Positions 1 through 13,844 of a stretch of 13,844 bases of DNA are shown piece after piece (positions within the stretch are counted from its first letter, which is position 1; every line of letters starts with the position of its first letter). Position numbers and translations under genes: made by a program. This stretch comes from an uncultured Candidatus Saccharibacteria bacterium (GTDB lineage: Bacteria; Patescibacteriota; Minisyncoccia; Phycocordibacterales; UBA2135): assembly GCA_964573545.1 (NCBI GenBank), contig CAZNJQ010000017.1:1-13844 (forward strand). Reading direction: 5' to 3'. The notes under the pieces were generated by a model. It searched no databases and was not told where the DNA came from. It was given only the letters and a program-made list of their open reading frames with translations.

Positions 1-27
1 GCAGAGGATGTGTTTTTGAAAGTACTT

Positions 28-106
28 CCCAGGGCATACACGAGGCCTCCCCACAACACTATCTTTATATTTATAAAATAACGGGAGGCCTCATGCGTGC
101 CCTGGA
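28..106. repeat. Imperfect inverted repeat (arms 28-51 and 83-106) around an A+T-rich 31-nt spacer
   Basis: Left arm is cccagggcatacacgaggcctccc and right arm is gggaggcctcatgcgtgccctgga, 20 of 24 positions complementary by hand alignment. The spacer is cacaacactatctttatatttataaaataac. Read outward, each arm starts GGGAGGCCTC (SD-like). Confidence 0.6.
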
Positions 107-528
107 GAAGCGCACCCGTTTGACGGCCCATTCAATCCGGGAGTATCCTTGGTTGAACGGGCTGCCAAATGTGGTTGTCCGCAACTCAAGATAGAGAGAC
201 AGTCATGAACATGGAAACCGCGGTTGCAAAGACCGCTCTCAAGTCCACGATTCCGCAAGCCGAAACGCATGAGCGCGACACACCCACGCCGCCGCCTAAG
301 GGCTTCGTTGGCCTGACGGACGGATGCTTCTACCCGTCCCGCGCGGCCTGGCTCGAGGCGCTCGAGGGCGCTCGCTAGTTCGGCGTCGGCCAACTGCAAC
401 CCCAAACCGCGGAGAGTTCACATGACAGCATTTCTGTGTACATAGTCCGTCGGGCGCCACCGGCGGACAGAACCATAGCGCCTATTGGCACGGCGCAAGA
501 GCGCACAAGAACGCTCTACTCGAAACCT

Positions 529-558
529 GGACAAGCTTCGGCTTGTCCTTTTCTTTTT
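529..558 (+). terminator. Rho-independent terminator (8-bp stem, UUCG loop, T-run)
   Basis: ggacaagc-ttcg-gcttgtcc followed by ttttcttttt. Confidence 0.8.
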
Positions 559-614
559 GGGAGGTTTTTATATACTCTTCAATGAAGACGGCATATCGGT
601 CGCATCAATGATAT

Positions 615-632
615 GCGCGCTTAGCTCAGTTG
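615..632 (+). pseudogene. tRNA-like 5' fragment (acceptor 5' strand plus D-stem/loop start only)
   Basis: gcgcgcttagctcagttg shares cttagctcagttg with the intact tRNA-Val at 742. No matching anticodon arm, T arm or 3' acceptor strand follows. Confidence 0.3.
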
Positions 633-718
633 TCCCGATTTTGCTCAAATCTTTGATTTGATTACAAAATCGAGGATCCCGATGCTCTACAAAATAAAAA
701 TTTTATAGAGCATCGGGA
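633..718 (+). other. Two abutting long hairpins, both opening with tcccgat
   Basis: Hairpin 1 (633-676) pairs tcccgatttt with aaaatcgagga (one bulge) and has an inner caaatc/gatttg stem. Hairpin 2 (677-718) pairs tcccgatgctcta with tagagcatcggga (13 bp, A/T loop). Confidence 0.6.
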
Positions 719-741
719 GTAAGGTATCTCGTTAGAAATTT

Positions 742-817
742 GGGCACTTAGCTCAGTTGGTAGAGCAACGCATTTACACTGCGAAGGTCGGGGGTTCAAG
801 TCCCTCAGTGCCCACCA
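742..817 (+). tRNA. tRNA-Val (anticodon UAC), CCA encoded
   Basis: Hand-folded cloverleaf: acceptor GGGCACT/AGTGCCC, D arm GCTC-AGTTGGTA-GAGC, anticodon loop TTTACAC, T arm GGGGG-TTCAAGT-CCCTC, discriminator A plus CCA. One A-A mismatch at 27-43. Confidence 0.9.
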
Positions 818-826
818 TCGGTATTT

Positions 827-1108
827 ATGGAAAACCTCAAAGAAATTCGTTGCCGCATCTCCGGGAGGGTGCAGATGGTCATGTTTCGCGATTTTGTGCA
901 GAGAAAAGCGCGCGCATTAGATGTTGTCGGGACAGTGGAGAACAAAGACGACGGCACGGTCTCGGTTATCGCTCAGGGCCTGGAAGAAAATCTCCAAAAG
1001 CTGATAGAACATCTCCATAAGGGCCCGTTTCTTGCGCGCATCGCCCGGGTTGACGTGGAGTGGCACGAGCCAGCGGGAAAATTTCAAGGCTTCAAGATCA
1101 TCTACTAA
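827..1108 (+). CDS. acyP: Acylphosphatase
   Basis: 93 aa, the typical size. It carries the N-terminal phosphate-binding motif ISGRVQMVMFRDF (family pattern V-x-G-x-V-Q-G-V-x-F-R). The ATG lies 9 nt after the tRNA-Val CCA. Confidence 0.85.
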   Translation: MENLKEIRCRISGRVQMVMFRDFVQRKARALDVVGTVENKDDGTVSVIAQGLEENLQKLIEHLHKGPFLARIARVDVEWHEPAGKFQGFKIIY

Positions 1109-1125
1109 TTCTTAAATCTAAGACC

Positions 1126-1803
1126 ATGGTTCCCCAGTGTATCGGCATTATTATGGACGGCAATCGTCGTTGGGCGCGTGCCCGAGGCATGTCTTCTTTT
1201 GAAGGCCATCGGGCAGGAAAAGAAAAACTTAAAGAAGTGATGGAGTGGGTGAAGGAAGCAGGCATTCCACACCTTGTCGTATATGCGTTTTCAAGCGAGA
1301 ATTGGAACCGGACAAAGGAGGAAGTCGGGTATCTCATGGATTTACTCCGACTTGTTTTTTCAAAAGAACTTCCGGAGTTTATAAAGAAAGAGGTGCGGAT
1401 ACGGTTTGTGGGCGAGCGGAGCCGTCTTCCTTGGGACGTAGAGGAGGTTCTTCGTACAGCAGAGAAAGAAACAGAGGAGTTTTCGGCGCATACGCTGTGG
1501 ATAGCGCTCTCGTATGGCGGCAGGGATGAAATCGTACATGCGACGAACTCAATTCTCGACCTGAAATCAGACAAGCCGGTGACGGAAGAAGTATTTTCTC
1601 GGTATCTTTTCACGGCAGGCATGCCCGATCCGGATTTAATTATCCGGACTGGCGGCGAGCGGCGGCTTTCGAATTTTTTGCCATGGCAGTCGGTGTACAG
1701 CGAGCTCTTCTTTGAAGACACGTACTGGCCGGATTTCGAAAAAGAAGACTTCACGCGCATTCTGAAAGAATTTGCGGGACGCGAACGGCGTCGGGGCGCG
1801 TAA
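1126..1803 (+). CDS. uppS: Undecaprenyl-diphosphate synthase (cis-prenyltransferase)
   Basis: Motifs IIMDGNRRWA, FSSENWNR and IRTGGERRLSNFLPWQ. Start moved to the ATG at 1126 (MVPQCIGIIMDGN...) because the track start at 1060 overlaps acyP. Confidence 0.92.
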   Translation: MVPQCIGIIMDGNRRWARARGMSSFEGHRAGKEKLKEVMEWVKEAGIPHLVVYAFSSENWNRTKEEVGYLMDLLRLVFSKELPEFIKKEVRIRFVGERSRLPWDVEEVLRTAEKETEEFSAHTLWIALSYGGRDEIVHATNSILDLKSDKPVTEEVFSRYLFTAGMPDPDLIIRTGGERRLSNFLPWQSVYSELFFEDTYWPDFEKEDFTRILKEFAGRERRRGA

Positions 1804-1812
1804 GAGTGACTT

Positions 1813-2553
1813 ATGAATCAGGAATCAGAAATCCAAACTGTATACGAGGACGAGAACATCCTTGCGATCAATAAACCCTCGGGTGTTCTTGTCCATGCCG
1901 CTGCCAGCGGGGTGGGAGGGAAAACAGTCGCCGACTGGGTTCTCGCGAAGTATCCGGGAATGAAAAATGTCGGAGAGCCAATGCGTTCGCCTAGGGGCGA
2001 TATCGTGCCGCGGCCCGGAATCGTACACCGCCTTGATAAGGATACGTCCGGCATTCTCGTGCTCGCAAAAAACCAAGAGACGTTTGAGCTTCTCAAAAAA
2101 CTTTTTACGGAGCGACGCATAGAAAAGGAGTACCGGGCAATCGTACACGGCGCTCTTAAAGAAAAAGAAGGTGTTATTGATCTTCCTATAGCGCGGAGCG
2201 CGAAAGATTTCAGAAGGAAGTCTGTACATCCTCGTGCGCGCGGCAGAAAACGAGAGGCGATAACACGCTACCGTGTCTTGGTAGGCGGCAAAGATTTCTC
2301 ATATCTCTCGGTGTTTCCGAAGACAGGGCGGACGCACCAGATACGGGTGCACCTCCAGGCACTCCAGCACCCGATTGTCTGCGACCCCATCTATGCGGGG
2401 AAGCGCCTCTGTCCCCCAGAAGTAGGGCGGCTCGGCCTTCACGCATACGCGCTCACGATACCTCTTCCGGGTGGCGTTATCCGCCTTGAAGCGCCGATTC
2501 CGGATGCGTTCGTGAGATTTTCCAAAGCTCATATATCGAAATTGTCTCAGTGA
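1813..2553 (+). CDS. RluA-family pseudouridine synthase (no S4 domain)
   Basis: Catalytic motif HRLDKDTSGILV, NKPSGVLVH near the N-terminus, and GRTHQIRVHL. Confidence 0.9.
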   Translation: MNQESEIQTVYEDENILAINKPSGVLVHAAASGVGGKTVADWVLAKYPGMKNVGEPMRSPRGDIVPRPGIVHRLDKDTSGILVLAKNQETFELLKKLFTERRIEKEYRAIVHGALKEKEGVIDLPIARSAKDFRRKSVHPRARGRKREAITRYRVLVGGKDFSYLSVFPKTGRTHQIRVHLQALQHPIVCDPIYAGKRLCPPEVGRLGLHAYALTIPLPGGVIRLEAPIPDAFVRFSKAHISKLSQ

Positions 2554-2585
2554 GCGCACGGTCGTGGCCGTTGCATTCCTGATTT

Positions 2586-2600
2586 CGGTATGGTATCGTA
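2586..2600 (+). promoter_or_regulatory. Candidate extended -10 promoter (TGgTATCGT) inside a 15-mer repeated exactly at 9808-9822
   Basis: cggtatggtatcgta lies 18 nt upstream of the rplS ATG. The identical 15-mer lies 33 nt upstream of the pup-like ORF. Confidence 0.35.
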
Positions 2601-2617
2601 CCCCTATTCTTAATTGT

Positions 2618-3079
2618 ATGAATTTTTCACCGGTTAACATTGCAGAGCGGAAAAAAATAGACATTCGGCCCGGGGACACAGTCCGCGTGTGGCAAAAGAT
2701 ACAGGAAAAAGACAAGACGCGGCTTCAGGCATTCCAGGGACTTGTGCTCGCGCGGAAGCGCGGGACGGAGCCGGGTGCAACATTCACCGTGCGAAAAATC
2801 GCATCCGGCGTCGGCGTTGAAAAAATTTTCCCGTTTTTCTCTCCGCTTATTGATAAGATTGAAATACTCCGCCGCTCAAATCCCCGGCGCTCAAAGCTCT
2901 ACTATATTCGCACCAAGACAGCGAAGGAAATAAAACGAAAGATGCGCGGCCTTGCGGAGTTCGTTCCCGTCGTACATACGAATGTTCCCGCAGAGGAGCT
3001 CGAGCGGGAGAAGGAGGGGGGTGCGCCTGCGGCATCGGCAGAAAACACGGACGTAGCGGTGGAGTCTTCAAAAAATTGA
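2618..3079 (+). CDS. rplS: 50S ribosomal protein L19 with a ~43-aa C-terminal extension
   Basis: RPGDTVRV...RLQAFQGLVLARKRG...TFTVRKIASGVGVEKIF...KLYYIR aligns with bacterial L19. Start set at the ATG at 2618 (MNFSPVN...). Confidence 0.92.
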   Translation: MNFSPVNIAERKKIDIRPGDTVRVWQKIQEKDKTRLQAFQGLVLARKRGTEPGATFTVRKIASGVGVEKIFPFFSPLIDKIEILRRSNPRRSKLYYIRTKTAKEIKRKMRGLAEFVPVVHTNVPAEELEREKEGGAPAASAENTDVAVESSKN

Positions 3080-3106
3080 CACCATATATAAGTGCGGCAC
3101 TATAAA

Positions 3107-3134
3107 AGAAAACGAGTCGACTCGTTTTCTTTTA
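3107..3134 (+). terminator. Rho-independent terminator after rplS (perfect 12-bp palindrome)
   Basis: agaaaacgagtc/gactcgttttct followed by ttt. An A-run upstream makes it potentially bidirectional. Confidence 0.75.
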
Positions 3135-3144
3135 TAATACGAGG

Positions 3145-3153
3145 TGGTAGTAT
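3145..3153 (+). promoter_or_regulatory. Candidate extended -10 element (TGgTAGTAT) for tRNA-Leu
   Basis: It ends about 20 nt upstream of the mature tRNA 5' end and resembles the TGGTA-type elements at 2591 and 9813. Confidence 0.3.
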
Positions 3154-3172
3154 ATTCTTGTGTTTAAGTACT

Positions 3173-3259
3173 GCGCGGGTGGCGAAATTGGTAGACGCAC
3201 TACCTTGAGGTGGTAGCGGAGGCAACTCCATGGAGGTTCAAATCCTCTCCCGCGCACCA
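3173..3259 (+). tRNA. tRNA-Leu (anticodon GAG), long variable arm, CCA encoded
   Basis: Acceptor GCGCGGG/CCCGCGC, anticodon stem CTACC/GGTAG with loop TTGAGGT, long variable arm CGGAGGCAACTCCAT, T arm GGAGG-TTCAAAT-CCTCT. Confidence 0.9.
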
Positions 3260-3260
3260 T

Positions 3261-3533
3261 ATGACAAACGAACGTTTTAAAAAAGAGAAGCAGTCCGCTC
3301 CGGAATACGGAGAAGCTCACGAATATAAGGGGTTTCAAGACGCGATAGACGAGGAGGCGCGAATCATGCGCGAAATCGAGCGCGTGTTCGCGACAGTGTC
3401 CGACCGGAACGAGGCGGAGAGAGTCGTGCTTGAGTTATGGGTTCCGCGCATTGAAGAGGCGATGCGCGAGAGCACTAAAGCTTTCCGCAGATGGCTTGAT
3501 GCGCTCACTAAGGCAAATGAAATCTCGGAGTAA
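3261..3533 (+). CDS. Hypothetical small protein (90 aa, or 55 aa if it starts at 3366)
   Basis: Open frame with helical, charged sequence. The ATG at 3261 is 1 nt after the tRNA-Leu CCA and has no SD. An internal ATG at 3366 is preceded by GAGGAGG at good spacing. The 3' end overlaps the murI start by 17 nt. No family recognised. Confidence 0.45.
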   Translation: MTNERFKKEKQSAPEYGEAHEYKGFQDAIDEEARIMREIERVFATVSDRNEAERVVLELWVPRIEEAMRESTKAFRRWLDALTKANEISE

Positions 3534-4353
3534 AGACGGAAGGAAACGCATCGGCGTTTTTGATTCCGGGTTTGGCGGACTTACCATCCTTAAGGGAATC
3601 GTACAGGAGCTTCCGAAGTACGATTACGTGTACCTTGGGGACACCGCGCGTACGCCATACGGGACGCGCTCACCCGAGGTTGTATACGAATTTACCAAAC
3701 AGGCGGTAGATTTTCTTTTTACTCACGGGAGCGAATTGATACTTTTTGCATGCAACACGGCATCAAGCGACGCGCTCCGCAAGATCCAACGTGAATATAT
3801 ACCGAAGCGGTATCCAGGAAAGAAAGTTCTCGGCGTCCTCATCCCGGCTGCCGAAGAAGCTGTTCGGGTGACGAAGCGCGGACGGATCGGCGTTATCGCG
3901 ACAGAAGGGACGGTGTTGTCGGATGCATTTCCGCGCGAGCTTTCAAAACTTGATTCCCGCATACGCGTTTTCCAGAAAGCATGTCCACTCCTTGTGCCGC
4001 TCATAGAAGCAGGAGAGCACCGAACTCCTGCTGCGCGGCTCATACTCAAAAACTATCTTCGTCCGCTTCTTTTAAAACACATAGACACGCTTATTTTAGG
4101 ATGTACGCACTATGGCATTATTGAGCGGGATATCAGGAAGATAACGGGCAAAAATGTGCGCATTATCTCCGAAGGGAGTGTCGTGCCGCGGAAATTAAAA
4201 AAGTATCTTGCAGGGCATAGCGATGTGGAACAGAAGCTCAGCAGAGGCGGGCACATCGCTTTTTATTCAACGGCCGCGACAAATAAATTTGAAAGGCTCG
4301 GAAGCGTGTTCTTCGGAAAAAAAATACACGTAAAAAGAGCAGCGCTTCTATAA
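3517..4353 (+). CDS. murI: Glutamate racemase
   Basis: IGVFDSGFGGLT, FACNTAS and LGCTHY catalytic-cysteine motifs. Start set at the ATG at 3517 (MKSRSKDGRKRIGVFDSG). Confidence 0.92.
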   Translation: MKSRSKDGRKRIGVFDSGFGGLTILKGIVQELPKYDYVYLGDTARTPYGTRSPEVVYEFTKQAVDFLFTHGSELILFACNTASSDALRKIQREYIPKRYPGKKVLGVLIPAAEEAVRVTKRGRIGVIATEGTVLSDAFPRELSKLDSRIRVFQKACPLLVPLIEAGEHRTPAARLILKNYLRPLLLKHIDTLILGCTHYGIIERDIRKITGKNVRIISEGSVVPRKLKKYLAGHSDVEQKLSRGGHIAFYSTAATNKFERLGSVFFGKKIHVKRAALL

Positions 4354-4475
4354 CGTGAAGGTGCACCCGGCGCACACCGATGCATTACTGCTCCTGCCGC
4401 AGCACTAATTCTCATAGCTGGACGGCGGGTGCATTTTGGTGAATAATACAAAACAGAACATTCTGCGGTACGGAG

Positions 4476-6389
4476 TTGTGTATCGTGGCAGATACGATAC
4501 TGAATACAGGCAAAGGCGAGGATTCTAAGGAATTTGAAAAAATCATAAAAGAAATTAAGGAGCTTGAAGATATCGTAGGGAAGGGCGAACACACGCCGGA
4601 AGAGAAAGAACGTATAGCGGTGCGGGTAAAAGAGCTACGAGATTCCGTTGTAGAGCTCGAAAGAATGCGGAAGCAGGACATGATACGTGCTGCGCAGGAT
4701 GTGCAGGAACTCGGGGGGGAGATGGCAGAGCAAGAGACGTTGATTGCGGATCTGGTGACGCGGCTTGCCGCACTGCAATCACAAAACCCCCATGGCTATG
4801 CCACGTTCGTGCGATTTATCGGCATGGAGAAGCCCGACCCTAACGCGAAAGAGCTGCCGGTCATCGAGGTTCGAGGGAATGACGGCAAACTTGCTCAGGT
4901 GTCCTTTTTGGTTAAAGAGGTTGACCCGAAGACGCTCAAATATGGACAACTGCTTATCGCCTCATGCGCAAGTGGGCCGAACCACATCATCGGAGTATCC
5001 GATGGATTCTCTGCCGACGGGAGCGAAGCGGTTGTCCGCGAACTTCTGGGAAGCGACAGAGAGGGCGTTCGTGTGCTGGTAACTATCGGCAGAGAGGATT
5101 CTGCCGAGAAAATAGTTGTCAGGCTCGCGTCAGGGGTCTTACAGGAATCTGTCGTCGAAGGCAGCCGCGTGCTTGTGGATGCGGATGCGAAACTTGTTTT
5201 TGAAGTTTTGCCGCCACAGAAGAGCACTGCGTATGTCGTAAGCGAAATGCCCTCAGTCACCTTTAAGGATATCGGCGGACACGATAGTCTCATCGCCGAG
5301 ATCGACCAAAAGATCGCATGGCCGATTTTGTATCCTGAGGTGTATGAAAAATTGGGGTTACCCGACGCAAAAGGATTCTGTCTTGAGGGTCCTCCTGGTG
5401 TCGGCAAGACGATGCTTGTGAAAGCGATCTTGAACCGTCTCTCGGAGCTCCTCGAGAAAAAGCACGGCGTGCCGGTTCACGGCCATTTCTTTTCGGTAGC
5501 GGGCCCCGAATTCCAGGTTAAGTGGGTTGGCGACACCGAGGAGAGAATGCGTAATCTGTTTAAAACCGCAAAAGAGGCGGCATCGCCGACTTCTCCCGCC
5601 ATTATATTTATTGACGAGGCGGAGTCGATTTTTCCGATTCGCGGATCAGGTATTTCGTCCGATACCGAGAAGACGAACGTTCCACAGTTCACGGCGCTTA
5701 TGGACGGCCTCACGAACCGTGGCAACGTCATCGTCATTTTGGCGACGAACAGAGTCGACCTTATGGACGGAGCGGTTATCCGCCCCGGCCGGTGCGACAA
5801 AAAAATATCCGTCTTGCGTCCCAACAAAGAGGCGGCGCGCGATATCTTCAAAAAATATCTTCTTCCGGGACACGTGCATCCAAAATATCTGGAACACTCG
5901 ATCTATGTTCCGAAAGACAGGAATGGAAGGCCGCGTCGCGGCGATGGAGGGAAAAAGATCGAACTACGACTTGATCGTAGCTCGACAAAGGCGGCGAATT
6001 ACTTGATCAGCGAGGCCGTCCGGAGAATGTATGACGAGCACATCAAAGAAAATCAATTTTTGTCCGTGAAATTTAAGGGCGAGAAAGAATGGACGCACCT
6101 CAGATACGGCGACTTTGCGAGTGGTGCCTTGATTGCGAATATCGTGGACCGCGCGAAGCATTATGCCGCGGCGCGCGTTATAACCACAGCTGAGTCAAAA
6201 GACAAAGCCTTGGGGGTCGAGAAAAAAGACCTCATGCGGGCGATCGAAGAAGTCTTCAGCGAGTTGCGTGCTCCGCAGACGCTGGGATTCCACGATTGGC
6301 TTGCGATCGAAGGCATCGGAAGAGGGAAACGCGTCGAAGATTACAAATTTATACCCGGCTGTGATACAATCGCCGAAGAAGACGATTAA
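4476..6389 (+). CDS. Mpa/ARC-type AAA+ ATPase (coiled coil, double OB, AAA module)
   Basis: N-terminal heptad-rich segment and an OB-like region. Walker A is GPPGVGKT and Walker B is IIFIDEAES. SSDTEKTNVPQFTALMDG, ATNRVDLMDGAVIRPGRCD and FASGALIANIVDRAK are collinear with mycobacterial Mpa. There is no in-frame ATG near the 5' end, so the start is TTG 4476 or, with better SD spacing, GTG 4485. The C-terminus is ...IPGCDTIAEEDD. Confidence 0.9.
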   Translation: MCIVADTILNTGKGEDSKEFEKIIKEIKELEDIVGKGEHTPEEKERIAVRVKELRDSVVELERMRKQDMIRAAQDVQELGGEMAEQETLIADLVTRLAALQSQNPHGYATFVRFIGMEKPDPNAKELPVIEVRGNDGKLAQVSFLVKEVDPKTLKYGQLLIASCASGPNHIIGVSDGFSADGSEAVVRELLGSDREGVRVLVTIGREDSAEKIVVRLASGVLQESVVEGSRVLVDADAKLVFEVLPPQKSTAYVVSEMPSVTFKDIGGHDSLIAEIDQKIAWPILYPEVYEKLGLPDAKGFCLEGPPGVGKTMLVKAILNRLSELLEKKHGVPVHGHFFSVAGPEFQVKWVGDTEERMRNLFKTAKEAASPTSPAIIFIDEAESIFPIRGSGISSDTEKTNVPQFTALMDGLTNRGNVIVILATNRVDLMDGAVIRPGRCDKKISVLRPNKEAARDIFKKYLLPGHVHPKYLEHSIYVPKDRNGRPRRGDGGKKIELRLDRSSTKAANYLISEAVRRMYDEHIKENQFLSVKFKGEKEWTHLRYGDFASGALIANIVDRAKHYAAARVITTAESKDKALGVEKKDLMRAIEEVFSELRAPQTLGFHDWLAIEGIGRGKRVEDYKFIPGCDTIAEEDD

Positions 6390-6410
6390 GTCACGGCCCC
6401 TTGAAAGAAA

Positions 6411-6440
6411 AACCCGCTTATGCAAGCGGGTTTTATTCTT
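6411..6440 (+). terminator. Rho-independent terminator after the ARC ATPase gene
   Basis: aacccgctt-atgc-aagcgggtt followed by ttattctt. Confidence 0.7.
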
Positions 6441-6542
6441 GGTGGCGGAGGCGGAGGCGGAATCACATTCCTGCTTTCTCTCTGCGAATCAAGATCCGGT
6501 ACTTACGCACGTGAGTACCCCTGTGGCTGGACGGAGGGAGCA

Positions 6543-8267
6543 ATGGACAGTCAATCAAAACCGAAAATAATCCTCGGCGCTGAGACTGAATATGGGATAT
6601 TCCTTGACCACAACGAAGAACGAATTCTCCCGGATATGGAATTGTTCTGTATAGAACGCATGCTTGACGAATGCGGACGGTCGTACGTCTCGTTCGGCGG
6701 AGTGCGAGATGTGATCCGGAACATGAAAGAGCACTCTCGTATTGAAGAAGAAGCGTCAGAGCGCAGGCGAATGTTCACCGAAACCGTTCAAAGCACGTTG
6801 GAGCGTTCCATTTCGAGCTCAAGAGCATCAAAGCAGCGCTCCGGCGAAAGCGGCATTAAAATTTCAAATGGCGCTCGGTTTTATCGTGACATGAGCCATC
6901 CGGAATATTCAACTCCGGAAACGACGAACCCATACGATATCGTGGTCGCGGAGCGCGCAGGAGACAAGATCGTTGAAGAGTGCAGGGCACGTGTGGAAGA
7001 TACGGTCAGGAAAGAATACGCGACCGCGTCTCTTTTTATCCACAAAAACAACAGTGATGGTCGCGAGACGAGCTACGGCGGACATGAAAATTATTCCGTC
7101 ACACTTGATGTTTTTAAGGCCGTCATGAATGACGGACGAGAGTGCAACGGGGAGCGCCGCGGGCGCGGGAGTAGGACGCATACGGTCGGGATGATGACGG
7201 AACTTATTTTCCTCTTCTTCGTCGCTCGTCAGATCGTTATCGGTTCAGGCAAGGTTGGCTCCGAATATGGTCCCGATGTGCCGTACCAAATTTCGCAACG
7301 GAGCGATTTTTTCTCCCGGCGATTCAGTTGGGTTACGACGCACGATAGGGGTATCATAAATCTTCGCAATATCCCCTACGCGGGCGATGCGTTTCTGAGA
7401 CGCTTTCATGTGATCCTTGGGGACAGTAATATGTCGGAGCTCTCGATATACCTCAAGCACGGGATTACGGGCATCTTCTTTATGATGCTGAACACCGGCT
7501 TTTTCAAAGAGCAATGCGGCGACATATTTTCTCCGCTTGCTGATCCGGTACGGGCGCTTCATACTGTGTCTCGCGATCTCTCACTTGAGCGGAAGCTGCC
7601 TCTCCTGGATGGGCGGCGGATGAGCGCGCTTGAGATTATGAAACTTTTCGCTGAGTGTGCGACGAAATTCTTATCGCTCCACGAATTACCCGCCGTATGG
7701 ACTGACGTCGTTCACAAATGGGACGGGGTTCTGGAGGGCCTTGCGGGAGAGCGGCACAAACACCCGCTTTCACGGTCGCTTGATTGGGTCGCGAAGGAGC
7801 GGCTTATCAACGCCGTTGTTCGCCAGAGAGAGGTTGATCCGCTAAGCAAGGAGTGCGCGTCGGTTGCGCTTGAATACCATAATTTGAATCCCGAGCAAGG
7901 CATCTTTTATCGTCTTGAAAAACGAGGCGATATACTGCGCCTTTCAGATGACGCCGATGTAGAGCGGGCACTCACAGAAGCTCCTCGCGACACGCGGGCA
8001 TGGTTCCGTTCAGAACTTATCAAGCGGTATCGCGATCATATAGAAAGCATTGGATGGAAGTCGGTTAAATTCATGACCAAGAAATTTTTCGCCGTCATTG
8101 AGTTTCCAAATCCGCTCTGGGGAGGCCCAAGGGACGCCGAAGAGCTTTTGCGCAACAATCCGCCGCTCCATGTTCTCATTCTGCGGTTATTGTCGCTAGA
8201 TGCGGAGGATGTTGTTGTCTCGTTGTATCAGAGACACGGGTATACGGAAGGAGAGAATGATGCGTGA
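6543..8267 (+). CDS. Dop/PafA-family protein, paralogue 1 (tentatively Dop-like depupylase)
   Basis: Family motifs GAETEYGI, NGARFYRDMSHPEYSTPE, SYGGHENYS, FVARQIVIGSGKVG, RFHVILGDSNMSE and APRDTRAWFR. Start set at the ATG at 6543, behind GGAGGGAG. The ~95-aa spacer between ETEYG and NGAR resembles the Dop-specific loop region. The Dop versus PafA assignment is inference. Confidence 0.85.
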   Translation: MDSQSKPKIILGAETEYGIFLDHNEERILPDMELFCIERMLDECGRSYVSFGGVRDVIRNMKEHSRIEEEASERRRMFTETVQSTLERSISSSRASKQRSGESGIKISNGARFYRDMSHPEYSTPETTNPYDIVVAERAGDKIVEECRARVEDTVRKEYATASLFIHKNNSDGRETSYGGHENYSVTLDVFKAVMNDGRECNGERRGRGSRTHTVGMMTELIFLFFVARQIVIGSGKVGSEYGPDVPYQISQRSDFFSRRFSWVTTHDRGIINLRNIPYAGDAFLRRFHVILGDSNMSELSIYLKHGITGIFFMMLNTGFFKEQCGDIFSPLADPVRALHTVSRDLSLERKLPLLDGRRMSALEIMKLFAECATKFLSLHELPAVWTDVVHKWDGVLEGLAGERHKHPLSRSLDWVAKERLINAVVRQREVDPLSKECASVALEYHNLNPEQGIFYRLEKRGDILRLSDDADVERALTEAPRDTRAWFRSELIKRYRDHIESIGWKSVKFMTKKFFAVIEFPNPLWGGPRDAEELLRNNPPLHVLILRLLSLDAEDVVVSLYQRHGYTEGENDA

Positions 8268-9795
8268 CCGGGTGATGGGTATAGAAAATGAGTTCGGTGC
8301 TGTTATTGAGTCCCCAGACGGCAGTTTTGATTATCTGCCGACAGACGGTCCATATGACACCCTGGTTGTAGGTGAGACTCTTAATATGCAACTTGAGAAA
8401 CAGAGAGACAAACTGGGATTCATGAGAATGAAAAACCGACTCTGGTTCCCGAACGGGGGATGCCTTTACATCGACCAGGGGCACTTCGAATATGCTTCTC
8501 CGGAATGCAGGCGAGTGCGAGACATCGTCGCGTATAGCCGAGCCGGGGAAGCTCTTGCAGAGAAAGTCGCTTCAGAGAGATTTTATTCCGGCAGCAGATT
8601 CCGGCTTATCAAGAACAATGTTGCGCTGAGCGCCGCTACAGGAATGACCGAGCCTGTTAAGACCAAATATGTCACGTTCGGCGCCCATGAAAACTACTTG
8701 TTCTTCGAGAATGGAGAGAGCGGGCTTTTTTCTTCCGGCCCCGAGTCCGAGATAAAACAGGGGAATTACTTCCGGGCGTTCATGGCGTTTTTGGTGACCC
8801 GCCAGATCATTGACGGCGCGGGGCGATGGATCGATGAGCCGAAGAATGCGTACATATTCTCTCAGCGTGCTTTATTCATCGAAAAGGAGTTCGAGATGGG
8901 CACTACGGGCGCGCGGTCTATCATAAACAAGCGGTCTGAGCACCACATTGATGACGGCTCACTTGATCCCCCAGAGCACCTGAAAGGGATGAAACGACTA
9001 CACCTTATCTTGGGAGACGCGAACATCCTCGATGCGGCGTTGTTCCTTAAAATCGGGACAACAAAGCTCGTGCTATCGCTTCTCGAAGAAGGGAAAATGC
9101 CGAATGTGAAAATGCGAGACCCTGTGAAAGCGAACCGCGATGTATCGCTCGTCTACAGTCCAACAACGCCGTGTATTGAGCTTGAAGACGGGACAATGGT
9201 GAGTGCATTCTATGTGCAATCGGCGTTTTACGAGAAGGCGCGGCATTATCTTTCGCACACGTGTTTTGAATCCGAGGAGAGCGAAGCGGAAGCAAAGGAA
9301 ATACTCTCTCTGTGGGAGCGTGCGCTTAAGGCGCTTGAGAGCACCGATATGGAATGGATGGTCGGACGACTTGACCATGTGACGAAGAACTTTATTGCGC
9401 AGCAGGAAATAAAAAGACAGAGGCGAGAAAACCCTCCTGTCTTCGAGGAAGCGGTCGTAGCGGCCATTGAAATCCAGTACCACGAGCTTGGCGACGACGC
9501 GTTATCGTCCAAAATGCGGGCGAAATGGAGCAGTCGGTGTATTGTGACCGACGAAGAAGTGCTCCGCGCTATCGAGAACCCACCCCCCGACACGCGCGCA
9601 TGCGCACGCGGCTTGATCGTCCGGGCATATCTTGAAAAGAAAATTCCGCTTCAGGATGTCGATTGGAGCAAGATTCAGATCGGCACAAGCCCGATCGGGT
9701 CGGTAAGCGGCGCGCAGATGTACCCGGTGTATCAGTCTCCGGACCCACTTATCGCACGGCCTTCGTGGTTATATGAATTTTGTCCCGGCATGTAG
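8257..9795 (+). CDS. Dop/PafA-family protein, paralogue 2 (tentatively PafA-like Pup ligase)
   Basis: Motifs MGIENEFG, NGGCLYIDQGHFEYASPE, FGAHENYL, FLVTRQIIDGAGR, RLHLILGDANILD and NPPPDTRACARG. ATGATG at 8257/8260 sits behind GGAAGGAG and overlaps the stop of paralogue 1 by 11 nt. Confidence 0.85.
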   Translation: MMRDRVMGIENEFGAVIESPDGSFDYLPTDGPYDTLVVGETLNMQLEKQRDKLGFMRMKNRLWFPNGGCLYIDQGHFEYASPECRRVRDIVAYSRAGEALAEKVASERFYSGSRFRLIKNNVALSAATGMTEPVKTKYVTFGAHENYLFFENGESGLFSSGPESEIKQGNYFRAFMAFLVTRQIIDGAGRWIDEPKNAYIFSQRALFIEKEFEMGTTGARSIINKRSEHHIDDGSLDPPEHLKGMKRLHLILGDANILDAALFLKIGTTKLVLSLLEEGKMPNVKMRDPVKANRDVSLVYSPTTPCIELEDGTMVSAFYVQSAFYEKARHYLSHTCFESEESEAEAKEILSLWERALKALESTDMEWMVGRLDHVTKNFIAQQEIKRQRRENPPVFEEAVVAAIEIQYHELGDDALSSKMRAKWSSRCIVTDEEVLRAIENPPPDTRACARGLIVRAYLEKKIPLQDVDWSKIQIGTSPIGSVSGAQMYPVYQSPDPLIARPSWLYEFCPGM

Positions 9796-9807
9796 CACGC
9801 AAAGATG

Positions 9808-9822
9808 CGGTATGGTATCGTA
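9808..9822 (+). promoter_or_regulatory. Second exact copy of the 15-mer cggtatggtatcgta (candidate extended -10)
   Basis: Identical to 2586-2600. Located between the pafA-like stop (9795) and the pup-like ATG (9855). Confidence 0.35.
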
Positions 9823-9854
9823 ACGGCAGAGAAGGCAGGTTGCGGAAGTAAAAG

Positions 9855-10031
9855 ATGACCTCGAAGAAAACATCGCCCCAAAAGCCGAACCCGAAAGGGA
9901 AAGGAAAAAAGGGGGCGTCCGGTAAAGACACGAAAGACGACACTCTCGATATTTCCGGGCTTGTCGACACGGCATCGTCTGAACGCGCAAAGAAACTTGC
10001 CGAGAAGTACAAACAAAAAGGTGGAGAATGA
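9855..10031 (+). CDS. Pup/UBact-like small modifier protein (58 aa), not in the supplied ORF track
   Basis: Hand translation: MTSKKTSPQKPNPKGKGKKGASGKDTKDDTLDISGLVDTASSERAKKLAEKYKQKGGE-stop. The C-terminal YKQKGGE parallels mycobacterial Pup ...YVQKGGQ. It has an SD-like GGAAG upstream and a terminator directly downstream, and it follows two Dop/PafA genes. Confidence 0.75.
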   Translation: MTSKKTSPQKPNPKGKGKKGASGKDTKDDTLDISGLVDTASSERAKKLAEKYKQKGGE

Positions 10032-10034
10032 CCC

Positions 10035-10066
10035 AAAGCCGCTCGCTTGATTTGAGCGGCTTTTTT
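10035..10066 (+). terminator. Rho-independent terminator after the pup-like ORF
   Basis: aaagccgctc-gcttgattt-gagcggcttt followed by ttt. Confidence 0.75.
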
Positions 10067-10112
10067 CATTACCCTTGTTTTAGATGTTCTCTGAAACGGA
10101 AGGCTGCAGACG

Positions 10113-12668
10113 ATGTCTCTGCAAGGCACCAAAATCGGCTTTGAGGATGCTCGCCGAGTATGCGAAGAAGAGCTTTGCGCAATGCCCGCTTCCTCCGGAG
10201 AGGAAGATTCTTCCCAGCGGGCGGCAACGAGTTCATTTTTCGGAGTCAGCCAGGAGCGTTTTCTAAGCGCTCTCTCTGTTGCCATCGAGAGCAATGACCA
10301 GTTCGCAAATGTGTTTGTTTCCGGAATCTCAGGACCGGGCGGACTTGAAGCTGTTGAATGGCATGTCTCACGCATGGTTCGGGAACGGGAAAACATCGGC
10401 GACAAAAAACCCGCTCCGAATGACTGGGTATATGTGTACAATTTCAAGAACCCCCGCTCTCCCGTTTCGATTCCTCTCACTAAAGGTAATGCGAGAGTAT
10501 TTCAAAAAAAGATCGGGCTCTTACTCAAGAAATTACGCCAGCTCATTCCGGAGGCGCTCACGAGCGATACGGTCCTCGCGAAAGACAACGCTTTGTATGG
10601 CCAGTACGAGGGATGGTTTGATGCGGAAAAGGAGGCGATTGCGAGGCGCGCATTGGAGCTTGGACTTGAGATGAAAACTGCCCAGTCGCAGAAAGGAGTG
10701 GAAACTGTACGGTTCGTTCCGTCAGAGCGTACACAAGAGCCGGGCGCTGAAAAGCAGGAAGTTTCGGAAAAGAAGCCTCGCGCCTCAAAAGGAAAACTAA
10801 AAAGACACGCATCGGCGCTTCGCCAAAAACCCCAGGACGCGAATCGTGAAGGAGGGATGTCGGAAGAAGATCTTCGTCCCAAACTCACAGAGCTTTTTTC
10901 ACTGTGGACCGCGCTTATTCAAGAGAATACGCGGCGCATGAAACAATATTCTGAAAGCGCGGAGCATGTCAGAGAAGAGGCTGCCAAGGAAGTGATTGTC
11001 GACTTGTTTTCCAAATTGAACGTCGAGCAGAAAGATGCTTCACTCCTCGGCAATTTCATCGATGGGCTCCGCGAGCACGCGGAAGAAAACTGGGAGTTGT
11101 TCGCCGAAGAGGACCGCAAGAACAACCAACACGCGCCCTTTGGGGCGGCAATGGAACGCGATCAGTTCTTGCCATGGCGCGTGAATGTGTTCATCGACAA
11201 CAGTGGAACAGACGGTACTCCTGTCGTCGCAGAGCGCGTTTCATCGATTGCCGACCTTGTCGGCAAAGTCGAGTATCGCGGCATGATGGGAATCACATTT
11301 ACGGATCACACGATGATAGTTCCCGGCGCAGTTGCTAGGGCGAACGGCGGGTTCATCATCTTAAGCGCAGAGGAATTACTGACGGTTCCGGGTTTATGGC
11401 AGCTTCTGAAGCGGTGCATCAAAAACAACGCCAATGGTTTTGATACGATCATGTCACTTGAAGGCTACGGCACGTCTCAGATCGATCCCATTCCGATTCC
11501 TCTCGACCTTCGGTTTATCTTGTTCGGCTCAAGCAGTCTCATAAACTTCATCGCCGAACATGACCACGAATTTTACGACCTATTTCCTGTCCGGGCTGAG
11601 ATCTCTAATGTTGTCGAGTGTTCGGATACGGAAATTCGTGCGTATTGCAATTGGATGCGCGATGTTTCTCGAGAGCGCACGTTACTGCCGCTTTCGGCAG
11701 GCGCGTGCGCAGGCATGATCGAATATGCGGGACGGGTCGCGGACCACAAATATGAGCTGACGACGGATTTTTCCCACCTCGAGGGAGTACTAAAAGAGGC
11801 TCACGTGGTCGCGAAGCACGAACACGCGGAGAATATCTCGCGGGTCCATGTTCAAAAAGCGATCCATGCAAAGTTCTGGAGAGGGGATTTCATCTGCGAA
11901 CTCATGCGTAAGGGCGTTCGTGATTCACAGCGTGTCATCCATGTTTCCGGAGAATCGGTAGGGCGCATCAACGGACTTACTGTTTTGTCATACGGCGATA
12001 TCACGTTTGGTTTCCCGTGCTGCATAACAGCGGGTGTGAATGTCGGAAAGCCTGGAATTCTCAACATCGTTCGCGATGCCAAGATGAGCGGCAACCTTTT
12101 GAACAAGGCGGACGAGACGGTCCAAGGTGTCCTTAAGGGGCGGTTTGCGCAACGCTTTCCGCTTGCCCTTGAAATCTGTTTCAGTTTTGAACAGTCGTAC
12201 GGGATGATAGACGGCGACAGTGCGTCGCTTGCCGAATATTTCGTCATTACATCGCGAATTTCCGGGGTTCCCATCAAACAATCCATCGCCGTTACGGGTT
12301 CATTGAGTCTCCTCGGAGATGTTCAGCCGATTGGCGGCGTGAACGAGAAAATCGAAGGATTCTTTGACGTATGCGTTGCCTGTGGCGGCCTTTCCGGCGA
12401 GCAGGGAGTCATTATTCCCTGGCAGAACAAAGTCAACCTCATGCTTCGCGAAGATGTGGTTCAGGCGATAAAAGAAAACAAATTCCACATCTGGGCGATA
12501 CGAACGCTCGATGAGGGGATTGAGATTCTCACAGGAATGAGCGCGGGGACTTTACAACAGGAAAATGGAAGTTACCCCGACGATACGTTTAACGCGCGCG
12601 TGTGCAAGAAGATTGAAGAATACGCACGGCACGCAAAAGAGTTTTTTGAACCTTCAAAAAAAGATTAA
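10113..12668 (+). CDS. Lon-like serine protease (AAA_32-like N-region plus Lon_C/S16 domain) with degenerate ATPase motifs
   Basis: The C-terminal S16 domain has MIDGDSASLAEY (LonB/LonC-type Ser motif; Ser codon 12219-12221) and IGGVNEKIEGF (catalytic Lys). DWVYVYNFKNPRSP is typical of this Lon-like family. The Walker A position reads GISGPGGLE (no Lys-Ser/Thr) and the Walker B position reads GGFIILSAEE (no Asp). A long charged helical insertion sits in between. Confidence 0.85.
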   Translation: MSLQGTKIGFEDARRVCEEELCAMPASSGEEDSSQRAATSSFFGVSQERFLSALSVAIESNDQFANVFVSGISGPGGLEAVEWHVSRMVRERENIGDKKPAPNDWVYVYNFKNPRSPVSIPLTKGNARVFQKKIGLLLKKLRQLIPEALTSDTVLAKDNALYGQYEGWFDAEKEAIARRALELGLEMKTAQSQKGVETVRFVPSERTQEPGAEKQEVSEKKPRASKGKLKRHASALRQKPQDANREGGMSEEDLRPKLTELFSLWTALIQENTRRMKQYSESAEHVREEAAKEVIVDLFSKLNVEQKDASLLGNFIDGLREHAEENWELFAEEDRKNNQHAPFGAAMERDQFLPWRVNVFIDNSGTDGTPVVAERVSSIADLVGKVEYRGMMGITFTDHTMIVPGAVARANGGFIILSAEELLTVPGLWQLLKRCIKNNANGFDTIMSLEGYGTSQIDPIPIPLDLRFILFGSSSLINFIAEHDHEFYDLFPVRAEISNVVECSDTEIRAYCNWMRDVSRERTLLPLSAGACAGMIEYAGRVADHKYELTTDFSHLEGVLKEAHVVAKHEHAENISRVHVQKAIHAKFWRGDFICELMRKGVRDSQRVIHVSGESVGRINGLTVLSYGDITFGFPCCITAGVNVGKPGILNIVRDAKMSGNLLNKADETVQGVLKGRFAQRFPLALEICFSFEQSYGMIDGDSASLAEYFVITSRISGVPIKQSIAVTGSLSLLGDVQPIGGVNEKIEGFFDVCVACGGLSGEQGVIIPWQNKVNLMLREDVVQAIKENKFHIWAIRTLDEGIEILTGMSAGTLQQENGSYPDDTFNARVCKKIEEYARHAKEFFEPSKKD

Positions 12669-12681
12669 AACACCAAGAGAT

Positions 12682-12714
12682 AAACGCAGCCCCAAAGCTG
12701 CGTTTTTTTGTTTT
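12682..12714 (+). terminator. Rho-independent terminator after the lon-like gene
   Basis: aaacgcagc-cccaaa-gctgcgttt followed by ttttgtttt. Confidence 0.8.
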
Positions 12715-12763
12715 AAAAAACCGCATTGAGTGAAGAGACATCTTCTCTTCGCCTCAATGCGGT
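12715..12763 (-). terminator. Terminator for the convergent CDF gene
   Basis: ccgcattgag/ctcaatgcgg outer stem with a gaagag/ctcttc inner stem, followed on the minus strand by a T-run. The right arm overlaps the last codons and stop of the CDF gene. Confidence 0.65.
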
Positions 12764-13461
12764 TTGTGTTCAGGAGCATGAATACCGTTTTGGACTTTAG
12801 TGAACAAAGTTCCGGAGAGAAAGAACATATAGGCGGCAACCGCCACAGAGAGTATCGGGTCGGCATGCACCCATCCGAACGCGAATGTCGCTAGCCAGGA
12901 GGCGGCGACGACGACAGAGAGCAATAGATCCGATATCACGTGCAGCGAGAATGTCGCGTGCGTATGGTTGTGTTCCTTGTTCGGAATTTTCTCGAGCAGG
13001 CGGTGTATCCACACATTGCCTGCACCGCCGATGATGGCAATCATAAGCACGAGCCAACTTTGGTTGTATACCGGTGCGCTCATGCGTTCATGCGCTTCGA
13101 CGAGCACATAGAAGGCGCCGCCGACAAGCAAGGCGATTCCTGCATACGCGAATATCTTCCGGACGCTGAGTTCCTGGGCCGTTGAACACCGCAACGCCAG
13201 GAGAGCTACGAAGAGCGAACCAATGTAAATCGCGACAAGATCCGAACTTGCATGGATCGTATCGCCGAGGAGCGTCAAGCTTTTCGAATAGATAATGAGG
13301 ACTGCTTGCTGCGCCGCAACGATCGCCCCTTGGACGAGCGACGCGATGCCATAGATTCTGGCCTCTTTTTTAATGTCGACGATTCTCGTGCCTGCGCTCG
13401 AATCGTCCGTGTGCTCGTGCCCCTCCGGATGGAGGTGGCAATGCGTGTGCGATTCGTGCAT
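12754..13461 (-). CDS. Cation diffusion facilitator (CDF) family metal exporter, membrane domain only
   Basis: Six predicted TM segments. TM2 has HASSD and TM5 has HVISD (HxxxD pairs of the CDF metal site). The N-terminus is His-rich (MHESHTHCHLHPEGHEH). Start set at the ATG at 13461, behind GGAGGA with 7-nt spacing; the track start is 13515. Confidence 0.8.
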   Translation of the reverse strand: MHESHTHCHLHPEGHEHTDDSSAGTRIVDIKKEARIYGIASLVQGAIVAAQQAVLIIYSKSLTLLGDTIHASSDLVAIYIGSLFVALLALRCSTAQELSVRKIFAYAGIALLVGGAFYVLVEAHERMSAPVYNQSWLVLMIAIIGGAGNVWIHRLLEKIPNKEHNHTHATFSLHVISDLLLSVVVAASWLATFAFGWVHADPILSVAVAAYMFFLSGTLFTKVQNGIHAPEHKPH

Positions 13462-13652
13462 CGCGCTTCCTCCAATGGTTGGTTGTGGAAAAGAATTCTG
13501 CGCGAACTCTATCATGCTTCAACGCTCTTGTCAAAATGTAGACTTTGTTGCGTAAAGTGTGCTATAACAATAAGCGACTTCAAAAGCGGATATGAAAATG
13601 TAGTGCGTCGGGATATTTTTACTTTTTCATTTTTACTTTTGAACTTTTACAC

Positions 13653-13725
13653 GGTGCCTATGGTGTAACGGTTAGCACAGCTCCCTGTGGAGGAGCCAGA
13701 CTGGGTTCGAATCCCAGTAGGCACC
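13653..13725 (+). tRNA. tRNA-His (anticodon GUG) with genomically encoded G-1
   Basis: G-1 opposite C73, acceptor GTGCCTA/TAGGCAC, D stem GTGT/GCAC, anticodon loop CTGTGGA, 4-nt variable loop, T arm CTGGG-TTCGAAT-CCCAG. CCA is not fully encoded. Confidence 0.88.
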
Positions 13726-13737
13726 CAAAAATAATGA

Positions 13738-13770
13738 AGCAGATGCGGAAGCATCTGCTGAATATATTTT
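13738..13770 (+). terminator. Hairpin plus T-run after tRNA-His (its tail may double as a -10 for the next RNA)
   Basis: agcagatgc-ggaa-gcatctgct followed by gaatatattttt. TGaATATAT resembles an extended -10 element ending about 5 nt before position 13772. Confidence 0.5.
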
Positions 13771-13771
13771 T

Positions 13772-13844
13772 GGAGTGCGTAATGGGATTCGAAGGGCGCA
13801 GTCCCGGCTTTGCCGGGACGAGCCGGGGTCGCGAGTCCCGCCAT
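13772..13844 (+). ncRNA. ssrA: Probable 5' part of tmRNA (SsrA), truncated by the window edge
   Basis: GGAGUGCGUAAUGGGAUUCGAAGGGCG matches the conserved tmRNA 5' pattern (E. coli GGGGCUGAUUCUGGAUUCGACGGGAU). An 8-bp hairpin GUCCCGGC-UUU-GCCGGGAC follows. Position 3 is A rather than the expected G, and the 3' tRNA-like half is off-window. Confidence 0.45.

What the first reader, a model, noticed from the sequence alone, without database searches (positions are those of the whole stretch)
4476..12668. Pup/UBact-type tagging locus with a Lon-like protease in the place of the proteasome genes
Five co-directional genes are present: ARC/Mpa ATPase, a Dop-like paralogue, a PafA-like paralogue, a 58-aa Pup-like protein ending GGE, and a Lon-like S16 protease. 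In actinobacterial loci pup is followed by prcB/prcA. Here that slot holds a Lon-like protease whose Walker A and B positions look non-functional, so it would need an external unfoldase. The ARC ATPase in turn lacks the C-terminal motif used to dock on the 20S core. Working hypothesis: tagged substrates are unfolded by ARC and degraded by, or regulated through, the Lon-like chamber, a degradation route not described to my knowledge. Three caveats apply. Terminators after the ARC gene (6411-6440) and after pup (10035-10066) argue for separate transcription units. Pup homologues outside Actinobacteria (UBact) are already known. Proteasome genes could lie elsewhere in the genome.
Basis: partly seen in the sequence, partly recalled or inferred. 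Interest (0 to 1): 0.88.

Follow-up and report, generated by a model that had tools for sequence, protein, structure and literature searches.

The report
Pup-tagging operon paired with LonC protease
A groundwater Patescibacteria (CPR) genome carries a complete Pup protein-tagging gene set in which the usual proteasome genes are replaced by an ATP-independent Lon-type protease, and this pairing recurs in at least nine other distantly related CPR genomes, which points to an undescribed tag-and-destroy pathway.

Summary
Window 4476-12668 encodes, co-directionally, an ARC/Mpa-like AAA+ ATPase, a Dop-like and a PafA-like Pup_ligase paralogue, a 58-aa Pup-like protein ending KGGE, and a LonC-type S16 protease.

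- The same order ARC-Dop-PafA-Pup-Lon occurs in 7 other Patescibacteria loci, and ARC-Dop-Pup-Lon in 2 more. The proteins are only 31-46% identical and the flanking genes are unrelated.
- The pup-linked Lons form an exclusive clade (NJ bootstrap 100/100) within LonC.
- They keep the Ser-Lys dyad but have lost the G-x-G-[KR] P-loop that generic LonC retains.
- None of 80 generic LonC loci has a Pup_ligase or ARC neighbour.

Caveats:
- A terminator-like hairpin follows pup in all 8 loci examined.
- Two clade members sit behind PrkA-DUF444-SpoVR with the pup genes absent.
- Absence of prcAB from the whole genomes could not be tested.
- ARC-LonC docking is inferred, not shown.

I found no paper in the searched library linking pupylation with LonC or with CPR bacteria. 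Verdict: a real, conserved, apparently undescribed variant of the Pup-proteasome logic, with LonC as the likely degradation chamber.

The parts
4476..6389 (+). ARC/Mpa-like AAA+ unfoldase (637 aa from TTG 4476). It has a helical, charged N-terminal region, an OB domain, Walker A GPPGVGKT, Walker B IIFIDEA, pore loop KWVG and RPGR. The C-terminus is an acidic tail ...AEEDD without GQYL/HbYX.
   Evidence: TIGR03689 at 315 bits is the best model but lies below the 505-bit cutoff; Mpa 5kwa, E 1.4e-69, residues 175-620; alignment of 8 orthologues.
6409..6434 (+). Terminator-like hairpin in the 153-nt ARC-Dop spacer, with a weak T tail.
6543..8267 (+). Dop-like Pup_ligase paralogue, predicted depupylase/deamidase. 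The ORF opens at 6420, but the probable start is ATG 6543 behind GGAGGG. It carries an insertion at the position of the Dop loop.
   Evidence: (TIGR03688 328 bits versus TIGR03686 283 bits).
8257..9795 (+). PafA-like Pup_ligase paralogue, predicted Pup ligase. It overlaps the Dop stop codon by 11 nt, which suggests translational coupling.
   Evidence: (TIGR03686 233 bits versus TIGR03688 204 bits).
9855..10031 (+). Pup-like tag, 58 aa, Lys-rich and low-complexity, ending YKQKGGE. The terminal Glu means no deamidation is needed.
   Evidence: hhalign against Mtb Pup: probability 77%, E 2e-5, C-termini in register; NCBI annotates it as hypothetical.
10035..10070 (+). Intrinsic-terminator-like hairpin (11 bp, 6 GC pairs) plus a T run, directly after the pup stop codon. 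An equivalent hairpin follows pup in all 8 loci examined.
10113..12668 (+). LonC-type S16 protease, 851 aa and soluble. The catalytic residues are Ser703 (GDSAS) and Lys746 (GGVNEK). It has an AAA-like module with no P-loop (GPGG) and a helical-hairpin insertion at about residues 126-300.
   Evidence: MtaLonC 4fwd, E 1.6e-65; AF2 pLDDT 84.8; Foldseek top hit 8k8v LonC, E 5.9e-49.
12682..12705 (+). Terminator-like hairpin plus a T run that closes the lon transcription unit.

Best explanation
This is a Patescibacteria-specific five-gene proteolysis module that follows the logic of the actinobacterial Pup-proteasome system, with a LonC-type chamber protease in place of the 20S core.

Proposed mechanism:
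1. The PafA-like ligase attaches the C-terminal Glu of the 58-aa Pup-like protein, which is already GGE, to substrate lysines.
2. The Dop-like paralogue removes the tag. Where the tag ends in Gln, as in one relative, Dop would also deamidate it.
3. The ARC-like AAA+ hexamer binds Pup through its N-terminal helical region and unfolds the tagged protein using ATP.
4. The unfolded chain is degraded in the Ser-Lys chamber of the LonC-like hexamer. That protein cannot unfold substrates itself because its AAA-like module has lost the P-loop.

Shown here: the gene identities, the catalytic and degenerate motifs, the deep conservation and co-inheritance of the gene set, and the exclusivity of the Lon clade.

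Inferred: conjugation activity, Pup recognition by ARC, and above all the hand-over from ARC to LonC, whether by direct 6:6 docking or by release and capture.

The conserved terminator after pup suggests that lon is expressed by read-through or from its own promoter, at a level different from pup.
For: - **Gene identities:**
- **Conserved order:** ARC-Dop-PafA-Pup-Lon occurs in the window and in L005, L008, L009, L011, L012, L013 and L014. ARC-Dop-Pup-Lon occurs in L098 and L099. All named genomes are Patescibacteria MAGs, the proteins are 31-46% identical, and only these genes are shared between the loci.
- **The small ORFs:** all end in [G/A]-[E/Q], and their profile aligns with the C-terminus of Mtb Pup.
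- **A distinct Lon clade:** the pup-linked Lons form an exclusive clade among 125 LonC proteins, with bootstrap support of 100/100.
- **Motifs:** the Ser-Lys dyad is invariant. The G-[TS]-G-[KR] found in 118 of 118 generic LonC is replaced by GPGG, GVGG, GPAG, GQAG, GSAG, GGES or GPTV. The top 13 hits of the exhaustive search also lack the P-loop.
- **Control:** 80 generic LonC loci (1.02 Mb) contain no Pup_ligase or ARC homologue.
- **Co-inheritance:** Lon distances correlate with ARC, Dop and PafA distances as well as those three correlate with each other (r 0.79-0.88).
- **Biochemistry of the family:** LonC forms a hexameric chamber, has no ATPase activity and degrades only unfolded proteins. 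Its authors compare it to the 20S core particle (PMC3391209). No partner unfoldase is known for it (PMC13069640).
- **ARC tail:** ARC lacks the GQYL tail that docks Mpa on the 20S core (PMC8223512).
- **A parallel case:** in L104, another member of the same Lon clade lies beside a different tagging set (AAA, JAB, E1-like, Ubl).
Against: - A terminator-like hairpin separates pup from lon in every locus examined. Co-transcription is therefore not assured.
- Two clade members, L097 and L103, follow PrkA-DUF444-SpoVR directly and have no pup genes. L009 has PrkA-DUF444-SpoVR-ARC-Dop-PafA-Pup-Lon. The pup block can thus be absent while Lon stays.
- LonC works alone on unfolded proteins in vitro.
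- ARC C-terminal tails are not conserved, and I found no charge complementarity with the Lon hairpin tip. No docking determinant was identified.
- In two relatives the lon gene is split or frameshifted (L005, L011).
- Whole-genome absence of prcAB was not tested.
- There is no experimental evidence.
Confidence: 0.55

Rival explanations
1. Pupylation here is proteasome-less and non-degradative, and Lon is merely a stress-related neighbour. As in Corynebacterium, ARC would remodel or disassemble pupylated proteins without degrading them. The LonC-like protein would act on its own as an ATP-independent scavenger or chaperone for unfolded proteins. The adjacency would then reflect shared stress regulation or a proteostasis gene island.
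For: - A terminator lies between pup and lon in all 8 loci examined.
- Lon persists without the pup genes in L097 and L103.
- PrkA-DUF444-SpoVR or Clp-type ATPase genes are neighbours in several loci.
- LonC is autonomous in vitro and also acts as a chaperone.
- Actinobacteria that lost prcAB keep pupylation (PMC8223512).
Against: - The Lon gene keeps the same slot and orientation directly after pup in 10 loci whose proteins share under 46% identity and whose flanks are unrelated.
- The linkage is exclusive to one clade, against 0 of 80 generic LonC loci.
- The clade-specific loss of the nucleotide-binding loop suggests a changed mode of operation.
Confidence: 0.2
2. Lon acts on the tagging system in trans, without docking to ARC. 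The LonC-like chamber would recognise Pup or pupylated, intrinsically disordered chains through its helical-hairpin extension. It would degrade free Pup, Pup conjugates, or chains that ARC has unfolded and released. Its role would be to control tag levels or clear released products, not to form a proteasome-like holoenzyme.
For: - The helical-hairpin extension of LonC mediates substrate recognition (PMC13069640).
- Pup is disordered, so it is a potential direct LonC substrate.
- No conserved ARC tail motif was found.
- Lon appears to be a separate transcription unit.
Against: Nothing found here argues directly against it. It differs from the best explanation only in the hand-over step. It does not explain the loss of the P-loop better than the docking model does.
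Confidence: 0.15
3. A conventional Pup-proteasome system exists, with prcAB encoded elsewhere in the genome. The Lon neighbour would be an accessory unrelated to the fate of tagged proteins.
For: Whole MAGs could not be scanned. These MAGs are fragmented, and the window's contig is only about 14 kb.
Against: - ARC lacks the GQYL/HbYX docking tail in all 8 orthologues.
- No proteasome-family gene is listed within about 10 kb of any locus that has Pfam calls.
- No strong proteasome hit appears among 31 flanking ORFs of the other loci. Only the best 25 of 34 families were displayed.
- From general knowledge, bacterial 20S proteasomes are essentially restricted to Actinobacteria and a few other phyla (PMC8223512, PMC4254994 abstract).
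Confidence: 0.07

Closest known systems
Actinobacterial Pup-proteasome system (mpa/arc - dop - pup - prcB - prcA - pafA)
   Same: It shares the ARC/Mpa-type AAA+ ATPase with an OB domain, the two Pup_ligase paralogues (one Dop-like with a loop insertion, one PafA-like) and a small disordered tag ending GG[E/Q]. The overall logic is the same: tag, unfoldase, then a self-compartmentalised ATP-independent protease.
   Different: - There are no prcB/prcA genes. An S16 Ser-Lys LonC-type hexamer occupies the slot after pup.
- The gene order is arc-dop-pafA-pup-lon.
- ARC lacks the GQYL tail.
- All four shared proteins score below the NCBIfam equivalog cutoffs.
- The Pup-like protein is not recognised by the curated Pup models.
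- The host is Patescibacteria, not Actinobacteria.
Proteasome-less pupylation loci of Corynebacterium, Micrococcus and related Actinobacteria
   Same: Both have ARC, Dop, Pup and PafA without 20S genes (PMC8223512).
   Different: In those organisms no dedicated protease replaces prcBA, and the best-studied role is non-degradative (ferritin disassembly). Here a specific protease clade is conserved in the vacated position.
LonC proteases (MtaLonC / T. thermophilus TTC1975; MEROPS S16 subfamily C)
   Same: It has the same domain set and fold (Pfam; PDB sequence match E 1.6e-65; Foldseek 8k8v E 5.9e-49, TM 0.79). It also has the Ser-Lys dyad, the helical-hairpin insertion, no transmembrane segment and a degenerate Walker B.
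   Different: - Generic LonC keeps a Walker-A-like G-x-G-[KR] and binds nucleotide (PMC3391209). This clade has lost it altogether.
- Generic LonC genes are never next to pup or ARC genes (0 of 80).
- The window protein shares only 30-35% identity with generic LonC.
UBact loci of Nitrospirota, Verrucomicrobiota and others (Lehmann et al. 2017; cited from my own knowledge, paper not in the searchable library)
   Same: These are Pup homologues outside Actinobacteria, encoded with Mpa, Dop and PafA homologues. Some relatives here end in TGE or SGE, which resembles UBact C-termini.
   Different: UBact loci are described with proteasome subunit genes. The window's tag ends KGGE, which is Pup-like. 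No sequence comparison with UBact could be made here.
Two-component AAA+ proteases (HslUV, ClpXP)
   Same: A separate hexameric unfoldase feeds an ATP-independent chamber protease. An ARC6:LonC6 stack would be symmetry-matched, like HslUV.
   Different: This is an analogy only. There is no homology of the protease part, and no evidence here for docking.

Membership tests
Pup (PF05639 / TIGR03687) | Small (about 60-70 aa), low-complexity, disordered protein | tested here: met
   58 aa, with 14 Lys, 7 Gly and 6 Ser.
Pup (PF05639 / TIGR03687) | C-terminal Gly-Gly-Gln/Glu used for isopeptide formation | tested here: met
   The protein ends KGGE. Relatives end GGE, GGQ, TGE, SGE, KGE or KAE.
Pup (PF05639 / TIGR03687) | Match to the curated Pup models at their thresholds | tested here: not met
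   The window protein gives no hit. One of 8 relatives scores E 0.0013 against the Pfam model and E 0.009 against the NCBIfam model.
Pup (PF05639 / TIGR03687) | Encoded next to Pup_ligase-family genes | tested here: met
   It lies directly after the PafA-like or Dop-like gene in 10 loci.
Pup (PF05639 / TIGR03687) | Covalent conjugation to substrate lysines | not testable with these tools
   This needs biochemistry or proteomics.
UBact | UBact-type C-terminus (R-[T/S]-G-[E/Q], as I recall it) and linkage to proteasome genes | tested here: not met
   The window tag ends QKGGE, and no proteasome genes are in the locus. The definition is from memory, and no UBact sequences were available for comparison.
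Dop (TIGR03688) | Pup_ligase (PF03136) fold | tested here: met
   E 1.5e-111.
Dop (TIGR03688) | Scores as Dop rather than PafA and above the equivalog cutoff | tested here: inconclusive
   Dop scores 328 bits and PafA 283 bits, but the cutoff is 492. In the NJ tree the CPR Dop-likes group with actinobacterial Dop.
Dop (TIGR03688) | Dop-loop insertion between the N-terminal ETEYG strand and the NGARFY motif | tested here: met
   An insertion of Dop-like length is present in the CPR Dop-likes. It is short in the CPR PafA-likes and absent from an actinobacterial PafA.
PafA (TIGR03686) | Pup_ligase fold, scoring as PafA above the equivalog cutoff | tested here: inconclusive
   PF03136 E 1.5e-84. 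PafA scores 233 bits and Dop 204 bits, but the cutoff is 551. It forms a separate CPR clade.
ARC/Mpa (TIGR03689) | Functional AAA module (Walker A/B, pore loop, Arg finger) preceded by an OB domain | tested here: met
   GPPGVGKT, IIFIDEA, KWVG and RPGR are present; Prot_ATP_ID_OB_C scores 2.7e-6; Mpa 5kwa scores E 1.4e-69 over residues 175-620.
ARC/Mpa (TIGR03689) | N-terminal coiled coil that binds Pup | tested here: inconclusive
   A charged, helix-prone N-terminal region of about 100 aa is present in all 8 orthologues. No coiled-coil predictor or complex model was run.
ARC/Mpa (TIGR03689) | C-terminal GQYL/HbYX-type proteasome-docking motif | tested here: not met
   The protein ends AEEDD. 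The 8 orthologue tails are variable and mostly acidic.
ARC/Mpa (TIGR03689) | Equivalog score cutoff | tested here: not met
   315 bits against a cutoff of 505.
LonC (Lon-like, S16 subfamily C) | Lon_C protease domain with the Ser-Lys dyad | tested here: met
   GDS703A and K746 are invariant in the clade and in 118 generic LonC.
LonC (Lon-like, S16 subfamily C) | AAA-like module without functional Walker motifs | tested here: met
   The Walker A position reads GPGG and the Walker B position lacks Asp-Glu. It is more degenerate than generic LonC.
LonC (Lon-like, S16 subfamily C) | LonC-specific helical-hairpin insertion, and no transmembrane segment (unlike LonB) | tested here: met
   PF20437 scores 2.9e-10. 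The AF2 model has helices 126-182 and 251-300, and its top Foldseek hit is full-length LonC 8k8v. The maximum KD19 hydropathy is 1.37.
LonC (Lon-like, S16 subfamily C) | ATP-independent degradation of unfolded substrates only | not testable with these tools
   This is known for MtaLonC and TTC1975 (PMC3391209) and is inferred here.
Pup-proteasome system | 20S subunit genes prcB/prcA in the locus or genome | tested here: not met
   None is in the window. None lies within about 10 kb in relatives that have Pfam calls. No strong hit appears among 31 other flanking ORFs. The genome-wide check could not be done.

The most novel reading that the evidence does not exclude
The P-loop-less LonC clade of Patescibacteria may be a general, proteasome-analogous degradation chamber. 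It would be served by separate AAA+ unfoldases and fed by at least two unrelated protein-tagging chemistries: Pup ligation (10 loci) and a ubiquitin-like E1/JAB/Ubl system (L104). It may also work with the PrkA-YeaH-SpoVR stress module. On this reading, ultrasmall bacteria that lack a 20S proteasome have built a tag-dependent proteolysis machine from a Lon scaffold.
Probability: 0.3. Interest if true: 0.9.

Novelty: new variant of a known kind. Interest (0 to 1): 0.8.

Why it matters
Tag-directed proteolysis in bacteria is known as Pup plus the 20S proteasome, essentially in Actinobacteria. LonC proteases are a widespread family with solved structures but no known physiological partner or role.

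If ARC plus LonC degrades pupylated proteins, three things follow.
- It gives LonC a function.
- It shows that the Pup tag and the ARC unfoldase are portable between unrelated protease chambers.
- It extends regulated, ubiquitin-like proteolysis to the Candidate Phyla Radiation, whose proteostasis is almost unstudied.

The hypothesis is directly testable with five small recombinant proteins.

Tried and rejected
- **Docking determinant:** I looked for a conserved ARC C-terminal motif and found none. I also looked for charge complementarity between the acidic ARC tails and the tip loop of the Lon helical hairpin. Net charges range from -9 to +9 with no pattern.
- **Anti-phage defence reading:** PADLOC gives no hit for the Lon, Dop-like or PafA-like proteins, and ARC gives only generic AAA hits. 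The flanks are housekeeping genes (uppS, rluD-like, rplS, murI, tRNAs).
- **Metagenome scan with the Lon-clade alignment:** it returned only generic LonC at 30-35% identity. I used those loci as a negative control rather than as new clade members.
- **Family assignment of the 58-aa ORF:** neither the Pfam nor the NCBIfam model recognises the window protein. A profile search in the 5.8-billion-protein set found only the CPR family itself, annotated as hypothetical.
- **Literature:** two searches were wasted on word-start matching. The targeted searches found nothing linking pupylation with LonC, Lon-like proteases, Patescibacteria or CPR.
- **Complex prediction:** the structure tool folds single chains only, so no ARC-LonC or ARC-Pup complex could be modelled.
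Full report
**1. Observation**

- **ARC/Mpa-like AAA+ ATPase, 4476-6389.** It has Pfam AAA and an OB domain, and the best NCBIfam model is TIGR03689 pup_AAA. The motifs GPPGVGKT, IIFIDEA, KWVG and RPGR are intact. In the PDB it aligns with Mpa 5kwa over residues 175-620 (E 1.4e-69). It ends ...TIAEEDD and has no GQYL/HbYX tail.
- **Dop-like Pup_ligase paralogue.** The ORF opens at 6420. Homologues align from Met42, which follows a GGAGGG site, so 6543 is the likely start.
- **PafA-like paralogue, 8257-9795.** This is the gene call on an identical ENA contig. It overlaps the Dop stop codon by 11 nt.
- **58-aa ORF, 9855-10031.** It reads MTSKKTSPQKPNPKGKGKKGASGKDTKDDTLDISGLVDTASSERAKKLAEKYKQKGGE.
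- **851-aa Lon-like protein, 10113-12668.** It matches LonC_helical, AAA_32, LonB_AAA-LID and Lon_C.

The flanks are housekeeping genes: uppS, a pseudouridine synthase, rplS, murI, three tRNAs and a CDF transporter. The identical Lon and PafA-like proteins occur on Hainich groundwater contigs, and NCBI names them as from a 'Patescibacteria group bacterium' MAG.

**2. Identity of the parts**

The Lon-like protein belongs to the LonC subfamily.

- Its best PDB matches are MtaLonC/TTC1975 (E 1.6e-65).
- An AlphaFold2 model (pLDDT 84.8) finds full-length LonC 8k8v as its top Foldseek hit (E 5.9e-49, TM 0.79).
- The LonC-specific helical hairpin is present and there is no transmembrane segment.
- The catalytic Ser703 (GDSAS) and Lys746 (GGVNEK) are intact.
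- The Walker A position reads GPGG and the Walker B position lacks Asp-Glu.

Gene 2 scores better as Dop (328 bits against 283). It carries an insertion at the Dop-loop position. Gene 3 scores better as PafA (233 bits against 204) and has only a short segment there. Both fall below the NCBIfam equivalog cutoffs, so they are divergent relatives.

The curated Pup models do not recognise the 58-aa protein. A profile of it and seven relatives aligns with the last 30 residues of M. tuberculosis Pup, with the C-termini in register (hhalign probability 77%, E 2e-5). One relative touches the Pfam and NCBIfam Pup models weakly. NCBI annotates these ORFs as hypothetical.

**3. Conservation**

Relatives of the PafA-like protein (34-40% identity) and a scan of one genome per GTDB species yielded loci whose named genome records are all Patescibacteria MAGs: Parcubacteria, 'Saccharibacteria'-labelled bins and Spechtbacterales.

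- The order ARC - Dop-like - PafA-like - small ORF - Lon-like is present in L005, L008, L009, L011, L012, L013 and L014.
- L098 and L099 have ARC - Dop-like - small ORF - Lon, without the PafA-like gene.
- Proteins are 31-46% identical to those of the window.
- In an all-against-all comparison, only the module genes are shared by all eight five-gene loci. The flanks are otherwise unrelated.
- Every small ORF ends in [G/A]-[E/Q]: GGE, GGQ, TGE, SGE, KGE or KAE.
- Pairwise distances of Lon correlate with those of ARC, Dop and PafA as well as those three correlate with each other (r 0.79-0.88). Lon has therefore been inherited together with the rest of the module.

**4. Specificity of the Lon**

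- In an NJ tree with 118 LonC proteins from the 5.8-billion-protein search, the seven intact pup-linked Lons form an exclusive clade. Bootstrap support is 100/100 against 59 generic LonC.
- Generic LonC has G-[TS]-G-[KR] at the Walker A site. Gly is present in 118 of 118, with Lys in 47 and Arg in 71. This matches the nucleotide binding reported for MtaLonC (PMC3391209).
- The pup-linked clade has GPGG, GVGG, GPAG, GQAG, GSAG, GGES or GPTV at that site.
- An exhaustive phmmer search of 1.84 billion representatives gave 13 top hits that all lack the P-loop and keep GDSA. About 25-30 representative clusters fall on that side of the tree.
- As a control, 80 generic LonC loci from metagenomes (1.02 Mb, 30-35% identity) contain no Pup_ligase or ARC homologue.

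**5. Transcription**

A GC-rich hairpin with a T run follows the pup stop codon in all eight loci examined, although the sequences differ. This is a conserved feature. It fits high expression of the tag and separate, or read-through, expression of lon. It weakens the case for an 'operon', but it does not weaken the conserved linkage.

**6. Exceptions and other contexts**

- L009 reads PrkA - DUF444 - SpoVR - ARC - Dop - PafA - Pup - Lon. L097 and L103 read PrkA - DUF444 - SpoVR - Lon, with the four pup-system genes missing.
- Their Lons are nested at two different places inside the clade. This suggests two independent losses of the pup block with Lon retained. Lon is therefore not strictly dependent on adjacent pup genes.
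- L098 has the PrkA operon divergently upstream.
- In L104/L105 a clade member lies downstream of a different tagging set. That set comprises an AAA ATPase, a 622-aa unknown, a 226-aa protein with a JAMM motif (HSHx7SxxD; PADLOC JAB E 0.0019), a ThiF/E1-like protein and a 95-aa protein ending ...VGGVL. A terminator and a minus-strand tRNA-Ile lie between this set and lon.
- L006/L007 carry seven tandem PafA-like paralogues and have no ARC or Lon within 10 kb.

**7. Mechanism**

Established knowledge: PafA ligates Pup-GGE to lysines, Dop reverses this, Pup binds the Mpa/ARC coiled coil, and ARC unfolds the substrate (PMC8223512). LonC is a hexameric chamber with no ATPase activity that cleaves only unfolded chains. 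Its discoverers compare it with the 20S core (PMC3391209), and no partner unfoldase is known for it (PMC13069640).

Combined with the conservation data, the most likely reading is tag, then ARC unfolding, then LonC degradation. The hand-over step is inferred. I found no conserved ARC tail motif and no charge complementarity with the Lon hairpin tip. A 6:6 stack would be symmetry-matched, but this is conjecture.

**8. Comparison and novelty**

The system works like the Pup-proteasome system but fails its defining feature, the prcBA genes. It resembles the proteasome-less actinobacterial loci but adds a dedicated protease clade.

I found no paper in the searchable library that combines pupylation with LonC, Lon-like proteases, Patescibacteria or CPR. 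The paper on Patescibacteria MAGs from the Hainich groundwater transect, where identical contigs were found, does not mention the proteasome or pupylation.

I rate it a new variant of a known kind.

**9. Limits**

- Whole MAGs could not be searched for prcAB.
- Among the loci with Pfam calls, no proteasome family is listed within about 10 kb.
- 31 further flanking ORFs gave no strong proteasome hit, although only the best 25 of 34 families were displayed.
- lon is split in L005 and frameshifted in L011, possibly through assembly errors.
- All functional statements are inferences from sequence and context.

Noticed in passing
L104 1418-9790 (also L105, L106): A member of the same P-loop-less Lon clade (P0166) lies just downstream of a different tagging-type gene set. 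The set comprises an AAA ATPase (685 aa), a 622-aa unknown, a 226-aa protein with a JAMM motif HSHx7SxxD, a ThiF/E1-like protein (214 aa) and a 95-aa protein ending VGGVL. A terminator and a minus-strand tRNA-Ile(tat) lie between this set and lon.
   Followed up: partly
L097 1575-9208; L103 1022-8674; L009 1320-14284; L098 170-10490: The PrkA - DUF444(YeaH) - SpoVR(YcgB) trio is a recurrent neighbour. In L009 it precedes ARC-Dop-PafA-Pup-Lon. In L097 and L103 it is followed directly by Lon, with the pup genes missing. In L098 it is divergent from ARC.
   Followed up: partly
L006 3491-14610 (GCA_030697755.1) and L007: Seven tandem PafA-like Pup_ligase paralogues (465-489 aa) lie next to dnaJ, dnaK, grpE and hrcA, with no ARC, Dop-like or Lon gene within 10 kb. 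L007 comes from the same sequencing run (SRR13727529) as L100, which has ARC-Dop-Pup-Lon without PafA. NCBI assigns the two to different MAGs.
   Followed up: partly
L098 3904-10490; L099 180-7057: A four-gene variant of the module: the only Pup_ligase gene is Dop-like (41% identical to the window Dop-like protein, 25-27% to the PafA-like protein), and the tags end QRGGE. The ligase must be encoded elsewhere, or the Dop-like enzyme does both jobs.
   Followed up: partly
L012 11617-11787: This is the only Pup-like ORF of the set that ends in Gln (GQSGGQ). It would need deamidation by the Dop-like enzyme before ligation. All the others end in Glu.
   Followed up: no
L005 5661-8171; L011 9716-12213: The lon gene is split into three ORFs in L005 and has an N-terminal frameshift in L011. 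These may be pseudogenes or assembly errors in low-coverage contigs.
   Followed up: no
P0151: A Pup_ligase-family protein is annotated from a Candidatus Pacearchaeota (DPANN archaeon) MAG. It is a distant relative of the window's PafA-like protein (27% identity).
   Followed up: no
L005 8248-8805; L011 12501-13076; L103 8756-9349: A Cob_adeno_trans-family gene (58-63% identical between loci) directly follows lon in three loci. It may be an additional conserved neighbour.
   Followed up: partly
L014 545-2722 and 16078-18315: The Pfam scan of 31 flanking ORFs found two proteins with AAA_2 and ClpB_D2-small domains, that is, Clp/Hsp100-type ATPases. From their sizes I assign them to these two L014 ORFs, but the scan does not report which member matched. 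If this is right, proteostasis genes flank the module here.
   Followed up: no
window 742-814, 3173-3256, 13654-13725; 13252-13668: There are three tRNA genes in the window. A 138-aa + strand ORF overlaps the minus-strand CDF transporter gene and has no family hit, so it is probably not a gene.
   Followed up: no
window 9855-10031: The Pup-like protein has 14 lysines in 58 residues, mostly in its N-terminal half. It could itself be a pupylation target and so form chains. Several relatives have acidic N-terminal halves instead.
   Followed up: no

Follow-up and report, generated by a model that had tools for sequence, protein, structure and literature searches.

The question raised by this locus is whether a very short gene, located behind two Pup_ligase paralogues in the window (the whole 13,844-nt stretch of DNA that was analysed), encodes a protein modifier of the Pup type and, if so, to which protease the modified proteins might be delivered. 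To our knowledge, no bacterial counterpart of ubiquitin-directed degradation is known other than Pup tagging. This tagging has been linked to the 20S proteasome of Actinomycetota and a few other phyla. The host of the window is labelled Patescibacteria, all organism labels tracing back to a single NCBI MAG, and no published report of Pup-type tagging in Patescibacteria was found.

A short gene and its homologues

The gene in question, called the tag gene here for brevity, lies at 9855..10031 on the forward strand, starts with ATG, stops with TGA, and encodes 58 aa (MTSKKTSPQKPNPKGKGKKGASGKDTKDDTLDISGLVDTASSERAKKLAEKYKQKGGE). A weak Shine-Dalgarno-like GGAAG was read from the sequence at 9844..9848 (+), 6 nt 5' of the ATG, and the relatives of the gene carry GGAG or AGGAG at a spacing equal to that of the window. 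At 10035..10066 (+), 4 nt past the stop, a hairpin at 10035-10063 followed by a T-run resembles an intrinsic terminator (11-bp stem, 6 G-C pairs) and took the top rank among the terminator-like sites in a scan of positions 4000-13844. A hairpin with a T-run was found at the equivalent place in the relatives L012, L015, L099, and L097, the sequences themselves being different. The 58-codon ORF described by the original prediction at 9855-10031 (+) is a real, conserved gene, as supported by the Shine-Dalgarno-like site, the terminator, and the conserved homologues presented below. It had been called hidden, which is correct for a track of ORFs with a 60-aa cutoff, from which it is missing, but not for the public gene callers, which already predict it; the NCBI entry is the hypothetical protein AAB727_03820 of a "Patescibacteria group" MAG. 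A 243-aa antisense ORF (9749..10480, reverse strand) spans the terminator and two sense-strand genes; it overlaps with the tag gene and reaches into the 5' end of the Lon gene. It had been deemed spurious, and this was corroborated since its open length is not conserved among relatives (250, 227, 119, 263, 88, 61, and 75 codons).

The window protein contains 14 Lys, has a net charge of +7 and a pI of 9.8, and ends in KGGE. The N-terminal half is disordered and rich in Lys; the protein further has an LDISGLV patch and a C-terminal helix and finishes with ...YKQKGGE. In the AlphaFold model (pLDDT 64.7), residues 1-38 were unstructured, residues 39-55 formed a helix, and the last 3 residues were extended. 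The low confidence of this model was expected because the tag is disordered.

Homologues were collected by an exhaustive HMMER search over 1.84 billion representatives, which gave 7 real clusters, and synteny added two complete members and one truncated member. A word-indexed search with the tag returned only the protein itself and a relative with 88% identity, and its profile version added one more, while a pattern scan of metagenomes for such tags gave 12 matches, 10 by chance. Two candidates were discarded, namely, P0038 from the HMM search, a repeat protein of 504 aa that was judged spurious, and a 44-aa ORF 3' of the seven ligase genes of L013, which was unrelated.

The ten complete homologues are 53-60 aa in length and 26-34% identical. 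All of them end in G-[EQ] (six in G-E and four in G-Q), and the same ends were present in 9 of 2003 background open stretches (0.45%). Common motifs are an N-terminal M-[STPA]-Q-[KE]-[QR] and a patch D-L-x-[IFLM]-x-[DEG]-[LI]. The gene occupies the slot directly 3' of a PafA-like Pup_ligase gene in all members, and adjacency to the PafA family was recorded for the window, L012, L015, L099, L100, L101, L102, and L106. A small ORF with its terminal motif is therefore kept at syntenic loci, as the original prediction implied.

The tag of P0002 is 88% identical to that of the window, with all 7 amino-acid differences located within codons 2-30; the codon differences (7 non-synonymous and 5 synonymous) are too few to decide on selection. 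The string KYKQKGGE is common only to these two, and L102 has the similar RKYRQKGGQ. The tags of the window and P0002 have a pI of 9.8 and that of L102 has one of 9.1, and the values of the remaining seven lie at 4.6-5.5. The pronounced basicity of the N-terminal half that had been emphasized is real in the window but is not a property of the family, 7 of the 10 members being acidic. Since the basicity is not conserved, the special role suggested for it, either in chain formation or in the binding of nucleic acids, is unsupported.

Ligase paralogues, ATPase, and LonC-type protease

The conserved order of the cassette is Mpa-like ATPase, Dop-like paralogue, PafA-like paralogue, tag, and LonC-type protease, and the placement of a Pup-like modifier gene downstream of two Pup_ligase paralogues was upheld. 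Paralogue 1 (6420..8267, +; Pfam Pup_ligase, 374 bits) is a predicted depupylase/deamidase, and its true start is probably near 6543, at Met42. It scored 328 bits with the NCBIfam Dop model versus 283 bits with the PafA model, below the Dop equivalog cut-off of 492.3, and 239.7 bits with the Dop structure 4b0r versus 168.6 bits with the PafA structure 4b0t. Dop is distinguished from PafA by the Dop-loop insertion of about 40 aa (PMC7947786), and an insertion of 40-50 aa was present in all four paralogue-1 proteins. Paralogue 2 (8257..9795, +; 512 aa; Pfam Pup_ligase, 285 bits), the predicted tag ligase, overlaps paralogue 1 by 11 nt when its start is taken from public gene calls. Its NCBIfam scores were 232.7 bits for PafA versus 203.9 bits for Dop (cut-off of 551.3 not reached), its PDB scores were 147 bits for PafA versus 139 bits for Dop, a small preference of 8 bits, and the Dop-loop insertion is absent. 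Judged from these sequence comparisons, paralogue 1 is likely Dop-like and paralogue 2 is likely PafA-like in their predicted roles.

The first gene of the cassette (4485..6389, +) encodes an Mpa/ARC-like AAA+ unfoldase of 634 aa with a coiled-coil-like N terminus, an OB domain, and a single AAA module (Pfam AAA and Prot_ATP_ID_OB_C; Walker A GPPGVGKT). It scored 314.8 bits against TIGR03689 pup_AAA (cut-off, 504.75) and 238.7 bits against the Mpa structure 5kwa over residues 172-617. The ATPase and both paralogues thus all fall under the NCBIfam equivalog cut-offs. In Mpa and ARC, docking to the proteasome is through a C-terminal motif of the GQYL type. This motif is absent from the C terminus of the window ATPase (...IAEEDD), and the C termini are variable over four cassettes.

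The gene that follows the tag (10113..12668, +) encodes a LonC-type Lon-like protease of 851 aa (Pfam LonC_helical, AAA_32, LonB_AAA-LID, and Lon_C). Its AAA-like domain is degenerate and lacks Walker A (no GxxxxGK[ST]), and the catalytic Ser and Lys motifs are conserved. The best PDB match was MtaLonC from Meiothermus taiwanensis (4fwd, E = 1.6e-65), with GDSA and NxK[IV]EGF aligned. The LonC_helical, AAA-like, and Lon_C domains, the Ser/Lys motifs, and the missing Walker A are common to both proteins, and the window protease differs in being about 120 residues longer and in being encoded beside a Pup-type tagging cassette. No published report of LonC associated with a Pup-type cassette was found. 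A LonC-type gene comes after the tag in six lineages (window, L012, L015, L099/L100, L098, and L102), whereas in L106 the gene after the tag is another ligase gene and not Lon. Genes for the 20S proteasome were absent from the window, L012, L015, and L099 within the 14-22 kb of sequence covered, and tblastn with a mycobacterial proteasome subunit gave a match in the Nitrospirales locus only. The conserved LonC-type protease together with the missing proteasome genes constitutes the most unusual feature of the locus and was not discussed in the original prediction.

Relation to Pup and the predicted tagging cycle

The Pup family has been delineated by a length of 50-90 residues, a C-terminal G-[EQ], a neighbouring gene of the PafA family, and a bihelical core with an extended tail (PMC2588565). 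The length, the G-[EQ] end, and the adjacency to a PafA gene were all found for the tag family, and with regard to the fold, the low-confidence AlphaFold model has one helix and an extended end. Like Pup (PF05639, TIGR03687), the tags are about 55-60 aa long and disordered with a C-terminal helix and end in Q-x-G-G-[EQ] with alternation of E and Q. Their start, M-x-Q-[EK]-Q, resembles the MAQEQ or MPQEQ of actinobacterial Pup, and the acidic D-L-L-D-x-I-D-like patch of Pup is also present in the family. As in Pup loci, the tag gene abuts a PafA-like ligase gene and is accompanied by Dop-like and Mpa-like partners. The differences are that the region of the central helix is reduced in length and charged differently, that the N-terminal half is basic in the window lineage but acidic in Pup, that the host is labelled Patescibacteria rather than Actinomycetota, and that the cassette has a LonC-type gene following instead of prcA/prcB nearby and an ATPase lacking the GQYL tail.

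The Pfam and NCBIfam models for Pup and UBact, which is the analogue of Pup in Nitrospirota, Verrucomicrobiota, and further Gram-negative phyla, gave no match at E <= 10 to the window tag and six relatives, and none of the family's members was detected by them. Positive controls performed as expected of such models, a reference Pup scoring 80.2 and 74.2 bits and the reference UBacts scoring 70-80 bits. The tag of L102 obtained 12.5 bits with Pfam Pup in an end-anchored alignment, under the 27-bit cut-off; in a comparison with its own shuffles it took rank 1 of 1001, and it acts as a bridge to Pup. Our own Pup and UBact HMMs scored the first four members no better than 500 shuffles of each, and in calibration these two HMMs failed to detect each other. 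The significant Pup or UBact profile match that had been anticipated for the ORF was therefore not obtained with either set of models. Because the scores of our own HMMs were at the level of the shuffles, profile-profile comparison with shuffle controls was used, and among the methods applied it was this one that linked the family to Pup. With hhalign, the 10-member tag profile matched the Pup profile at 90.9% (P = 1.2e-6) over 29 columns extending through the last residue. When columns were shuffled with the terminal GG[EQ] fixed, the observed Pup score was reached by 0 of 200 shuffles for the 8-member profile and by 0 of 150 for the 9-member profile. Since this alignment is short, homology to Pup is supported rather than proven. 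Reference loci came from a contig scan with the ligase alignment, in which the matches listed were relatives at about 30% identity from Actinomycetota, Nitrospirota, and Poribacteria, with no close relative among them. The tails cited in the original prediction for Pup (FVRAYVQKGGQ) and UBact (YRQRTGE) both turned up in such labelled loci.

Taken as a whole, these sequence data make it probable that the tag belongs to the Pup family, although with a strongly diverged sequence, and that it forms a third class of Pup-like tags by sequence. By analogy with the characterized system, this tag would be ligated by the PafA-like enzyme, removed by the Dop-like enzyme, and recognized by the Mpa-like ATPase. 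We consider this the likely explanation of the locus. The data show that the gene is real, that its family, E/Q end, and synteny are conserved, how the enzymes classify, and that the profile is distantly similar to that of Pup; conjugation, recognition by the ATPase, and the hand-over to LonC are what we infer. PafA takes Pup-Glu as its substrate, and Pup-Gln is deamidated by Dop (PMC7947786). By the same biochemistry, the GGE end should need no deamidation before ligation, as had been argued; the window tag, since it ends in Glu, would be ligation-ready. [quoted passage not shown] Tagged proteins would be recognized by the coiled-coil N terminus of the Mpa-like AAA+ ring, with the N-terminal half of the tag, which is disordered, presumably serving as the threading handle. 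The proteins degraded by MtaLonC, which has no ATPase activity, are exclusively unfolded ones (PMC3391209). The ATPase might then hand the unfolded chain to the adjacent LonC-type chamber in place of the 20S proteasome, a step to which we give serious weight without presuming it. The position of the cassette beside LonC suggests a new routing of tagged proteins to degradation. The complete route, a proteasome-independent Pup pathway leading from the tag via an Mpa-like hexameric unfoldase into the LonC chamber in ultra-small bacteria labelled Patescibacteria, is put forward only tentatively.

Tags of this third class are invisible to the current Pfam and NCBIfam models, and their genes therefore remain annotated as hypothetical proteins; for use in genome annotation, a new family model could be built from the alignment of the ten members. 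The full putative toolkit, comprising the tag, its ligase, the Dop-like paralogue, and the unfoldase, is present in a lineage labelled Patescibacteria and is repeatedly linked to a LonC-type protease, not to the proteasome. LonC carries no motor and can cleave only chains that are already unfolded; the cassette therefore offers a directly testable answer to how LonC is supplied with substrates. If the proposal is true, LonC proteases gain a dedicated tag-and-unfoldase delivery, and one tagging system has been rewired onto a different degradation machine.

Alternative explanations

UBact is also a small G-E tag encoded beside Pup_ligase paralogues outside the actinobacteria (PF20513, NF033388), and it is reportedly present in some candidate phyla. 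An assignment of the tag to the UBact family was suggested by the window tail AEKYKQKGGE, which is similar to the UBact tail AERYRQRTGE and likewise ends in Glu, and by the first 4-member profile, which aligned best with UBact (13 columns, 56%). It is nevertheless highly improbable, given that PF20513 and NF033388 detect the reference UBacts and no member of the tag family, that the 10-member profile matched UBact at 23.6% versus the 90.9% for Pup, and that four members end in Gln, a Pup trait. The L-L-K-R-M-R-K-V-D-P-x-Q-A core of UBact is missing from the family; the window resembles the UBact core VDPxQAxRY[RK]QR[TS]GE only in the Y-K-Q-K-G-G-E part, which is not conserved among the members. 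In addition, the Nitrospirales reference locus L042 has a proteasome subunit homologue nearby, and the window cassette has none. Of the Pup/UBact-like tail originally pointed out, the affinity to Pup thus stands at the family level, while the resemblance to UBact is confined to the string restricted to the window and P0002. It is just as improbable that the protein is not conjugated at all, being instead some small protein of unrelated kind, for example, a basic peptide that binds nucleic acids or one that regulates the ligases or Lon or serves them as an adaptor, or the product of a non-functional ORF. Its low-complexity composition, the pI of 9.8, the low-confidence structure prediction, and the lack of a match to any curated family would be consistent with this. 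However, ten homologues with 26-34% identity keep the frame, the length, the G-[EQ] end, and the position, the basicity is not conserved, and the match to Pup lies above all shuffle controls. The alternation of E and Q is explained by the deamidation and ligation chemistry of Pup and has no other evident explanation.

A divergent Pup-like tag that is conjugated as proposed could still have a role that is non-degradative or independent of degradation, for example, in regulation or in the ATPase-driven disassembly of complexes, as in proteasome-less actinobacteria. In that case LonC would be a separate quality-control gene, adjacent through co-regulation or inheritance. Corynebacteria are one example of Pup without linkage to the proteasome. 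Others are the Pup systems of Plesiocystis and Rhodopirellula (PMC2588565), and the same reading would account for the strong terminator that separates the tag and Lon genes across lineages, for the tag of L106 that has no Lon after it, and for the unconserved ATPase C termini with no evident docking motif. We regard this reading as unlikely, though less so than the two above. LonC by itself lacks unfoldase activity (PMC3391209), and three genes upstream of it the cassette encodes a dedicated unfoldase. Delivery of tagged proteins to LonC is also favored by the same LonC clade being found right after the tag in six lineages, the ligases of which are only about 35-40% identical.

The small gene and its surroundings

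Genes for PafA-like, Dop-like and Mpa-like proteins are accompanied by a small conserved gene whose product ends in G-[EQ] and is remotely similar to Pup. In the window this gene lies at 9855-10031 on the plus strand (ATG start, 58 codons, TGA stop), and its product, MTSKKTSPQKPNPKGKGKKGASGKDTKDDTLDISGLVDTASSERAKKLAEKYKQKGGE, contains the 14 lysines originally counted and has a net charge of +7 and a pI of 9.8. The 243-aa antisense ORF at 9749-10480 (minus strand), which overlaps the small ORF, the terminator behind it and the start of the following sense gene, was rightly deemed spurious, since in relatives the matching stretch stays open for anything between 61 and 263 codons. The description of the small ORF as hidden does not hold for public data, where gene callers already call the exact protein on 15 contigs, in most cases from Hainich groundwater metagenomes. 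The NCBI entry is hypothetical protein AAB727_03820 of a "Patescibacteria group bacterium" MAG, a label that derives from a single fragmented MAG.

A weak Shine-Dalgarno-like GGAAG is located 6 nt 5' of the ATG on the plus strand, and relatives have GGAG or AGGAG at unchanged spacing. A terminator-like hairpin followed by a T-run (10035-10063, plus strand) begins 4 nt past the stop and ranked top in a scan of 4000-13844. A hairpin with a T-run was also observed directly 3' of the homologous ORF in four compared contigs (L012, L015, L099 and L097), the position being kept while the sequences differ. Because this position is conserved across lineages, the tag gene may close a transcription unit, or undergo attenuation, before the Lon gene.

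The cassette is preceded on the plus strand by tRNA-Val (TAC, 742-817), uppS, an RluA-family pseudouridine synthase gene, rplS, tRNA-Leu (GAG, 3173-3259) and murI. It comprises, all on the plus strand, an Mpa-like AAA+ ATPase (4485-6389; OB and AAA domains; TIGR03689, 314.8 bits), Pup_ligase paralogues 1 (6420-8267) and 2 (8257-9795), both from the domain search, the small ORF and a Lon-like protease (10113-12668; LonC_helical, AAA_32, LonB_AAA-LID and Lon_C domains). A minus-strand cation-efflux gene and tRNA-His (GTG, 13654-13726), the last of the three tRNA genes, follow. The cassette is no compositional island, since GC is flat at 0.49-0.53 in the window. With 171 aa, the listed rplS ORF is about 28 residues longer N-terminally than L19 models, and its start may therefore be wrongly set.

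The putative tag family and its similarity to Pup

The sole close relative of the window tag is the recovered protein P0002 (88% identity). All seven residue differences between them fall in codons 2-30, and the last 28 codons contain one change, which is synonymous. Ligase relatives with 34-40% identity pointed the way to syntenic contigs. In both L012 and L015 an AAA gene is followed by two ligase genes, the small ORF and Lon; the small ORF has 57 aa and a TGE end in L012, and 53 aa and a GGE end in L015. A complete cassette is present in L099 too. A five-sequence profile run against all 1.84 billion representative proteins returned eight at E <= 0.001, seven of which were small proteins of the tag family; the eighth, P0038, was discarded as a spurious repeat protein. 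Additional contigs with ligase genes, together with a pattern scan of metagenomes, yielded three more members: L102 (60 aa, C-terminal ...LDISDLLSKSKQLVRKYRQKGGQ), L106 (57 aa, C-terminal ...QVGQTGGQ) and L101 (truncated, N-terminus only).

The 10 complete members (53-60 aa) have in common an N-terminal M-[STPA]-Q-[KE]-[QR], of which the window tag and P0002 retain just M-[TS]-x-K-K; a D-L-x-[IFLM]-x-[DEG]-[LI] patch, degenerate (D-D-L-F-x-F-D-D) in P0040 and L106; a low-complexity charged linker; a helix-prone stretch; and the G-[EQ] end. Conservation of the small ORF, on which the original prediction depended, and of the G-[EQ] end was found in 10/10 complete members, with terminal Glu in six and Gln in four. 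Among 2003 background open stretches with 30 or more codons, only 9 end this way. The UBact-like string KYKQKGGE is common to the window tag and P0002 only; L102 has the comparable RKYRQKGGQ.

The strongly basic N-terminal half is real in the window tag but is not a family trait, as 7 of the 10 members have an acidic pI (4.6-5.5, compared with 9.8 in the window tag and P0002 and 9.1 in L102). The N-terminal halves of P0035, P0037 and L101 are likewise lysine-rich. This half appears to behave like a quickly drifting disordered linker. The suggested chain formation or nucleic-acid binding by the basic half found no supporting evidence, basicity being confined to the window tag, P0002 and L102.

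The predicted profile match was not obtained from the curated models for Pup (Pfam PF05639) and UBact (PF20513) or from NCBIfam TIGR03687 and NF033388: the window tag and six relatives had no match at E <= 10 in any of them, while reference sequences from labelled loci scored 70-80 bits. With home-built HMMs (Pup, 21 sequences; UBact, 4), the window tag and three relatives scored no higher than shuffled copies; in calibration, these two HMMs missed each other's families too (0.6 bits; hhalign P = 0.13). The hhalign match between family and Pup profiles rose with member number, from 31% (P 5e-4) with four members to 64% (P 6.5e-5) with eight, 89% (P 2.2e-6) with nine and 90.9% (P 1.2e-6) with ten, where the UBact match was down to 23.6%. 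The alignment to Pup covered the final 27-29 columns each time and stopped exactly at the terminal residue. For the eight-member profile, the observed score of 25.0 was reached by 0/200 full column shuffles (mean 8.5, maximum 15.5) and by 0/200 with the GG[EQ] columns fixed (maximum 19.2); for the nine-member profile, 0/150 shuffles with the terminal columns fixed reached the observed 31.5 (maximum 19.5).

The L102 tag scored 39.8 bits against the eight-member family HMM, gave a weak, end-anchored match to Pfam Pup (12.5 bits, E = 0.29) and, scored with the home-built Pup HMM alongside its own shuffles, ranked top of 1001; it appears to act as a bridge between the family and Pup. The family also fits the description of Pup by Iyer et al. 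2008 (PMC2588565) as a protein of 50-90 aa with a G-[EQ] end whose gene adjoins one for PafA. With regard to the structural part of that description, the AlphaFold model of the window tag (pLDDT 64.7) has residues 1-38 disordered and a single low-confidence helix at 39-55. From these sequence comparisons, we conclude that the tag family is a putative, highly divergent Pup branch outside both curated families.

The ligase paralogues and the ATPase

Paralogue 1 scored higher with Dop than with PafA, both against PDB sequences (239.7 and 168.6 bits) and in NCBIfam (328 and 283 bits). In 4/4 cassettes its GxETEYG strand and NGARxY motif are set apart by an insertion of 40-50 residues, at the position of the Dop-loop that separates Dop from PafA (PMC7947786). 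Paralogue 2 is without this insertion and slightly nearer PafA than Dop (147 versus 139 bits, PDB sequences; 232.7 versus 203.9 bits, NCBIfam). Residues 172-617 of the ATPase, with Walker A GPPGVGKT, align with Mpa (5kwa). Both paralogues and the ATPase score under NCBIfam equivalog cut-offs and, judged by sequence, are divergent members of their own families. Mpa carries a GQYL-type tail, its docking motif for the 20S proteasome; unlike Mpa, the window ATPase ends in ...IAEEDD, and the tail is absent from its C-terminus and from the variable C-termini of its relatives.

The annotated ATG of paralogue 1 (6420) falls within a terminator-like hairpin (6409-6434) 3' of the ATPase gene. Residues 1-41 of the annotated protein (MQAGFILGGGGGGG...) are unmatched in the L012, L015 and L099 homologues, which begin near Met42 (MDSQSKPKIILGAETEYG, near 6543); translation probably starts around 6543. 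After the HENY motif, some 30 extra residues (7101-7205, about residues 228-262; SVTLDVFKAVMNDGRECNGERRGRGSRTHTVGMMT...) showed no alignment with homologues or solved Dop structures. Elsewhere, L013 (3491-14610) contains seven tandem Pup_ligase paralogues of 473-489 aa beside hrcA-grpE-dnaK-dnaJ. No Pup-like small ORF was recognisable in this array, and a 44-aa ORF 3' of it was rejected as unrelated. L016 (4972-7153) has a lone Pup_ligase gene; the second paralogue, ATPase and Pup-like ORF are all absent, and the gene adjoins a convergent gene with a faint match to Prok-JAB (deubiquitinase-like metalloprotease).

The LonC-type protease and the possible fate of tagged proteins

The closest match of the protease was MtaLonC (PDB 4fwd, E = 1.6e-65), with which the GDSA (serine) and NxK[IV]EGF (lysine) motifs align; Walker A was not found in it or in the L015 and L099 homologues. 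MtaLonC forms a hexameric chamber without ATPase activity and cleaves unfolded proteins while sparing well-folded ones (PMC3391209; cf. PMC13069640). A LonC-type gene lies directly 3' of the tag in the window, L012, L015, L099/L100, L098 and L102. Proteasome-family genes were absent from the contigs searched (the window, L012, L015 and L099), and a mycobacterial proteasome subunit used as query found a homologue solely in the Nitrospirales reference locus, L042.

By analogy with known systems (PMC2588565, PMC7947786), paralogue 2 would phosphorylate the gamma-carboxylate of the tag's terminal Glu and join it to substrate lysines. The window tag is predicted to be ligation-ready because its C-terminal residue is Glu, in agreement with the earlier proposal that deamidation is not needed. 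Paralogue 1 would strip the tag, and would first deamidate the tags of Gln-ended relatives; the ATPase would grip the helical C-terminal half and thread from the disordered N-terminus. The unfolded chain would then pass to the LonC chamber, standing in for 20S, a step that we consider possible at somewhat less than an even chance. The main rival is a non-degradative role for the tag, with Lon linked incidentally. It is favored by the terminator that separates the tag and Lon genes and by the arrangement in L106, where a ligase gene rather than Lon comes after the tag. L106 represents a second cassette architecture, with the Pup-like ORF (1356-1529, GGQ end) flanked by two PafA-like (paralogue-2-like) genes (63-2104).

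A literature search found no paper that connects Pup with LonC or Patescibacteria with pupylation. Since Pup-type tags are already known beyond Actinomycetota (PMC2588565), the cassette is no new kind of system. What seems new is a sequence variant invisible to curated models, set in a distinctive, conserved LonC context. The UBact paper is said to report tags in some candidate phyla too.

The LonC-like gene of L012 (5661-8171) is divided among three ORFs of 289, 291 and 221 aa, which jointly span the window's Lon, and could be a pseudogene, a truly split gene or an assembly frameshift.

Follow-up and report, generated by a model that had tools for sequence, protein, structure and literature searches.

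A LonC-type protease with a degenerate nucleotide site as the probable proteolytic end-point of a proteasome-less pupylation cassette

What becomes of pupylated proteins at a locus that carries pupylation genes and no 20S proteasome genes? Pupylation is seen as a pathway of actinobacteria with the 20S proteasome at its core, and the Lon family is otherwise defined by motor and chamber being fused in one chain. The window analysed here (the whole 13,844-nucleotide stretch of DNA) departs from both patterns: it holds a Lon-like protease gene with apparently dead ATPase motifs in the neighbourhood of an Mpa/ARC-like ATPase gene, an arrangement described in an earlier note on this DNA as a chamber without its own motor beside a motor without its usual chamber. 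Pup-like systems are reportedly present in some candidate phyla, as a 2017 BBRC paper on 'UBact' is said to describe; no prior description of a Pup-linked LonC was found in the literature searched. We argue below that this LonC, whose nucleotide site appears dead, probably carries out the final, proteolytic step in a pupylation cassette that lacks the 20S proteasome, which it would replace.

Identity and domain structure of the protease

The ORF at 10113-12668 (+ strand) is real: it comprises 851 codons plus a stop codon, and it is no chance ORF because its product matches Pfam AAA_32 at 7e-32 and the Meiothermus LonC (MtaLonC), its closest sequence match in the PDB, at 1.6e-65. Further Pfam matches are to LonC_helical (2.9e-10), Lon_C (1.3e-8) and LonB_AAA-LID. 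The AF2 model (pLDDT 84.7, pTM 0.75) has full-length MtaLonC as its top Foldseek match (8k8v_A; E 1.8e-49, target-normalised TM 0.82). With four Pfam families matched and MtaLonC best by both sequence and fold, the LonC type proposed in the earlier note is borne out; judged from its sequence, the ORF encodes a LonC-type self-compartmentalising Ser-Lys protease. The gene and its motifs are located as follows:

10113-12668, + strand: LonC-type protease gene, 851 aa, with a dead-P-loop AAA-like module, helical-hairpin extension, LID domain and S16 protease domain
10323-10349, + strand: degenerate Walker A / P-loop GISGPGGLE, residues 71-79 (alignment; AF2 strand-loop-helix)
10488-11162, + strand: LonC-type helical-hairpin extension splitting the AAA-like alpha/beta domain, residues ~126-350 (LonC_helical, AF2, Foldseek)
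11346-11375, + strand: degenerate Walker B GGFIILSAEE, residues 412-421 (alignment; AF2)
12210-12227, + strand: active-site serine motif DGDSAS (Ser703), residues 700-705
12333-12359, + strand: catalytic lysine motif GGVNEKIEG (Lys746), residues 741-749
12372-12398, + strand: LonC-specific insertion 1, CVACGGLSG (published consensus CX3GLX(G/E), one residue extra)

Several other Lon types were considered and rejected. The NCBIfam LonB equivalog gives 113.7 bits (cut-off 516.6), the lon (LonA-type) equivalog 25 bits (cut-off 608), and the score for the sporulation Lon equivalog lies far under its cut-off; both the LonA N-domain and the LonB transmembrane insert are absent from the protein. BREX BrxL and other defence-associated Lon-like proteins were likewise set aside: neither the Lon nor the two ligase-family proteins encoded upstream has a match among the PADLOC defence models, and the ATPase of the cassette has generic AAA matches only.

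The Ser-Lys dyad is intact, as had been claimed, with Ser703 and Lys746 both on columns that are invariant in a 124-sequence MAFFT alignment. Two protease-domain insertions are specific to LonC (PMC3391209). The consensus of the first is fitted by C754-VAC-G-GL-S-G762, with one residue extra, and that of the second by V782-VQ-A785-I786; each aligns with the corresponding MtaLonC segment.

The long charged helical insertion that splits the fold is also real, but it starts earlier (at about residue 126) than the "roughly 150-350" first proposed. It spans 225 residues, of which 35% are charged, and is not hydrophobic; in the AF2 model, helices at 126-182 lead into a beta-hairpin (185-203) and a disordered loop rich in K and E (206-247), with further helices after it (251-325). 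As a point of geometry, the helical-hairpin crown could hinder coaxial stacking of an ATPase on the Lon.

Degeneration of the nucleotide site

All four strings quoted in the earlier note are present in the protein, and both Walker motifs were correctly placed there. The MAFFT alignment sets residues 71-78 against the G-x-x-G-x-G-[KR]-[ST] column of the family and residue 418 against the Walker-B Asp column. HMMER alignment to MtaLonC confirms the positions, setting GGFIILSA opposite GGYLILDA, the Walker-B-like string of that protein (PMC3391209). The AF2 model shows P-loop geometry around the first site (strand 67-70, loop 71-76, helix 77-94) and the Walker-B strand at 414-418. In the Walker A motif, Gly77 stands in place of K/R and Leu78 in place of S/T; in the Walker B motif, Ser418 occupies the Asp position and Ala419 that of the catalytic Glu. 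A regex scan of the whole protein found no GK[ST], no [AG]x4GK[ST] and no hhhhD[DE], and there is thus no canonical pair elsewhere to suggest that the motifs were misplaced. The description of the ATPase motifs as apparently dead therefore holds as to both placement and the absence of alternatives.

The two losses are not of equal weight. The serine at the Walker B Asp position, although rightly placed, is not distinctive: the column is variable in LonC, with Asp in only 43 of 119 aligned LonC sequences. Column 77, by contrast, is K or R in every one of the 142 other aligned homologues, and the P-loop loss, as read from the alignment, exceeds the degeneration of ordinary LonC. MtaLonC, the comparison drawn in the earlier note, still has the P-loop Lys and is able to bind ATP-gamma-S (PMC3391209), nucleotide binding via the retained GK promoting the closed hexamer; the window protein is for this reason the more degenerate of the two. 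Even so, MtaLonC and TTC1975 have no ATPase activity despite the Lys, and degrade unfolded substrates only (PMC3391209).

With neither the P-loop K/R nor the Walker-B acidic pair, the AAA-like module is predicted to serve as a structural scaffold only. That it might instead bind and hydrolyse ATP via non-canonical residues, making this a self-powered Lon, is highly improbable. Nothing in the sequence speaks for it, and the one point in its favour is the binding of ATP-gamma-S by MtaLonC; the P-loop K/R and S/T, the Walker-B Asp-Glu and any alternative motifs are all absent, and LonC proteins that do keep the Lys are themselves inactive as ATPases.

Gene content of the cassette

The protease gene is the last of the five cassette genes in the window, following genes for an Mpa/ARC-like ATPase, a Dop-like protein, a PafA-like protein and a Pup-like ORF ending in GGE. 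The elements other than the Lon are:

4476-6389, + strand: Mpa/ARC-like AAA+ unfoldase (TIGR03689 1e-93; Mpa 5kwa 1.4e-69)
6420-8267, + strand: Dop-like Pup_ligase-family protein, likely true start near 6543 (TIGR03688 328 bits vs TIGR03686 283 bits)
8200-9795, + strand: PafA-like Pup ligase homologue, likely start 8257, overlapping the end of the upstream gene
9855-10031, + strand: Pup-like ORF, 58 aa, ending ...AEKYKQKGGE, directly after the PafA-like gene (hypothetical protein in GenBank)
10035-10063, + strand: GC-rich hairpin and T-run directly after pup, terminator- or attenuator-like, its position conserved in the 7 cassette loci folded
12682-12705, + strand: terminator-like hairpin 3' of the Lon stop codon (folding)

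The ATPase comprises an N-terminal helical region and an OB domain, has an intact Walker A (GPPGVGKT) and Walker B (IIFIDEAE), and ends in an acidic C-terminus (...IAEEDD) from which GQYL/HbYX is absent. PF03136 scores 1.5e-111 and 1.5e-84 for the two ligase-family proteins. Of the two, the first is matched better by the Dop model and the second by the PafA model; both fall under the equivalog cut-offs, and the Dop and PafA roles are therefore tentative. The Pfam Pup model matches none of seven small cassette ORFs, which are assigned as Pup by their size, position and C-terminus: equivalents of the window ORF in nine other loci end in GGE, GGQ, KGE, TGE, GAE or SAE. A further terminator-like hairpin follows the ATPase gene of the window. 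Because terminator-like hairpins follow pup in every cassette folded, Lon may be transcribed separately or by read-through only.

Conservation and specificity of the cassette

Three routes led to cassettes of this kind: PafA-like neighbours, an exhaustive representative search and a DNA pattern devised for the clade. Gene order and strand (AAA, Dop-like, PafA-like, small ORF, LonC) are identical in the window and in L005, L006, L009/L010, L011, L094, L095 and L097, with partial cassettes in L096 and L099. A Pup-like ORF followed by a Lon of the window's clade occurs in ten independent loci with unrelated flanks; in L094 and L095 the Lon comes directly after a third PafA-like ligase rather than pup. 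Across loci the cassette proteins share only 29-44% identity, and each locus has different flanking genes. When loci were sampled from the ligase side, 6 of 9 held the cassette; when they were sampled from the Lon side, with the clade-specific DNA pattern, 3 of 3 informative loci did.

The linkage does not extend to ordinary LonC. Eighty loci from many phyla, being the listed matches of a contig profile scan with the cassette-Lon alignment, all carried ordinary LonC and included no cassette member; viewed with as much as 9 kb on either side, they contained no Pup-ligase or Mpa-like gene.

Every cassette whose upstream region is visible, seven in all, has kept the ATPase. The penultimate-Tyr GQYL/HbYX motif, whose role is in 20S docking (PMC8223512), is absent from all eight cassette ATPase C-termini, six of which are acidic. 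Proteasome genes (prcA/prcB; PF00227) were absent from the window and from the cassette loci, each viewed with up to 10 kb of flank. The recurrent gene order, its absence from the 80 ordinary LonC loci and ATPases without GQYL/HbYX together support the pairing of motor-less chamber and chamber-less motor put forward in the earlier note, the physical coupling of the two being inferred.

An ATPase without the docking motif would also suit non-degradative pupylation as in Corynebacterium, with Pup and an ARC-like ATPase remodelling or disassembling targets, and the Lon clearing released Pup or peptides or being unrelated. Proteasome-less actinobacteria do keep Pup, PafA, Dop and an ARC that lacks the docking motif (PMC3511204), and ferritin disassembly in C. 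glutamicum is a documented example (PMC8223512). We regard such a role as decidedly unlikely here: descriptions of the actinobacterial loci mention no chambered protease gained after pup, whereas in the present loci the Lon is fixed directly downstream of pup (or, in L094 and L095, of the third PafA-like ligase).

A clade of Lon proteases without the P-loop K/R

The window Lon falls in a distinct clade without the P-loop K/R, in which one basal member, L095, retains a shifted GGKSRTS. At column 77 the first five cassette Lons have Gly, and L094, L096, L097, L099 and L100 are likewise non-K/R; the P-loop Gly76 is degraded in most clade members as well. Seven cassette Lons cluster in 99 of 100 NJ bootstraps, a support value that could be inflated via long-branch attraction. 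The clade is further marked by signature residues: His399 is present in 100% of its members, compared with Phe in 81% of other LonC, LPW353-355 stands against RRY in other LonC, and Trp168 and Trp514 are further substitutions particular to it. In the exhaustive search (1.84 billion representatives), a non-K/R P-loop was found in 27 of the best 147 matches, and 17 of these top the ranking. Word-indexed searches, run with either the full-length Lon or its residues 1-600, missed the clade, returning ordinary LonC only, at no more than 35% identity and with the P-loop K/R in all.

These findings bear on the view that the protein is an ordinary stand-alone LonC, being, like MtaLonC, a quality-control protease independent of ATP or a chaperone induced by heat, which would act on spontaneously unfolded proteins and merely be co-located or co-regulated with the Pup genes in a stress regulon. 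MtaLonC acting alone is indeed both protease and chaperone (PMC3391209, PMC13069640), and the hairpins between pup and lon in every locus folded fit such independence. Against this, the adjacency is conserved down to 29-44% identity amid unrelated flanks and is missing from the ordinary LonC loci, and the linked Lons form a clade of their own with shared substitutions and P-loop loss. We therefore consider a stand-alone LonC rather unlikely.

In a second possibility, the protease itself serves as the Pup receptor. Its helical-hairpin extension would bind Pup directly, as the Mpa coiled coil does, and loosely folded pupylated proteins would enter without obligatory ATPase docking, the ATPase being a separate disassembly or unfolding factor. 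The extension of MtaLonC functions in substrate recognition (PMC13069640), the clade-specific Trp168 sits within the extension, and Pup binds coiled coils as a helix (PMC8223512). An ATP-independent chamber, however, cannot unfold stable substrates (PMC3391209), and the ATPase has been kept wherever its place in the cassette is visible; a receptor of this kind is accordingly unlikely.

Proposed mechanism

In the reading that we prefer, with the LonC replacing the 20S proteasome, the PafA-like ligase would attach the Pup-like tag to lysines of target proteins; the tag ends in GGE, and so no deamidation would be needed. The Dop-like enzyme would remove or recycle the tag. The Mpa/ARC-like hexameric ATPase would bind the tag, then unfold and thread the substrate, and the unfolded chain would be degraded in the LonC chamber. 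Docking of motor on chamber is speculative: it may be a 6:6 symmetric pairing, possibly via the helical-hairpin crown and the acidic tail of the ATPase.

A more specific form of this proposal, which we put forward tentatively as possible, is that an Mpa/ARC-like hexamer recognises Pup, docks onto a LonC hexamer that is blind to nucleotide, and feeds it. The pair would then be an undescribed tagged-degradation machine of a Patescibacteria-type lineage, and the Lon would be the first to serve a two-component AAA+ protease as its peptidase. The five-gene system should be readily reconstitutable in vitro.

Comparison with known systems

With LonC as known from MtaLonC and Thermus thermophilus TTC1975 (MEROPS S16), the window protein shares the domain order: an AAA-like module interrupted by the helical-hairpin extension, whose tip is a beta-hairpin, followed by the LID and S16 domains. 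Also in common are the Ser-Lys dyad, both LonC-specific insertions and the lack of the Walker-B Asp-Glu pair. It differs in that its clade is without the P-loop K/R invariant in the 142 other LonC homologues, in the extra disordered charged loop at 206-247, and in that the clade is fixed beside pupylation genes whereas ordinary LonC genes are not. If the ATPase and Lon cooperate, LonC gains a physiological context.

The features held in common with the actinobacterial Pup-proteasome (Mpa/ARC, Dop, Pup, PrcB, PrcA, PafA) are a single-ring Mpa-like AAA ATPase that carries an OB domain, Dop- and PafA-like proteins, a small disordered tag ending in GG[EQ] and a chambered protease gene after pup; in mycobacteria it is prcBA that comes after pup. 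In contrast, the window locus has a LonC-type serine protease and no 20S alpha/beta genes, an ATPase without the GQYL tail, the gene order dop-pafA-pup and a tag unmatched by Pfam Pup, and it belongs to a groundwater bacterium of Patescibacteria type rather than to an actinobacterium. Cooperation of ATPase and Lon would mean that ultra-small, genome-reduced bacteria keep a ubiquitin-like degradation pathway.

The proteasome-less loci of Corynebacterium and related genera are similar in that they carry Pup, PafA and Dop together with an ARC that lacks the proteasome-interaction motif, and have no 20S genes (PMC3511204). No replacement protease is described for them, and for ferritin, at least, their pupylation is non-degradative. 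In the present case, each of the ten loci carrying a Lon of the window's clade pairs the cassette with this dedicated chambered protease. The cassette offers, for one lineage, a concrete candidate answer to what becomes of pupylated proteins when there is no proteasome.

Finally, the proposed logic is that of the two-component AAA+ proteases (ClpXP, HslUV, PAN/Mpa-20S), in which a separate hexameric unfoldase works with an energy-independent, self-compartmentalised peptidase. The difference is that the peptidase would be a Lon, with no IGF loops or HbYX motifs recognisable; if the two proteins do cooperate, AAA+ protease modules have been re-partnered across families in evolution.

Genomic context of the protease

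The window covers chromosomal DNA of housekeeping character, with the following features:

742-817, tRNA-Val (TAC)
827-1108, acylphosphatase
1060-1803, uppS
1813-2553, pseudouridine synthase
2564-3079, rplS
3173-3259, tRNA-Leu (GAG)
3430-4353, murI
4476-6389, Mpa/ARC-like AAA ATPase
6409-6434, hairpin and T-run after the ATPase gene
6420-8267, Dop-like Pup_ligase protein
8200-9795, PafA-like Pup_ligase protein
9855-10031, 58-aa Pup-like ORF ending ...AEKYKQKGGE
10113-12668, + strand, the Lon
12682-12705, hairpin and T-run after the Lon
12754-13515, - strand, cation-efflux (CDF) gene
13654-13726, tRNA-His (GTG)

The three tRNA genes (Val, Leu, His) are scattered among housekeeping genes, and the cassette (ATPase through Lon) lies in an ordinary chromosomal setting with no obvious mobile element. 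Identical Lon copies are found on Hainich groundwater 0.1-µm filter metagenome contigs deposited as 'Patescibacteria group bacterium' (NCBI). The Pup-like ORF carries the database label 'hypothetical protein', and the Lon that of an 'AAA family ATPase'. The strong hairpin just after the Mpa-like stop overlaps the point where the Dop-like ORF mechanically begins (6420-6545); the unusual N-terminus that this start would give (MQAGFILGGGGGGG...) is unlikely to be translated, and Met42, near 6543, is the likely true start.

The Lon is a LonC-type protease

The Lon (851 residues) belongs to the known LonC subfamily: all sequence and fold criteria tested agree, in line with the resemblance to LonC remarked on in the earlier note. 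Pfam identifies LonC_helical (104-134), AAA_32 (368-497), LonB_AAA-LID (526-589) and Lon_C (700-804). The closest solved structure is that of the ATP-independent LonC of Meiothermus taiwanensis and Thermus thermophilus (MtaLonC/TTC1975; 1.6e-65, residues 353-809), followed by LonB (1.7e-21) and LonA (about 1e-4). A confident AlphaFold2 model (64 sequences, mean pLDDT 84.7, pTM 0.75) has full-length MtaLonC (cryo-EM, 8k8v_A) as its top Foldseek match (E 1.8e-49, target-normalised TM 0.82). The protease domain carries both LonC-specific insertions: CX3GLX(G/E) at C754...G762, with one extra residue, and phi-X2-A-phi at V782-I786. NCBIfam equivalog scores for LonA, LonB and sporulation Lon are all far under cut-off.

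The catalytic Ser703 and Lys746 occupy invariant alignment columns, within the DGDSAS (700-705) and GGVNEKIEG (741-749) strings read in the earlier note; its proposed Walker strings are likewise present (GISGPGGLE, 71-79; GGFIILSAEE, 412-421). The charged helical insertion that it placed at roughly residues 150-350 is real and ends at ~350, but starts earlier, at ~126. This segment is 35% charged; in the model it forms a long helical hairpin, tipped by a beta-hairpin (185-203), with a K/E-rich disordered loop at 206-247, matching the "helical-hairpin extension with beta-hairpin hook" of MtaLonC (PMC13069640).

The Walker motifs are degenerate

Motif placement was examined by aligning 119 homologues and four cassette relatives to the window protein. 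The family G-x-x-G-x-G-[KR]-[ST] column set takes in residues 71-78, and the Walker-B Asp column residue 418; the model has the geometry expected of Walker A (strand 67-70, loop 71-76, helix 77-94) and Walker B (strand 414-418). HMMER pairs GGFIILSA with MtaLonC GGYLILDA, the string named 'Walker B-like' by Liao et al. (PMC3391209). Since a regex scan of the whole Lon for GK[ST], [AG]x4GK[ST] and hhhhD[DE] is empty, no canonical Walker pair lies elsewhere, and the original placement of two degenerate motifs holds.

The two substitutions differ in weight. The residue-77 column is K or R in all 142 non-cassette homologues, whereas the window protein has Gly77-Leu78; the Gly76 column is invariant across the 119 homologues counted. 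The Walker-B Asp column is variable in the LonC family (D in 43/119, Q, N, H and E being frequent alternatives), so the Ser at this position, although correctly located in the earlier note, is not a distinguishing mark. MtaLonC retains the P-loop Lys (GPPSLGKHE) that the window Lon lacks; it binds ATP-gamma-S but shows no ATP hydrolysis, and its proteolysis is confined to unfolded substrates (PMC3391209); its active closed hexamer is favoured by nucleotide binding (PMC13069640).

A LonC clade lacking the P-loop Lys/Arg

The P-loop K/R is also missing in the other cassette Lons with a readable P-loop region, and in the Lon of metagenome contig L100. The exception, locus L095, retains a shifted GGKSRTS and appears basal. 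The seven cassette Lons of the first sampling cluster in 99/100 NJ bootstraps versus 142 other LonC, a grouping to which long-branch attraction may contribute. His399 (nt 11307-11309) is found in 100% of the clade, versus Phe in 81% of other LonC; in the model it lies ~19 residues ahead of the Walker-B strand, in the turn joining strands 394-396 and 402-404, which would be the position of the AAA+ pore-loop-1 aromatic. Further clade markers are LPW353-355 (RRY in other LonC), Trp168 in the helical hairpin, Trp514, Asp552 and Ala666.

When 1.84 billion representatives were searched exhaustively with HMMER using Lon residues 1-600, the top ranks went to proteins with a non-K/R P-loop, including all of P0216-P0232. 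Because 27 of the best 147 representatives lack K/R at this column, the clade is modest in size, yet real and diverse. Nearly all 27 keep the Ser and Lys motifs (P0227 and P0239 deviate from DSAS, and two more are fragments without the protease domain).

The L006 Lon (5661-8171) is divided into three ORFs by two in-frame stops, and the L005 Lon N-terminus is a separate 49-aa ORF (9716-9865); assembly errors, programmed events and gene decay are all conceivable causes. The L009 and L011 Lons share an insertion of ~40 residues (..EQEIEAFCRS..PF..P.E...) where the protease domain begins (alignment columns ~667-706), absent from the window Lon and other LonC.

The cassette is conserved and specific

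Homologues of the window's PafA-like protein (33-40% identity) were traced to nine distinct loci, six of which (L005, L006, L009/L010, L011, L094, L095) repeat the cassette with gene order and strand unchanged. A third, PafA-like ligase lies between pup and Lon in L094 (5009-6472) and L095 (10001-11398); all extra ligase paralogues are PafA-like and none is Dop-like. The other three loci have no ATPase, Lon or Dop-like gene: L007/L008 (10001-14774) and L093 (4237-8938) carry three PafA-like paralogues beside uvrC and dnaJ-dnaK-grpE-hrcA, and L012 (4972-6459) a single ligase. In L093, the sole such locus whose small ORF was read, that ORF is not a convincing Pup. The ligase may be put to another use in these arrays and in the single-ligase locus, possibly a non-degradative one.

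A second sampling started from the Lon, and a degenerate DNA pattern encoding the clade-specific peptide FLPWxVN..[VI]DN matched five metagenome contigs: L097 has a complete cassette, L096 has PafA-like, Pup-like and Lon genes, L099 has a Pup-like ORF ending KQKGGQ immediately 5' of Lon, and L098 and L100 are too short to show neighbours. The cassette flanks carry different genes at every locus. As a negative control, 80 ordinary LonC loci from Nitrospirota, Chloroflexota, Desulfobacterota, Bathyarchaeia and other groups were examined with flanks of up to 9 kb on either side, and neither a Pup-ligase nor an Mpa-like gene was found (tblastn, E 1e-8 or better).

The cassette small ORFs are 52-77 aa where measured and end in KGGE, SKGE, ETGE, SGGQ, TGGE, KGGE, RGAE, KGGE and KGGQ, and once in TSAE. 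A caveat to the Pup assignment is that the seven searched with the Pfam Pup model have no match to it; a comparison alignment included the M. tuberculosis Pup sequence. Several toxin-antitoxin pairs (RelB/YafQ-ParE, Phd/YefM, HicA) lie near Pup genes in L005 (13343-13890 and 16761-17003) and L012 (690-1951); antitoxins are classic protease substrates.

The ATPase lacks a proteasome-docking tail

The window ATPase matches TIGR03689 (1e-93) and, over the stretch between the OB and C-terminal domains inclusive, Mpa structures (5kwa, 1.4e-69), with intact Walker A (GPPGVGKT) and Walker B (IIFIDEAE). Mpa inserts a GQYL penultimate-Tyr motif into 20S alpha-ring pockets (PMC8223512); the window protein instead ends in ...IAEEDD. 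HbYX/GQYL is absent from all eight cassette ATPase C-termini seen, and six (window 6345-6386, L005, L006, L094, L095, L097) have an acidic tail where GQYL is expected (AEEDD, EEDTD, EEAID, EEEEEEL, DEEAELY, DDDYEEAIL), a candidate docking or regulatory element. There is no proteasome subunit gene in the window and no PF00227 gene in the locus DNA covered by any cassette gene table; 20S genes may lie elsewhere in the genomes. The pairing suggested in the earlier note, a motor without its usual chamber beside a chamber without its own motor, is supported in the window.

A hairpin separates pup from Lon

A GC-rich hairpin and T-run lies directly 3' of the pup-like stop in every cassette folded:

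10035-10063, window
~9645-9672, L005
~5546-5575, L006
~11813-11848, L009
~11874-11905, L011
~4930-4958, L094
~9921-9955, L095

Its recurrence points to a conserved terminator, attenuator or 3' end that stabilises the mRNA; such an element could yield a high ratio of Pup to protease expression. The Lon may therefore be a separate or read-through transcription unit, a point against its membership in a pupylation pathway.

Proposed pathway and comparison with known systems

The best-supported reading is nevertheless that the window LonC serves as protease in a pupylation pathway without 20S, no 20S genes having been seen in the locus DNA. The PafA-like ligase would tag targets with ligation-ready PupE, and the Dop-like enzyme would reverse or recycle the tag and also deamidate GGQ variants (L009, L099). 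The Mpa-like ring would recognise Pup and unfold the substrate, and the LonC chamber would degrade the unfolded chain, the limit to unfolded chains being proposed by analogy with MtaLonC. The lost nucleotide site would suit a chamber that assembles or is gated without nucleotide, and perhaps through a partner instead. Purely speculatively, ATPase and Lon might dock with 6:6 symmetry, perhaps via the helical-hairpin crown and the acidic ATPase tail. Counting against a degradative role, pupylation without a proteasome can be non-degradative in corynebacteria (PMC3511204, PMC8223512).

Under the best-supported reading, the cassette is a Pup-dependent degradation system with a chamber other than 20S. 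Our literature search found no paper that connects pupylation with a Lon protease or reports this cassette. The LonC subfamily itself is known; the window Lon is a variant of it, set apart by the lost P-loop K/R and a fixed genomic partnership.
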